Source: Pseudomonadota bacterium (GTDB taxonomy: Bacteria; Campylobacterota; Campylobacteria; Campylobacterales; Sulfurimonadaceae). Taken from it: 64,000 bases of DNA. Numbering within the stretch: the stretch's first letter is position 1; each line of letters starts with the position of its first letter. Below, in pieces: positions 1 through 64,000 of this stretch. The stretch spans positions 105,235 through 169,234 of the forward strand of contig JAZDQA010000014.1 in assembly GCA_043797085.1 (NCBI GenBank), in the 5' to 3' direction. Under the pieces are notes generated by a model, which saw only the letters and a list, made by a program, of their open reading frames with translations, was not told the DNA's origin and searched no databases. Position numbers and translations under genes: made by a program.

Positions 1-194
1 CAGAAGTGCTAAGTGCAGATGCCTATTATGCTATTGTGGATGAAGGTATTTTCGATTCCGTTCTTGCGCAGCGGTATAAAGATATTGTACTGGGAGGCGG
101 CGGATCTCAAAGTATGCAAGAACTTTTTGTGGAGATGATGGGACGCGAATGTGAAACAAAAAATCTCTTGCGTCTTAATGGCATAGAAGTATGA
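1..194 (+). CDS. prlC: Oligopeptidase A / M3 family metallopeptidase, C-terminal fragment (truncated by window start)
   Basis: EVLSADAY...RYKDIVLGGGGS...LFVEMMGRE resembles the M3A peptidase C-terminus. Confidence 0.75.
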   Translation, partial: EVLSADAYYAIVDEGIFDSVLAQRYKDIVLGGGGSQSMQELFVEMMGRECETKNLLRLNGIEV

Positions 195-1201
195 AATTTT
201 TTTGGCTAGTATTCATTACATTGACATTTTTAGAAGGAGCAGAAGTGAAAATAGCCTCTTATAACGTTGAAAACTTGTTTGATATGAATGATGATGGTAC
301 AGAATATGAACAGTACATACCCAATACCTCGTGGGGATGGAATGAGGAGATGCATCGGATAAAACTTCGCAACACCGCGCAAGTCATCAAAGATTTGGGT
401 GCTGATGTCATCGGACTGCAAGAAATTGAGTCCGAAACCGCTCTCAAAGAGCTCAAAGCCGAGCTCAACCGTCAAGGGATTTATTATCCTTATTATGCTT
501 TTGCACGCTCTAAAAACACTACAGTAGCTACCGCCCTTTTGAGCAAATACCCCCTTAAAAGTGCGCTAAGCCATTCAGTAAGCTCAAACCGTAAATATCG
601 TGATATATTGGAAGCAAAAATTGATATTAACGGTAAAAATCTACACATTTTTGTTAATCATTGGAAATCCAAAAGCGGTTCTGAGAGTATGCGTATTCAA
701 AGTGCAAAAGTACTCAAAAAACGTATCAGCAACTTGGATGAAAATGAACCGTATATACTCTTGGGAGATTTTAACTCTCACTATGAAGAGTATCGAACGT
801 TTGTAAAAAGCAGAAAGCATAATGACACGGATGGGATCACAGGGATTAATCATATCCTTAAGACCATCGATGAGGATGACAATCCTATTACTATCACAAG
901 TGTCAAAGAGTGTGATGACTGCTCCTACAATCTATGGTATGAACTCCCACAAGAGCAACGGTGGAGTCATGAGTACAGAGGGGGACATGAGGCGCTGGAT
1001 AATATGATTATTTCCCCCTCGCTTGCAGATGGAAAAGGAGTTGAATATGTCCGAGGGAGTTTTGGACGATTTGATGCTCCTTATCTTTTCTACAAAGGAA
1101 AACCTTATCGCTGGCAACAATCACGAAAATTTCCTAAGCACCATCTAGGCGAAGGGTATTCCGACCACTTGGCTATTTTTGCAAAATTTAACGTACGTTA
1201 A
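191..1201 (+). CDS. Secreted endonuclease/exonuclease/phosphatase (EEP) family protein
   Basis: Signal peptide; SYNVENLFD, GLQEIE, NHWKS, LGDFN, LDNM and YSDH motifs. Confidence 0.85.
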   Translation: MKFFWLVFITLTFLEGAEVKIASYNVENLFDMNDDGTEYEQYIPNTSWGWNEEMHRIKLRNTAQVIKDLGADVIGLQEIESETALKELKAELNRQGIYYPYYAFARSKNTTVATALLSKYPLKSALSHSVSSNRKYRDILEAKIDINGKNLHIFVNHWKSKSGSESMRIQSAKVLKKRISNLDENEPYILLGDFNSHYEEYRTFVKSRKHNDTDGITGINHILKTIDEDDNPITITSVKECDDCSYNLWYELPQEQRWSHEYRGGHEALDNMIISPSLADGKGVEYVRGSFGRFDAPYLFYKGKPYRWQQSRKFPKHHLGEGYSDHLAIFAKFNVR

Positions 1202-1875
1202 ACGATGCACCAGTCAATCGGAGCAATCCCATGCTCCCGTAAATAGGTATTGGTTTTACTAAAAGGTTTCGAACCGAAAAACCCTCGATAAGAGGAGAGC
1301 GGTGAGGGATGCGGAGCTTTTAAAACCAAATGCTTTGTCTCATCAATCAAAATACTTTTTTTCCCCGCAGGAGCACCCCAGAGGATAAATACGAGATGTT
1401 CTCGCTGTTGGCTCAATGTTCGAATGACTTGATCGGTGAACCTCTCCCATCCTCTATCTTTGTGAGAAAAGGGTTCTCCTTGGCGAACTGTTAAAAGGGT
1501 GTTAAGGAGCAGGACACCCTGATGTGCCCAATGACTCAAATCACCGCTTTTTGGGAAAGGACAGCCGATGTCATCCACTAATTCTTTAAAGATATTTTGG
1601 AGGGAGGGTGGAGAAGCGACTCCTGCTTGAACTGAAAAAGACAACCCATGTGCTTGCCCTGCCCCGTGATAAGGATCTTGACCTAAAATAATGACTTTCA
1701 CCGATTCAAAAGGGGAAGAGTTGAACGCATTAAAAATATTTTTACTCTGTGGAAAAATAGTATAACTCTTTTTTTCTTCCACCAAAAAAGCTTTTAATGC
1801 TTCCATGTAAGCGTCGTTAAATTCGTTTTCTAATGCGTCTTTCCAGCTTTCATGAATACTAGGGTGTGTTGTCAT
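1198..1875 (-). CDS. ung: Uracil-DNA glycosylase (family 1)
   Basis: GQDPYH, PPSL and HPSPLS motifs. Confidence 0.97.
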   Translation of the reverse strand: MTTHPSIHESWKDALENEFNDAYMEALKAFLVEEKKSYTIFPQSKNIFNAFNSSPFESVKVIILGQDPYHGAGQAHGLSFSVQAGVASPPSLQNIFKELVDDIGCPFPKSGDLSHWAHQGVLLLNTLLTVRQGEPFSHKDRGWERFTDQVIRTLSQQREHLVFILWGAPAGKKSILIDETKHLVLKAPHPSPLSSYRGFFGSKPFSKTNTYLREHGIAPIDWCIV

Positions 1876-2261
1876 TATTTAAGAATATCATCCTCAAAAA
1901 TTACCATTTCATAAATACTGCGCGTCGTCACCAATGATTTTTCAAGAGGAACACCGCTAGAGTTTCGCATACGTGAGATTTCTGAACGCAACTCGATCAT
2001 CTCCTGCTCCATCATCTCCATTTTACTTTTCAGACGCATTACGACATCCACACCAGCGAGATTGACTCCTACTTCACGGGTAAGTCGCAAAATGGTTTTA
2101 ATTTTCTCAATATCACGCTGAGAATAAAGACGTATTCGTCCATCCGAGCGTGAAGGAGCTATAAGGTTTTCTCTCTCATATTGGCGTAGCGTCTGAGGAT
2201 GAATATCCAAAATTTTTGCCACGATACTAATCATGTATACCGGTTCATCAAAATGGTGCAT
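1875..2261 (-). CDS. hspR: Heat-shock repressor HspR (MerR family)
   Basis: VYMISIVAKILDIHPQTLRQYER...GVNLAGV; directly downstream of cbpA. Confidence 0.95.
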   Translation of the reverse strand: MHHFDEPVYMISIVAKILDIHPQTLRQYERENLIAPSRSDGRIRLYSQRDIEKIKTILRLTREVGVNLAGVDVVMRLKSKMEMMEQEMIELRSEISRMRNSSGVPLEKSLVTTRSIYEMVIFEDDILK

Positions 2262-2264
2262 AAT

Positions 2265-3122
2265 CTAGTCTCCTTGCGGAAGGGATTTTTTCATCTGTTC
2301 AACAAGATCCGCATCGATTTTATCCACAGTAGGCAATATAATATTAGCCTTAAGATACAAATCTCCGCGAACACCGCTTTGTCGATTCATCACGCCCATC
2401 TCTTTGAGACGGAAACGCTGACCATTTTTGGTATTTTCAGGCACTTTAAGTGTAACTTCTTTATCTAATGTCTGAACCGCCACTTTACCACCAAACAGTG
2501 CCGCATAAAGAGGAACACTAAATGTTTTCACAAGATTGTCTCCCTCGCGCTCATACTCAGGATTGGCAGAAATATCGATACGTAAATACAAATCACCCGA
2601 TTGGGCACCATGACGCTTCCCTTTTCCGCGAACACGAAGTTTTTCACCGCTTTTAATTCCGGCAGGAATTTTGATGTCAAAACTCTCTCCAGAAAGGCTA
2701 ATCGTGTGTTTACCACCGAGTACCGCTACGGCAAACGGAATAGTAACATTGGCATCAAAATCAAGGTTCATCGCGCCGCCAAAGCCACTGCCAAATCCGC
2801 CGCCGCTAAATCCACCGCCTCCTCCACCGAACATACTGCGTAAAATCTCATCTAAATCGACATTACCGCCCTGAGCACGTGAGAAATCATGGAAGTTTTG
2901 CCCGCCGAACATCGAATCCCCGTACTGATCGTATTTGGCACGTTTTTCTTTATCGCTAAGCACTTCATACGCCGCATTAATCTCTTTAAATTTTTCTTCC
3001 GCTGCGGGGTCTTTGTTCACATCGGGATGGTATTGACGCGCGAGCTTACGGTAAGCTTTTTTGATCTCTGTTTCGCTTGCGCCTGCTGTAACTTCTAAGG
3101 TAGTGTATAAACTTTTTGACAT
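2265..3122 (-). CDS. cbpA: DnaJ-class co-chaperone CbpA
   Basis: J domain with HPD, G/F linker, no zinc finger; start moved to ATG 3122 (AGGA RBS). Confidence 0.9.
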
Positions 3123-3161
3123 TTTAAATCCTATTGAAATCATAGTTAATTATTTAACAAA

Positions 3162-3196
3162 ATTATAACAGAATAGTTGAGTCAAAGTCAATCAAG
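3162..3196 (-). promoter_or_regulatory. Extended -10 promoter (TGtTATAAT) plus HspR operator (HAIR)
   Basis: GTTGAGT-N7-AATCAAG at 3176-3196 vs HAIR consensus CTTGAGT-N7-ACTCAAG; TATAAT on minus strand at 3162-3167. Confidence 0.8.
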
Positions 3197-3268
3197 GTTA
3201 AAAAGGAAAGTGCGTTGGATTAGAAGAAAGAGAAGATTGAAGATTGCGCCATAAAGACGCAAGTGTTT

Positions 3269-4804
3269 TTAGTGCAAAAAGTGACGAATACCAGTAAAGT
3301 ACAACGACATCCCGTGCTCATCTGCCGCCGCGATGACTTCTTCATCACGTACCGAACCGCCCGGTTGAATAACGGTTTTGACACCCGCCCCTGCTGCCGC
3401 GTCGATAGAATCGCGAAACGGGAAAAATGCTTCAGAAGCAAGAGCTGAACCGCTTACATCCAGACCCATCTCTTCCGCTTTTCGTAATGCACAACGGGCT
3501 GCATCGACACGAGACGTCATCCCCATACCCACTGCTACCATCGCGGAGTCTTTTACGTACACAACACAGTTTGATTTGGTTAATGAGGCTACTTTATACG
3601 CGATTTCAGCGTCTTTAAGTTCACTCTCGCTTGCCGTGTGTTTTGTCACCAACTTGGCATTCTTAACCTCATCGTCTCCCACACGATCCGCGTCTTGGAA
3701 TACAAATCCGCCGTCAATGTGTTTAAAATCGACTGCATCTCGGCTCAGAAGAATACGATCACTGCCGTATTCAAAAAGCTTTAGACGTTTTTTCGGCTCA
3801 AATACTGCTTGTGCTTCTTCATCGATTTTACCTGCAATAATCACTTCCAAAAACATCTCATTCATTTTCAGGGCAAGTTCTTTGGTCACGACGCCATTGA
3901 CCGCAACGACGCCTCCAAATGCTGAAATCGGATCACATTTAAGTGCTTCGGTATACGCATCCATCATATTATCACGGATTGCAAAACCGCACGGGTTACC
4001 GTGCTTTACGATACAGATAGCATTCTCATCCCCAAACGCAGCTGCAATTTTCACCGCACCGCTGATGTCGGTAAGATTGTTAAAACTTGCTTCACCTTTG
4101 AGGGTTTTGAAGTTTTTAGAGAAGAAAGTGTCAAACTCGTACAAACCACCCTTTTGATGCGGGTTTTCGCCGTAACGGGTATCCATTACTTTGTTTCCGA
4201 CGATAAACTGTTTCTCTCCCATGCCGTTGTTAAAACGTTTGTTCATGTAGTTGGCAATCATGCTGTCGTATGCTGCCGTATGCTCATATGCTTTGATCAT
4301 CAAATTACGGCGAAATTCAACGCTATCTGAACCGTTTTGAATCGCATTAAGCACCACAGAGTAATCACTTGGATCGGTAATGATATGAACATCGATAAAG
4401 TTTTTTGCAGCAGAACGAACCATTGCAGGTCCTCCGATGTCGATGTTTTCAATGATCTCTTCGAAGTCATCCGTACGCTCAATGGTCGCTTTGAACGGAT
4501 AAAGATTTACACAAACAAGGTCAATTTCAACAATCCCGTATTCCATCGCTGTATTGACATGAGAATCCAAATCACGACGAAATAAAATGCCCCCGTGGAT
4601 ATATGGGTTAAGGGTCTTAACCCGACCATCAAACATCTCCGGAAATCCTGTCACATCATCAATCTCGATAGCATTCACACCTGCATCACGCAACATTTTA
4701 AACGTTCCGCCCGTAGAGACGATTTCATAGTCCAAACCGATGAGAGATTTAGCGAATTCTACGATATTACTTTTATCACTGACACTGAGTAATGCACGCT
4801 TCAT
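3269..4804 (-). CDS. purH: Bifunctional AICAR transformylase/IMP cyclohydrolase
   Basis: [35 protein letters not shown]. Confidence 0.98.
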
Positions 4805-4879
4805 GCAGTTCCTTTGATTGGGTACTTAGACCCATGAATTAATGGTGGAATTGTAACGAATGGTGGTTTAGGGGAAGGT

Positions 4880-4908
4880 AAAGAATGAAAGGAAGCGTAT
4901 TGCTTCCT
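4880..4908 (-). terminator. Probable intrinsic terminator after the DUF975-like gene
   Basis: AGGAAGC-N5-GCTTCCT hairpin (4890-4908) followed by a U-rich tract on the minus strand. Confidence 0.55.
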
Positions 4909-4912
4909 GTAA

Positions 4913-5509
4913 TTAGGCGAGAAAAGTTTTTTCTGATTGAGTACTTTTAATATCGTTATAAAATATTGCAAAACTTACGCTCATATAAGGAATCAGCCAA
5001 ATAAAACCAATCCCTAAAGTTAAAAGGGCCAATAACACCCATCCAAAAAAACGAAAACTTAGGCAAAAAAGTTTCCATTTATTACCTTGCATCATTTCCT
5101 TACTTTTCTTAATTGCTTCAAGTGCACCCGTAGATTTATTATCTGCAAGAACATAAAAGGTCATTGCGTATGAATATGCTGCGATTAATCCTGGAATAAT
5201 CAGAAGTAACATCCATAAAATAATAAAAAGAGTTTGTAGTAACAACGCCGCAAGGGCTGTTCCAAATCTACTAAAACCATCAAAAAGATGTCCTATTTTT
5301 GTCTCTTCATTTCTCGCAAGAGCCAACATAATGGTGTTTAATCCAAGTGCCATTGCCCCACCAATTAGTAAAGAAATAATCGCACCCACTACTGGAATGA
5401 TTTGAATCCCATACACAATAATACCATTTAATAATATTGCACCAATTGCTATCCCCCAATGCCCCTTGAGTGACTCTCGTGCTTTTGCCATAATATCTTT
5501 ATTTTCCAT
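4913..5509 (-). CDS. DUF975-family integral membrane protein
   Basis: KARESLKGHW, LWMLLLIIPGLIAAYSY, AIKKSKEMMQGNKWKLF; start set to ATG 5509 (GGAG RBS). Confidence 0.8.
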   Translation of the reverse strand: MENKDIMAKARESLKGHWGIAIGAILLNGIIVYGIQIIPVVGAIISLLIGGAMALGLNTIMLALARNEETKIGHLFDGFSRFGTALAALLLQTLFIILWMLLLIIPGLIAAYSYAMTFYVLADNKSTGALEAIKKSKEMMQGNKWKLFCLSFRFFGWVLLALLTLGIGFIWLIPYMSVSFAIFYNDIKSTQSEKTFLA

Positions 5510-5597
5510 ATTCAGCTCCAAATAAAATTTTATTTATTGTATCATAACAATTGAAATTAGTATATATTTTATATGATTATTTATAATAGGAAATTAA

Positions 5598-6092
5598 TTG
5601 AACAACTATATTCACCCTTTCACGCCCATCCTCAATCATCATACCTGTGTTCTTTTCCTCGGAAGTTTCCCCAGTATCGCATCATTCGAACAAGCCTTTT
5701 ATTATGCCCATCCGCGTAACGCTTTTTGGTCGATTATGGAGGAAATATTTGGGGTAACGTTTTATGATAATGAAAATAAAATACATTTTTGTATCGAAAA
5801 GGGAATCGGGCTATGGGATGTAATCGGTTCGTGCGAGCGGAGTAATTCAAGTGACAGCAATCTAAAAAATATCATTCCCAATGATTTTAAAAAACTGCTG
5901 GCGGACTATCCAAATATCAAAGCTATCGCGTTTACAGGGAAAAAAGCGTTTGATCTGTTCCAAAAATATTTCAAAGAGTTAGAAATCGAAACTGTATTAC
6001 TTCCTTCCACCTCACCCGCCCATGCAGCTATGACACGAAAAGAAAAAACCATTCTTTATAAAGAATTTTTAAATCGCTATTTAACTCTCTAA
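5598..6092 (+). CDS. UDG-superfamily (MUG-like / DNA-deoxyinosine) glycosylase
   Basis: LGSFPS, YYAHPRNAFW, GLWDVI, LPSTSPA. Confidence 0.85.
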   Translation: MNNYIHPFTPILNHHTCVLFLGSFPSIASFEQAFYYAHPRNAFWSIMEEIFGVTFYDNENKIHFCIEKGIGLWDVIGSCERSNSSDSNLKNIIPNDFKKLLADYPNIKAIAFTGKKAFDLFQKYFKELEIETVLLPSTSPAHAAMTRKEKTILYKEFLNRYLTL

Positions 6093-6887
6093 TACCTGCT
6101 CAAAAATCGTTTTTGCTGTCTTCCAGCGATCTACTTTGGCATTCATCATCACGATAAGGCAATCTTTTCCGTCTTTTTTCGCACGAGCGATTAAACATGC
6201 CCCTGCTTTGTTTGTGAAGCCTGTTTTTACTCCAACAGCATATTGGTAGCGATTCAAAAGACGATTGTGAGTGTAGGCAGTGAAAAGTTTCAATTTATCT
6301 TTATTAAGTGCGTAATAGGTGTGACTGTTGAGTTTGCTGATTGCATTGAAGGTTGAATTTTTAATCGCATACTCAGTCATTTTTAGCAAATCATTCGGTG
6401 AAGAATAATGATCTTTTCCATCGTATCCGCACGGATTACTAAAGTGAGTATGACTCATCCCGATTTGTCGAGCTTTGCTATTCATCATCGCGATAAAATG
6501 CTCTTCATCCCCGCCCACGGTGATGGCTATCGCTTTTGCTGCATCGTTATCGGATTTAATCATTGCAGCTTTTACCAAATCCGACATCAAAACGACATCA
6601 CCGTGCTTATACCCAGCTATTGTAGGCTCCACTTTGGTCATTTCTCGCGTAATCGTCACGGCCTGATTCATTTTTCCGCTTTGTATCGCTAAGAGTGCTG
6701 TCATTACTTTTGTCAGACTTGCCGGACTGGCTCGTTTTTCCCCATCTTTTGAGTATAAAATATGTTTGGTGTTTAAATCTTTGACAACCAAGGCTCCCAC
6801 TTTCAGCCCATCCAGTTCATGTTTATCAATAGCCCCAAAAAGTGAGACGCAAAGCGTTAAACTCAATCCAAAAATTTTCTTTATCAT
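6081..6887 (-). CDS. D-alanyl-D-alanine carboxypeptidase (peptidase S11)
   Basis: Signal peptide; SxxK (ASLTK), SxN (SDN), KTG. Confidence 0.92.
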   Translation of the reverse strand: MIKKIFGLSLTLCVSLFGAIDKHELDGLKVGALVVKDLNTKHILYSKDGEKRASPASLTKVMTALLAIQSGKMNQAVTITREMTKVEPTIAGYKHGDVVLMSDLVKAAMIKSDNDAAKAIAITVGGDEEHFIAMMNSKARQIGMSHTHFSNPCGYDGKDHYSSPNDLLKMTEYAIKNSTFNAISKLNSHTYYALNKDKLKLFTAYTHNRLLNRYQYAVGVKTGFTNKAGACLIARAKKDGKDCLIVMMNAKVDRWKTAKTIFEQVLES

Positions 6888-6977
6888 TCCAAAACCTTTT
6901 AAATTATCAATCGAGCATCATTAAGCAAATAATAGTCCATCCGCTATAATTCCCTATAAAATTTAGAAGGAGGATAA

Positions 6978-7235
6978 ATGCAGCGATTTCGACGACTCTT
7001 TACGCTGTTGTTTATCCTCTCACTTTTTGTCGGTGCTATTCATGAAAGTAGTCACGCTCATCAGCACGGTGATACATGTGAAGTGTGTGTACTCTCTCAT
7101 GCTCCAGCTCTGCTTGGGGATGCCATCACAGTCATACCTATAGATCATTATTACGAATATTTTAGCTTTATGGATACCTCATATCCAGTTGTGTCATCTA
7201 TGCTAACGCGTAACCGTTCCCCTCCTCTGGCTTAA
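6978..7235 (+). CDS. DUF2946-like small exported His/CxxC protein with C-terminal RSPP; probable regulatory leader ORF
   Basis: Signal-like N-terminus, HESSHAHQHGDTCEVC, C-terminal RNRSPPLA; strong RBS (AAGGAGG); 59 nt upstream of a TonB-dependent receptor. Confidence 0.75.
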   Translation: MQRFRRLFTLLFILSLFVGAIHESSHAHQHGDTCEVCVLSHAPALLGDAITVIPIDHYYEYFSFMDTSYPVVSSMLTRNRSPPLA

Positions 7236-7294
7236 AATTACCATTATTCAAAACAAACCATTATTATAATTATTTAACCTTTTAGGATTTTACT

Positions 7295-9373
7295 ATGAAA
7301 AAAACACTTTCTCTTGTGGCATGTGCTGCAATCTGTACCCTTGCCTCTGCTAACGAAGCCCATCTCGATACCATCACCGTCGATGGATCTATAACTACCG
7401 TCATCCAGCACAAAGGCTTACTCAAAGATTTGGTTGAAAAAACGGAAGTGATTGACAAAAAAGAACTTGAGCATACACAATCTTCCACTCTCGCCGAAGC
7501 CATCGGTCAAGAAGTGGGAATCAACGTCACTACCGGCTGTTCCATCTGCGGACTTAAACGGGTACAAATAAATGGTCTTAAAGGGGAACATACGACGGTA
7601 TTGATCGACGGTATCCCTTTTAATTCAACGGTATCGAGTTTTTACGGTATGGACGCTATCGGCACTTCGGACATCGAAAGTATCGAGATTGCTCGCGGGG
7701 CAGGAACGTCGCTTACAGCACCTGAAGCCATCGGCGGAACCATCAACATTATCCCTCGTAAACCGCGTAACAATGCTATTGAAACGGATCTCTCCGTAGG
7801 AACATTGGGAACCAAAAACTACTCCGTTTTGGGTGAAGCCATGAGTGCCGACAAAAAAACCGGCATACTCGTTTCAGCGTCCTATCACACTCAAGATCAA
7901 GTCGATAACGATCACAATGGTGTCAGTGAATCTCCAAGTTTGGAAAATCAATCTTTATCTCTTATGGTGACACATGAGCTTTCACCTTATGATTCGATCG
8001 AACTCAAAGCGAGCCATTTTACCTCCAACTCATTTGGCGGACCGATGACTTCAGAAAGTTCGGCGGTAGCGAGCTATAACCCAGCTAGCAACGATCCCGC
8101 ATTTGTAGGTGGTAATGTTAACAATCCTCTCAGCAGCCAACCTATGTCGGTACTGGAGCGTATCAACACAACCCGCGATGAAATCTACCTCAAACAGCGC
8201 CATACCTTCAACGGTACCATGAACCTCCAAACGACTCTCGCCTACGCCAAGCAATTTCAAGATTCTCTCTATGAAGGGGCGGATTATCTCAATACCGACA
8301 CAACCTATTTCGGCGATATTAAAATCGATCATGCCCTCAACAACAACCATTTCTTAACCTATGGAACCGATGCCAAAATCGAAACGGCACGCTCTCAATC
8401 GGTCGCATTTTTCGATGTTGCCAATATGGATAAAGATGATTTTGATTACACGGCATTGGGACTATATGCCCAAGACGCATGGATGATCGACGATAAAAAT
8501 GAACTCACACTTGCATTACGTGGTGCAAAAATCACCACCGACTGGCGTGCCAAAACAGCGCAAGGTAACGAAATCGATGAAACCATGCTCGTACCGCGTT
8601 TACTCTGGCGACACAACCATACTAATGATTTGACTTCACGTCTCAGTGCCGGAATGGGGTATCGTGCTCCGTTGACTTTTTTCGAATCAGAGCACGGACT
8701 TCTTGACAGCGGATTTGATATGGCAATCACCGAACTGGAAAAATCCAAAGGGGCAAGTTATGCGCTCTCGTATGATGCACATGGATTAAATATTACCGCA
8801 TCCGCTGCTTATACACAGGTGAAAAATCTCGCTTACATCGACGACTCTGCAGCAACACCGGTATTGCGCAATAGCACTGAAGCCGTCAGTGTCAAAAATG
8901 CTGATATTGCCATCGGCTATGAAGTCATGGAAGGGCTAAACCTCTCAGGTGTTTACGAAATGTATCGCTACGATGATGTCTATAAATCGCACCTTTCCCT
9001 AGCTGCCATCGAGCAACGTGCCCGCTTCAGTGTCGATTATGACATCAACGGTTGGGAGTTGTATACGGAAGCCACATGGGTCGGTGCACGTGATTTAACC
9101 CCTTATGGATACACGGATCGCTATAATGATTTAGCCCTTGCCTCTCCTAAAAATACAACAGCTCCAGCCTACACAACCGTCGATCTTAAAATTTCAAAAG
9201 AGCTGAATAAAAATTTTACCGTATATGCGGGAGCAAAAAATCTCTTTGATACCGTCCAAACGGATACCGAGTCACCTCTTTTTTACGATGCCACCGGCGG
9301 ATTTGATTCGGCTCACATTTGGGGACCGTTACGCGGACGAATGGTGTATGCCGGGATAAAAGCCGCGTTTTAA
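7295..9373 (+). CDS. TonB-dependent outer-membrane receptor
   Basis: Signal peptide, TonB-box-like DTITV, plug (LIDG, IEIARGAG, GGTINII), C-terminal Phe; CSIC in the plug. Confidence 0.93.
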   Translation: MKKTLSLVACAAICTLASANEAHLDTITVDGSITTVIQHKGLLKDLVEKTEVIDKKELEHTQSSTLAEAIGQEVGINVTTGCSICGLKRVQINGLKGEHTTVLIDGIPFNSTVSSFYGMDAIGTSDIESIEIARGAGTSLTAPEAIGGTINIIPRKPRNNAIETDLSVGTLGTKNYSVLGEAMSADKKTGILVSASYHTQDQVDNDHNGVSESPSLENQSLSLMVTHELSPYDSIELKASHFTSNSFGGPMTSESSAVASYNPASNDPAFVGGNVNNPLSSQPMSVLERINTTRDEIYLKQRHTFNGTMNLQTTLAYAKQFQDSLYEGADYLNTDTTYFGDIKIDHALNNNHFLTYGTDAKIETARSQSVAFFDVANMDKDDFDYTALGLYAQDAWMIDDKNELTLALRGAKITTDWRAKTAQGNEIDETMLVPRLLWRHNHTNDLTSRLSAGMGYRAPLTFFESEHGLLDSGFDMAITELEKSKGASYALSYDAHGLNITASAAYTQVKNLAYIDDSAATPVLRNSTEAVSVKNADIAIGYEVMEGLNLSGVYEMYRYDDVYKSHLSLAAIEQRARFSVDYDINGWELYTEATWVGARDLTPYGYTDRYNDLALASPKNTTAPAYTTVDLKISKELNKNFTVYAGAKNLFDTVQTDTESPLFYDATGGFDSAHIWGPLRGRMVYAGIKAAF

Positions 9374-9397
9374 CATAAAAGTGCGTTACAATAGTAA

Positions 9398-10516
9398 ATG
9401 CAAAGCTCATCCCCTGCCACTCTTGAGATTGTCCATGATCACTCGGGGACAATCTTCGTGTGCAGCGGGGAATGGACATTAAATTATCTTAAAACCATTG
9501 CACTCACCCTCGAATCATACCAACTGACTTCATCCATAATTTGGGATATTAACAATGTTACCGAACTCGATTCTGCCGGTGTTGCTCTTTGGCATTTGTA
9601 TTATCGTAAATTTGAAAAAATGGGATTTGCCTCCGAGATGATCGGGAGTAAAAAAGAACACCTTCAGCTTTATAACCTCCTCTATCCCCATCCTCAGGAC
9701 GATGTAACAGTACCAAATCGCCCAGGATGGCTTTATCGTGTCGGAAAGGAAGCCTATTTATCATTCCAAGGAATAGGAACTTTTCTAACTTTTTTAGGCG
9801 AAGTATTCACCGTTCTTCTTTACAGTTTACGACACCCTTCTATCATTCGATACCGATCCATCAGTTCTCACATTACGACCGCAGGGTTTGATGCACTTCC
9901 TATTATTGCCGTTAGCGCTTTTTTGATCGGAGTGGTAGTGGCTTTCCAGAGTATTGTTCAGCTTCAAAAATTCGGTGCTGATATTCTCATCGTCGATATG
10001 ATTGGAATTTCTCTAACACGTGAACTCGCACCCCTCATCACGGCTATTGTTATTGCAGGTCGAAGCGGTTCTGCCTTCACTGCACAAATCGGTGCCATGA
10101 AAATGACCCAAGAAATTGACGCGATGAAAACGATGGGATTTCATCCGCATCTTTTTTTAGTCTGGCCGCGCGTTATTGCCTTGATGATTGTATTACCTCT
10201 CTTAATATTTTTTGCTGATCTCGTTGGGATATTTGGAGGGATGGTCATCGCATCTACCCAATCGCACCTATCCTACACGGAATTTATCAACCGTCTGCAA
10301 GGGGCACTGCCCATTAAACATTTCATTATTGGAATAGTAAAAGGACCTTTTTTCGCCATTTTAATTGCTCTGACTGGTACCTATCGAGGATTTCAAGTCT
10401 CTGCAAATACCGAGAGTATAGGGCAATACACCACCAAAAGTGTTGTTAACGCCATTTTCCTTGTTATTGCATGCGACGCTCTTTTCTCTATTCTTTTGAC
10501 GGAGCTCAAGATATGA
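9398..10516 (+). CDS. mlaE: MlaE-family ABC permease with N-terminal STAS-like domain
   Basis: LDSAG STAS motif; RELAPLITAIVIAGRSGSAFTAQIG, EIDAM. Confidence 0.88.
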   Translation: MQSSSPATLEIVHDHSGTIFVCSGEWTLNYLKTIALTLESYQLTSSIIWDINNVTELDSAGVALWHLYYRKFEKMGFASEMIGSKKEHLQLYNLLYPHPQDDVTVPNRPGWLYRVGKEAYLSFQGIGTFLTFLGEVFTVLLYSLRHPSIIRYRSISSHITTAGFDALPIIAVSAFLIGVVVAFQSIVQLQKFGADILIVDMIGISLTRELAPLITAIVIAGRSGSAFTAQIGAMKMTQEIDAMKTMGFHPHLFLVWPRVIALMIVLPLLIFFADLVGIFGGMVIASTQSHLSYTEFINRLQGALPIKHFIIGIVKGPFFAILIALTGTYRGFQVSANTESIGQYTTKSVVNAIFLVIACDALFSILLTELKI

Positions 10517-11268
10517 GCCCCATTGTCATTGAAGCATCTAATATTGTTAGTTCTTTTGGAGAGCATCTCATTCACGATGATATCAGCTGTACGATTCGAC
10601 AACATGAAATTTATGCCCTGCTGGGAGGAAGCGGATCCGGTAAATCAACGTTACTGCGAGAAATGATTATGCTGGGAAAACCCTCAAGCGGCTCAATCCG
10701 TATTTTTGGAAATGACATTGCCCACTTATCACTGGCAGAAGCTCAAAAACTCCGTCAACAATGGGGAGTATTATTTCAATCAGGGGCCCTCTATTCTTCT
10801 CTTACCGTAGGTGAAAATATTGCTCTTTTGTATCAAGAATACACCGATCTTCCGCCCAACCTCATCCATGAACTCATTAAACTCAAAATCGATCTGGTTG
10901 GTCTGCCTCAACACGCGATTCACCTCTATCCAAGTGAACTAAGCGGTGGAATGGTTAAACGGGCATCTCTTGCCCGTGCTCTTGCTCTTGATCCGAAACT
11001 TTTATTTTTAGATGAGCCTACTTCGGGTCTTGATCCGTTGAGTTCACGGCAATTTGATGCATTGATTCAACAACTTCGTGATCTCTTGGGGCTAACCATT
11101 GTCATCGTTACCCATGATTTGGATACGATACATCATATCGTAGATCGCTTCTTGTTGTTGGGTGAAAAAAAAGCGATTGCGGAGGGGACACTTGAGGAAG
11201 TCCTTGCCATTAAACACCCTATTATCGATTATTTTTTTCAAAAGGAAACACATGGAATCAAAAGTTAA
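10513..11268 (+). CDS. mlaF: MlaF/Ttg2A-family ABC ATPase
   Basis: GGSGSGKS, LSGGM, FLDEPTSGLD; ATG 10513 overlaps the mlaE stop. Confidence 0.88.
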   Translation: MSPIVIEASNIVSSFGEHLIHDDISCTIRQHEIYALLGGSGSGKSTLLREMIMLGKPSSGSIRIFGNDIAHLSLAEAQKLRQQWGVLFQSGALYSSLTVGENIALLYQEYTDLPPNLIHELIKLKIDLVGLPQHAIHLYPSELSGGMVKRASLARALALDPKLLFLDEPTSGLDPLSSRQFDALIQQLRDLLGLTIVIVTHDLDTIHHIVDRFLLLGEKKAIAEGTLEEVLAIKHPIIDYFFQKETHGIKS

Positions 11269-12220
11269 CTATACTCTTGTCGGATTTTTTGTCCTTCTAT
11301 TGAGCGGTGCAATGATTGCTTTTGCTTTTTGGCTTGGAAAATACAATGACGATGAAAAACAATACCAACTCTACAAAGTCTACATCACCGAATCCATCTC
11401 AGGGCTCGCTCCTGAAGCCGCTGTAAAATTTCACGGCGTTGATGTCGGCAAAGTAGAGACCATACAGATTAATCCGCTCAACAGTGAAGAGGTTGAACTG
11501 ATTTTAAAAATCAAAAAAGAGACGCCTATTCGAATCGATTCTATGGCAACACTTAAATTTTTCGGAATCACGGGCTTGGCTTTTATTGAAATAGCCGGAG
11601 GTTCGAAAAATTCACCCCTGCTTATGACGTCTAAAAACGACATTGCCATTATCCCCACCGCTCCCTCTCTTATCAAACGGCTTGATGAAACCCTTAGCAG
11701 TGTCGTTACCAAACTCTCCGACACCCTCGATCACACCAATGCTATCATGAGCGACGACAATACGAAAAACTTTTCCGTAACGCTTCAAAATCTAAAAATA
11801 CTGACGCAACGGATGAATAGCTACCAAGACGAAATCGATTTATTACTAAAAAATTCGATACAAACCGGCAAAAAGCTAGATGAAACCATGCTAAAAGTGG
11901 GAACTTCCGCCGATAAAGTAGGTAGCTCTATGGATACCTTCAAAGTTACTATGAGAGACAGCCTCTCCCCTACCATGAAAGCATGGACAGAAACCTCCAA
12001 AAAAAGCAATGTCCTCATCGAAAAGATCGAAACGTCTATGGACCGTGGTGATTATGATTTTCAAGCCATAGCGTCTGACTCAACCGTTGAACTCAATGCT
12101 CTTTTACTCCAATCGCGTTCACTGCTAAGCGAGATGGAACTCACCCTAAAATCATTGCGCGAAAGCCCGTCCGATGTACTTTTCAAAGAATCCACACCCA
12201 ATCCAGGACCAGGAGAATGA
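11252..12220 (+). CDS. mlaD: MlaD/MCE-domain protein
   Basis: N-terminal TM helix, ESISGL...VKFHGVDVGKV, GITGLAFIEI; start set to ATG 11252. Confidence 0.88.
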   Translation: MESKVNYTLVGFFVLLLSGAMIAFAFWLGKYNDDEKQYQLYKVYITESISGLAPEAAVKFHGVDVGKVETIQINPLNSEEVELILKIKKETPIRIDSMATLKFFGITGLAFIEIAGGSKNSPLLMTSKNDIAIIPTAPSLIKRLDETLSSVVTKLSDTLDHTNAIMSDDNTKNFSVTLQNLKILTQRMNSYQDEIDLLLKNSIQTGKKLDETMLKVGTSADKVGSSMDTFKVTMRDSLSPTMKAWTETSKKSNVLIEKIETSMDRGDYDFQAIASDSTVELNALLLQSRSLLSEMELTLKSLRESPSDVLFKESTPNPGPGE

Positions 12221-12224
12221 TCGA

Positions 12225-12836
12225 ATGAAAACTATCCTTTTAACCACGCTTATTACCTTTATTTTGGCAGGATGTTCCTCGCTTCACCCGTCACTGCATG
12301 AATATACTATTCTCCCCTCCTACATGCCGCGAGCTGCGACAATGCTTCCTGTCAAGGCTACGCTTAAAGTCTCATCCACTAGAAGTATCCCCTCCCTCTC
12401 ATCAACGCAGATTTACTACCTCAAAGACACATCTCGCCTTGATGCTTATTTGTACAGCACTTGGACGGACTCTCCCTCCAGTATGATAGACCGATCGCTT
12501 TATTCCTCTCTGCAAAATCGGCAACTTTTTACCACACTCATTCCAACGACTTCAAGCGCAATGGCGGATTTAATCTTGGAATCGGATCTCAATGCATTTT
12601 ATCATCGTTTTCTTGACGATTCAAAGAGCGAAGGGGTGATTGACATTACCTATCGGCTCATAGATCTAAAAACCAAAACGGCTCTTGGTTCAAAACGCTT
12701 TTTTATTACAGAACCTGCACTTTCTGCCAATGCACAAGGGGGAGTAAATGCCCTCACAAAAGCAACACAACGCCTCAGTGAAAACACAACCGACTGGCTC
12801 GAAACAGTTGGAAAGGAAAACCAATGGATAAAATAG
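12225..12836 (+). CDS. ABC auxiliary lipoprotein (PqiC-like)
   Basis: Lipobox LAGC, W-x-x-x-P motif; last gene of the MCE cluster. Confidence 0.8.
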   Translation: MKTILLTTLITFILAGCSSLHPSLHEYTILPSYMPRAATMLPVKATLKVSSTRSIPSLSSTQIYYLKDTSRLDAYLYSTWTDSPSSMIDRSLYSSLQNRQLFTTLIPTTSSAMADLILESDLNAFYHRFLDDSKSEGVIDITYRLIDLKTKTALGSKRFFITEPALSANAQGGVNALTKATQRLSENTTDWLETVGKENQWIK

Positions 12837-13804
12837 CCATACTCTGCTCAGGTGGCGATGTATCGGGAATGAACCCTGCTATCAAGCGTTTCGTTGAGTA
12901 CTCATTTGCCAAAGGCATGCAGCCTTTTTTTGTCTACAACGGCTATGAAGGGCTGATTGATGATGAGATCAGAGAAGCACATTATGAAGACGTTGCCGGA
13001 ATAATAACGCGCGGAGGAACCAAAATCCGATCAGCACGTTCAACCCGTTTTAAAGAAGCTTCCTATCGTGCAATAGCAGCACAAAACTTGCGGAATAAAG
13101 GGATCACAAAACTGATTGTTCTCGGCGGTGATGGGAGCTTTCGAGGAATGGAACGTTTTTATAACGAATGCGGTATCGCGTTTTGCGGTATCCCCTCTAC
13201 TATCGATAATGATATCAACGGAACCGACTACTGCCTAGGAGTCGATACGGCACTCAATGTCATCAAAAATGCGATTGATTCCATCCGCGATACCGCTTCC
13301 TCTTTTCGACGTGCTTTTGTGATTGAAACCATGGGACGCGATTGCGGCTATCTCGCCCTCGTCTCTGCCATCACATCCGGTGCTGAAGTGTGTTTGATAC
13401 CTGAAATCCCCATTGACATCATCGAATATAAAGGATGTTTTGAATCGCAAATACGCAAAGGTCGAGATTATTTTATCGCTGTCGTCTCTGAAGGTCTTAA
13501 AAATTCTAATGAGGTCGCACGATGGTTTGAAGAAGAGCTAGGGTTTGAATCACGTGTCAGTATACTGGGACATATTCAACGAGGAGGCAATCCAAGCGTG
13601 TATGATAGATTGATGGCGTATCAGTTTGTTACACACGCCATCAATGCCTTAGTAGAGGGAAAAAACAACTCTGTCATCTGCTATACCAAGAGTCATTTTA
13701 ATTTTAAATCCATTGACGAAGTCGCCCTTAACCCCTACCGATTAGACGAAGAACTTCTCACTCTGGGTCGAGAGCAATTTATACCGATAAAATGTCAAGC
13801 CTAA
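12824..13804 (+). CDS. pfkA: 6-phosphofructokinase
   Basis: SGGD, GGDGS, TIDND, MGRDCG, LGHIQRGG. Confidence 0.95.
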   Translation: MDKIAILCSGGDVSGMNPAIKRFVEYSFAKGMQPFFVYNGYEGLIDDEIREAHYEDVAGIITRGGTKIRSARSTRFKEASYRAIAAQNLRNKGITKLIVLGGDGSFRGMERFYNECGIAFCGIPSTIDNDINGTDYCLGVDTALNVIKNAIDSIRDTASSFRRAFVIETMGRDCGYLALVSAITSGAEVCLIPEIPIDIIEYKGCFESQIRKGRDYFIAVVSEGLKNSNEVARWFEEELGFESRVSILGHIQRGGNPSVYDRLMAYQFVTHAINALVEGKNNSVICYTKSHFNFKSIDEVALNPYRLDEELLTLGREQFIPIKCQA

Positions 13805-13815
13805 AATTCAAAAAT

Positions 13816-14139
13816 TTAGCAAGGAGGAAGATTCCCTGAATCGGATCCGTATTCAAACAAGAAATCTCGAATATGCTTCGATTTATCTTTGAATTCATTT
13901 CCATTAAAATAACTTTCTGCTTTTGTCCCTGCGTGTTTATCAATAAGAATTTTTTCATCTGTAAACAGTTCATTCCATTCATCTTGCGTATGCATTGCAG
14001 CCCCTTTAACTCCGCTACCATGACAATCTTTACAACTTTTAACATACCATTTCTGACCTTTGGCAATATCAGCTAAAGCATTCGTCTGAATCATTCCAAT
14101 ACACACTATCGTAAGAAGAAAAAATGAGGCTGATTTCAT
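13816..14139 (-). CDS. Monoheme periplasmic cytochrome c (paralog 2)
   Basis: Signal peptide, CKDCH, C-terminal DSGNLPPC. Confidence 0.9.
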   Translation of the reverse strand: MKSASFFLLTIVCIGMIQTNALADIAKGQKWYVKSCKDCHGSGVKGAAMHTQDEWNELFTDEKILIDKHAGTKAESYFNGNEFKDKSKHIRDFLFEYGSDSGNLPPC

Positions 14140-14251
14140 TCTATATATTTCCTTTAGTTATAAATTAAGAATAATAATATCTTATGAAAAATTAATAGAC
14201 GATTAAGTTGGAAAAACGAAACGAAGAAAGAAGAATAAAACTGAAAGATTT

Positions 14252-14275
14252 AAAAAGATGCCCCGAGAGGGACAT
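14252..14275 (-). terminator. Intrinsic terminator between the two cytochrome c genes
   Basis: Minus strand ATGTCCC-TCTC-GGGGCAT-CTTTTT. Confidence 0.65.
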
Positions 14276-14284
14276 GATTGAAAG

Positions 14285-14617
14285 TTATCCGCAAGAAGGA
14301 ACGTTGCCTGAATCCGAACCGTACTCAAACAAGAAATCGCGTAAATCTTGTGATTGTTCTTTAAAAGCATCGCCATTAAAGTACGCAGCAGATTTATCTT
14401 TAGCGTGTGCTTTGATAATTTTTGCTCCGCCATTAGCGAACAGATCATCCCACTCGTCTTGTGTATGCATAGCAGCACCTTTAGTACCGTTACCATGACA
14501 ATTTTTACAAGTTTTCAAGTATGTTTTTTGACCTTTTTTGACATCAGCAGATGCACTAGTTGCCATCATACCAACCGCAACAAAAGTTGCAAGCAATAAT
14601 GAAGTTGATTTCATCAT
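14285..14617 (-). CDS. Monoheme periplasmic cytochrome c (paralog 1)
   Basis: Signal peptide, CKNCH, C-terminal DSGNVPSCG. Confidence 0.9.
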   Translation of the reverse strand: MMKSTSLLLATFVAVGMMATSASADVKKGQKTYLKTCKNCHGNGTKGAAMHTQDEWDDLFANGGAKIIKAHAKDKSAAYFNGDAFKEQSQDLRDFLFEYGSDSGNVPSCG

Positions 14618-14696
14618 ACAATTTCCTTTTTTTTAAAATATCAAGAGCATCATATCTCAGAAAGAATAAATAGACGATTAATAAATCACATTGACA

Positions 14697-15038
14697 TCAC
14701 ACTTCTTCGGCGATCTCCACTTTTTCTTCTTTAACTTTATTGGCACGCACTTCCAAACGAATCTTATCCTGACGAACTTTTCGGTACGCCTTGTATTGCG
14801 CTTTGGTCAACGCTTCACCCTCAAGGGCAACTTCGGCACCAATTTCTTCTACCGAACAGCCGCCTTCATTCATCATAATCATACGGAGCTCTTTTTTCGT
14901 CAAATGACGCTTTAACGATGCATACAGTTCTCTCTCATCTTCTTCGATTTCAACAGCAGCACAGCCATAAAGTCCTACTAATACTTCTCGAATCGTTTTT
15001 TCTGGGTTGTAACGCAACCATAGTGAATTTTCTAACAT
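14697..15038 (-). CDS. Hypothetical protein with a possible sigma-region-4-like HTH
   Basis: LTKKELR...GCSVEEIGAEVAL...KAYRKVR; overlaps the serB stop. Confidence 0.55.
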   Translation of the reverse strand: MLENSLWLRYNPEKTIREVLVGLYGCAAVEIEEDERELYASLKRHLTKKELRMIMMNEGGCSVEEIGAEVALEGEALTKAQYKAYRKVRQDKIRLEVRANKVKEEKVEIAEEV

Positions 15039-15667
15039 TAAATAAATACCTTCGTAATAATTTGGGTGAGGTCTTTGATGTCAATAATGACATTGGCCTC
15101 TTTTTTTAAAATCTCTTTGGCACAAAATGCCACACGAGTTCCGGCATGAGCGAACATCGACCGATCATTTGCTCCATCGCCCACCGCCATTGTTTCTTCA
15201 GGTGTAATGCTCAAAAGCTCTTGCAAGCGTAACAGCATATCCCCTTTAGAAAAATCGAACATCATATCTCCACCGACAAGTCCACTGAGTTTTCCATCTT
15301 TTTCATGCAACACATTGGAAAAATCGGCATCGTATCCAAGGATACTTTTCGCATGCGAAGTCGCCGAGCGAAAACCTCCGCTAAAACAAACGACTTTAAT
15401 ACCGCGTGCTTTAAGTGCCGAGATTGTCTCGATTGCACCCGGCATATAGGGGAGATTATGACAAATTTTTTCTACTTTGGAAAATTCCAAACCTTCCAAC
15501 AGCCCTACTCTCTCACGTAACGATTCAAAAAAATCGAGTTCCCCATTCATTGCCCGCTGCGTAATCTCACTGACTTTCGCCCCGATTCCTAAAGCTTCAG
15601 CGAAAAAATCAATGGTTTCACCATCCATCAGTGTCGAATCAAAATCAAATACTGCTAACTTAATCAA
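15038..15667 (-). CDS. serB: Phosphoserine phosphatase
   Basis: DFDSTL, SGGF, GDGAND. Confidence 0.95.
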   Translation of the reverse strand: MIKLAVFDFDSTLMDGETIDFFAEALGIGAKVSEITQRAMNGELDFFESLRERVGLLEGLEFSKVEKICHNLPYMPGAIETISALKARGIKVVCFSGGFRSATSHAKSILGYDADFSNVLHEKDGKLSGLVGGDMMFDFSKGDMLLRLQELLSITPEETMAVGDGANDRSMFAHAGTRVAFCAKEILKKEANVIIDIKDLTQIITKVFI

Positions 15668-15718
15668 AAGACATAATCCTCTTTGTTATAATAATGCAAT
15701 TATATCCAAAGGCATCTT

Positions 15719-16621
15719 TTGTTTGAACCTTTTATCGATAAACTCCGTAACAGTACTTTTATAACACTTGAAACAACTCCCTCGCGTTCAGCACAGTTTG
15801 CTCCCACAATCGAAAAAATTGCGGCTTTGGGTCTTGATAAACTCGTGGATGGATTCAGCACCACCGACAACCCGCTGGCTAAATTAAAATACAATGCTCT
15901 CTTTGCCGCAATGAAACTCCAAGATCGTTTCGGCAAACCAACACTCGCCACGATGAGCATGCGTGACCGCAACCGTATCGCCTTGCAAAGCGATCTCCTC
16001 GGAGCCAACGAATCAAACGTCCGCGCAATCCTCGCTCTCACGGGTGACAGCGCCCACTATTCCGACCAGCCACACGCCAAAGGGGTATTTGAGGGCAACA
16101 GCAAACTCCTCCTCGACATTATCACAACCCTCAACAACGGTACCGATATGGCGGAACAAAAACTCATCGCTCCAGTGCAGGAGATTTACCCGTTCGCCGT
16201 TATCGATGCCTATGCCAAAAGTGCTGCAACGCTACAGAAAAAAATGACCAAAAAAGTAGCCCACGGAGCCATCGCTATCATCTCTCAACCTGTCTATGAT
16301 CTCGAAAATGCTCGTAAACTGCTCGATATGATGGCGGAAGCCAACCGTGAAAATAATGCCGATTGTGTATTACTCTTAGGCTATTTCCCGATCACGAAAC
16401 TCCGCACCGCCCGCTTTTTAGATGAAAATGTACCAGGGATTTATGTTCCTCACGCATGGGTAGAGGCACTTGAAGCCGCTTCGCAAATCAGCCCAGAAGA
16501 AGAGTACCGCGTGGGATTTGAGTTGAGTAAAACTCTTTTTGAAGAACTAAAAGCACTTCATCCGAAAATACATATCATGACGGCAAATCAGTTTGAACTC
16601 GCCAAGGCGATTTTGAGCTAA
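15719..16621 (+). CDS. metF: Methylenetetrahydrofolate reductase
   Basis: TDNPLA, MRDRNRIALQSDLLG, LALTGD, ISQPVYD. Confidence 0.88.
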   Translation: MFEPFIDKLRNSTFITLETTPSRSAQFAPTIEKIAALGLDKLVDGFSTTDNPLAKLKYNALFAAMKLQDRFGKPTLATMSMRDRNRIALQSDLLGANESNVRAILALTGDSAHYSDQPHAKGVFEGNSKLLLDIITTLNNGTDMAEQKLIAPVQEIYPFAVIDAYAKSAATLQKKMTKKVAHGAIAIISQPVYDLENARKLLDMMAEANRENNADCVLLLGYFPITKLRTARFLDENVPGIYVPHAWVEALEAASQISPEEEYRVGFELSKTLFEELKALHPKIHIMTANQFELAKAILS

Positions 16622-16676
16622 TTTCAGCCTCTTTTAGCTATAATCGATCATTATTAAATAGCAGGAATACTCCCTT

Positions 16677-17921
16677 ATGATCGATGTAAAACTTCTCCAG
16701 AAAAATTTTGACGAAACCGCAACGGCGCTGATGCGCAAAAAAGTCTCAAGCGAGATAATCGCGGAGCTAAAAACTGCCAATGAAACCCTCAAAACCGCTA
16801 AACTCGCCTACGAGACATTGCAAGCCAAACAAAACGAACTCAGCCGTCTTTTCGGTCAGTACAAAAAAGAGGGGAAAAGTACCGATGAGTTGAAAATCGA
16901 AGTTGATGCGAACAAAGCAACCCTAAACGATCTCCTCGATACACAACGCTGTGCCGAAGAAGCTCTCGATGCGATCATCATGCGCGTTCCGAACATTCCC
17001 GATGCCGATGTACCCGATGGTGAGGATGAAAACGATAATATCGAAATCCGTAAAGTCCTCACTCCTCCAACCTTCACATTCACCCCTAAAGAGCACTGGG
17101 AACTCGCTGAGCAAAACGGCTGGATCGATTTCGAGCGCGGTGTTAAACTTGCAAAAAGCCGTTTTAGTGTCGTAAGCGGGATGGGAGCACGTTTGGAACG
17201 TGCCCTCATCAATTTTATGCTCGATTTTAACCGTGAACGAGGATTTCAAGAATTCAGCGTTCCGATGCTCGTAAACCGTCGTGCATTGGAGGGGACAGGA
17301 CAGCTTCCGAAATTCGAAGAGGATCTGTTCAAAGTCGAAGAGGAAGAACTCTATCTCATCCCAACGGCGGAAGTACCTCTCACCAACATCTACCAAGACG
17401 AGATCCTCAACAGTTCCGAGTTGCCGATCAAAATGACGGGATACACATCGTGTTTTCGTAAAGAGGCAGGTTCGGGCGGACGTGACGTACGCGGGATGAT
17501 CCGTCAGCATCAGTTTCACAAAGTGGAACTCGTCTCCATCACCCGTGCCGATCAAAGTGACGCGGTGTTTGAAGAGATGGTTGAGTGTGCCTCTGATTTG
17601 CTTACCGCATTGGAACTTCCTCACCGTCTCGTTACTCTCTGCACGGGCGATTTAGGATTCGGTGCGGCGCGAACGGTCGATCTCGAAGTTTGGCTTCCGG
17701 GGCAAAATACCTACCGTGAAATCAGCTCTGTCTCCAACACACGGGACTTTCAAGCCCGTCGTGCGAAGATCCGCTACAAAGAAGAGGGAAAAAATATCCT
17801 CGCTCACACCCTAAACGGTTCAAGTTTAGCGGTCGGACGGACGATGGTAGCTATTATGGAAAATTTCCAACAAGAAGATGGCAGTATCATTATCCCTGCC
17901 GTATTGCAAAAATACCTCTAA
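16677..17921 (+). CDS. serS: Seryl-tRNA synthetase
   Basis: LIPTAEV, FRKEAG, HQFHKVE, EISSVSN, HTLNGS. Confidence 0.98.
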
Positions 17922-17938
17922 AAGGTTAAAGAGAGCCC

Positions 17939-20284
17939 ATGGCTGACGAGCAAGAAGAGATAATCATCATCGAAGAGTCCGACGCTGCAGGCGTTGTGGC
18001 AACCGAATCAAAGGATGATGAGAGCGCTAAAGAAAAGTCGTCTTTTTCTAAAAAGAAAATACTAATTATTGCGGGAGCGATTGGTGTTTTATTGCTTGGA
18101 GGCGGCGGTATCACCTTCGCTCTTCTCTCACACTCAGGAGGGGAAGATATACCGCTCAAAGAAGAACAGCTCATTTCCTCTAAAAATCCCGAAGAGCCAA
18201 AAATAGAACCCAGCGAGCTTGAAAATATGATCGAGCGGGCAAACTACATGTACGCCAACGGCAATCAAGTCGAAGCTCTCAAATTGTTTGAAAGAATTGC
18301 CCTTTATTCGGAGTCGATTTCACAATACAATCTTGGTGTCGTAAGGCTCAAAGAAAAAGAATACAGTTCCGCTTTAGAAAACTTCAAGCGTTCTATTTCT
18401 ATGTCTGAAAACCGTTGTGTCAGCGCGCTGAATGCTGCGGTTTGCTGTCTCCATTTAAAGCAGCAAGAAAACTTTGAGTATTACATCGATTTGGCGCATG
18501 CTTATTTAAATACTGAAAGCACGTCTCCTATGTACTCGTACTATTATTCTTTAATCAATTACTATCGCGGAAATTATTTGGAAGCACTCAGCGCACTGAA
18601 CCATCCGACAACTTCTGAGTATCAATTGACACAAAACAGGCTCAAAGCTTCTATTGATACTCTTTATGGAAATTACAGCGGGGCTATTGAGACACTTGAG
18701 AATCCTATGCAAGAAACAGATTCATTTTCGCTTGGCTTACTGTATGCCAATAACGGAAATTTACCACGGGCTCGTGATTATTTCAATAACGCAATAATTC
18801 AAAATAAAAAACCCATACAAGAGAGCCTCTCTTTGGTTTTTGTGGATCTCAAACTAGGACAGCATCAAGAAGCGAGTGAGGTTCTAAGAAAGATAAGTGA
18901 TAAATTTCCGGATGATGTCTATACACCCTATCCGATCAAAGTATTTTTAAAACCAACGTTGTTTAATACCAATACGATGCAGACAGCATATCGAACCATA
19001 AATGCAAAAGTTCATCCACAAACCTATCCAAAGATTTTTGCCTTTACTCCCTATAAAATCTTTAATGCCAATCAAACCATCAGCTATATCCGTAAAGGAA
19101 ATGCTAATATTTACATTGATGATATTGTCTCTGCCAAAGAATATCTTGAAAAAAGTTCACATGCGTCCGACATTGATTACGGTATCGCTCTCGCCGTTCA
19201 AAAGGCGCTGAACTTTCGGTTGCGCGATGCGAATGCTCAACTGAAAAAGCTCCTTTTAACGCATCCTCAACACTCCATTTTGCACTACAATTTGGCGCTA
19301 ACCTACGCGCAATTAGGGGATTATACCAAAGCGTATGATCATTTTTTACGCTCGTATCATCTTGATGCCAATAACTATCTCTCAGGTATTTTTGCCCTCA
19401 TGACCTCCGAGATGATCTCAAAACCAAATCCAAAACTTATCGCAATTCTAAAAGAAAACCTCTCGCAAGAACCAAAAACGGAAGAGTCTGACTTGTATCA
19501 AACACTTCTATCGATAAGTGAAAACAATTATCCTTCATCCAGTCGCTGGCTCGATAACCGCTACAAAGAACGCCCCTTGTATTTGGTGATGAAAATTATT
19601 ATAGCCCAAGAGTTAGGGATGGAGGAAGAAGCGAAAAAAGCTTCCGAAAAACTAACCTACACTCAACCGCGTGACACCCTGCCGCACTTGCTCTACATCG
19701 ATACGCATTTTAATAACGAGGGACCTAAAGCGTATGCGCGCTTAGCGCTTAACTATCTAAAAAAACAAAAATTAAGCAATGAAGACATCTATTTTGGTCC
19801 TCAAATCGTACGAGATAAAGCTATTGCCATGGCAGCCATTACCGGTAAACTTGGACCCTTGATTCAAAATCTTGAAACTAAACTTCAAACCACAACTGAA
19901 AATCGTGCCAACCTCACAACCGCTCTCGCTCTTGCAAACTTTTACAATCAAGATTATGAAAAATCGTATGCCCTATACAATGATGCAGTTGATACCTACA
20001 AGCTCACCGACGAACGAACCCTCTTTAACGCGGCATCGGCGTCTATTGGAGCAGGGCATTACCAAAATGCGATTGCCCTGCTAGAACTCTCAAAAATGAC
20101 CAATCCTAACTATCTAGAAAACCGATATGCACTTGGATTGCTCTACATGCAAGTTCAAAACAATCCCGCAGCCATCATCCAATTTAGTAAAATGGGAAAT
20201 AGTGGGTTTAAATCCAATACGTTTGATTTTAAAATTGATACGGACAAGCTTGCTCTTGAACCTAAAGAATATCATCCTCTCTAA
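17939..20284 (+). CDS. pflB: Membrane-anchored TPR protein, probable flagellar motor scaffold PflB
   Basis: Acidic N-terminus, single TM helix, multiple TPRs; lies after serS as in Campylobacter. Confidence 0.7.
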   Translation: MADEQEEIIIIEESDAAGVVATESKDDESAKEKSSFSKKKILIIAGAIGVLLLGGGGITFALLSHSGGEDIPLKEEQLISSKNPEEPKIEPSELENMIERANYMYANGNQVEALKLFERIALYSESISQYNLGVVRLKEKEYSSALENFKRSISMSENRCVSALNAAVCCLHLKQQENFEYYIDLAHAYLNTESTSPMYSYYYSLINYYRGNYLEALSALNHPTTSEYQLTQNRLKASIDTLYGNYSGAIETLENPMQETDSFSLGLLYANNGNLPRARDYFNNAIIQNKKPIQESLSLVFVDLKLGQHQEASEVLRKISDKFPDDVYTPYPIKVFLKPTLFNTNTMQTAYRTINAKVHPQTYPKIFAFTPYKIFNANQTISYIRKGNANIYIDDIVSAKEYLEKSSHASDIDYGIALAVQKALNFRLRDANAQLKKLLLTHPQHSILHYNLALTYAQLGDYTKAYDHFLRSYHLDANNYLSGIFALMTSEMISKPNPKLIAILKENLSQEPKTEESDLYQTLLSISENNYPSSSRWLDNRYKERPLYLVMKIIIAQELGMEEEAKKASEKLTYTQPRDTLPHLLYIDTHFNNEGPKAYARLALNYLKKQKLSNEDIYFGPQIVRDKAIAMAAITGKLGPLIQNLETKLQTTTENRANLTTALALANFYNQDYEKSYALYNDAVDTYKLTDERTLFNAASASIGAGHYQNAIALLELSKMTNPNYLENRYALGLLYMQVQNNPAAIIQFSKMGNSGFKSNTFDFKIDTDKLALEPKEYHPL

Positions 20285-20288
20285 AGCT

Positions 20289-21005
20289 TTATCCAACCAT
20301 CCGTCGAACAAGATAATACGTTGCGCGCAGAGGTCCATACAAAAGATACAGTGCACCAAGCAAAGCCATCCCCTCGATAGGATACACAAATACCATCAAC
20401 GCGAGTACAATCACCCCGATTAAAAAACGGGTAAAGTGGATAGCTCTCATATTGAGTTTTTTGAAACTTGGATAGCGAATATTGCTCACCATAAGAACCG
20501 ATAAGAGTACTGAAAGAGGTAAAAGAAGCACATGAATATGAGAAATTTGCTCATAGCGTTCCATGAGTAAAATAGCCGTTGCAATCATTATAGCCGCTGT
20601 AGGAATAGGAAGACCGATAAACACCGAAGGCTCTATTCGTGACGTCATAACATTAAAACGAGCCAATCTCACTGCACCAAAGATGATAAACAATGCACTG
20701 GCAACAATACCGATGCGACCGTATTCATCACCGATATAGAGATACATCAGCAATGCAGGAGCAACCCCAAATGCCACAATATCTGCCAAGGAATCAAACT
20801 CAACACCAAAATGGCTCGCAGTATTGGTTAAACGGGCAACACGTCCATCCAGACCATCAAAAATCAAGGCAAGAAAGATAAACCATGCTGCACTCTCAAA
20901 TGAGCTTTGCAAAGCAAGAGAGATAGAATAAAAACCGGAAAATATAGAAGCAGCAGTGAAAAAATTTGGGAGAAGGTAGGCGATGGGCGGAGGATCTTTA
21001 CGCAT
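20289..21005 (-). CDS. pssA: CDP-diacylglycerol--serine O-phosphatidyltransferase
   Basis: LPNFFT, DGLDGRVAR...GVEFDSLAD, RLARFN; start set to ATG 21005. Confidence 0.93.
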   Translation of the reverse strand: MRKDPPPIAYLLPNFFTAASIFSGFYSISLALQSSFESAAWFIFLALIFDGLDGRVARLTNTASHFGVEFDSLADIVAFGVAPALLMYLYIGDEYGRIGIVASALFIIFGAVRLARFNVMTSRIEPSVFIGLPIPTAAIMIATAILLMERYEQISHIHVLLLPLSVLLSVLMVSNIRYPSFKKLNMRAIHFTRFLIGVIVLALMVFVYPIEGMALLGALYLLYGPLRATYYLVRRMVG

Positions 21006-21642
21006 TAAAGCGTCCAATGACGCTCTCACCTGCTCGCACATCAGCGCCTGGATGAACTTTTAAAGTAACATCGCTTGGGAGATAAAGAATGGTTCTGCCA
21101 CGAGCTAAAAATCCATAGCGAGACCCTTCTTTCATCTTATCACCCGCTTCGCCCTCAATAGCTATCGGAAAACAGCTTCGATCACTCAGATGTTCCATAA
21201 AGATTTCATTGCCTTCAACAGATTTAAAAGAGAGAACTACTTTTTCATTTAGTTCCTCAGAGAGTGGATGATGCAGCGCCAATGAAACGCCATGACGAAT
21301 ACGAGAGCCTTCCATAACACCATCAAAAGGGGCACGCAACATGGAGACATTCCACAGCCCGTTAAGAAGGGTAATTTTTTTCATCATCCGGTCGTTGATA
21401 AGGGTATCTTCAATCCCTAAAACAACTCCATCAACACTGCTAATAATAGAAGAAGTTTCTCCCAGCACGGCATTGCGCTCAGGGTTTCGAAATAAAAGGA
21501 GAAAGGCAATCAGCAGTGCGCCAACTAGAAATTGGAAAAGATGTAATCCCGTCATTATAAAAAAGAGCAAAAAAGTTGCTGTCAATATAATTGGAAGCCA
21601 TCCTTGCTTAGAGAGGATAAAAGTGTCATTTTGAACGCTCAT
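20998..21642 (-). CDS. Phosphatidylserine decarboxylase-related protein, apparently lacking the catalytic Ser
   Basis: FRNPER, SSVDGVV, RAPFDG, VRAGES; GFLARGR where (F/L)GS is expected. Confidence 0.75.
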   Translation of the reverse strand: MSVQNDTFILSKQGWLPIILTATFLLFFIMTGLHLFQFLVGALLIAFLLLFRNPERNAVLGETSSIISSVDGVVLGIEDTLINDRMMKKITLLNGLWNVSMLRAPFDGVMEGSRIRHGVSLALHHPLSEELNEKVVLSFKSVEGNEIFMEHLSDRSCFPIAIEGEAGDKMKEGSRYGFLARGRTILYLPSDVTLKVHPGADVRAGESVIGRFNA

Positions 21643-21651
21643 CTATTGCTC

Positions 21652-23607
21652 CTATTCATCGATTAGAATTTTATTGGTCGACGATTTATCTTTACGAGGC
21701 TCGAGTTTTGTCTCAATAGCATTCTCAATTTCAAATTTTTCAATAATGCTACGGACTTGATCCCCTGTAATATTTTCTTTTGCGTACAGTAATTCTACCA
21801 TTTTTTCGATAGCATCACGATATTCTTCAAGACGTATTTTAACTTCTACATAACGCTCTTGAAGAGTACTTTTAATAAAGCTATCCATCTCTTCAGCCAT
21901 TTTTTCACTGTATTCTTTGGCTTGCGTCATTCCGCCGCCCAAGAATGTACTGCGCTGTTTTTCGAGAACCATCAATCCGGCAACATCACTCATACCATAC
22001 ATTTGAACCATTGCTTTAAGAATATCGGTCGTTCGCTCCAAGTCATTGGCTGCACCCGTACTTATTTCTCCAATAAACACCTCTTCAGCTGCACGTCCTG
22101 CGAGCAATACATCAATCTCTGCAATCAATTCATGACGCTGCATCAAATATTTATTCTCTTCAGGGGTATTAAGAGTATAACCAAGCGCCGCCAATCCGCG
22201 AGGAACAATAGAAACTTTCGAAACTTTTTTAGCTCCCTTGGTTGTCTCAGCCAAAAGTGCATGACCGCTCTCATGATACGCAACGATGCGCTTCTCTTTT
22301 TCATCTATTCTGCGGCTCTTTTTAGAAAGACCTGCAATAGCCCGCTCAACCGCTTCGCGTAAATCGGCTTGTCGAACCGTCTTTTGACTTTTTCGTCCTG
22401 CAAGTAATGCCGCTTCATTCACGATATTTGCCAAATCAGCCCCTGCAAGACCTGCTGTTAGACGTGCAATCTCTTCAAGATCGGCATCACTGTCAATTTT
22501 AACACCTTTGACATGAACATTTAAAATATCAATACGACCCTGATAGTCAGGCTTGTCTACCAATACTTGACGATCAAATCGTCCCGGACGAAGCAGTGCG
22601 GGATCGAGGATTTCAGGACGATTGGTTGCTGCCAAAATAATAACCGGCGTATCCGTACCAAATCCGTCCATCTCTGCTAGAAGCTGATTAAGGGTTTGCT
22701 CGCGCTCATCGTTACCGCCCATCATTCCGCCCGCTGCACGACTTTTACCAATGGCATCAATCTCGTCGATAAAAATAATCGACGGAGCATCTTTTTTGGC
22801 TTGCTCAAACAAATCACGGACCCGTGCAGCACCGACACCGACGAACATTTCGATAAAACTCGAACCCGAAACAGAGAAAAAGGGGACATCCGCTTCACCT
22901 GCGACCGCTTTTGCCAACAAGGTTTTCCCAGTTCCTGGACTTCCTACAAGCAAGACACCCTTAGGAATTTTAGCTCCTAGTTCTACATATCGACCCGGAG
23001 ATTTTAAGAAATCAACAATTTCTAAAACTTCTTCTTTTGCCTCTTGAGCACCGGCAACATCGTCAAATTTGGTTTTTGGTTTTTCCGAATTGACCAGTTT
23101 TTTAGAACTTCCCATTCCCAATATTCCGCCACCCATACTTTTTTGCATACGACCTGCAAAAAACATCCAAATAGCAATAATAATCAAGAAAGGAAATAGC
23201 CAACCAAACATTTCAGTAAACCAATTGCTTTCATTAAAACCGCTGTAATCAATATTTTGCTTATCCAAAAGATCCGTTAATTTAGTATCTTCCCCTAAAA
23301 TACGACGAGTTGTGTATGCTGTTTTACTAGCACCATCTGCGCTTAATGCACGAATATACGTCTGCCCAATCGCCACTTTTTCAACTTGCTTGTTAATAAT
23401 CAGCTTTTTAAGCTCTGCGTAACTCACCTCTTGCGTACGTGTTGCGGACGAGCCGTTTACTTTTGAACTTAAGTCACCGCCATCGCCAACAAATGCTTTA
23501 AAAAGCAGTATGACGACAATTGAAAAGACGGCAAAAGTGATTAAAGGATTTTTGTTAAAAAAATTATCATTTTTATTCGATGGAGTCGGTTTTTCTGGTT
23601 GTGCCAC
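21652..23607 (-). CDS. ftsH: ATP-dependent zinc metalloprotease FtsH
   Basis: Two TM helices, [27 protein letters not shown]. Confidence 0.98.
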
Positions 23608-23611
23608 GTGA

Positions 23612-24442
23612 TTATTCCTTTTTGGTGAGTACGAGTGTTACCCATTCGTTTTCAACGATTCGTTCACTAAGTTCGTATGTTTTGTATGCGCGCAGAACTT
23701 TATCTTCATATTTATCCATTATCCCTGAAAGAATTAACACTCCTCCATTGCGTAACCGTTTTTTCAGGTCACTGGCAATAAAGACAAGCACATCAGCAAC
23801 AATATTAGCAACAATGATATCGTACACTTCATCCGTCTCTTGAACGGGCCCTTCCCAAAGTCTTCGATACGATACCTTATTTTGTTCGGCATTAACAATA
23901 GCATTTTCAACAGAAAGAGGATCTGTATCGCACGCATCAACAATAGCCCCTTTGCGCAGCGCTGCCATCGCTAAAATTCCGCTGCCACATCCTACATCCA
24001 TAAGAGTATCACCCTCATTTACGTAACTTGAAATAGCCCGTAAGCACGATGCCGTTGTGGGATGATGCCCTGTTCCAAAAGCTAATGCTGGATCAATTAC
24101 GATATTCAACATCCCCTCTTTTGGTGCTTCCCATGTTGGATGAATGTAAAATGGAGCTATTTCTATTGGAGTAATTCCCTGCTGATATTGAGCAATCCAG
24201 TCATTATTTTTTTCTTTAGTAAGAATGAGTTCTAAATCAATCACTTCGCCCAGTGCACTTTGTAGTGCTTCGGCAAACTGCTCAATGCCCCAACTCACCG
24301 TCTCTAAGTTTTCTTCACTTCGGACAATGAATCCCTCATCAATTTCTTCGAAACCAACCGGTATCACATCCACTAAAAAATCACCGAATAGTTCAATATG
24401 AGCTGATGGTTTAACCACCAGCATGTAATAATAATCTTGCAT
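23612..24442 (-). CDS. prmA: Ribosomal protein L11 methyltransferase
   Basis: DPALAFGTGHHPTT, DVGCGSGIL, ANI, LILSGI. Confidence 0.95.
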   Translation of the reverse strand: MQDYYYMLVVKPSAHIELFGDFLVDVIPVGFEEIDEGFIVRSEENLETVSWGIEQFAEALQSALGEVIDLELILTKEKNNDWIAQYQQGITPIEIAPFYIHPTWEAPKEGMLNIVIDPALAFGTGHHPTTASCLRAISSYVNEGDTLMDVGCGSGILAMAALRKGAIVDACDTDPLSVENAIVNAEQNKVSYRRLWEGPVQETDEVYDIIVANIVADVLVFIASDLKKRLRNGGVLILSGIMDKYEDKVLRAYKTYELSERIVENEWVTLVLTKKE

Positions 24443-24816
24443 TATACCTCAGTGCCGAGAACTGCTGAAAGTTTTTCTTTGAGAACTTGAGGAGTAAAAG
24501 GCTTAACAATGTAGTTGTTGACCCCTGCTTTGAGGGCAGTAATTACTTCTGCTTTTCCCCCTTCAGTTGTGACCATAATAATGGGAAGATCAGAAAAACG
24601 AGCATCTGAACGCACCTTTTTAACCAATTCCAACCCATTCATTTCTGGCATATTCCAATCCGTGATCAACATTCCGATATCAGAATTTTCGTTTAAAGCC
24701 GCCCATCCTTGAAGTCCGTCCTCTCCTTCGAGCACCTCATCATATCCAAGACGTGAAAGAGTATTTTTAATAATGCGACGCATTGTTGAGCTGTCATCTA
24801 CAACTAATAATTTCAA
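24442..24816 (-). CDS. cheY: Chemotaxis response regulator CheY
   Basis: VDDSSTMRRI, DWNMPEMNG, KPFTP; TTG start. Confidence 0.95.
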   Translation of the reverse strand: MKLLVVDDSSTMRRIIKNTLSRLGYDEVLEGEDGLQGWAALNENSDIGMLITDWNMPEMNGLELVKKVRSDARFSDLPIIMVTTEGGKAEVITALKAGVNNYIVKPFTPQVLKEKLSAVLGTEV

Positions 24817-24890
24817 AGCGTTTCCTTTGTAATCTAGATAATTTTAAAGAATAATTGTCCAATAATAGCTAAATGAACTTTGTGTGAAGT

Positions 24891-25589
24891 TTAAAAAAAA
24901 CGTTTTAGTTCAATTCTACCCTCATAAAATGCTTTTCCGACAATAACACCTTCAATTTCACCCGTTAAGAGTAACGTTTCAATGTCTGAGTCATCTTTCA
25001 CTCCACCGCTGGCAATGGTTGGTATTCCCGAAGCTCTTGCGATTTCAAGGGTAAACTCGACATTCACACCGCTAAGGGTTCCATCACGTCCCACATCGGT
25101 ACAAATAATCGCTTCCACACCTGCATCCGCAAACAATCGAGCCAAATCAGTTGCCCGCATTTCACTCACTTCACCCCAACCCTCAACGGCTACAAATCCA
25201 TCAATGGCATCAATACCGACCACGATAGGATATTTTGCCGCCATTGCTTTTACGAATTCAGGGTCACGAAGCGCAATGGAGCCTAAAATCAAACGATCAA
25301 TACCGAGTTCTAAATAACGTATGATGGTCGCCTCATCACGAATCCCGCCTCCAAGCTGTAGCTTGACATTACAATTTTCACGAATAGCGCGAATTTGCTC
25401 CAAATTTTTGGGCTCACCTGCGAAAGCACCGTTTAGATCCACCAAATGAACCCATTGCGCACCCATCTCTTCAAACGTTTTTACCAATTCCCATGGGGTA
25501 TCGGAGTAGATTTTTGCACTCTCCATAAGCCCTTTGGTGAGACGAACGGCTTTGCCGTCTTTTAAATCGATTGCTGGGAAAATAGTCAT
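24891..25589 (-). CDS. hisA: ProFAR isomerase
   Basis: [26 protein letters not shown]. Confidence 0.96.
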
Positions 25590-25637
25590 TGATACACCTT
25601 TTTAGATATTTAAATATCCCACATTATGTGGATAACA

Positions 25638-26249
25638 TCACAAATTAATAAAATTTTGTAATATTTTCAAGCCGTTATGATGGCTTTTTTCCGGATGAGG
25701 CTGAATCCCCATCACGTTATCATGCGCAATAGCACTCGTAAAACGGTAGCCATAAACGCTCTCTCCGATACTATCCGCTTCATTGTCACACATGGCATGA
25801 TAGGAGTGAACAAAATAGAGATAATGGGCTTCATCCAATCCTTCAAACAACGGATGTTCTTTGGTAAACATCCTGTTCCATCCGATATGTGGTACTTTTA
25901 ACGGTGTATGAAAGCGGCTCGTATCAAATGCTACAACCCGACCTTTTATAAGTCCGAGTCCCTCATTTATTCCAAATTCTTCGCTCGAATCAAATAATAA
26001 TTGCATTCCCAAACAAATACCCAATAAATATTTGCCGCTTTGCGCATATTCACGTACAGCTTCATCCATCCCACGTGCGCTCAAATGCTCCATCGCATCT
26101 CCAAATGCCCCAACGCCCGGTAAAATCAGCTTGTCATACCCAGAGAGTTTATGTGGATCCGATTCAACCACCACTTTTTCACCGAGAAGATCAAATGCAT
26201 TTTTAACACTGGCGAGATTGCCCATGTTGTAATCCACAATCGCTATCAT
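25638..26249 (-). CDS. hisH: Imidazole glycerol phosphate synthase glutaminase subunit
   Basis: PGVGAF, GICLGMQ, HPEKS. Confidence 0.96.
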   Translation of the reverse strand: MIAIVDYNMGNLASVKNAFDLLGEKVVVESDPHKLSGYDKLILPGVGAFGDAMEHLSARGMDEAVREYAQSGKYLLGICLGMQLLFDSSEEFGINEGLGLIKGRVVAFDTSRFHTPLKVPHIGWNRMFTKEHPLFEGLDEAHYLYFVHSYHAMCDNEADSIGESVYGYRFTSAIAHDNVMGIQPHPEKSHHNGLKILQNFINL

Positions 26250-27154
26250 TGATAATCCTTTTCGTGGGTAAGACGAATATAGACAGCCAATCCTATCAAC
26301 AACGCTGACACCCCTCCAATAATATAAATAGCATTAATCAACATGGCAGGTTCGGTCATTGCAAATTTGAATACAAGCATTAACGCTTCGATAGAGAGGG
26401 CAATGATGATGGAGCCTAAAAATCGAACCATGGTTTTATGAATATTCGAAGCAGGATCTTTTTTCGACCGCCCTAAAACTTCTTCTTCGAAAAGCGTTTT
26501 CACCAAATCAAACGTTGCAAGAGAGAGAGTTAATAAAATTGTCGATTCAAAAATATCTTTAATCTCAATTTTTCCATAATGACCAAAACCGTACATTAAA
26601 AACCCTTCGATCCCTTTGACAAAAAGGAGTAAGGCAACAAACGCCAATGCAACCGAAAAAATAGTGTATATAGTACGAAAAAATTTACCCGCATGACTCT
26701 CCAAAGCCAAAGGATGGGCGATTCGAAGAACTTCGGTTAAAGGTACATCCAAACATGCCACAAAAATAATTTCCCCATGCTCATCAAAGATAGGCTCTGA
26801 GGCGGTAACGGTTAATTCATCATTGAGCAACGAGGGATAAGGATCGGTAATCGTACAACGACGCTCGTGCATTGCACGGTAATAATAGGCTCGCGTAGAG
26901 CGATTTTTACCCGCATCTTCCTCTTTTTTCCCCTCTTTAAGATACGTAGGACCAACTTGATTTCCAGCAGCATCCAGCAAATAAACCGCTTCTGCCCCCT
27001 GCAAATCCCCTTTTATTTTACGAAGACGCGCAGTAATGGCTTCAGCCGTTGCTGAGGGGAGATGATTTGGAAGGTTTTTTTGAAAAAGATAGCAAAAATA
27101 TGCTCGTGCTTTTGGGCGAATTTCAGAAAATTGCTGTATGTCTTGAATAACCAT
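26246..27154 (-). CDS. PDC/Cache-like sensor domain fused to a four-TM (PsiE-like) membrane domain
   Basis: YLLDAAGNQ...RAYY...ITDPYPS Cache signature; four C-terminal hydrophobic segments. Confidence 0.65.
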   Translation of the reverse strand: MVIQDIQQFSEIRPKARAYFCYLFQKNLPNHLPSATAEAITARLRKIKGDLQGAEAVYLLDAAGNQVGPTYLKEGKKEEDAGKNRSTRAYYYRAMHERRCTITDPYPSLLNDELTVTASEPIFDEHGEIIFVACLDVPLTEVLRIAHPLALESHAGKFFRTIYTIFSVALAFVALLLFVKGIEGFLMYGFGHYGKIEIKDIFESTILLTLSLATFDLVKTLFEEEVLGRSKKDPASNIHKTMVRFLGSIIIALSIEALMLVFKFAMTEPAMLINAIYIIGGVSALLIGLAVYIRLTHEKDYQ

Positions 27155-27219
27155 TTTTGCTCTCCAACCCTCATTAATAATTAGGCGGATTATAGCTTAG
27201 TTGCGCTATAGTTATCCTT

Positions 27220-28200
27220 ATGAAAAGTCCTAATATCCGTATCGCAATCGTCCGTCTCAGTGCGCTCGGTGACATTGTCAACACTGCTGTTGTGCTGAAA
27301 ATTATCCACAGTTATTACCCTGATGCCTTGATTGATTGGTTCGTGGAAGAGGCGTTTGCCCCGATACTCCTAAATCATCCGCTGATTCATGAAGTGATTC
27401 CCGTCCCGCTCAAACGTCTCAAAAAAAACAAAAGTTTTAGCCTCTTAAAAGAGATGATTCACACCCTCAAATCCCGTGAACGCTATGACCATATTATCGA
27501 TGCACAAGGGCTTCTTAAATCGGCGATTGTTGCCTCTTTTCTTCCCGGTAACGTGCATGGGTTTGATAAGCAAAGTGCCCGTGAATCAATCGCCTCGTGG
27601 TTTTATGCCACTGCTTCATCCATCCCCTACGAAATCAGTGTAATACGGCGTAATGTGATGGTGATAACCGAAGCGTTAAATATCCCCTACTCCGACGTGC
27701 TGATAGAGCAAAAAACTCCGGTATTTGATACTCCCGCAGCCTCTCATGAAAAGAAAATCGCCCTTGTCATCGGTGCATCGTGGCAAAGTAAATGTTATCC
27801 CAAAGAGCACTTTGCCCTACTGTGTGATTTGCTCCCCTACCCTTGCCATCTTGTTTGGGGAAGTGCTGGCGAATACGAGGATGCAGTGTGGATACAAGAA
27901 CATTCCAAGAATGCTATTGTTACGCCCAAAATGTCTTTAAAAGAACTGGTGGATTTTATCGCAAACTGCATGCTCACCATCGGAAATGACACCGGACCTA
28001 CCCATATCGCGTGGGCAATGAACAAAGCATCTATCACCCTCTTTGGTCCGACCAATGAACGGATGATTTATCCTACTTCTATCAATATCGGGATAAAATC
28101 TCCCTCGAAAGTTGATGTTTTTCATATCAACCGCAATGATTTTTCAATTAGTCAAATCGACCCGCATCTCATTGCGACAAAAGCCAAGGAACTTTTATAA
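27220..28200 (+). CDS. waaC: Lipopolysaccharide heptosyltransferase I
   Basis: RLSALGDIV, DAQGLLKSA, GNDTGPTHIA. Confidence 0.92.
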   Translation: MKSPNIRIAIVRLSALGDIVNTAVVLKIIHSYYPDALIDWFVEEAFAPILLNHPLIHEVIPVPLKRLKKNKSFSLLKEMIHTLKSRERYDHIIDAQGLLKSAIVASFLPGNVHGFDKQSARESIASWFYATASSIPYEISVIRRNVMVITEALNIPYSDVLIEQKTPVFDTPAASHEKKIALVIGASWQSKCYPKEHFALLCDLLPYPCHLVWGSAGEYEDAVWIQEHSKNAIVTPKMSLKELVDFIANCMLTIGNDTGPTHIAWAMNKASITLFGPTNERMIYPTSINIGIKSPSKVDVFHINRNDFSISQIDPHLIATKAKELL

Positions 28201-29078
28201 TGATGTATCGTCTATTTTTACTTTTGGATTCCTTTTTAATGAAGCTGTCGCACAGTTGGCGCAAAAAGATATTTACCTCACTCGCATCTCTCGCTCATGT
28301 TTTTGCTTTTTCACGAAATCGGATTATTCAAGCCAATTTAGATTTTGCTTTTAAAGATGAGCTCACTCTGACTCAAAAAAAAGAAATTGAGCACTATTGT
28401 TATCGGAATTTAGCCCTTAATTTTTTACAAGTAATGGAAAACCGACGAAATAATGCCGATGATTTACAATCTCAAGTGACTTTTCAAAACCTGACAGTTG
28501 TTGAAACCCTTTTGCGTGAAAATCGGGGAATTATTTTTGTCTCTGCCCATTTTGGGAATTGGGAACTTGGTGGGGCTGCGCTCTCATCTCTGATCACCCC
28601 TGTTTCCTCCATCTATAAAGAGTTTAGCACTTCTGAATTTGATCCCTATTTGCTTCAAGCACGGACAAATCATCAAATGCTGCTTGCAGAAAAAAATGGT
28701 GCTCTTAAACATATCGCCAAAGCTCTTAAGAGCGGTCGCTCTATTTTGCTTATGATCGATCAAGCCAGCAATGCACGTGCAGGGGTAAAAGTTGATTTTT
28801 TTGGGCATGAGACATACCAATCGTCTACCCCTGCTGCGTTATCCGCAAAATTCAATGCTCCTATCGTCGGTGTTTATATTGTCTCACTCCATGAACAGCA
28901 CTATACGATTACGTTTGAAAATCCCATTGAAGTAAAAAGTAATGAGAAAAAAGACATTTTAGACGCCACACAAGCACAGTCTGATGATCTTGAAAAAGTA
29001 ATTCGCGCCAATCCAAAGCTCTGGTTTTGGTGCCACAAGCGATGGAAGGGTGAATTTAAAGAGATTTACGCAGGATAA
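28200..29078 (+). CDS. lpxL: Lipid A lauroyl/late acyltransferase (HtrB/LpxL)
   Basis: SAHFGNWE, DQ, FFG, WFWCHKRWK. Confidence 0.9.
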   Translation: MMYRLFLLLDSFLMKLSHSWRKKIFTSLASLAHVFAFSRNRIIQANLDFAFKDELTLTQKKEIEHYCYRNLALNFLQVMENRRNNADDLQSQVTFQNLTVVETLLRENRGIIFVSAHFGNWELGGAALSSLITPVSSIYKEFSTSEFDPYLLQARTNHQMLLAEKNGALKHIAKALKSGRSILLMIDQASNARAGVKVDFFGHETYQSSTPAALSAKFNAPIVGVYIVSLHEQHYTITFENPIEVKSNEKKDILDATQAQSDDLEKVIRANPKLWFWCHKRWKGEFKEIYAG

Positions 29079-29752
29079 GCCGTTTTTAGTGCTTTGTACA
29101 ACTCATCGGGCGTCATCTCAGGATTATTTTCCCATGAAAGTTTCATTACGGCGTTGTCTTCCAATCCGTTCCAAATTTTGATATAACTTCCCTCTTTATA
29201 TCCATGGTCTTGACGGAATTGATTGAGGATATTTTTACCGACATAGAGACGATACAGTTGTGTCGTATTCAATGCACCCAAATACGCCAGATCCAAAAAC
29301 TCTTCGACTATCGCACCAATCATCTCTGGAGAAATCGGAATCAGGGAAAGACGCATAACGTTTTCGATTTTAACCATAAGGAGATCATCTCCGCCAAAAG
29401 GAAGCGGTGCTTCGCCGTTTAATTTTTGATATTCCGGTGTATTGTAAATTCTTTGCGCCAACTCTTCCACTGCTTCCGCACCATTGGCTTTCGTAAATTC
29501 CAATACTAAACTCATCACAAAATGCCAGACATCAACAATCTCGATTTGCAAGTTGGCATAATCGGTCGGTTGGGCAATACTTTTCCAATGTTTCCATCCA
29601 AAAGAATCAATCATTTCGGCAGACTCCATCGTAATGCATCGGCGCCAGTTGATTATTTTTCCGTGTTTCGTTACCCCTTTTTCCCAACCAATTCCATTGG
29701 TAGCATCATTGAGTTGTTGCTGAAGTTGTAACATTGAAAGTAATTTAGTCAT
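29066..29752 (-). CDS. dut: Dimeric (all-alpha) dUTP diphosphatase
   Basis: WKHWK, EIVDVWHF, KNILNQFRQDHGYKEG. Confidence 0.93.
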   Translation of the reverse strand: MTKLLSMLQLQQQLNDATNGIGWEKGVTKHGKIINWRRCITMESAEMIDSFGWKHWKSIAQPTDYANLQIEIVDVWHFVMSLVLEFTKANGAEAVEELAQRIYNTPEYQKLNGEAPLPFGGDDLLMVKIENVMRLSLIPISPEMIGAIVEEFLDLAYLGALNTTQLYRLYVGKNILNQFRQDHGYKEGSYIKIWNGLEDNAVMKLSWENNPEMTPDELYKALKTAYPA

Positions 29753-29794
29753 CTCTATCCTTTAAAAAGTTTCAAATTATAGGTAAAATTCCCT

Positions 29795-29971
29795 ATGCAA
29801 AAAATTATTTGTCAAAAATGTACTTATTATTTCGTCACATGGGAAGCCAATCAGCCTCACGGATGCAAAGCCTATGGGTTTAAAAGCAAAGCCATCCCCT
29901 CACAGGTTGTCCTCAATTCCAGTGGGAAACCCTGCAATTTTTTCGAACCTAAGAATCCCGTTTCCAAATAA
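29795..29971 (+). CDS. 58-aa four-Cys small protein (not in the ORF track)
   Basis: Manual translation: MQKIICQKCTYYFVTWEANQPHGCKAYGFKSKAIPSQVVLNSSGKPCNFFEPKNPVSK*; resembles a widespread small family often auto-annotated as uracil-DNA glycosylase. Confidence 0.75.
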   Translation: MQKIICQKCTYYFVTWEANQPHGCKAYGFKSKAIPSQVVLNSSGKPCNFFEPKNPVSK

Positions 29972-30362
29972 GTTTTTTACCAAAGCCCAGGGTATTATCG
30001 GTCATTTTTATCTCATCAAGACGAATTTTCCAAAGGGTTGGATTCATCACCCGTGCGTACGGAAAAGCCTCATAATAGAACTCTTTCCCCTCATCGCAAA
30101 GCATCATCTCACCCCGAAATTGTATCCCTTGAATCTTTCCAATTATCTTGGTCTCTAGTGCCACCGTCCCAGCAACCGTATGATTTTTTAAAACGTTACT
30201 ACCATGTAGAGTTTGAGATTCCGTCGCGACGATAAAAGCGATTTCTTCTGAATTATACGCATAAAAAAGGGAACAGCACCACAGTTCATCCGCATAAGTT
30301 GCCAATGAAAGGAGATGGTGGTTGGTGATAAAAGCCTCAATTTTTAAATTCATTTTTTCCAT
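29949..30362 (-). CDS. Pyridoxamine 5'-phosphate oxidase-like split-barrel protein (YhbP-like)
   Basis: HHLLSLAT...WCCSLFY...VAGTV...IQGIQF...KMTDNTLGFGKK; start set to ATG 30362. Confidence 0.85.
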   Translation of the reverse strand: MEKMNLKIEAFITNHHLLSLATYADELWCCSLFYAYNSEEIAFIVATESQTLHGSNVLKNHTVAGTVALETKIIGKIQGIQFRGEMMLCDEGKEFYYEAFPYARVMNPTLWKIRLDEIKMTDNTLGFGKKLIWKRDS

Positions 30363-30367
30363 CTTAT

Positions 30368-31639
30368 TTATCCTACAACATAAGCAATAAAAAAAGTCAA
30401 AATTGATAACAATCCCAACGCTGAAAAACTTATCCATCCAACACGATGCGATCCTAAAATGACAGCGATAAGCCCTTTTAACACATTATTACCTCCCACT
30501 GCTATCAAAACCGCAGAGATAATTGCATTTTGACTGATGGAGAAATCTGTGTTAATCAGAGAGAGTATAAAAGGATCAATATCGGTAAATCCACTGATTA
30601 ATGCCATAATATTAAGCCCTGAAATCCCATAATGCGATACAAAATACTGGGTTGCCACACTCATAAAGACAAATAAAAGGGCAAATACTAATGCCACCCC
30701 AAGTTCCAACGGATTAACGTTAAGCTGTTTTGCATGACCATCTTTTAGTATTCCATCGCTTGTAATCCGAGAAAGAATATACCCTGCAATCAAAGCGATA
30801 CCTCCAAGTGTCCCCAAAGGTATCATAATCACCTGAAAAAGGGTGAAGTTCAAAAATCCGATAATCACTAAAAGCCTAATATGCATCATTCCTGTTGCCA
30901 AGATAATAGCCGATACAAACGTATACTCGTGCGCTTCTATTGTTTTTGATTGACGCGATAACACAACCGTAGTTGCCGTAGATGAATAAATTCCTCCTAA
31001 AATACCGCTGACCAAAAATCCTTTTTCTTTAAAAAAGTAGCGTTGTAAAAGATAGCCTACATAAGAAATTCCAGAAACTACGACAACTGCCATCCATATT
31101 TTACTAAAAGACATCGGAATGATGGAAGAAATCGGAGTTGTCGGTAACAGCGGCCAGATCACGACACTGAGCAATACCAGTTTTGAAAACGTAATAATCT
31201 CTCTATTATCTACACTCTCTAACAGTATTTGAACTTGCGTTTTGGCATTGACGACAAAGACAATAGAGACAAAAATAAGTGCCGTAAACCACAACGGCTG
31301 CGTCATAATAATCGGGGCATAAGTATAAACTAACAATGCCGATAAAAGACTGATAATACCTTTTTGCTCCTCATGAAGTTTACGGTAATAAAAAAGACCA
31401 AACAATAATGCCAAAATACCAAGTCCAGCCATATAAAGTCGCCAAGAAGGGTCAAGAATATACAGAATATAGCCCAGCATTCCGATCAGCATATACGTGC
31501 GTACTGTCCCGATAAAATAAGCATTATCAAGTGTTTTTTTATACTCTCGCATCTCTAAACCCGTCAAAAAACTAAGCAGCATTGTTAGAATAAAGCGAAA
31601 ATAGTCCATCTCATAGAGACTTAAAATCGTATCAATCAT
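30368..31639 (-). CDS. MgtC/SapB-family membrane protein with DUF4010 domain
   Basis: GLEMRE...GTVRTY; GILGGIYSSTATT; GFTDIDPFILS. Confidence 0.85.
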   Translation of the reverse strand: MIDTILSLYEMDYFRFILTMLLSFLTGLEMREYKKTLDNAYFIGTVRTYMLIGMLGYILYILDPSWRLYMAGLGILALLFGLFYYRKLHEEQKGIISLLSALLVYTYAPIIMTQPLWFTALIFVSIVFVVNAKTQVQILLESVDNREIITFSKLVLLSVVIWPLLPTTPISSIIPMSFSKIWMAVVVVSGISYVGYLLQRYFFKEKGFLVSGILGGIYSSTATTVVLSRQSKTIEAHEYTFVSAIILATGMMHIRLLVIIGFLNFTLFQVIMIPLGTLGGIALIAGYILSRITSDGILKDGHAKQLNVNPLELGVALVFALLFVFMSVATQYFVSHYGISGLNIMALISGFTDIDPFILSLINTDFSISQNAIISAVLIAVGGNNVLKGLIAVILGSHRVGWISFSALGLLSILTFFIAYVVG

Positions 31640-32807
31640 ATTCTCTCTCTTTCAGCGCATTGCTTATTTTTCCCAAAGCATTCTCCAAAATATCCGATGC
31701 AACGGCGAAATTAAGCCTCATAAAACCTGATCCTTCACGACCGAAACTTAACCCTGCACTCAATCCAAGAGCGCACTTCTGGATAAAAAACTCTCGTAAT
31801 TCACGATCTCCCAATCCTAAAGCACGACAATCCAGCCATGCGAGATACGTACCTTGCGGAGAGAATAGTTTAATCGCAGGCGAATGATCCGCCCACTCTA
31901 TCATTTTTTCTCGATTGCTTTGCAAATGCGAAATAAGCTCTTTATGCCACACATCCCCATGAGTGTAGGCAGCTTCAAACGCTACGTGCGATAACACGGC
32001 TCCATCCCCGAAATGGACTCTCTTACGCTCTTCATTATAAAGCTCACGCAATTTTTCCGAAGCGATGCAAACACTCGAAATCCCAAATCCTGCCATATTA
32101 AACGTTTTACCTGTCCCTAAAAGGGTCACAGTACCTTCGCGTAATTCATCACTCAGTGACGCAATCGGAATATGTTTATTTCCCTCAAATACAATATCAC
32201 AATGAACCTCATCACTTACGATAATAATACCATGATCAAGACATAAAGCCCCCAACGCTAACAATTCATCCTTTCTCCACACACGACCTACGGGATTATG
32301 AGGAGAACACAGCATCAGTATTTTGGTTTTTTCCGTAATTTGGGTTCGTAATATTTCAATATCAAAAAAATACTCACCCTTTTCATCTCTTTGGAGAGAG
32401 TGCAAAATAAGATGACGATTATTCTCTTTAACCATCGAAAAAAAGGGGGGATAAACAGGACTCATCACAAGGACTTCATCCCCCTCCTCGCTAAATGCTC
32501 GTATAGCACACCCCATCGAGGCTACCACCGAGGGGGAATAACTCAACCATTCACGCTTAATATCCCATCCATGATGATGCTTCATCCAACTACATTGCGC
32601 CTCATACGCCTCATCACGAATGATTTCATACCCTATTATAGGATGATTTAATCGCTCTTTTACCGCATCTAAGACACAATTAGGAGTTGCAATATCCATA
32701 TCCGCCACCCACATCGGCTGAACATTATCGGTGCCGAAAAGCTTTTGTCGCAACGTATACTTTTCAGCATTGGATTCACTTCGATCAATAAAATATAACT
32801 CATCCAT
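31632..32807 (-). CDS. patB: PatB/MalY-family PLP-dependent C-S lyase
   Basis: PMWVADMD, LCSPHNPVGRVW, SDEVH, GKTFNMAG, TYLAWLD. Confidence 0.9.
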   Translation of the reverse strand: MDELYFIDRSESNAEKYTLRQKLFGTDNVQPMWVADMDIATPNCVLDAVKERLNHPIIGYEIIRDEAYEAQCSWMKHHHGWDIKREWLSYSPSVVASMGCAIRAFSEEGDEVLVMSPVYPPFFSMVKENNRHLILHSLQRDEKGEYFFDIEILRTQITEKTKILMLCSPHNPVGRVWRKDELLALGALCLDHGIIIVSDEVHCDIVFEGNKHIPIASLSDELREGTVTLLGTGKTFNMAGFGISSVCIASEKLRELYNEERKRVHFGDGAVLSHVAFEAAYTHGDVWHKELISHLQSNREKMIEWADHSPAIKLFSPQGTYLAWLDCRALGLGDRELREFFIQKCALGLSAGLSFGREGSGFMRLNFAVASDILENALGKISNALKEREYD

Positions 32808-34218
32808 ACCGTTTTTTCCAAGCTTTATGCATCTGTTCTATGTAGGTATACTTTTTTGCTTCGTTTTCACCTTCACCCACTACGTATCGAAACCCTGCAT
32901 GTTGGATAAAATGGCGACGAAAGGCATAACGTGCAGAGTGCATTATCTCGTTGCCCGTAGATGCCCACGAACCGCCTTTAATCATATTGTGCTTCCCGTC
33001 AAACGTAGGCTCGGAAAAATCATCATACCATGGATGCGTTTCAAATCCTTCAAACGCATCCATCTGTGTTTGCGTCCATTGCCATACATTTCCGACCACA
33101 TCGTAAAGCTCTCCATGCGCAAACGTATCTACCGCAACGGAAGAAGCATAATGGGAAAAATTGATATTGGCACGGCTATCATCGAAAATATCCTCACTCA
33201 TTCCACCCTCTTCGACCATGACCGCCCATTCTACTTCACTGGGAAGACGATAATTTTGCCCCTCTTGGGCACTTTTCCACCGACAAAACGCTTCGGCTTC
33301 GAGAGCGTTCACCTCTACTGGCCAATTGTACGGCATATCAATCTCGCAGGCCAATGCACGGTATCTAAAACTGCCATCTGCTTGAGGAACCCAAAACGGT
33401 GGGCATGAAGCATTACGTATGCTTAAATATTTTAATCCTTCATCATCCCACCATCGTGAAATACCGTACCCGTTTGCCATGACAAAATCCATAAATTCGC
33501 CATTGCTGACCAAATAGTGTGATGCTTCAAACGCCTCTACACTGTACGCGCTATACCCATATTCGTTGTCCCAACCATACAAACCATGATCATCAGACCC
33601 TTTTCCAAGCCGTATATCTCTGGCTCCAAAATAGACTAAACTATTTTCAGGACAATCACCAAAAACAGGACAAATCGGAAATCTTACATCTTCACAGATA
33701 TACTCTAAAGGCATCTGCCGATGTAGGACACTGGAGGTTTCAATATGAATCCGCTCATGCTCAATTCCCATCCAAATTGCCCAAAACGAATCATTTTTAG
33801 TAATAGGCAACGTCATTGGTAAGCTCATAATCATCTCATCCACACACGAACGAACACGCATACGATATTCACGTACCTCATCAACACTTGGCCATCGTAA
33901 ACTTTCACTGTTTGCATCCCAAACCATCTCATCCACACCAACGGCGAATAATGCTTCAAAATGGGGATTTATTCTTTCACTTAAAGCACCCGAAGCGATC
34001 AGCTTATTAATATAAAAAATAGCCGTATGTCCAAAATAAAAGATCATCGGATGACGTGTGGGTTCCGATTGATGATAAAAGACTTCATCTGAGCGTAAAA
34101 GATCAAATAATGATTCAAAAAGATCAAAACTTTGATGAAAATATTGGCGCAACTGAGTGCGTGTATTTTCTATATTTATTCCATCAAGTCGCACTGACTT
34201 TATTTGCTTGGCTATCAC
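32800..34218 (-). CDS. ovoA: 5-histidylcysteine sulfoxide synthase (OvoA-type; DinB plus FGE-sulfatase domains), no C-terminal methyltransferase
   Basis: RHPMIFYFGHT, GVDEM, HERIHIETSSVL, GNVWQW, RYAFRRHFIQHAGFR; only 472 aa. Confidence 0.85.
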   Translation of the reverse strand: MIAKQIKSVRLDGINIENTRTQLRQYFHQSFDLFESLFDLLRSDEVFYHQSEPTRHPMIFYFGHTAIFYINKLIASGALSERINPHFEALFAVGVDEMVWDANSESLRWPSVDEVREYRMRVRSCVDEMIMSLPMTLPITKNDSFWAIWMGIEHERIHIETSSVLHRQMPLEYICEDVRFPICPVFGDCPENSLVYFGARDIRLGKGSDDHGLYGWDNEYGYSAYSVEAFEASHYLVSNGEFMDFVMANGYGISRWWDDEGLKYLSIRNASCPPFWVPQADGSFRYRALACEIDMPYNWPVEVNALEAEAFCRWKSAQEGQNYRLPSEVEWAVMVEEGGMSEDIFDDSRANINFSHYASSVAVDTFAHGELYDVVGNVWQWTQTQMDAFEGFETHPWYDDFSEPTFDGKHNMIKGGSWASTGNEIMHSARYAFRRHFIQHAGFRYVVGEGENEAKKYTYIEQMHKAWKKRYG

Positions 34219-34375
34219 CCGCTAATCCTCTGTATTTACTAATTTATATATTTCACTATTGTACCTTAGTGACTCTTATAGGAAAAACTTGAAAAAAAAT
34301 GAGACTAAATAATCAAAAAAATGATTATAATGACAATATCAAGATGATATAAAAAAACACCAATAGGAAATAAGA

Positions 34376-36286
34376 ATGGCATTTGAAAAAACGTTACAGG
34401 ATATGAGTATTAAGAAGCGAATGAATTACCTCGTGGGAGCAGCCACGATGTCCGTTGTTGGAGCTTCAATATTCGTCTATTTTGCCCTTAGCAGTTTAGA
34501 AAGTCAATACGATGAGCTTCAAGAAAAAACCATATCAGGAGCTATGAACGCTCTGAAAATCGAAAAAGATCTCAACTACATCAGTCGCACCAGTCGAGAT
34601 ATTATGTTGGGAGGAGATTATGACAAAAATATCGATAAACTTAAAAAGCACATCGATAAAATCAATACCGTCTTCATTGAACTGGATAAAAGTGCAAGCG
34701 AACCTGCTGAGCAACAACTTATTACAGATGCCAAAGAGAGTACATCTGCTTTTTTAGACAACACACTTACCATGATGAATTCCCTCGATGCTGCTACTAT
34801 TTCGACCAATTCTTCTACTATTTATGCAACGTACAAAAAAGAATTAACTCCTTACGCGGATGCTTCAAGAGAAAAATTTGAAAAAGTAGTTGAACTCAAA
34901 CAGGAAAAACTCAAAACTGCATCCCAAAGCCTTCATTCCCAAATTACCTTTTATAAATTTTTTGTCCTTATGACGGGGTTTGGCGTGGCGATTGTTATTT
35001 TCATTTTTGCCAGTATGATCAGCAGTTCTATCACCATCGCTATCCAAAAGTTTACACGAATTATTACCAATATCTCCGAGGGAAATTTCGCTCAAACTTC
35101 CATCAAAGCATCTCAGGAAACAGAGATGGGAATCATGGGAAATGCGTTGGAACAGCTCATCAATCAGATTCAAAATCTTATCCATCAGATTAATGCCTCT
35201 ATTTCGGGTGCGACCAAAGGAGACTTTTCACATACGCTCAATAGTGCCGGATTGCATGGGGAGTTTGTGGCTGCCATTGAAAACGTCAGTACCAGTATTG
35301 CAGTGATGCAAGCACAAGAGCAAAAGAAACGTCGAGACTCCCTAAATTCTGAATTAAGCCAACTCAACGTAAAAGTGACAGAAAGTCTCAGTGTCATCCA
35401 AGAAAATCTAAACAGTAATATCCAAGATCTAAAAGAAGTCACAAGAGCAACAACGACAGCCGCCGTTTTGGCAAATGACAGTCGAGATACCATATCCATT
35501 ATTATCAATGAACTCAATATGCTCAATGAAAAAGTAAGCAACAACAATGATGCCATCGGACATATCGCATCCCGTGCGAATGAAATCAACTCTGTCATTC
35601 AACTCATCACCGACATTGCCGACCAAACGAACCTTCTAGCTCTTAATGCTGCTATCGAAGCAGCACGGGCTGGTGAACACGGTCGAGGATTTGCCGTAGT
35701 CGCGGATGAAGTACGCAAACTTGCAGAGCGAACCCATAAAGCAACAGGAGAAATTTCAATATCGATCAACTCCCTCCAACAAAATATGTCTGAGATCCAA
35801 ACCAGCGCCGAAGAGATGAATGAAGTAGTAGCGCGTTCCAGCTCAAGTATTATCAGTTTTGAAAACACCCTCATTCAGCTTAGTGATGGCTCATCCAATA
35901 TTGTGACCTCCTCTCACAATATGGAAAACAGCTCGTTTATTATTTTGGCAAAAATTGACCATATTCTTTACAAAGCACGCGCATATAACAGCGTTATGGT
36001 CTGCGATCAAAAACTCACTCCCATGGATGCACACCAATGTCGTCTTGGAAAATGGTATGACGGTGAAGGAAAAGAGCGTTTTGGACAAATAGGGAGTTAT
36101 GAACTGATAAAAGCACCTCATGCAGTTGTTCATCAAAATGCCAACAAAAATCTAACTTTTATTGCTAAAGGTGAAGATAATATTCTCAATAACAGCAGTG
36201 AAATTATTTCAAACTTTAAAGAGATGGAAAATGCGAGTGAAAAACTTTTTGTTCTTATGGACAATGTTCTTACTGAGAGTCGGTAA
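34376..36286 (+). CDS. Methyl-accepting chemotaxis protein with periplasmic four-helix-bundle-type sensor and C-terminal CZB domain
   Basis: Two TM helices, [42 protein letters not shown]...HQCRLGKWY...HAVVH. Confidence 0.93.
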
Positions 36287-36319
36287 AGTTTAAATGAGGA
36301 AAGGACAGCTGAGTGAAGA

Positions 36320-36375
36320 TTCCACATGGTCGGAGCGACCTGACTCGAACAGGCGACCTCTACCACCCCAAGGTA
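36320..36375. repeat. att direct repeat (duplicated tRNA-Pro 3' portion)
   Basis: TTCCACATGGTCGGAGCGACCTGACTCGAACAGGCGACCTCTACCACCCCAAGGTA, identical to 41694-41749. Confidence 0.97.
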
Positions 36376-36519
36376 AAATTGTAGCCCTAAAACACGGGCT
36401 TTTCGAGCTTTAGTCACCCACAATTAGTAGATATTAGGTGATAGAAGGTGACGAATTAGGTGACACAAAAAAAATAATTAACGCTTATGCTTTATTCTTT
36501 CAACTAAGTCCAATAATCG

Positions 36520-37470
36520 TCAAAGAATACCTATTGAACGTAGCTCAAGTTGTTGTATTTCCAATAGGTATTCTTTGCTACTATTGAGGATCCTTTTGGT
36601 ATCTTGCCTAACGGTAAATTCAAACCTAGTCAGGTCATAGTCCAAATCATTCTTAGCCCTTTTGTCATAGCAACATATAGTTCTATTGCTATTGGAATCA
36701 CTTTTTTGGAAATAGACCGAGCGTTTAACATCCCCTTTTGGATAGAGCTTCAACTTATGCCCTTTTTTTCTTGTTTTATTGACTCTCCATAGATACGGTA
36801 CGATGAGGTTTTTAATAGCTGTATCAAAATCTATAGACAAATCTACATGAAAGTCATAACCCATCAATACAAGCTTATTTTCTTCTCTATCATTCGGTTC
36901 GTAATGGTGCAATATACGATTCAACAGTTCAAAGCGCACTGATCCTTTGTCATGGTCAAGCTGTGACAGTCCATAAAGTTCTAAGCTGATATAGCTAGAT
37001 CGTTGATAGTCTAAAATCCAATGCCTCACACCATCAAACTCTATAATCCAAGCACCATTCGTATACACAAAGCGTTCGAACATATCTTTTTTATTTCCGA
37101 AGGTTTTATAGAATTCTGCTAATACTTCCTTCTCATGTGAAAATGCCACCCCATCACTTTCTGTAGTAAATTTCACCTGATGAAGCGTTGCACCAACAGC
37201 ATCACACATAGCTTTTAAATTCATATGATTGCAACTGTAACACTTTCTAACCTTTGGAAAACCTATTCGTAAGGTATCGAAGCCACTAGATAAAATAGTA
37301 TAATTAAACCTCCACCCACTTTTACTCTTTGTAAGCTGTCCACGAAAAGTTTTTTGTAGTATCTTAGGCATGATTTTATCAGCCAATCGAATTAATGCAG
37401 GGCTTAATTCTTTCAATTTATCATCCTTTTTTGTTTCTAAAGTCACCTGCAAGAGGCTCTCTATGAGCAT
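36520..37470 (-). CDS. Putative Rep_trans-like rolling-circle initiator/relaxase
   Basis: YDFHVD...SVYF...ICCYDK...LTRFEFTV in the motif order of Rep_trans; inside the island. Confidence 0.55.
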   Translation of the reverse strand: MLIESLLQVTLETKKDDKLKELSPALIRLADKIMPKILQKTFRGQLTKSKSGWRFNYTILSSGFDTLRIGFPKVRKCYSCNHMNLKAMCDAVGATLHQVKFTTESDGVAFSHEKEVLAEFYKTFGNKKDMFERFVYTNGAWIIEFDGVRHWILDYQRSSYISLELYGLSQLDHDKGSVRFELLNRILHHYEPNDREENKLVLMGYDFHVDLSIDFDTAIKNLIVPYLWRVNKTRKKGHKLKLYPKGDVKRSVYFQKSDSNSNRTICCYDKRAKNDLDYDLTRFEFTVRQDTKRILNSSKEYLLEIQQLELRSIGIL

Positions 37471-37548
37471 TTCAGCATCGTCAAATATTATATAAGACTT
37501 TTGAACGTTCGTGTCTTACAAATACCTTAAAATGCTTTATACAAGGTA

Positions 37549-38106
37549 TTATGCACCATTTGAAGCAGGTAAGTGTCTATACAGTGTTGGCACAGAGATG
37601 CCAAGGCTCTTGGCAACGTCTTTAGGCGGTGTTCCAGCTTCTAATAGCTTTTTAGCAGATTCGATTTTAGTATCAGTCATTAATCTTTTTCGCCCACCTG
37701 TACGCCCAAGGCTTTTAGCAACTTCAAGTCCTGCTCTAGTTCGCTCTACAATTAGCTCTCTTTCCATCTGAGCTAAAGCACTCATCACATTAAAAAAGAA
37801 ACGTCCTGAAACTGTAGAGGTATCAATAGAATCCGTAAGACTCTTAAAATTAATTCCTTGTATGCCAAAGTCATCAATTAGGTTGATGAGGTCTTTAGTA
37901 CTTCTTCCTAGCCTATCCAACTTCCAGACTACAAGCGTATCACCTTTACGTAGCATCTCAATGGCTTTTGTCAATCCCTCTCTGACTGTTCTAGTCCCAC
38001 TAGCTTTATCTTCAAAGATTCTCTCACAACCTGCATTTGTTAAAGCTTCTAACTGCAACGTAAGGTTTTGATCTTGGGTAGAAACACGAGCGTAACCAAT
38101 TAACAT
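37549..38106 (-). CDS. Serine recombinase (Hin/Pin resolvase-invertase family)
   Basis: GYARVST, KLDRLGRS, ERELIVERT..G, C-terminal HTH (SVPTLYR). Confidence 0.96.
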   Translation of the reverse strand: MLIGYARVSTQDQNLTLQLEALTNAGCERIFEDKASGTRTVREGLTKAIEMLRKGDTLVVWKLDRLGRSTKDLINLIDDFGIQGINFKSLTDSIDTSTVSGRFFFNVMSALAQMERELIVERTRAGLEVAKSLGRTGGRKRLMTDTKIESAKKLLEAGTPPKDVAKSLGISVPTLYRHLPASNGA

Positions 38107-38121
38107 CTTAGCTCCTTTGTA

Positions 38122-38254
38122 TTCTCAAATCTCATCTTTATTATAGCAATTGATAACTTAATATTGAGAAAGGTTTATAAGAATAGATAAAGCCCTGTTT
38201 TACCTGAATAATTCTTTTGAGAATATCATTCTTACAATCGGTGGTTTATGAGAA
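38122..38254. promoter_or_regulatory. res/hix-like recombinase binding region overlapping the recombinase promoter
   Basis: TTCTTACAATCG-GT-GGTTTATGAGAA (38229-38254) resembles hixL; further TTCTCA/TGAGAA/TGATAA half-sites; minus-strand TATAAT at 38140-38145. Confidence 0.65.
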
Positions 38255-38389
38255 TAAATAGTCCACCGTGTGCCGATATATTAAAGATTTCTTTGGTATT
38301 TTTTTGTGGAGGTGGAGGTTATTAGGTTGGAAGGTTATCCTTCGGCTTTAGGGTAGCCGAAAAACTCCTGTGGAGATTATAAAACTATT

Positions 38390-39025
38390 TTATTTAAGAA
38401 GAGACAAAATTTCTCGCTCAAGCTTCCCAGTTGACACACACTCTACTACAGATCCAGTTTGTGGGAAAGATGCACTAGCAGATGAATTAAATGATATACT
38501 AGCGACACTAGTGTTTGAGATACCATTTCCAATAGTTAGAGAAGTAACTTTTTTTGCCACTATATAACGGGTATTTGCAGTTACTCGTGTCTGATTTGGA
38601 GAAATTTCTTCAAAAATCAAATTCATTCTTCCCTCAAGAGACATATTCCGTTGAATATGGAAAAGTTGCCCTCCGGTCATCATTTCATAAAACATGTGCT
38701 CTTTCGAGGCAGGGAAATCATACGTACGTTCTCCAGCACCATTTTTGACATATGAAGTAAGACGACCACAATCTATGTAGCTTTCTGGGTCACCCGTGTA
38801 GCTTATATTGATCAATCCAGATGATTTATCAAGATTATTGATAACAAAAAATTGTTTTCCAAGCTCTGGAACAGCTGAGTTCCAAACTAGTTCACGTGAT
38901 TTATCAATTATTTTTTGGTTTGATATCCCATTTTGTTTTATTGGAGGCGTATAATCCACCTTTCCTACGCATCCTGACAAAAGCAAAGCCCCTAAAATAC
39001 ATAACACTAATGAGTAGACTTTCAT
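38390..39025 (-). CDS. Lipoprotein of unknown function (island cargo)
   Basis: Lipobox LLSGC; 211 aa with two further Cys (YIDCG, VECVSTGKLE). Confidence 0.8.
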   Translation of the reverse strand: MKVYSLVLCILGALLLSGCVGKVDYTPPIKQNGISNQKIIDKSRELVWNSAVPELGKQFFVINNLDKSSGLINISYTGDPESYIDCGRLTSYVKNGAGERTYDFPASKEHMFYEMMTGGQLFHIQRNMSLEGRMNLIFEEISPNQTRVTANTRYIVAKKVTSLTIGNGISNTSVASISFNSSASASFPQTGSVVECVSTGKLEREILSLLK

Positions 39026-39033
39026 TGTAACTC

Positions 39034-39621
39034 CTAAAATTTAAATGTCAAACCGACTTGAGTAGACATACCGCCACCATTGCCGATGAGATCATTTGTA
39101 GAATATCCAGCTATGCCACCATGCCATGAGCATGTCCCTGAGCCTGTACTTTCTGAGGTTGTACCATCATTACATACGGTATAAAGCTGATCGTCAGTTA
39201 AATCAAAAAAATATTTATAACCCACACCGGCATTTAAAGCAAGCTTATCGGTAAAACTATAAGTAAGTATCATACCAACTGGAATAGATAACATCGTATT
39301 TTTATTTGAATACCACGGCACATCTAACTGACCAACACCAACTCCAAGGTCATAACCAATCCGTAGGTTTCCTTGATGAACAATATCCCCATTCAATCCA
39401 ATAGTAACATCGTAGTAATTAATATCATTTTTACTATCACTTTGAACATTTCCCTCGATATAAAAACGAGCCACATTGTCCCATGAATACCCAACTGTTC
39501 CACCGCTCATTTCAACATCAATAGCTTTGAAATTAACATTTTGAGAGGAATAATCAACATATAATTCTGAAGCCGATAAATTTAATCCTACTACTAGCAA
39601 GAGACTAGGCAAAAATTTCAT
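39034..39621 (-). CDS. Outer-membrane beta-barrel protein with a DUF3761-like insert (island cargo)
   Basis: Signal peptide, amphipathic beta-strands, C-terminal beta-signal VGLTFKF; CNDGTTSESTGSGTCSWHGG insert; ATG 39621 with AGGAGG RBS. Confidence 0.75.
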   Translation of the reverse strand: MKFLPSLLLVVGLNLSASELYVDYSSQNVNFKAIDVEMSGGTVGYSWDNVARFYIEGNVQSDSKNDINYYDVTIGLNGDIVHQGNLRIGYDLGVGVGQLDVPWYSNKNTMLSIPVGMILTYSFTDKLALNAGVGYKYFFDLTDDQLYTVCNDGTTSESTGSGTCSWHGGIAGYSTNDLIGNGGGMSTQVGLTFKF

Positions 39622-39644
39622 ATTCCTCCTTTTTAGTTGCAAAT

Positions 39645-39721
39645 AGGTAAATAATACCTTCTGTAATTTTATGATAGGGCAATATTCCCTTATTAAAACT
39701 TAAAATAGGTAATTCTTACCC
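39645..39721. promoter_or_regulatory. Three imperfect 15-bp palindromic operators at 31-bp spacing
   Basis: AGGTAAATAATACCT (39645), AGGGCAATATTCCCT (39676), AGGTAATTCTTACCC (39707). Confidence 0.7.
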
Positions 39722-39778
39722 TGTTGTTTCGTTATAAGATGTTATGTAACTTTCTACCACTTAAAAAAAGAGGTAGTT

Positions 39779-39958
39779 ATGACTCAACGAGATATGGCGG
39801 GTATTTTGGGCATAGATGTTAAGACCCTCAGAAACTGGCGCAAGGATAAGCCTGAGCTTTACAAAAAAGTTATGCAGGGCTTCCAGTTTGAAGAAGCCGT
39901 CAAAGAAGCTAAAGAGCATTATGAGAAGTTGAAGAGGCTTGCAGACAAAGACTTTTAA
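39779..39958 (+). CDS. 59-aa HTH DNA-binding protein (not in the ORF track)
   Basis: Manual translation: MTQRDMAGILGIDVKTLRNWRKDKPELYKKVMQGFQFEEAVKEAKEHYEKLKRLADKDF*; GAGG RBS. Confidence 0.8.
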   Translation: MTQRDMAGILGIDVKTLRNWRKDKPELYKKVMQGFQFEEAVKEAKEHYEKLKRLADKDF

Positions 39959-40194
39959 AACATAGCCAAATCATCTACCATAATTTACCTTAATCAAACA
40001 TTAAGCATATTTACGCTATAATGTACCCATCCTACATGATATAGTGTCGTGTTATTGCTAATCAGGCAATACCCACTTGCAACATAGACTTCTCTCTTGG
40101 ATAGACTTTGTTCTCTAGAAACAAATATCCAAACATATAAAATTAATAGCAAAACTGTTTTCACGTGAGGTACTTTATTTTAAAGGACTTCTTA

Positions 40195-40434
40195 ATGTCT
40201 AAAACACAACAACGATATGTTCGAACCAATACTGCTGCACACTATTTAGATGTGAGCAAGGACTTTCTCAAACAGCACATGGGAAATCTATTTTTTGAAG
40301 GTATTCATTACTATAAACCTCAAGATTGCCGACTAGTCTTATGGAAACTTGATGCACTTAATGAATGGGTCGAAGGCAGATTGTCTCCTCTGTCCCCTGA
40401 GAACAATTTAATACTTAATCAATTGATCGCTTAG
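40195..40434 (+). CDS. Excisionase/AlpA-like winged-helix protein
   Basis: YVRTNTAAHYLDVS...EGIHYYKP...LVLWKLDALNEW; directly upstream of the integrase; ATG 40195 with AAGGA RBS. Confidence 0.7.
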   Translation: MSKTQQRYVRTNTAAHYLDVSKDFLKQHMGNLFFEGIHYYKPQDCRLVLWKLDALNEWVEGRLSPLSPENNLILNQLIA

Positions 40435-40502
40435 TTGCTATAATCACAATCTACTAATTGTGGTTGTGGCTTTTCTCTTATAAATGAAAAGGACATAACA
40501 TT

Positions 40503-41666
40503 ATGAAAATAAATACTGTAAAAAGTATCGTAGGAAAAAACGGCAAGCTAGTCGTTAGGTTCTTTGACAACGCAGGCAAGATCAAGCAAAAGACACTTAA
40601 TCTAGCCGACACAAAAGCAAATAGAAAAAGCGTTTCACAAACGATTCCAGCATTTGAAAAAACTTTACGAGATAAAGCTGAACAAGGTGCTAAATTACCA
40701 ATTCATTTTGGCTATTACGCTGATAAGTATTTAGAACAACTTACAGCAACTGGTCATACAAAAACGATTGCTCATACAGGTCGCATTAAAAAGATGTTAG
40801 AACATTTTGGATCACAAACAGATATAAATAACATCACTGAATTAGCTATTGAAGACTTTTTTCAAGGATTAAGGTGCAAACGTGAGACCAAACTCGATTG
40901 GCTTGTAGTCATGAGGGGTGTGTTTGATAAAGCACGTAAGGGAAGAGCTATAGAGAAAAATATTGCTGAATCGTATAAGTTGCCCTTAGAAGCTTCTATA
41001 AATGATGAAAGTGCGGTTGAGCCTTTTGCTCTCGATGAGGTAAAAAGATTACTCTTGCACTCTAAAGGAATGGTTCTTCACAATTACCTCGGTATTGCAT
41101 TTCACTTAGGAACGCGTCCTGAAGAAACGATTGCACTAAAGATTGAAGATGTTGACCTTACAAGTGGAACAGTACAGATAGAGCGAGCCATTACGAAGGG
41201 AGTTATTAAGAGCCCTAAGACAAAGGCTTCAAAACGTTCGATACCATTGCCAGATCATGCTAGAGTATTCTTTAGTGAACTGATAAAAAAAGCGAAAGAA
41301 AAAAGTAGTCTTTACTTGTTCAGTGATGCAAATGGAATACACCTCAATGATATAGAAGATTTGAGAGGTAAAAAGTATCGAGATGGTGCTTGGTATCAAT
41401 TGCTAAAAAAAGCAGAAGTAACACCTCGTAAACTAATGCAAACACGTCATACATTTGCGGTAATGGCAATTCGTTCTCAAGAATACACAATGCAGGAAGT
41501 TGCATCTATTCTAGGTCACAGCTCTTTAGCTATGATTATTTCACACTATGGAAAGCATCTTGGAGCTTCTCACATGAAAGTTGCTAGGTCAGTTAATATT
41601 TTTAAAGATCAAGGTGACGTATTGGGTGACGCTGAAATAAAAGTTGAAATCAGAGAAGTTGCTTAG
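40503..41666 (+). CDS. int: Tyrosine recombinase / phage-type integrase
   Basis: GTRPEE (R), PKT (K), QTRHTFA, LGHSS, HY (catalytic Tyr); adjacent to the att site. Confidence 0.95.
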   Translation: MKINTVKSIVGKNGKLVVRFFDNAGKIKQKTLNLADTKANRKSVSQTIPAFEKTLRDKAEQGAKLPIHFGYYADKYLEQLTATGHTKTIAHTGRIKKMLEHFGSQTDINNITELAIEDFFQGLRCKRETKLDWLVVMRGVFDKARKGRAIEKNIAESYKLPLEASINDESAVEPFALDEVKRLLLHSKGMVLHNYLGIAFHLGTRPEETIALKIEDVDLTSGTVQIERAITKGVIKSPKTKASKRSIPLPDHARVFFSELIKKAKEKSSLYLFSDANGIHLNDIEDLRGKKYRDGAWYQLLKKAEVTPRKLMQTRHTFAVMAIRSQEYTMQEVASILGHSSLAMIISHYGKHLGASHMKVARSVNIFKDQGDVLGDAEIKVEIREVA

Positions 41667-41700
41667 AAGATAATAAAGCCCTATTTATAGGGTTTCCACA

Positions 41701-41778
41701 TGGTCGGAGCGACCTGACTCGAACAGGCGACCTCTACCACCCCAAGGTAGTGCGCTAGCCAAACTGCGCTACGCCCCG
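41701..41778 (-). tRNA. tRNA-Pro(GGG)
   Basis: CGGGGCGTAGCGCAGTTTGGCTAGCGCACTACCTTGGGGTGGTAGAGGTCGCCTGTTCGAGTCAGGTCGCTCCGACCA; cloverleaf, GGG anticodon, encoded CCA. Confidence 0.97.
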
Positions 41779-41855
41779 ATCAATAAATGTGGAGTGCAAG
41801 AATAATCAAAAATTGATTAATCCGACCTAAAAGTGACTCTCGATATACTCTGCTT

Positions 41856-42617
41856 ATGCAAATTGTACTCCCATCCATTTTACTATCGAATCCAAAAGTC
41901 ACTGCCTGTTTTACGACTCGGCATGGTGGAGTGTCGCACGCTCCCTATACCACTGCAAATCTTGCATTTCATGTCGGCGACGTGCTCAACGATGTTCTCC
42001 AAAATCACGATTTGCTTGCGAATGATTTGGGTTATGATCGAAAAATTTTAGTGCACATGTCTCAAATTCATTCCGATACCATCATAACTATCGATGATAC
42101 ACACCGTTTCGATACCCCGCCTCAATGTGATGCGCTTATAACCAATCGCCTTAATACTCCGCTTATGGTGATGAGTGCCGATTGTACTCCTATTTTGATC
42201 TACGATCCGATCCATAATGCTATTGGGGCTGTTCATGCAGGGCGGAAGGGAGCACTTAATGAGATTCTTCCTAAAACACTCCATGCCATGAGACAAGCAT
42301 TTGGCACTCAAATCAATGATGTTAAAATCGTACTAGGTCCTTCAATACATGGATGCTGTTATGAAGTCAATGAAAGCATAGTCAGCGAAACAGTAGATAA
42401 GGGATACAGGGATGCAATACGAAGAGAAGTTGAACAAGTCTTTTTAGATGTCAATACCATTTTATTACTGCAGCTGCAAACGTTAGGGGTAAAAGAAGAA
42501 AATATTGAAGTGATTAATCATTGCACCTCATGCAACTGCGATACCTATTTCTCGTATCGTGCTGATGCACAACATACTGGGAGGATTGCGGGTGTAATTA
42601 TGCTACGACCTGCTTAG
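41856..42617 (+). CDS. pgeF: Peptidoglycan editing factor / purine nucleoside phosphorylase PgeF (YfiH)
   Basis: FTTRHGGVS, QIHS, ADCTP, HAGRKG, GPSI..CCYEV, FSYR. Confidence 0.93.
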   Translation: MQIVLPSILLSNPKVTACFTTRHGGVSHAPYTTANLAFHVGDVLNDVLQNHDLLANDLGYDRKILVHMSQIHSDTIITIDDTHRFDTPPQCDALITNRLNTPLMVMSADCTPILIYDPIHNAIGAVHAGRKGALNEILPKTLHAMRQAFGTQINDVKIVLGPSIHGCCYEVNESIVSETVDKGYRDAIRREVEQVFLDVNTILLLQLQTLGVKEENIEVINHCTSCNCDTYFSYRADAQHTGRIAGVIMLRPA

Positions 42618-44412
42618 CAAGCTGGTGAGGAAGTAATCCAAGCGATTCTTCGACGAGTATCGTGTTACCGTGCTTTATAAACTCATCCCCGTATTCAAAA
42701 CTCACCACTTGGACATCCATGATTTTTTCTTCGGACAACCATTCGAGCAATGCACTTCCAACACCGCCCATGCGCGACGAATCACTAAAGACATACCATC
42801 TTTTATGACTTTTAGACATTCGTATCAGCATTTTTGTATCGAGGGGTTTTACAAAACGTAAATCAAGCAAAGAGGGTTTTTCCTCCATAAGCTCCATAGT
42901 CTGTGCTGCACGTCCAACACCATTGCCGTATCCGATAAACAATATATCAGAGTCATTGGAAATTAACAGCTGAGATTTTCCTGTCTCGAAAGGGAGAGAC
43001 TCAGGTAAATTTGCTTCAAAAAACGCCCCTCTTGGATAACGAATAGCACACGGTCGGTCATACTCGGCTGCATACGCCACGATCTGATGAAATGATTTTT
43101 CATCCCGTGGCGCGCACAGTGTCATGTTTGGGATAAGACGTAAAAAGCTAATATCAAATGCCCCTTGATGCGTTTCACCGTCTTCACCAACAATACCGGC
43201 ACGATCAAGAGCAAAGACGACCGGCAAATCCATCAAACACACATCGTGAACAACTTGATCGAATCCACGCTGTAAAAAAGTCGAATAGATCGTACAAAAC
43301 GGTTTAAATCCCTCTTTTGCCAATGCTGCCATGGAGGTTACCGCATGCTGTTCCGCAATCGCCACATCCCAAAAACGTTCGGGATATTTTTCCATCAAAG
43401 CACTTAATCCTGTACCGCTTGGCATCGCGGCAGTTGCTCCCACGATTTTTGGATTATGGTCGGCTTGATGCATGAGCGCTTCGGCGTAGATTTGCGTAGC
43501 ACTTTTAGCAGAACTTTTCGCATTAGCCGTTCCACTTTTCAGATCAAAAGGAGAGACGCCATGCCATTTTTCATGTTTACCCTCAGCAATCTCATACCCT
43601 TTGCCCTTGATGGTCTGCACATGAACCAAAACAGGTTTCCCCATTGCTTTTGCCATGCTCAAAATCTCTACAAGAGATTTAAGATCATGCCCATCAACAG
43701 GACCTATGTACTCAATCCCCATCTCTTCAAACAGTATCCCCGGAGTAATAAGCTTAAATGATTCTTCAAATCGTTTGGCGAGATAATGGGCACCTTCACC
43801 AAAATTATCGACAAAGGCTTCTGTTTTCTTTTTAAACCGTTGATAAAAAGGACTTGCCATAGCGGAACTGAGCATTCGACTAATTGCCCCGATTGGTTTG
43901 GCGATACTCATCTCATTGTCATTGAGAATAATGACCATCGGATATTTTCGATCACCCAGCTCGTTAAGCGCTTCATACACCATCCCCGCAGAAAGTGATC
44001 CATCCCCGATAAGGACTACGGGAATACGACTTGCCTGCTCGTTTTTAAGGGCAATGGCTTTGGCGGCTCCCACACCCAGAGAAATCGATGTTGAGCTATG
44101 ACCTGCCACGAAATAATCACAAGGGGACTCGGAAGGTTTCGTATATCCGCTTAGTCCATCGAAACGGCGCAGGGTTGTAAACTCTTCCCAACGATCCGTA
44201 AGAAGCTTATGCGCATACGCTTGATGGGAAACGTCAAAAATAAAAGGATCTTTTGAGGAATCAAATACTTTATGCATTGCTACGATTATCTCAGTAGCAC
44301 CCAAGGTAGAGCTCAAATGACCCCCATTGGTACTGACAACTTCCAAAATTCGATCCCGTATTTTTTGTGAAAGCGCTTTTAATTCATCGTGTGTAAAATC
44401 TTTAATGTCCAT
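42598..44412 (-). CDS. dxs: 1-deoxy-D-xylulose-5-phosphate synthase
   Basis: GGHLSS, GHSSTSIS, GDG, DVAIAEQHA, DRAG, RYPRG. Confidence 0.97.
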   Translation of the reverse strand: MDIKDFTHDELKALSQKIRDRILEVVSTNGGHLSSTLGATEIIVAMHKVFDSSKDPFIFDVSHQAYAHKLLTDRWEEFTTLRRFDGLSGYTKPSESPCDYFVAGHSSTSISLGVGAAKAIALKNEQASRIPVVLIGDGSLSAGMVYEALNELGDRKYPMVIILNDNEMSIAKPIGAISRMLSSAMASPFYQRFKKKTEAFVDNFGEGAHYLAKRFEESFKLITPGILFEEMGIEYIGPVDGHDLKSLVEILSMAKAMGKPVLVHVQTIKGKGYEIAEGKHEKWHGVSPFDLKSGTANAKSSAKSATQIYAEALMHQADHNPKIVGATAAMPSGTGLSALMEKYPERFWDVAIAEQHAVTSMAALAKEGFKPFCTIYSTFLQRGFDQVVHDVCLMDLPVVFALDRAGIVGEDGETHQGAFDISFLRLIPNMTLCAPRDEKSFHQIVAYAAEYDRPCAIRYPRGAFFEANLPESLPFETGKSQLLISNDSDILFIGYGNGVGRAAQTMELMEEKPSLLDLRFVKPLDTKMLIRMSKSHKRWYVFSDSSRMGGVGSALLEWLSEEKIMDVQVVSFEYGDEFIKHGNTILVEESLGLLPHQLAKQVVA

Positions 44413-44423
44413 TGTAACCCTAA

Positions 44424-45209
44424 TTATGATTCCAGCAACAACGATCTTTTCAATCGTTCAAACCGCTTTTTTATTTGTGAGTCAATATTTCCTAAATCAC
44501 TGATAGCAACTACCCCGCCGGCACTAATCGCACGATCCGATAGTACTTCAACATTTTTGAGAGATCCCACTTTTTCAGAAATAATACCATGATCGTTTGG
44601 ATTCACGCGCAAGGTGATCTTGGCGGCATCACTAAGCTCTTCAATCAAAGACTCAGAGAGTTTAGCTGCGATTTTAGCACTGTTTTCCTGCGTCTCAATC
44701 CCAATAACTTCTTTTGCAATATCAAGTGCCGTATGCGTTAACTCTTTTTTGATCTCACCAAGAGAAATAGAAAACTGTGCGGCTGTATCTTCTAATGTTT
44801 TTACCGACAATGAAAACTGATCTTGCCCCTGCGTATTGCGTTGAGAATTTTGCAACTGCTCTTGCGCTATTCCGGCTGAAAACCCTTCCTCAAAGCCGCT
44901 TTTTTTTGCCTCTTCAAGAGCCTGAGTATGTTCTTCCTGAAGGCTTTCAAGGCGCATTTGCATTTTGATAAAATTCGAACTCATATCATCCGCTTTTTTT
45001 AACAAAGATTCAATCAACTCATCTTTTGCTGATGTAGATTCACGATTCTTTTCCCCAGAAGGTTGTGGAAGCGAAGGGGTCTGAAGCTCTAATTCCTCGT
45101 AGGCTTTTTGGACACTGGTTCCGCTTAATCCACTCAAAATTTTAAACTGATATTTTCCAATTGCATGACCCGATAAATTATCTTTAGTAATCACAACATC
45201 TTCACTCAT
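44424..45209 (-). CDS. fliH: Flagellar assembly protein FliH
   Basis: GxxxG repeats (GFEEGFSAG), GGVV..S..GNID; follows fliG. Confidence 0.9.
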   Translation of the reverse strand: MSEDVVITKDNLSGHAIGKYQFKILSGLSGTSVQKAYEELELQTPSLPQPSGEKNRESTSAKDELIESLLKKADDMSSNFIKMQMRLESLQEEHTQALEEAKKSGFEEGFSAGIAQEQLQNSQRNTQGQDQFSLSVKTLEDTAAQFSISLGEIKKELTHTALDIAKEVIGIETQENSAKIAAKLSESLIEELSDAAKITLRVNPNDHGIISEKVGSLKNVEVLSDRAISAGGVVAISDLGNIDSQIKKRFERLKRSLLLES

Positions 45210-45214
45210 CGTCT

Positions 45215-46240
45215 TTAGTCAATCATCTCTTCAGATGCCCCTAATTCTAATACTCCCTGCTCTGCAAGTGATTGAACCGCATCAACGATTTTACGCTGAG
45301 CCGTCTCTACTTCTTTCATTTTCACTGCACCCAAGAACTGTAACTCTTCCACAAAAGTATCTCTTGCTCGTTGCGACATACACGAATAAAACTTCTCTTT
45401 AAGCTCTTCCGGAGAGCTTTTAAGTGCCAGCATAAGGTCATTTTTATCGACTGCTTTGAGAATTTCTCGAACCGCATTCACATCAAGACTCGTAATGTCT
45501 TCAAACGTAAACATCATCTCTTTGATGGATGCAGCAAGTTCTTGATCCAATTGTTCAATCTGAGATAATGTCTCTTTGGATACTTTTGCACCCAAGCGGT
45601 TAAAGACATCGGCAACCGCTCTTGGACCGCCCACTTCAACTTTATAGCTTGCCAAAGATTCAAGTTTAGATTCAAGAACCGCACTCACCCGCTTAATAAT
45701 AGCAGGAGAAATATCTCCCAATTTTGCCATACGAATAACAACTTCTCCCCGCAGTTCAGGGCTGAAAATATAAAGTGTTTCCGCGGCAGCCGAAGGGTCC
45801 ATATGCGCCAAAATAAGCGCTATGGTTTGAGGATGCTCGGTTGTAATAAAATCCGCTAATTGTTGTGGTTTAATTTTAGCCAAATAAGCAAAATTTTGAG
45901 AACCTTGCATGGTTTTACTCAAACGTTCCAACACTTTTTTAGCCTCATCGGCTCCCAGTGCTTTGTACAGAATCTCTTTTGCATACTCCAATCCACCCGT
46001 ATTTAAATACTGATTGGACTGAATAATGGCATAAAATTCTTCTAAAACAGCGGCACCGATACTTTTTTCAATGGAGCTATTATTAGCAATATGTTTAGAA
46101 ATTTCGGTAATGGATTCGATATTCATACGTCCAAAAATTTGTGCGGTTGAATCTTCACCCAACTGAATTAACAATAATGCTATTTTTTCGGCCATTCCCA
46201 TTTCATCAAAATGTGCCTGTTGCGGTTGGCTCAATGTCAT
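45215..46240 (-). CDS. fliG: Flagellar motor switch protein FliG
   Basis: EHPQTIALIL, MFTFEDI, MSQRA. Confidence 0.97.
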   Translation of the reverse strand: MTLSQPQQAHFDEMGMAEKIALLLIQLGEDSTAQIFGRMNIESITEISKHIANNSSIEKSIGAAVLEEFYAIIQSNQYLNTGGLEYAKEILYKALGADEAKKVLERLSKTMQGSQNFAYLAKIKPQQLADFITTEHPQTIALILAHMDPSAAAETLYIFSPELRGEVVIRMAKLGDISPAIIKRVSAVLESKLESLASYKVEVGGPRAVADVFNRLGAKVSKETLSQIEQLDQELAASIKEMMFTFEDITSLDVNAVREILKAVDKNDLMLALKSSPEELKEKFYSCMSQRARDTFVEELQFLGAVKMKEVETAQRKIVDAVQSLAEQGVLELGASEEMID

Positions 46241-46257
46241 ACTAGACTCCTCTTTCC

Positions 46258-47970
46258 CTACGTATTACGCATTGGCATCGCTTCTTCATTGATAAGCGCT
46301 TGAATCAATGAAGCAATTTCGTCAGGGCGATCTTCGGCTATTTCACGAATTTTTTCAAGTAATACGTCATATTTTAACTCATCTTCGTTGAAGCCTTCGC
46401 CAAGCCCCAGCTGATTTTCCACTTTTTTACGCATTTGCTGAACTTTTTCGACAAGGTCTTCATCCTCATCGTCACTAATTTCCAATATAGGCTTTTCAAA
46501 TTCTTCCTCTTCTCTGGTGAATTCCAGCATTCGATCGGCGAAAGGAAGAATAACTTTTTTATAGGCGACAAAAAGGATTATAGCAACTAAAATGTATTTA
46601 AGAACAGGTATAAAGGGCTCAACATAGGTGGTAAAAAAAGCTGATGTTTTGGATGCTGCATCTTTAGAACCTAAACTTCCTTTGGTAGCTTGAAACTCAA
46701 AATTCCGTACGGTCACCAAATCCCCGCGCGCATCATCAATCCCTATGGATTGCTTTGCCAGTGAGGTTATCGCATCAAGTTGCGTTTGATCCAATGCAAC
46801 GTATGCCATTTCATCGCCGGCATCCCCATTCTCTGCTTTTTTGGCTTCATATTTTCCATCTACAACCACTGCCGCTGTAATACGCTTAATGCGTGCAAAT
46901 TCCATTTTAGTGGTTGATACCGTTTTGGAAATTTCAAAGTTTGTGGTTCCTGTCGTCTTTTCGTACTTTTCCGCGCTGCCAGACGATCCATTTACATCAG
47001 AGGGACCAATATTACTCACAGCACCCGGAACTCCTCCGACAGCCGCTGGTGACGCTCCATCACGTTTTTCTTCAGAGGTTTGTTCACTTCGCACTACGTT
47101 TTCAGGGTCATATTTTTCAGACGTTGAACTTTGTTCCGAAAAATCATATTCAATCGTTACCTTAGCAACAACACGGTCTTTACCGCCAATAAAGGGAGCA
47201 AGAACATTAATGATTTTTTCTTCTTGCTTTTTCTCTTCTTTGGTTTTATACTGCTGCTGCATTTGGGAAAGCTCACCCATCATTGCATCAGAATCACTGT
47301 CGCCTAGGCTTTCACCTTCAGAATTAATCAGTGTAACATTTTCTACTTTGAGTTTAGGAACAGCAGCTGCGACAAGCTTTTTAATCCCGCGAATCTGCTT
47401 GGGAGTAAGTTTGCGATCTTCGTACAGTTGAACCATAACCGATGCAGAAGGGGGGACTTCTTCAGAAACAAACAACGTCTCTTTCGGTAAAGCCAAAGAA
47501 ACACTTGATTTTTCTACCGGTGAAAGGGAATCGATGGAACGGGCAAGCTCCCCTTCCAATGCACGTCTAAACTTTACCTCTTGATCAAAATTGGTTGCAC
47601 CAAATTCTTGTTTGTCAAAAAGCTCAAATCCGACATGCCCCTCTTTTGGAATTCCCATTGAAGCGATCGTGATACGCTCTTTGTATACGACCTCTTTAGG
47701 AACTTCAATAACATTATCACGCGGAATTCTATAAGGGATTTTGTCTTTTTCAAGTTGTGCAACCACTTGCGCTGCATCTTGCGGAGTCAAAGATTCAAAT
47801 AAAACCTGATACCCTTCATCCTTGCTTGAGGGAGAATCAGACGTATACACAACCAAAAAAATCAAAAAACCGATAATCCCTGCAACTGCGGCACCGATTA
47901 TCGTTTTCTGTGCTTGGGTTAACTTCCCAAAAACAATCACAAGTTGTGAAAAAAGTGCTTTAAAATCCAT
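46258..47970 (-). CDS. fliF: Flagellar MS-ring protein FliF
   Basis: GFELFDKQEFGAT, RALEGELARSI, two TM helices. Confidence 0.97.
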   Translation of the reverse strand: MDFKALFSQLVIVFGKLTQAQKTIIGAAVAGIIGFLIFLVVYTSDSPSSKDEGYQVLFESLTPQDAAQVVAQLEKDKIPYRIPRDNVIEVPKEVVYKERITIASMGIPKEGHVGFELFDKQEFGATNFDQEVKFRRALEGELARSIDSLSPVEKSSVSLALPKETLFVSEEVPPSASVMVQLYEDRKLTPKQIRGIKKLVAAAVPKLKVENVTLINSEGESLGDSDSDAMMGELSQMQQQYKTKEEKKQEEKIINVLAPFIGGKDRVVAKVTIEYDFSEQSSTSEKYDPENVVRSEQTSEEKRDGASPAAVGGVPGAVSNIGPSDVNGSSGSAEKYEKTTGTTNFEISKTVSTTKMEFARIKRITAAVVVDGKYEAKKAENGDAGDEMAYVALDQTQLDAITSLAKQSIGIDDARGDLVTVRNFEFQATKGSLGSKDAASKTSAFFTTYVEPFIPVLKYILVAIILFVAYKKVILPFADRMLEFTREEEEFEKPILEISDDEDEDLVEKVQQMRKKVENQLGLGEGFNEDELKYDVLLEKIREIAEDRPDEIASLIQALINEEAMPMRNT

Positions 47971-47987
47971 TCTTTTGAATGCCTACT

Positions 47988-49082
47988 TTACAATAAAGGT
48001 TCTGTTAGTTCAAAAAATCGGTCATTTTGTAATGATGTGCCGACGGTCACGCGAATGGCGTTCAATCCATAACTGCTTAAATCTCGTATAATCATACCCT
48101 TTTTTAACAATTCTTGAGCTATTTTAGATGAATTTTTTGTTTCAGGAAGTGATAATGTCACAAAATTAGTATAACTGTCGATTATAGCAATCTTTTTTGA
48201 TGCCGCGAATGCTTTATATCGCTCCATCTCTTTAAAATTATCGGTAATACATTCCTGAACAAAACCCTCATCTTCAAGCGCTACAGATGCAGCTTCAAGA
48301 GATAGTGTCGTGATATTAAAAGGGGGACGAACTTTATAGAGCGCTTCAATAATATTTGAGCGAGCGATCCCGTATCCTACTCGCATCCCACCCAAGCCAT
48401 ACGCTTTTGAAAAAGTCCCTAAGAAAAGGACATTCTCAAATTCAGCTATTAGCTCTCGCGGTTCTACTGCTTTTTTTGGATCTTTAAAACGTGCGTACTC
48501 CATATACGCACCATCTACGATAACGAGCGTATCCGAATCAATTTTTTTGATAAAGGCAAGCATTGACTCAGCGTCGATTGCATCACCCGTCGGATTATTG
48601 GGGGTACAAAGAAAAATAATAGAAGGTTTATGTTCAAGATAAAGAGCATAAAACTCCTCCATATCATGTTCTCGTGAAGCGGTACGAATAATTTTAGCCC
48701 CTACTTGCTTGGCATAAATTTCATACATCGCGAAGGTTACACTGTTCATCAGCACAGATGTATCTTGATGGGCTTTGGCATGAATTGCAAATTCGATTAC
48801 TTGATCGCTTCCTGCACCAATAATAAGTTCATTAGGTTGTATGGCATATTTGCTCGAAAGAGCATTTTTGAGCTTTATCATCGAGTCGTCCGGATAAAGT
48901 GCCATATTATCAATGATACCGCGCACAGCCTCTTTCACTTTGGGTGAGCATCCAAAAGGATTTTCATTGCTTGCCAGCTTCACGATATCTTCTTTATTAA
49001 TCCCATATTCCCGAACAACTAACTCGATAGGCTTACCCGCCTCGTAACTTTTTATCGACTCTAATGTGCTGTTAAATTTCAT
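47988..49082 (-). CDS. hisC: Histidinol-phosphate aminotransferase
   Basis: [29 protein letters not shown]; start set to ATG 49082. Confidence 0.95.
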
Positions 49083-50161
49083 AATTCTCCCTTTACATAG
49101 CTTCCAAGCCACGTTACTTCTTCTGAATGTTTAGTCATAATCTGTTGAACGTTCTCTTCATCGATGTGACCAAAAAAATCGATAAAAAACCAATAGGCGA
49201 AACCATCATTATCTCGTGCAGGACGGCTTTCAATTTTACTAAGGTTAATCTCTGCTTTGTTAAAATCTTCCAAAAAGTGGAACAATGCTCCCGATTTTTG
49301 AGCGTCTTTCAATCGAACTAAAATCGAAGTTTTATCTTCACCGCTGGGAGCATTTTTAAAATCACTCAGGATAAAGAAACGTGTAGCATTATTATGTGCA
49401 TCCTCGATGTTCTCAAATAAGGTCGGTATCCCGTACAGTTTTGCTGCAATATGGGAACAAATTGCGGCAGCTTCAGGATCTTTGGATGCCAAAACAGCTG
49501 CTTTTGCCGTTGATTCCACGGGGATATGCTCAATCCTGTCCAATCCATGCTCCAGTAAAAAATCGCGGCATTGACCAAAGCCTTTGTCTTTCGAGTAGAT
49601 TCTTTTGATATCATGCAATTTTTCAGCTTTGGTTACAAATGCCATATGGATCGGCATATAGAGTTCCGCAACGATTTTAACACTGCTTTTTCCCAATAAA
49701 TCAAGCGTTTCACCCACTACACCATCACGGCTGTTTTCGATGGGAACAACACCGAACTTTGCACGTGATGCTTCAAGAGTCTTAAATACCGCATCGATAG
49801 AACCTAACGAGAGGTAATCACTCATTGCCCCAAAACGTGACTCGGCAGCTTGGTGGGTAAAACTTCCCTCCGGTCCTAGATATGCAATCTTTTCAGGAAG
49901 CTCAAGATTGCGTGCAACTGCAAAAATTTCTAAAAAAACCGCTTCAATCGCTTGATAATTGAGCAGACCACCCGACTGGGCACTAAGATTGCTCAAACGA
50001 TCAATAATCGCTTTTTCTCGCTCGGGACGATAAATCGCCCCTTTGGTTTCGTGTTTGATTTCCCCAACGCGTCGTACTACTTCCATACGACGATTTAGAA
50101 GGGTAATAACTTCATTATCCAACGCATCTATTGCTTCTCGACACTCTTCCAATGTATTCAT
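49079..50161 (-). CDS. pheA: Chorismate mutase / prephenate dehydratase
   Basis: N-terminal CM domain, [21 protein letters not shown]. Confidence 0.95.
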
Positions 50162-50931
50162 AAATTCTCCAATACGGATTGTATATCTGGATAAACGGCA
50201 TCCGGCTGCACCGTCAAACTTGGCAATATCTCTTGGGCTGAACGATATTTTCCGCTCAGAACAAAAATGCCTCTCATACCAAGTATCTGGGCTGGAATCA
50301 AATCTCCGGTTACATCATCGCTAATGATCGTTATGTCTTTAAAAGCAATCCCTTCTTTCTGCCGACAAAGAGCCGCTAAAGCAGATTTAAAAAAAGTAGT
50401 GCTGGGTTTTCCAACGACCGAGTAGTGAGTTGAAGTTGCGAATTCCAACATTTTTAAAATAGCACCTACTCCAGGGTAACGTGTATGATTTTTGACGTAC
50501 AAGGAGGTTTCATGCATTCCCATGAGTTTAGAACCTCGTAAAAGAAATTCAATTATCTGAGCATACTCATTCGCAGAAAAATCCTCTTTTATTGCCACAA
50601 GAACAACATCCGGAGTTTCAAAATCCAGGAGATACCCCATGGAACCCACGACATTCAAAAACTCCGAAGAACCATACGCAGCAATTTTTTCATCCTTGCC
50701 AATATGTTCCGCAAGCACCATGAGAGGATCAAGATAATGATTTTTAGGAATCTTTAGTCCAATCGAATTTAAGTAAGCCAAAAACTCTGCACTTGGATTT
50801 TTGGTGCTGTTCGTGATAACCATGTATGGGATGTTTGACGTATTCAGATGATCGATAAACGCTATAGCTCCACGAATAGGAAGCTTTGTATTATCGTCAA
50901 TCAACGTCCCCTGTACATCAATAAAAAACAT
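50158..50931 (-). CDS. HAD-IIA family hydrolase (NagD-like)
   Basis: DVQGTL, ITN, VGKPS, SDD..GD, VLSGKY. Confidence 0.85.
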   Translation of the reverse strand: MFFIDVQGTLIDDNTKLPIRGAIAFIDHLNTSNIPYMVITNSTKNPSAEFLAYLNSIGLKIPKNHYLDPLMVLAEHIGKDEKIAAYGSSEFLNVVGSMGYLLDFETPDVVLVAIKEDFSANEYAQIIEFLLRGSKLMGMHETSLYVKNHTRYPGVGAILKMLEFATSTHYSVVGKPSTTFFKSALAALCRQKEGIAFKDITIISDDVTGDLIPAQILGMRGIFVLSGKYRSAQEILPSLTVQPDAVYPDIQSVLENL

Positions 50932-52133
50932 TAAAGATACTCGCGCTCTAATGCAATAAGATCATCGAAACTTTCACGAGCACGAATAAGTCGAGCTTCA
51001 CCATTTTGGTACGCTACTTCAGCAGAGCGTCCTCGTGTGTTGTAGTTGCTTCCCATCCCAAAACCATACGCTCCGGCACTGTGAACGACCAATACATCAT
51101 TATGCTCCAGCATAGGTAATGGATATGCTTTTGCTAAAAAATCACCGCTTTCGCATACAGGACCCACAACATCCGCCAGTGACAATTCACCTTCTTTGTC
51201 CAATGCCTCAATACGATGATACGCATTGTAAAGACTGGGACGGATGAGATCATTCATCGCACCATCGACAACCACAAATCGTTTTTGACCATTTTTCTTT
51301 TCATACAATACTTTTGTCAAGAAATAACCGGCATTCGCCGTCAAAAAACGTCCCGGTTCACAAAGAATCGTCACATCAAGACCTTTAATCGCCCCTAAAA
51401 TAGCTTGCGCATAATCATAAGGGGTAATCGTTGTTTCATCATTATAACGAACTCCTAAACCACCGCCAATATCAAAAAATTTAAGATTAATATCAATGGC
51501 ACTCAATGAACGCATCAAATCAGCCACAATCACCGCTGCTTCATAGATGGGTTCGAGCTGGGTCAGTTGGCTTCCGATGTGAAAATGGATACCGACAGGA
51601 TCTAATGCGTCTGAGTTTTTTGATCGAATATACATCCGTTTAGCCGCATCAATTTCAACTCCAAATTTATTGTCATGAAGACCGGTAGAAATATAAGGAT
51701 GCGTTTGGGGATCGATATTCGGATTAACACGGATGCTGATACGCGCTTTGGTATTCAGTTCTTGCGCGATCATCTCGACTCGACCAAGTTCCGCTTCACT
51801 TTCTACATTGATGTAAAGAATATCGCTGGCAATCGCTTCGCGAATTTCATCGTCTCTCTTGCCCACACCGCTAAAAATAACCTTATACGCAGGAATACCT
51901 GCCATCAAAGCACGACGCACTTCCCCGATAGAAACACAATCCGCTCCTGAACCAAGAGAGGCAAAATGTTTAATGACGCTTAAATTAGAATTGGCTTTAA
52001 CCGCGTAGGCAAGAATCGATTTTCTCCCACGAAATGCCTCTTTAAGAGTCTCAAATTGCTCTTTCATTGCATCAAAATCATAAACATACAACGGTGTCCC
52101 GTAGGTTTGTGCCAAAGATTGAAATGGGATCAT
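50931..52133 (-). CDS. lysA: Diaminopimelate decarboxylase
   Basis: YAVKAN, HIGSQ, EPGR, GPVCESGD, SNYN; start set to ATG 52133. Confidence 0.97.
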   Translation of the reverse strand: MIPFQSLAQTYGTPLYVYDFDAMKEQFETLKEAFRGRKSILAYAVKANSNLSVIKHFASLGSGADCVSIGEVRRALMAGIPAYKVIFSGVGKRDDEIREAIASDILYINVESEAELGRVEMIAQELNTKARISIRVNPNIDPQTHPYISTGLHDNKFGVEIDAAKRMYIRSKNSDALDPVGIHFHIGSQLTQLEPIYEAAVIVADLMRSLSAIDINLKFFDIGGGLGVRYNDETTITPYDYAQAILGAIKGLDVTILCEPGRFLTANAGYFLTKVLYEKKNGQKRFVVVDGAMNDLIRPSLYNAYHRIEALDKEGELSLADVVGPVCESGDFLAKAYPLPMLEHNDVLVVHSAGAYGFGMGSNYNTRGRSAEVAYQNGEARLIRARESFDDLIALEREYL

Positions 52134-53227
52134 GCCACCCCTTTTTTTACTGAATTTATTCGCGATTTTATCCAAAACGAGCTTAGATGAAGCGTACTAA
52201 TGAGCGCAAGTATTCCAATAGGAACCATAATTCCAGCTTCCGGAGAGAGTGTTTTGTTGTTTGCGAGCTCACCGCTCATAAAGAGCAGTCCCCATACAAC
52301 CAACGTTATCAAGATGGAACCAAAACTGTATAAAGAAAGATTGCTAAAACGTGAACTCATAGGAACATAGGTATAAATAAGAATAATCATCATTAGCGCA
52401 AACCATGGTGTCAAAAAATTACGATACAAAGAACTTTTTACTTTTGAAAGATCAACATTTTGGGATTCCAACAGCTTCATAGCATCCAAAGCATCAACAA
52501 TCGTATAATTTACTTTACCTTCATAAATCTGATCCAAAATTTTAGGTCTAAAATCGTGCAATACCCGAATATTTTCGACATCGCGTATCGTAATTCCTTC
52601 TCCTTTTAAATTCAATGCTGCAGGCGGACGGATTATGTGAGCACGTTTGATATTCCAATAATGATCTTTATAATAGGCATCTTGTGCACTTAGCACTTCT
52701 TTAAACTTTCCCTTTTCAAAACTAAATACCCGTATGGTATGCGCCTCTTGGCTCATGGGATTGAGTGTTCCAAAAAAAATATAATTTCCTTCGTGGGTAA
52801 AAAATAAATTATTAGTTGGGGTCAAAAACTGTGATGATTCACGCAAATTATCCGCGTATTCATTTGCTCTGGCGAAAGAAGTCGCGTGTGCGGCGATATA
52901 AGCGCTAATGAGTGTAACCACGACAAAAAGAATGGGGGACAGCACCTTCATTCGAGAATAGCCAAGGGCATAAAAAGAGGTCAAGGCATTGGAACGGATG
53001 AGCTCGATAATCGTCGCAATAAAAGCAAATACTAATGAAATAGGCATCATCATATCCAAAGCATAAAGCCATTTATACATGCCATAGATGATAACTAAGT
53101 TTGCAGAAGAGGGGAGAGCTTCTCCGTTATTGAGCATATCAAATCCGAGCATAAATCCAGTCAGTGCTATAACAATAATCAGACAATAACGAAGGTATAA
53201 AAACGATACCGTTTTAAAAAAAAGCAT
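52130..53227 (-). CDS. LptF/LptG-family LPS export permease
   Basis: 3+3 TM helices around a periplasmic domain; degenerate LIRSNAL..FYALGYS motif. Confidence 0.8.
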   Translation of the reverse strand: MLFFKTVSFLYLRYCLIIVIALTGFMLGFDMLNNGEALPSSANLVIIYGMYKWLYALDMMMPISLVFAFIATIIELIRSNALTSFYALGYSRMKVLSPILFVVVTLISAYIAAHATSFARANEYADNLRESSQFLTPTNNLFFTHEGNYIFFGTLNPMSQEAHTIRVFSFEKGKFKEVLSAQDAYYKDHYWNIKRAHIIRPPAALNLKGEGITIRDVENIRVLHDFRPKILDQIYEGKVNYTIVDALDAMKLLESQNVDLSKVKSSLYRNFLTPWFALMMIILIYTYVPMSSRFSNLSLYSFGSILITLVVWGLLFMSGELANNKTLSPEAGIMVPIGILALISTLHLSSFWIKSRINSVKKGVA

Positions 53228-53256
53228 ACAAAAACCTAGTAACTAAATGGTCTTTA

Positions 53257-53811
53257 TTATAGCGTTAAACCTTTGATAGAACACTTTGATGAAACTTCAT
53301 TGCACTCTGACACAAGTAATAATTCTACGGCATCTGCAGCTTTACCAATCCACTCTTTTAGATGAACTTCTTCAAGAGGAGAAAAAGGGTGTAAAACATA
53401 ATCAGCTACTTGAGACTTATGCTCAGGTTTGCCAATCCCCATTCGGACACGAATATAATCTGCCCCAATAGCGCTATCGGCTGATTTTAGACCATTGTGC
53501 CCTCCATGTCCGCCACCCGTTTTAAAACGAAGTGCACCAAAAGGAAGATCTAAATCATCATGAATGACAATGACCTCATCGATCTTATAAAAGTTTTTAA
53601 CTGCAAGGATTGATTTACCGGAAAGATTCATATAGGTTGTAGGCTTAAGAAGAAAATGTCCACCCATTTTAAACAATTCCCCATAAAAGGAACTCTTTGA
53701 AACATCATGAACAGTATGGCGACGGCATAGCTCGTCGATGACCCTAAATCCAATATTATGACGCGTGAGAGTATACGCCGCTCCAGGATTTCCCAGACCG
53801 ACGATTAACAT
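53257..53811 (-). CDS. pth: Peptidyl-tRNA hydrolase
   Basis: GLGNPG, TRHNIGF, HDDLD, GGHNG. Confidence 0.97.
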   Translation of the reverse strand: MLIVGLGNPGAAYTLTRHNIGFRVIDELCRRHTVHDVSKSSFYGELFKMGGHFLLKPTTYMNLSGKSILAVKNFYKIDEVIVIHDDLDLPFGALRFKTGGGHGGHNGLKSADSAIGADYIRVRMGIGKPEHKSQVADYVLHPFSPLEEVHLKEWIGKAADAVELLLVSECNEVSSKCSIKGLTL

Positions 53812-53813
53812 AC

Positions 53814-54350
53814 TTATTTTGCTTTAATGATACTTAGAACTGATACGCGGTCCGCATCAGTAAAGGTAACATTTGCAACACTTGCAACATCACGAACCAA
53901 TACAGAATCGCCCAAATCAAGTGGTGCTACATTGATTTCAATTGCGTTTGGCAAGTTTTCGATTGCCGCTTTAACGCGAAGACGTTTTTTAGCAACAAAT
54001 AACATCCCTTTGTTTTTTAAACCGATTGGAGTTCCTACAGGCTTAACAGGGATATTATAATGAGCTACAAGACCAGTTTGTGCTACCATCAAATCAACGT
54101 GCAACAAGTTTCCAGAAACCGGATGAGACTCATATCCTTGAACAACAAGGTTCATCTCTTTACCCGCAATACTAACAGGAAATGCAATACTCTCTTTATT
54201 ACGAACAGTACGGATAAAATCGTTCATTTTGAACGCAGCATTGATATTCTCAAGCCCTTTTCCGTATATGTTTGCAATAAGATAACCATCACGGCGAAGC
54301 GCTTTTGTTGCAGGCTTGCCAATACTCTCTCTAAGAATGCCTTCTAGCAT
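53814..54350 (-). CDS. rplY: 50S ribosomal protein L25 / Ctc
   Basis: LRRDG.LIANIYGKG, HPV, HVD; adjacent to pth. Confidence 0.95.
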   Translation of the reverse strand: MLEGILRESIGKPATKALRRDGYLIANIYGKGLENINAAFKMNDFIRTVRNKESIAFPVSIAGKEMNLVVQGYESHPVSGNLLHVDLMVAQTGLVAHYNIPVKPVGTPIGLKNKGMLFVAKKRLRVKAAIENLPNAIEINVAPLDLGDSVLVRDVASVANVTFTDADRVSVLSIIKAK

Positions 54351-54420
54351 AGTGTGTCCTTTGGAAATAAAAATGAGGCGAATTATACTTAAAAATTGTT
54401 TAAAATACTATAAATTTTAT

Positions 54421-55614
54421 TTACCCTTTTAGCCCGATAAATTCTTCTTCTCTAAATTCTTTGGGCTCATCTTCTTTTCCGATTTGATTTTTATCAATCG
54501 TTCCTGCCATTCCTTCCATACGAAGCTTTAAATCCGATGCCGAAGTAGCGTATGCGAGAGCATCTTCACGAGAAATTCGTCCTGCTAAATAAAGGTCTAA
54601 AATCCCCTGATCAAAGGTTTGTGATTTATACAGTTCTTTTCCCTCTGCAATCGTATCAGGAATTTCAATATCACGATTTTCCGCAATCAGCTGTTCAATA
54701 CGTGCAGTCCGGACCAACACTTCCAATGCTGCAACCCTCTTCCCATCCACTGTAGGGATAAGGCGTTGAGAAATAACTCCCTTTAATACCGATGAAAGCG
54801 TCATACGAACACGATTTTGCTCCACCGATGGAAATACCGAAACAATACGGTTCACCGTCTCCTTCGCATCCAAGGTATGCAGTGTTGAAAATACCAAATG
54901 CCCCGTATCCGCAGCATGAAGGGCAATTTCTATGGTCTCCATATCCCGCATTTCCCCAACGAGGATAATATCAGGATCTTCACGCAGTGCAGCACGCAAT
55001 GCCCCGCCAAAACTGTGAGTATCCTGCCCGACACTACGTTGATTGACAATACACTTTCGATCTTTATGAACAAACTCGATAGGATCTTCAATAGTAATAA
55101 TGTGCTTACGCTTATTCCAGTTAATCTCATTAATCAAAGCTGCAAGTGTCGTCGATTTACCGCTTCCGGTAACCCCTGTCACTAACACCAATCCACGCTC
55201 CATTTGCGCAAAACTGTGAACAATATCTGGAAGATTTAGCTCATCGATGGTTAATATTTTTATAGGAATTAAACGGAATACGGCTGAAATTCCTTCCATT
55301 TGGAAAAAGATATTAATACGAAAGCGGGTATTTTCATCAAACGGGTAGACAAGGTCAAGCTCTTTTTTTTCAACCAATTCATGAAAACGGGTACGCAATA
55401 ACTCTTTTGCAAAAATAAGTGCATCATCTTTGGAAAATATTTCTCCCGACAAAGGAATAATTTCTCCATTCACCCGTGCACGTACAACGGCATTGGCTTT
55501 AATGTGCAAGTCACTTCCCCCTGCATCAACCATACGACGTAAATAACCGCGTATTTTTTTTAATACTTCAAAATTCAAATCGTCTAAATTATTATAGTGG
55601 CCTTCGTCTATCAT
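54421..55614 (-). CDS. pilT: PilT/PilU-family type IV pilus ATPase
   Basis: SDLH, GVTGSGKST, EDPIE, REDPDIILVGEMRD, STLHT. Confidence 0.9.
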   Translation of the reverse strand: MIDEGHYNNLDDLNFEVLKKIRGYLRRMVDAGGSDLHIKANAVVRARVNGEIIPLSGEIFSKDDALIFAKELLRTRFHELVEKKELDLVYPFDENTRFRINIFFQMEGISAVFRLIPIKILTIDELNLPDIVHSFAQMERGLVLVTGVTGSGKSTTLAALINEINWNKRKHIITIEDPIEFVHKDRKCIVNQRSVGQDTHSFGGALRAALREDPDIILVGEMRDMETIEIALHAADTGHLVFSTLHTLDAKETVNRIVSVFPSVEQNRVRMTLSSVLKGVISQRLIPTVDGKRVAALEVLVRTARIEQLIAENRDIEIPDTIAEGKELYKSQTFDQGILDLYLAGRISREDALAYATSASDLKLRMEGMAGTIDKNQIGKEDEPKEFREEEFIGLKG

Positions 55615-55616
55615 TG

Positions 55617-56600
55617 CTACTCCAATGCACTTAAAATTTCACTAAAAGCTGTTTTGAATGCGTCCAGCCCTTCTCGTATCTGTGCCTCAATTACGACATC
55701 CATATCCACACCCGCCTTTCGTACCCTTTGTTTATGCGCTTCTATCTTTTCATTTGCAATGGGAAGCTTAATCATCTTATCCCCTCTCGCGACATAGGCT
55801 TCAATCGTTGCAATAGGTGCCGTATTCACACTGTTACATGCAAGCAATTCATCAATATAATAAGATGCTCTCAGATCATCACCCTTGACACCGGTACTGG
55901 CAAAAAGAACACGACAGTTTGGTACGTTCAAGGCTTCAACTTTATTATAAATATCTGCCGCATTCATAATCCCCATAAGCCCCGGTTCAATACCTGAAGA
56001 GACCAATTTATCATCAATAGCTCTATCGATTCTACTGACAAAAACACTAATTACGCTGTTTACGATATTGTGTGCTTCTTGAGCCGCATCAAAAAAGGCT
56101 TTAGCGCATTGAATTGCTTGATGTTCTGAAAAAATCAAAGTGGCATTCACCGGAATATTACGAGATGCCAATACCTTCATCGCACCATAGCCAGCCTCTG
56201 TTGCGGGAACTTTAATCATAACATTAGGACGTCCAATGCTCTCATAGAGTCGAATTCCCTCCGCGATTGTCCCGTGCGTGTCATCACACAAAAAAGGATC
56301 AACTTCGATACTCACATACCCATCATCACCCGTATCATACAAAGGTCGTAAAATATCTGCAGCTTTTTGAATATCAAAAATGGCAACGCTCTCGTATTTT
56401 TCTTTTGGTGTTAAAGAGGATAATGTTTCAAGTTGTTCTTTGTACGCATCTGAAGTAAGGATGGCATTTTTAAAAATAGCAGGGTTTGAAGTGGCTCCGT
56501 TAATAATACCTTGAGCAATCAGTTCCTTAAAACCTTCATCCAAAAAAGTTCGCTCAATAAAATCAGCCCATAATGAAAAACGAGATGCGGGAATATACAT
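55617..56600 (-). CDS. tal: Transaldolase
   Basis: GATSNPAIF, SIEV.P, MIKVPAT, NATLIFS, SVFVSR; start set to ATG 56600. Confidence 0.95.
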   Translation of the reverse strand: MYIPASRFSLWADFIERTFLDEGFKELIAQGIINGATSNPAIFKNAILTSDAYKEQLETLSSLTPKEKYESVAIFDIQKAADILRPLYDTGDDGYVSIEVDPFLCDDTHGTIAEGIRLYESIGRPNVMIKVPATEAGYGAMKVLASRNIPVNATLIFSEHQAIQCAKAFFDAAQEAHNIVNSVISVFVSRIDRAIDDKLVSSGIEPGLMGIMNAADIYNKVEALNVPNCRVLFASTGVKGDDLRASYYIDELLACNSVNTAPIATIEAYVARGDKMIKLPIANEKIEAHKQRVRKAGVDMDVVIEAQIREGLDAFKTAFSEILSALE

Positions 56601-56664
56601 AAATTTTGACTCCAAGCGTTTAAAAGTAAAACGATTATGCCAAAAAATTATTTAAAGTTGCGAT

Positions 56665-57330
56665 TTATGCCCAGTGAGAAATCGTCAATCCATCACGTGA
56701 ACTCTTTAGTCGCTTTAAAAAATCGTTTCTGGACACCTCTATTGCCCCTAAACTTTTGAGATGCTGCGTCGGTACCTGACAGTCAATAAACTCATATCCC
56801 CACTGTGTCAAATACTCGATTAATACGGCAAATGCTACTTTTGAAGCATCCGAAACACGTGCAAACATCGATTCTCCGCAAAATACTTTTCCTACACTCA
56901 CACCGTACAATCCCCCTACCAAGAGACCATCTTGGTACGCTTCGACGCTGTGTGCATATCCCAATGCGTGTAACACTTCATACGCCTCAATCATCTCAGG
57001 AACAATCCAAGTCCCTTTTTGCTGACCTCGGGGAGCTTTTGCGCACTCTCGTATCACCTGTGAAAAAGCCGTGTCAAATTTAATCTCAAATTGGGGTATT
57101 TTTTTACGCAATGAACGGTGCAGTTTAAAATCACTGAGTTCTAAAATAAGACGGGGATTGGGTGACCACCATAAAATTGGGTCACCTATACTGTACCATG
57201 GGAAAATTCCATTTCGATAAGCTAACATCAATCGTGAAGGTGAAAGATCACCGCCATACGCCACAATCCCCTCAGCAGAAGCATCTGCAGGATTAGGGAA
57301 CGAGAGATCATGAGAAAGGCGCGGAATCAT
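56665..57330 (-). CDS. aat: Leucyl/phenylalanyl-tRNA--protein transferase
   Basis: GIFPWY, WWSPNPR, AHSVE, GESMF, DASK, DCQ. Confidence 0.96.
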   Translation of the reverse strand: MIPRLSHDLSFPNPADASAEGIVAYGGDLSPSRLMLAYRNGIFPWYSIGDPILWWSPNPRLILELSDFKLHRSLRKKIPQFEIKFDTAFSQVIRECAKAPRGQQKGTWIVPEMIEAYEVLHALGYAHSVEAYQDGLLVGGLYGVSVGKVFCGESMFARVSDASKVAFAVLIEYLTQWGYEFIDCQVPTQHLKSLGAIEVSRNDFLKRLKSSRDGLTISHWA

Positions 57331-59511
57331 TTATGCCTGATAATCAAAAATAAGCACTTCATTGAAATCGATGGTCACTTTACCACCTTGCGTCAGCTTG
57401 CCGAACAATATCTCATCCACTAATGGATCTTTGATTTTTTCTTGTATCACCCGAGCTAGTGGTCGTGCCCCCATTGCTTTATCGTATCCAATACGCGCTA
57501 AATATTCTTTGGCTTTTTCACTCACTGTAATGGAAACTTTTTTCAGTTTTAGCTGAATATTCAATTCTCGGATAAACTTATCGACTATCCCCTCCACAAC
57601 CGACGTTGGCAATGCAGCAAACTCCACAACGGCATCAAGACGATTGCGAAATTCAGGGGTAAAAAACGATTTAAGTGCTTCATGTCGTGAAATCGAACTG
57701 TCTGCATTAAATCCCATCACGGTTCGCTCAGTTGCACCTATGTTTGATGTCATAATTAAAACCACATTGGCAAAATTCGCTTTGTATCCGTTGTTATCGG
57801 TCAATGTCGCATTGTCCATCACTTGAAGTAAAATATTGACCAAATCAGGGTGGGCTTTCTCAATCTCATCCAGTAAAAGAACCGTATAGGGGTGCTTTCT
57901 CACAGCTTCACTTAACAATCCCCCCTGCTCAAACCCGACATACCCCGGAGGAGCACCGATTAGACGGCTAATAGCGTGTTTTTCCATATACTCGGACATA
58001 TCAAACCGCTCAAAATGAATTCCCATCGAGTGTGCAAGGGATTTGGCAAGTTCTGTTTTCCCAACTCCCGTAGGTCCTGAAAACAAGAATGAAGCAATCG
58101 GTTTATTCGGTTGAGACAAACCTGCGTACGAGCGTTTAATGGAACGAACAACTTGCACGATAGCGTTATCTTGCCCAATAACGAGTGTTTTTAGTTCTTC
58201 TTCTAGCCCTGCTAGTTTAGAGCGATCATCCCCTGACATTTTAGAGATAGGAACACCCGTCATCTTAGAGACAATCGTCTCTATATCATTAGGGGTAACG
58301 GTCGTGCGTTTATGACGATGCAAATGAAACGATGCTCCCGCTTCGTCCATCAAATCAATGGCAACGTCGGGTAAAAATCGATCCGTGATAAATTTTTTGG
58401 AAAGATCCACCGCACTTCGTAAGGTTTTATCGGTATATTTTACACCGTGATGTTTTTCATACCGTTCTCGAAGCCCTTTGAGTATTAAAAAGCTCTCCTC
58501 ATGCGATGGCTCATTCACCTCGATACGTGCAAACCGTCGGCTTAAAGCTCGGTCTTTTTCAAAAACCGATCGATATTCCGCATGGGTAGTTGCCCCCATA
58601 CATTTGAGATTTCCGGATGCTAGGGCAGGTTTTAGCTGATTGGATGCGTCCATACTCCCCCCACCGACTGCTCCGGCTCCTACGATAGTATGTATCTCAT
58701 CTATAAATAAAATAGCATTGGGATGCCCCTGAACTTCATCGATAACCGCTTTAAGCCGTTTTTCAAAATCACCGCGATATTTTGTCCCTGCAAGCATCGC
58801 CCCTAAATCCAATGCAAAAAGCTCTGCATTTTCGAGAAGTTTGGGAACATCACCAGAGACGATACGTAGTGCCAATCCTTCTGCGATCGCCGTTTTGCCC
58901 ACTCCCGGTTCACCGATAAGAAGAGGATTGTTTTTACGGCGACGGCAAAGGGTCTGTATAGCACGTTCGATTTCATTAACACGACCGATGACTGGATCAA
59001 TTTTCCCTTTTTTAACCTGTTCTATCAAATTAATCGAATATTTTTCCAATGCACCTTGAGTTTCTTCGTTTTGCATCGGTGCATCAAGATCTTGATGCGA
59101 AATCGCTTCTAGTAAATCAACACGGCTAATTCCATACTCTTCAAGCAGTAGACATGCGTATGTGTGGTGCTCTTCATACACTGCGGCAATAAAATCACCT
59201 ACATCTGCATGCTGTTTTTGAGCACTTTTGACATGACGCATCATCTCATCGATCATACGAGCGAGGGCTACCGTTTCAAAAGGTTCTTGATTTACTTCTT
59301 CAGGAAGAGGTTCCATGGAATGCATTAGATAATGTCCCAACGCCTCACGAATAACTTCAATCTCTCCACCGCATGCTTTAATAATTGAAGCACCTTCTGC
59401 AGAGTTTAACAACGAAAGCATCACATGCTCAATCGTGAGATATTCATGTCGCTGATGACGGGCTAATGCAATCGCTTTTTGAAAAATTGAGTTTAGTTGG
59501 GCACTTATCAT
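57331..59511 (-). CDS. clpA: ATP-dependent Clp protease ATP-binding subunit ClpA
   Basis: HEYLTIEH, two AAA modules (GEPGVGKT, GPTGVGKT), MGF loop; start set to ATG 59511. Confidence 0.96.
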   Translation of the reverse strand: MISAQLNSIFQKAIALARHQRHEYLTIEHVMLSLLNSAEGASIIKACGGEIEVIREALGHYLMHSMEPLPEEVNQEPFETVALARMIDEMMRHVKSAQKQHADVGDFIAAVYEEHHTYACLLLEEYGISRVDLLEAISHQDLDAPMQNEETQGALEKYSINLIEQVKKGKIDPVIGRVNEIERAIQTLCRRRKNNPLLIGEPGVGKTAIAEGLALRIVSGDVPKLLENAELFALDLGAMLAGTKYRGDFEKRLKAVIDEVQGHPNAILFIDEIHTIVGAGAVGGGSMDASNQLKPALASGNLKCMGATTHAEYRSVFEKDRALSRRFARIEVNEPSHEESFLILKGLRERYEKHHGVKYTDKTLRSAVDLSKKFITDRFLPDVAIDLMDEAGASFHLHRHKRTTVTPNDIETIVSKMTGVPISKMSGDDRSKLAGLEEELKTLVIGQDNAIVQVVRSIKRSYAGLSQPNKPIASFLFSGPTGVGKTELAKSLAHSMGIHFERFDMSEYMEKHAISRLIGAPPGYVGFEQGGLLSEAVRKHPYTVLLLDEIEKAHPDLVNILLQVMDNATLTDNNGYKANFANVVLIMTSNIGATERTVMGFNADSSISRHEALKSFFTPEFRNRLDAVVEFAALPTSVVEGIVDKFIRELNIQLKLKKVSITVSEKAKEYLARIGYDKAMGARPLARVIQEKIKDPLVDEILFGKLTQGGKVTIDFNEVLIFDYQA

Positions 59512-59810
59512 CAAACTTCCTCCATCACAGCTTTCAATGGAAAACCGCTCTCTCTGGAGAGGGAACCAACTTGCTGAATTTTTGTTTCCGCAATTTCGTA
59601 CGAATACGTTCCGCATAAACCTCGACCGTTTTGATGAACCTGCATCATAATCTGATGTGCTTGGGCATAACTTTTACGAAAAATACCGATCAATATATCA
59701 ATAACAAAATCCATAGACGTATAATCGTCGTTCAACAAATAGACATGATATTTTTTTGGCTCTCGAAGATCCAAAGAATTTTCAAGGCTGTGTTGTGTTT
59801 TTGTACTCAC
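59511..59810 (-). CDS. clpS: Clp protease adaptor ClpS
   Basis: LNDDYTSMDFV, VH..GRG, FPLK. Confidence 0.96.
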   Translation of the reverse strand: MSTKTQHSLENSLDLREPKKYHVYLLNDDYTSMDFVIDILIGIFRKSYAQAHQIMMQVHQNGRGLCGTYSYEIAETKIQQVGSLSRESGFPLKAVMEEV

Positions 59811-59863
59811 GATTATCCCTAATTTTAAAAAATAACTTTAACAAGCATCGCGTATTGTTTGGC

Positions 59864-61111
59864 TTAAAAAGATGAATTACGTGCTGCAATAAAATCATTA
59901 ATAATATCATCAGGATTTTCAAGCCCGACAGAGATACGGATCAACCCTTCGGTTATCCCTAAAAATTCTCTGGCGGATTCATCAAACTCGCGATAAATCG
60001 TTGATGCCATGTGAAGCCCTAATGTTCGAGAATCCCCAATATTAGCGGTAATAGTAATTAGTTTTGACCGGTTTAAAAAGGCAAAAGCCGCCTCTTTACT
60101 CCCCATATCAATCGTGAATAAGGTTCCGCATCCTTGCGAAAACTGCTTGACATAACGTTCATGGTGGGGATGACTTGGCAATGCAGGATGATTGATAACA
60201 AATCCTAACTCATCTAACTCTTTTGCAATTTTCTCCACACTCGATACGACTCTGTCCATTCGTAACGGTAATGTTTCAAGACCTAGCATCGTTAAGTAGC
60301 TTCCAAAACCGTTTGCAGACATTCCAAAATCACGCAATGCACGCTTTTTTGCATTTCCTATGAGCGCCATTTTTCCCATTTTTTTGATAAAAGGGTGAAC
60401 TTCTGCGTAACGCTCTCCCTTAAACTTATCGTCACCCTCATTAATTGCTCGAAAAACAACCGCCCCACCTAACGATGACGCATTACCGGTAATAATCTTG
60501 GTGGTTGAGTAAACAATAATATCAGCACCCAGTGCAATCGGTTTGACACTCAGAGGAGTAATAGTATTATCCACCATTAACACCACCCCATATCTATTGG
60601 CGATGTCTGCAATGGCTTTAATATCCGGAAGACGCATATTGGGGTTACCCACACTCTCTAAAAAAAGTATCTTGGTTTTATCTGTAATAGCCGCTTCAAT
60701 AGCTTCAAGCTCATCCACATCGAAAAATCTCGTCATAATCCCAAAGCGCGTCAAGGTTTCGGAAAAATACGAATAGGTTCCTCCGAACAATCCCCCAACA
60801 CTGAGTATCTCATCACCGCTTTTCAATAGACTAAGTGTAGCCATAGCTGTAGCCCCCATACCGCTGGATGCCGCAACCGCACCAACACCACCATCCATCT
60901 GAGCTAAAATCTGCTCCAACTGTGCCGACGTGGGATTTCCCATGCGTGAATAAAGCGGTTTTTTGACTGAACCATCAAAGATTCCCTCACCCGTTTCGCT
61001 ATCGCCATATCCAAATGATGCCGAATTAATTATCACAGGGCTAACCGCCCCCTCTTTTTTTCCTACTTGCTGAACAAATTGTGTTGTATACTCTTCAAAG
61101 CGATTCATCAT
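59864..61111 (-). CDS. Cys/Met metabolism PLP enzyme (O-acetylhomoserine sulfhydrylase, MetY-like)
   Basis: YSRMGNPT, SSGMGA, VDNT, YSTTK, GLETLPLR, NIGD, RISVGLE. Confidence 0.85.
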   Translation of the reverse strand: MMNRFEEYTTQFVQQVGKKEGAVSPVIINSASFGYGDSETGEGIFDGSVKKPLYSRMGNPTSAQLEQILAQMDGGVGAVAASSGMGATAMATLSLLKSGDEILSVGGLFGGTYSYFSETLTRFGIMTRFFDVDELEAIEAAITDKTKILFLESVGNPNMRLPDIKAIADIANRYGVVLMVDNTITPLSVKPIALGADIIVYSTTKIITGNASSLGGAVVFRAINEGDDKFKGERYAEVHPFIKKMGKMALIGNAKKRALRDFGMSANGFGSYLTMLGLETLPLRMDRVVSSVEKIAKELDELGFVINHPALPSHPHHERYVKQFSQGCGTLFTIDMGSKEAAFAFLNRSKLITITANIGDSRTLGLHMASTIYREFDESAREFLGITEGLIRISVGLENPDDIINDFIAARNSSF

Positions 61112-61139
61112 CAAACCTATAGTAAAATTTTAGTAACTA

Positions 61140-61234
61140 CCTTGAAAATCTCGAAAACTTATAGTTTTCGTAGCTTCAGGGGATTGCAAAGGACTATTGT
61201 CCTTGCCACTAAAACGGACTTGTCTGTTTTAGTG
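61140..61234. repeat. Three-hairpin intergenic element (REP/MITE-like or structured leader)
   Basis: CGAAAACT-TAT-AGTTTTCG; GCAAAGGAC-TATT-GTCCTTGC; CACTAAAACGGAC-TT-GTCTGTTTTAGTG. Confidence 0.6.
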
Positions 61235-61285
61235 CATAACATTGAAGTCAAAAATGTCACCAATTATAGCTAAAAGAGCCCAACC

Positions 61286-61966
61286 TTGTCTAAACGTATT
61301 TTTATTAGCGCTACCAATACCGATATCGGTAAAACTTATACTACCCTTCAGTTGCTCGATGCCTATACCCAGATGGGTTACCGTGTCGGAGTTTACAAAC
61401 CGATCGAAACGGGTGTGAACGGCTTACCCGCCGATGGGAGCTTGCTCTTAAAACACGCGTCAGCTCTCAACCCAGCCCTTAAATCTTTGAAGGTTGGAGA
61501 TATAGTAAGCTTGGCACTACCTCTTCCGGCTGCACCCTATATTGCCAATAAAGCGGCAAAAATTGATTTACAAATTTTTGATAAAGCGTTGGAAAAAATT
61601 GAAAAACTTTGTGACATTGTCATTATCGAAGGAGCTGGCGGACTTATGGTGCCGTTGGATGAGAAGCTTATGATGCATGATTTAGCGACACATTTCAATG
61701 CGACAACCCTTCTTGTCACACATTGTCATTTAGGATGCATCAATGATACATTACTTAGTTTAGAGAGATTAAAACAGTTGAATATTCCTCATTTATGGAC
61801 ATTTAATTGCCGTCAAAATGATGAAAGTTTTAAACACACTTCTCTCCCATATTTTAAAAATCATTTTGAACCGCTTTATTTTTTAGGTCATAATACGCAG
61901 GTCTTAGCTCAAGCATTATTGGATAAAATAAATTCAAATATCAAGGAAAGCACATGCGACATCTAA
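61286..61966 (+). CDS. bioD: Dethiobiotin synthase
   Basis: [26 protein letters not shown]. Confidence 0.94.
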
Positions 61967-62823
61967 TCCGAACTGATGACTTTTCAATCGATCAAATTAA
62001 TAGCGTATTGGAAGATGCATCTCATTTTAGTGATGGGCACTTTGACCCTATCTTACGAGAAAAAATCATCATCACTCTCTTTTTTGAAAATTCTACCCGC
62101 ACCAAAAGCTCATTTGAAATCGCCGCTAAACGCCTCGGAGCCGAAGTGGTTCATCTCGATGTTCAAAAAAGCTCTACCCAAAAAGGGGAGAGCCTCGTCG
62201 ATACCGCGCTCAACCTCGATGCTATGGGTCCTCACGCGATGATTGTCCGTCATGCCCATGCCGGAGTCCCAAATATTCTAGCAGAACACACCAAAGCCTC
62301 TATTATTAATGCAGGTGACGGGGCTCATGCTCATCCCACCCAAGCACTCCTTGATCTTTATACTCTTAAGCACCATTTTGGTGATCTAAAAGGGAAAAAA
62401 TTAGCCATTGTCGGTGACATCAAAAACTCACGCGTTGCCAACAGTAATATTGAATTGTTAAGACGATTCGGGATGGAGATTACCCTCGTAGCACCTCCAC
62501 ATTTTCTCCCTTCAACTTCACTTCAAACAACACATAATATTCATGATATTATCGATAAAGTAGATGCTATCATGAGCTTACGTACCCAAACCGAACGTCA
62601 TTCACATCAAACGTATGGATCACTCAAAGATTATGCCAGTGATTTTTGTATCACCAAAGAGCTTATCGGAAAACGTGATATTATACTTTTGCATCCAGGA
62701 CCCGTTCACCGAAATATCGATATTGATGATGCAATGCTAAAAGATCCGCGATGTAAAGTTCTTGAACAAGTAAAAAATGGTGTATCGATCCGTATGGCTG
62801 TATTAAAAGCTCTTATTGCCTAA
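61954..62823 (+). CDS. pyrB: Aspartate carbamoyltransferase catalytic subunit
   Basis: [20 protein letters not shown]. Confidence 0.96.
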
Positions 62824-63758
62824 TGTTTGATCGTCTTAGCGAACTCGTATTGTCTGGAGTTCCTTGTTTTTTTTATACCAATTTTAAAGGTGAAATCCTC
62901 CATTGCTACGCATTGGATGAGTTAAAAAATCATGATATAGAATTTAGTTTTAATGAAGTAAAGCTAAGTCAAAATTCTCCCCATAAACCTCTCAATTTCC
63001 CACTATCAAAAGAGCTATACGAGAATAAATTCAAAGCCGTACAAGAGCATATACGTGCAGGAAACACCTATTTACTCAACCTAACACAGCCAACGCCCAT
63101 AGAGACCCCATATTCGTTGCAACAGATATATACAATGGCTTACGCACCGTATAAGCTTAGAATCAAAAATCAATTTGTTTGCTTTTCACCCGAACCCTTC
63201 ATTACCATCGAAAACAATACAATAAATACCTATCCAATGAAAGGGACTATCGATGCATCTCTTCCTAATGCGATTGAAACTATCTTAGCAGATTCGAAAG
63301 AGCTTGCGGAACACACCATGATTGTCGATCTTTTGCGTAATGATTTGGGAATTGTCGCAACAAACATACAAGTAGAAGAATTCCGCACGATTAGCACCAT
63401 TAACACAGGAAAAAAACAACTCCATCAAGTAAGTTCTCATATCAGCGGAAAATTACCGTTAAACTGGCGCAAAGAAATTGCTAAACTCCTCAAATCATTA
63501 CTGCCAGCAGGAAGTATCAGCGGAACCCCGAAAAAAAGAACCATTGAGATAATAGAAGAAATAGAAGAGTATGAACGAGACTATTTTACGGGGGTTTTTG
63601 GTCATTATGACGGAGAAAACCTCTACAGTGCCGTAGCGATCCGTTTTATCGAAAATATTGATGGAAAGTTGGTCTATAAAAGTGGTGGTGGGATTACGGC
63701 TGAAAGTGATTGCTGCAAAGAATATCAAGAGATGCTAGATAAGATATATATCCCATAA
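62823..63758 (+). CDS. pabB: Aminodeoxychorismate synthase component I (short form)
   Basis: FSPE, PMKGT, EHTMIVDLLRND, GSISGTPK, SGGGIT. Confidence 0.9.
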   Translation: MFDRLSELVLSGVPCFFYTNFKGEILHCYALDELKNHDIEFSFNEVKLSQNSPHKPLNFPLSKELYENKFKAVQEHIRAGNTYLLNLTQPTPIETPYSLQQIYTMAYAPYKLRIKNQFVCFSPEPFITIENNTINTYPMKGTIDASLPNAIETILADSKELAEHTMIVDLLRNDLGIVATNIQVEEFRTISTINTGKKQLHQVSSHISGKLPLNWRKEIAKLLKSLLPAGSISGTPKKRTIEIIEEIEEYERDYFTGVFGHYDGENLYSAVAIRFIENIDGKLVYKSGGGITAESDCCKEYQEMLDKIYIP

Positions 63759-63882
63759 AGAAATGAGAAAGTAAAAAAGACTAAAGCTCATAAAAAGGAG
63801 TTGGATATAAAGGGTATATTGACAAATAAAAAGGTGAGATAAAAGATTGATTGTAGAAAAAAGAAGAAGGATTAAATCCGAG

Positions 63883-63999
63883 GCCAGGCGGCGACCTACG
63901 TTTCCACACCTGAAAGATGCAGTATTATGAGCGAAGAGGGTCTTAGCTTCCGGGTTCGGAATGGGACCGGGCGTTTCCCCCTCTCTATAGCCACCTGAA
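63883..63999 (-). rRNA. rrf: 5S ribosomal RNA
   Basis: Minus strand TTCAGGTGGCTATAG...CCCATTCCGAACCCGGAAGCTAAG...GTAGGTCGCCGCCTGG; terminal helix pairs; ends approximate. Confidence 0.93.
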
Positions 64000-64000
64000 C

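Follow-up and report, generated by a model that had tools for sequence, protein, structure and literature searches.

A small integrative element with a putative rolling-circle initiator in a tRNA-Pro gene of Sulfuricurvum

Boundaries and integration module

A mobile element of about 5.4 kb lies in a tRNA-Pro gene of a groundwater sulfur bacterium of the genus Sulfuricurvum. Coordinates refer to the window, the whole 64,000-nucleotide stretch that was analysed. The perfect 56-bp direct repeats, 5374 bp apart, that the initial annotation placed at the ends of the element are confirmed: the left copy (36320..36375) and the right copy (41694..41749) are 100% identical over 56 nt and start 5374 apart. 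The repeat starts at tRNA nucleotide 30, taking in four anticodon-stem bases ahead of the loop, and extends past CCA by 7 nt. The target gene, tRNA-Pro(GGG), is on the minus strand (41701..41778); the right repeat restores its 3' part, and the left repeat is the displaced 3' part with 7 bp added. An empty site with both flanks joined was found in 3 of the 24 Sulfuricurvum genomes searched (G002, G012 and G019), and that of G002 is identical to the att repeat at 56 of 56 positions. The GC content is 36.2% against 40.8% for the genome, a value about as low as that of 57 of 1171 windows of the same size. Rfam gave no match in four loci and also missed the tRNA itself. Promoter and terminator scans of the element did not exceed shuffles (18 against 18.5 and 4 against 3.5), so individual sites of this kind are leads only; among them is a terminator-like hairpin (41679..41692, minus) in the gap between the integrase end and the tRNA 3' end.

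All seven reading frames announced as intact are indeed open, with the start codons of rep, the barrel gene and xis corrected. The rightmost encodes a tyrosine integrase of 387 aa (40503..41666, plus; PF00589, E 8e-13). It has the catalytic residues R205, K239, R315, H339 and Y349, and this R/K/R/H/Y set is invariant in 7/7 aligned integrases. The His of the HxxR motif is Met here and non-His in all seven aligned, a point against the reading preferred below. Upstream is a 79-aa protein (40195..40434, plus; start ATG 40195) which, by position and weak similarity, is a probable excisionase. It has no family match in Pfam, PHROGs or NCBIfam and matches an HTH_17 protein of locus L038 at E 0.05; in three further loci (L155, L157 and L158) its homologs immediately precede the integrases.

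Sequences that may serve the recombination reaction are found at both ends. GGTGAC-type repeats, candidate arm-type integrase sites, occur at about 36436, 36446 and 36458 with an inverted copy near 36414 (36410..36466), and two more lie within the last integrase codons (41612 and 41624). An 18-nt motif at 36415..36432 (minus) recurs in opposite orientation and with 17/18 identity at 40449-40466, inside a terminator-like hairpin between xis and int (40437..40470, plus). Such a pair arose in 1/200 shuffles, and the first 16 nt have no other site in the genome within 2 mismatches. The motif is a candidate Xis/Int site or nick site; it may resemble the nick loops of pT181 and MOBT, a likeness that the texts consulted did not confirm.

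Regulator, cargo, resolvase and relatives

A 59-aa HTH regulator (39779..39958, plus; weak HTH Pfam matches) diverges from the cargo-res-rep arm. Its weak PHROG matches to TerS (E 1e-4 to 3e-3) reflect the HTH fold only. They were the only hits to any of the classes said to be missing from the element, namely capsid, terminase and conjugation genes; Pfam, PHROGs and NCBIfam gave no match to a capsid or conjugation family in its proteins. The divergent promoter region (39645..39721) holds two operator-like palindromes, AGGTA-N5-TACCT, at 39645 and 39707. They recur 62-63 bp apart in 4/4 complete elements and are probably bound as operators.

Two cargo genes follow on the minus strand. The first encodes an outer-membrane beta-barrel protein of 195 aa (39034..39621, start ATG 39621) with a DUF3761 Cys loop and a C-terminal Phe, and the second a 211-aa lipoprotein (38390..39025) with lipobox LSGC and a helix-grip, BamC-like fold of no named family. 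The lipoprotein has no match in Pfam, PHROGs or NCBIfam, nor in Foldseek at E<=0.001. Unrelated helix-grip and KA1 folds come close to its BamC-like match (Z 9.6, 103 residues), from which no function is named. PADLOC identified nothing in 11 proteins tested from the element family.

Next is a serine resolvase of 185 aa (37549..38106, minus; Resolvase PF00239, E 8e-46; HTH_7 PF02796, E 1e-10). Adjoining it is a multi-subsite res site in single copy (38120..38254, minus), consisting of a 26-bp, 12-2-12 crossover-like site (38229-38254) and, in the direction of the resolvase start, accessory half-sites with the sequence TTCTYA. It is most improbable that this gene encodes an invertase that flips the cargo. 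The best PHROG match is to a DNA invertase (phrog_125, E 3e-78), the site geometry is likewise 12-2-12, and res site I presumably resembles hix. However, the element has just one full two-armed site, on which ground we rejected this reading; the extra half-sites adjoin that site as they do in res sites, and the cargo orientation is identical in 6/6 loci.

The proposed check for related int, rep and resolvase elements recovered three complete relatives, L041 (4984 bp), L042 (4572 bp) and L043 (5543 bp), all three with direct repeats at their ends. They carry other integrases and occupy two other sites, so that the four complete elements, 4.6-5.5 kb in size, lie at three sites with a common gene order of int-(xis)-HTH-cargo-(res)-rep. 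The HTH regulator is 84-91% identical in the three relatives. Synonymous differences outnumber amino-acid differences in res and HTH (81/26, 69/30, 21/5 and 17/9). The res site is kept in L041 and L043 and is degenerate in L042, which has no resolvase; the HTH gene of a further locus, L111, is degenerate. Either the resolvase and the HTH protein are therefore dispensable or those copies are decaying. Since three complete relatives keep the gene order with swapped cargo, the comparison points to a small modular family and not a decayed prophage or ICE; the relatives are complete elements of similar size and order, not the fragments of something larger that had been considered as a refutation. 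A close Rep occurs in just one other genome, G076. The genome that carries the element described here holds two such small elements.

Between the HTH gene and res site I lies an exchangeable slot for exported proteins. Across the family, the cargo is swapped yet mostly exported, in 10/12 families compared with 264/892 host ORFs (30%); the binomial p of 2e-4 is a rough figure because the hydrophobicity threshold was chosen after viewing the cargo and the related elements. Our guess is that these proteins probably modify the cell surface, for instance so as to keep out phages or rival elements.

Replication protein and proposed life cycle

The leftmost gene, rep, is on the minus strand at 36520..37416, in a frame open from 37470. 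Its most likely start is TTG 37416, giving 298 aa, with an AAGGA Shine-Dalgarno sequence upstream and homologs that begin there. Sequence searches recovered little. There was no match in Pfam, PHROGs or NCBIfam, no PF02486 in the protein or 27 aligned relatives (E<=1), nothing useful in a PDB sequence search with the Rep profile and no tblastn match in 72,556 plasmids or 50,697 phages. The structure model (pLDDT 91) is more informative. Foldseek returned only six matches at E<=0.001, all of them RepSTK1 or RepDE chains (E 1e-7 to 6e-5), the best being RepSTK1 at E 1e-7. RepSTK1 and RepDE also take VIA ranks 1-2, with Z 8.6 and 7.5 and rmsd 4.3-4.4 over 178-194 residues, modest scores in that TM is 0.43 and Z 8.6 is near the level of unrelated models. 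The Atlas structure rows name PF02486.

In an alignment of 27 sequences, six residues (D46, D187, Y249, K251, R263 and E265) are at least 90% conserved. They include three acidic metal ligands (D46, D187 and E265) and a catalytic Tyr-x-Lys (Y249 and K251). The available text on RelSt3 gives the set D72/D177/E280/Y252/K254 (PMC6499999), to which ours is equated by motif order, not by residue-level superposition. The fold, the D/D/E metal site and the Tyr-x-Lys are common to the pT181-family plasmid initiators RepSTK1 (4CIJ) and RepDE (4CWC/4CWE), although identity to these is just 12-14%. In contrast, MOBT relaxases have an N-terminal HTH fused to the Rep_trans domain (PMC11389934), whereas the model of our protein begins with one helix followed by beta sheet and has no HTH Pfam match. 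Modelled fold and conserved residues together support the view that Rep is a genuine Rep_trans-fold initiator of rolling-circle replication, and the annotation of a rolling-circle-like Rep is upheld. A search of the element for a double-strand origin found none. A long hairpin in single-stranded DNA covers the rep 3' end (36511..36586, minus; z -3.75, 0/200 shuffles). It is the strongest of 133 windows in the element and is a candidate single-strand origin, packaging signal or terminator. Hairpins of unrelated sequence occupy this position in 3/4 complete elements, L043 being without one (z -0.5).

We propose, with a probability of about 0.72, that this is an intact integrative rolling-circle "hitcher" element needing an outside helper. 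Int with Xis would recombine the 56-bp repeats, with the exchange most likely falling within the anticodon loop, to yield a whole tRNA-Pro and a 5374-bp circle whose attP would be flanked on both sides by the GGTGAC arm sites. Rep would then nick an origin with its Tyr and drive rolling-circle copying through an ssDNA stage, and the resolvase may split multimers at the res site. The HTH protein would control the leftward cargo-res-rep arm via the two palindromes, and the exported cargo would probably alter the cell surface. The element encodes no transfer genes, so a helper would have to move it; the earlier claim of helper dependence is sustained.

The claim of an excisable circle fared less evenly. 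It agrees with the att repeats, arm sites, integrase residues and empty sites of kin, but no attP joint is among the 15 of 17 joints listed. Runs X4, X5 and X7-X11 were left out for their small share of words. An empty-site joint is present in RNA run X1; it was not accepted as proof of excision, since the 56-nt repeat exceeds the 31-letter words and the element ends beside both repeats are uncovered, so the joint may be an assembly chimera. Uncovered parts of the element in the RNA run were not counted as evidence of silence.

The single likeliest route of spread is tentatively that a filamentous phage, for example the resident inovirus, packages the ssDNA circle. We rank this ahead of passive uptake or transduction, which taken together are also only a possibility, of conjugative mobilisation, which is unlikely, and of no present mobility, which is less likely again. 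The element would be a satellite extruded in filamentous particles as are RS1, TLC and pDolos. In favour, the same genome holds an 11.4-kb prophage with att boundaries at tRNA-Leu, which carries HUH Rep, secretin, Zot and coat-B-like genes. Its HTH protein is 46% identical to that of the element, just as TlcR resembles RstR in the available part of PMC3545932. The rep-end hairpins also count in favour, as does the argument of the pDolos authors that packaging takes no more than a short signal (10.1101/2023.11.28.569023), and Zot matches occur in 12/66 genomes of the genus as against 3/66 with VirB4-type matches over the cut-off. However, Zot is present in one of the two carrier genomes (G000) and has no match in the other (G076, 96% complete). 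The four elements have only chance-level matches to inovirus DNA (best E 0.013), the element operator is absent from the inovirus control region at two mismatches, and the element has no ssDNA-binding gene or anti-repressor. The HTH likeness is also not proof of an inovirus link: homologs occur in 30/66 genomes of the genus, and of 19 such loci fetched, two are elements of the same family and the others have restriction-like or other genes as neighbours and neither int nor rep. No locus related to Rep, the barrel protein or Int was found in viral contigs, a result that decides nothing about particle packaging in either direction.

Transfer may equally proceed with no dedicated helper, by natural transformation of multicopy circles or by generalised or jumbo-phage transduction. 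The family members have no helper-sensing or packaging gene, and jumbo phages move Int-only islands, according to the accessible text of PMC12595487. The genome has ComEC, but this shows nothing specific because ComEC is near-universal (10/14 control genomes), and a terminase of the one family searched is absent from the genome. It is rather improbable that Rep doubles as a relaxase in a MobT-like element mobilised by a passing conjugative element. The fold and the integrase type are those of streptococcal Class_IME_1, of which the consulted sections of PMC5357655 count 21/45 without coupling protein, and the MobT proteins of ICEBs1 and Tn916 serve both roles in the available text of PMC5704250. 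On the other side, the genome, 96% complete, has no VirB4 (PF03135, PF19044) or VirD4 (PF02534) match, the genus has few VirB4-type matches, the helpers proposed in that text use TcpA and Firmicutes-type pores, and Rep lacks the N-terminal HTH. That the element is what decay has left of a larger prophage, ICE or plasmid, and now immobile, is very unlikely. This reading would account for the circle missing among the joints listed, for a rep GC3 (0.34) near the host median (0.365) and for the parts lost in L042 and L111, but not for perfect repeats, seven open frames and intact catalytic residues, nor for four complete elements of similar size with the same order at three sites.

Relation to described elements

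The helper-dependent element proposed here would work like the Firmicutes Rep_trans/MobT IMEs without coupling protein and like the RS1, TLC and pDolos inovirus satellites, a likeness that does not establish membership in either class. Class_IME_1 elements are, in the text available, small (5-18 kb) and integrate site-specifically, in many cases at tRNA ends, by a tyrosine integrase; they encode a single protein of the Rep_trans family, no mating pore and often no coupling protein (PMC5357655, PMC5704250). Our element likewise has its own integration/excision module and a Rep_trans protein without a mating pore. Unlike them, it resides in a Gram-negative member of the Campylobacterota, its Rep is below PF02486 detection and without N-terminal HTH, it has a resolvase with res site and envelope cargo, and no TcpA-type helper is known in the genus. 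With RS1 and TLC of Vibrio cholerae (PMC3545932) and pDolos of Shewanella (10.1101/2023.11.28.569023), as far as the available texts describe them, it shares a small size (2.7-5.4 kb), a rolling-circle initiator, a repressor akin to that of a filamentous phage and the lack of genes for morphogenesis; an inovirus is resident in the genome of our element. In contrast, those same texts have RS1 and TLC integrate at dif via host XerCD and describe pDolos as an autonomous plasmid, whereas our element integrates at a tRNA with its own int/xis; it also has a resolvase, lacks RstB/RstC-like genes and has no detectable DNA in common with the inovirus.

Two further groups are similar in outline, judged from the parts of the sources at hand. 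PICMI are minimal, with int, an excisionase-like gene and a replication gene, and without capsid remodelling, but they need alpA and primase and lie at fis in Vibrionaceae (PMC10803314); our element has no primase, and its replication gene is of the Rep_trans type. PIME are integrated, replicating and helper-dependent with modular cargo, but they carry alpA, repA, trbJ and trbL, all absent here, and occur only in Pseudomonadota, a different phylum (10.64898/2026.01.12.698999).

The initial annotation did not recognise the type as described in this lineage. Our literature search found no description of such an element in Sulfuricurvum or Campylobacterota, but the kind itself is known: the available text of PMC5357655 describes a streptococcal IME class, 21 elements, with tyrosine integrase and Rep_trans/MobT protein and no coupling protein. 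With this class and the rolling-circle inovirus satellites described, the novelty is smaller than first suggested. The integrase plus Rep_trans design, described mainly for IMEs of Firmicutes, is extended to a Gram-negative sulfur oxidiser from groundwater, and since profile searches miss the Rep family, such elements would be overlooked. On the question of how small integrated elements of the rolling-circle type spread, this genome offers a candidate helper alongside its two elements. Comparable islands are reported to carry defence genes as cargo; the cargo here is almost all envelope proteins and points to candidate exclusion proteins. It is a speculative idea, and a doubtful one, that these are a Campylobacterota family of self-integrating inovirus satellites, exported in filamentous particles with a swappable outer-membrane/lipoprotein cassette that blocks phage entry and with the HTH gene and res site I as exchange joints. 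Int, attP and Rep are possible genetic tools for Sulfuricurvum.

Contigs of relatives also appear in runs of two other studies, one with the left att and the rep end (X6 record 23) and one with int and the right att (X2 record 13).

Integration site, integrase and empty sites

The element at tRNA-Pro (36320..41749) is a real, intact and modular integrative element, predicted to replicate by rolling circle. It constitutes a new family within a known kind of element, and has an unrecognised branch of Rep_trans and a striking slot for envelope cargo. The initial annotation had it bounded by perfect 56-nt repeats 5374 bp apart and containing seven intact-looking ORFs; a repeat comparison bore out both identity and spacing, and all seven frames are open. 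The right repeat overlaps tRNA-Pro(GGG) (41701-41778, minus strand), and the repeat extends from nt 30 of the tRNA, within the anticodon stem, to 7 nt beyond the CCA. The GC content of the interior is 36.2% versus 40.8% for the genome. Among 24 genomes of the same genus, Sulfuricurvum, the empty site is found in three (G002, G012 and G019), where the flanks, a chemoreceptor gene and a PF02578 gene behind the tRNA, are joined with a single repeat copy. The remaining genomes mostly have other DNA between the flank genes or a different synteny. Another integrase adjoins tRNA-Pro in G011, and in G005 the same tRNA-Pro(GGG) is occupied by a different element with int. The G005 element (L023:6128-11353, on G005:C28) is 5.2 kb long, with int, small ORFs and a distant Rep of the element's family, and is PICI-like because of a TerS-like gene (phrog_51, E 4e-18). 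In the empty site of G012 (L031:1229-1295), 11 bp at the 3' end of the tRNA are duplicated in tandem, which may be the scar of an earlier integration.

Judged from its sequence (PF00589, E 8e-13, plus a weak arm-binding match), the 387-aa protein is a tyrosine integrase. R205, K239, R315, H339 and Y349 are invariant in an alignment of seven integrases, and the His of HxxR is substituted in all seven. The closest relatives in 66 genomes of the genus (57-59% identity) are at tRNA-Val rather than tRNA-Pro. GGTGAC-type repeats with 10-12 bp spacing lie inside both ends (36436-36466; 41612 and 41624), which would position them as arm sites flanking attP in the circle. Upstream of int lies a 79-aa gene without family match; its homologs directly precede integrases in three other loci, and because of that position we read it as Xis. 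Of two copies of an 18-nt motif, one lies among the left arm sites and the other in a hairpin that separates xis from int, a pairing reproduced in 1 of 200 shuffles.

Modular relatives and the replication and control genes

Three other complete elements belong to the family. Two of them, L041 (4984 bp, 66-bp repeat) and L042 (4572 bp, 48-bp repeat, tRNA-Arg), lack xis and encode an integrase of the DUF6538 type. The integrase of L043 (5543 bp, 23-bp repeat, no tRNA called) is a third one and shares 24% identity with that of the element. Common to all three are the HTH regulator (84-91%), then cargo, then rep (40-46%). The resolvase is at 84-87% where kept; L042 is without it, a degenerate site remaining. 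At the DNA level, the element resembles L043 from the barrel protein gene of the cargo to the HTH gene (92%) and from the resolvase to just past its crossover-like site I (77%), where the similarity ends. Two partial loci in G046 (L105 and L111) are arranged likewise, as HTH-cargo or int-xis-cargo-res, and show no rep because their contigs end. Since the shared centre stands beside differing integrases and reps, it has been shuffled between integrase and rep ends.

The Rep protein has no match in Pfam, PHROGs or NCBIfam. An Atlas search pointed to Rep_trans, and a structure model built from 27 sequences (pLDDT 91) gave six Foldseek matches at E<=0.001, all of them RepSTK1 or RepDE chains. An independent VIA search also ranked RepSTK1 and RepDE at the top (Z 8.6 and 7.5). 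D46, D187, Y249, K251, R263 and E265 (alignment A2 numbering) are kept in at least 90% of rows. In RelSt3, three acidic ligands and a Tyr-x-Lys have been shown to be essential, and the conserved residues of Rep match them in kind and order (PMC6499999). The family is small: 12 close relatives were found among 5.8 billion proteins, a set of 1.84 billion representatives gave 20 matches at E<=0.001, and plasmid and phage records gave none. Close homologs occur in 2 of the 66 genus genomes, 14 once distant ones are included, and at the order level homologs occur in 12 of 401 genomes. The distant homologs inspected are mostly in small tRNA- or tmRNA-linked islands beside an integrase. L061-L074 are such small Sulfuricurvum islands, with distant Rep_trans-like proteins of 216-335 aa, most of them adjoining an integrase as well as a tRNA or tmRNA.

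The rep end of the element is covered by a long hairpin (z -3.75). L041 and L042 have hairpins just 3' of rep (z -3.5 and -4.5) that are related to each other and unlike that of the element, and L043 has none at its rep end. A search of the element for a double-strand origin found none. The region upstream of the 185-aa serine recombinase is conserved. It contains a single 26-bp site with two arms (site I, 38229-38254) and additional half-sites between it and the start codon. Because the element has no second full two-armed site, resolution is a more likely role than inversion. Each of the four complete elements has a pair of AGGTA-N5-TACCT palindromes, spaced 62-63 bp, in the stretch that separates the HTH gene from the cargo. 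Members of the 59-aa HTH family are also found at many chromosomal sites (L107-L110, L112-L123), divergent from restriction-modification-like or other variable genes and without int or rep; the family appears to control cargo cassettes in general.

The source genome has a second minimal element of 5.3 kb at tRNA-Ser GCT (L038:2100-7406, on G000:C14). It encodes int, an HTH_17 xis and a 468-aa protein without family match that is a possible replication initiator. Of its two cargo genes, one matches PADLOC PDC-S32 (E 1e-33). At L040:10607-11851 (G012:C19), dispersed 35-37-nt repeat families resembling REP/MITE-type repeats surround a small nuclease-like ORF.

Envelope cargo

The barrel protein contains a DUF3761 loop; a search for relatives gave 29 matches, with Photobacterium and Acinetobacter represented. 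The lipoprotein has a helix-grip fold and belongs to a wide unnamed family (655 matches, ~60% identity). In five viral contigs that encode it, it is directly after a phage repressor gene in two, a few genes after a repressor on the same strand in two, and among accessory genes in one. Genes expressed in lysogens typically lie in such positions behind a phage repressor. L125:3992-4621 and L126:3992-4624 are lipoprotein homologs directly behind repressor genes in temperate-phage contigs. The homologs are a candidate superinfection-exclusion family, as yet unnamed. Over six loci, 14 of 17 cargo ORFs and 10 of 12 cargo families have a hydrophobic N-terminus; the background is 264 of 892 host ORFs on five contigs. 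PADLOC gave no match to the 11 proteins of the family that were searched. Our guess is that the cargo acts in surface exclusion.

Transfer route and traces in sequencing runs

The element works like streptococcal Class_IME_1 elements without coupling protein (PMC5357655, PMC5704250), RS1 and TLC (PMC3545932) and pDolos (bioRxiv 10.1101/2023.11.28.569023), and differs from PICMI (PMC10803314) and PIME (10.64898/2026.01.12.698999) in gene set. Published work on hitchers and transduction provides context (PMC11389934, PMC12595487). None of the papers listed in our literature searches deals with such elements in Sulfuricurvum or Campylobacterota; supplementary IME/inovirus catalogues could include them.

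The source genome (96% complete) has no match to VirB4, VirD4 or one terminase family, and it has ComEC. It also contains an 11.4-kb inovirus prophage at tRNA-Leu GAG (L039:913-12309, on G000:C1), bounded by 37-bp att repeats and encoding a 290-aa integrase, an HUH Rep (PF05840), a secretin, a Zot-like ATPase, coat-B-like small proteins, an HTH protein and an Mrr-domain gene. That this resident inovirus serves as helper and moves the element is a route with precedent in known elements, and it would suit rolling-circle ssDNA and the hairpin at the rep end. The inovirus repressor is 46% identical to the HTH of the element, and Zot is commoner than VirB4 in the genus (12/66 vs 3/66). However, the HTH family is in 30 of the 66 genomes, its closer members mostly flanking genes of restriction-like or other kinds, with neither int nor rep present. 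A comparison of element and inovirus found neither DNA nor operator in common, and G076, one of the two carrier genomes covered, has an element of the family (L041) but no Zot match. Of the individual routes we consider the inovirus one the most likely, at a probability well below even. A better candidate for an inovirus satellite than the tRNA-Pro element is a 5.2-kb element at tRNA-Leu CAA (L158:5074-10341, on G002:C14). It has int, xis, a Rep 31% identical to that of the inovirus and an 88-aa possible ssDNA-binding gene. Coat and Zot genes are absent from it, and the Zot match of G002 is on another contig.

Parts of the tRNA-Pro element are found in 11 sequencing runs from five studies, one run containing over half of its sequence words; the evidence consists throughout of contigs, from four of the 11. 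RNA run X1 has seven listed records across 35641-41133 with zero mismatches to the window, and a single contig runs from the two cargo genes through the res site into the beginning of the resolvase gene. A different X1 contig joins 36319 to 41694, the empty site. We rejected this joint as excision, since two transcripts could have fused in the assembly graph: the repeat is longer than the words used in assembly, hairpins resembling terminators lie just inside both ends, and the ends are uncovered. Among the joints listed (15 of 17), none is attP. DNA runs contain relatives, which in X2 span int to the right repeat, with 26 differences over 1070 nt, and in X6 the stretch from the left repeat to rep, with 33 differences over 520 nt. 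Contigs of relatives join window position 36482 to 40507 in run X3, bringing the left arm directly to the start of int, and 36464 to 37422 in X2, skipping rep; both may be deletion derivatives.
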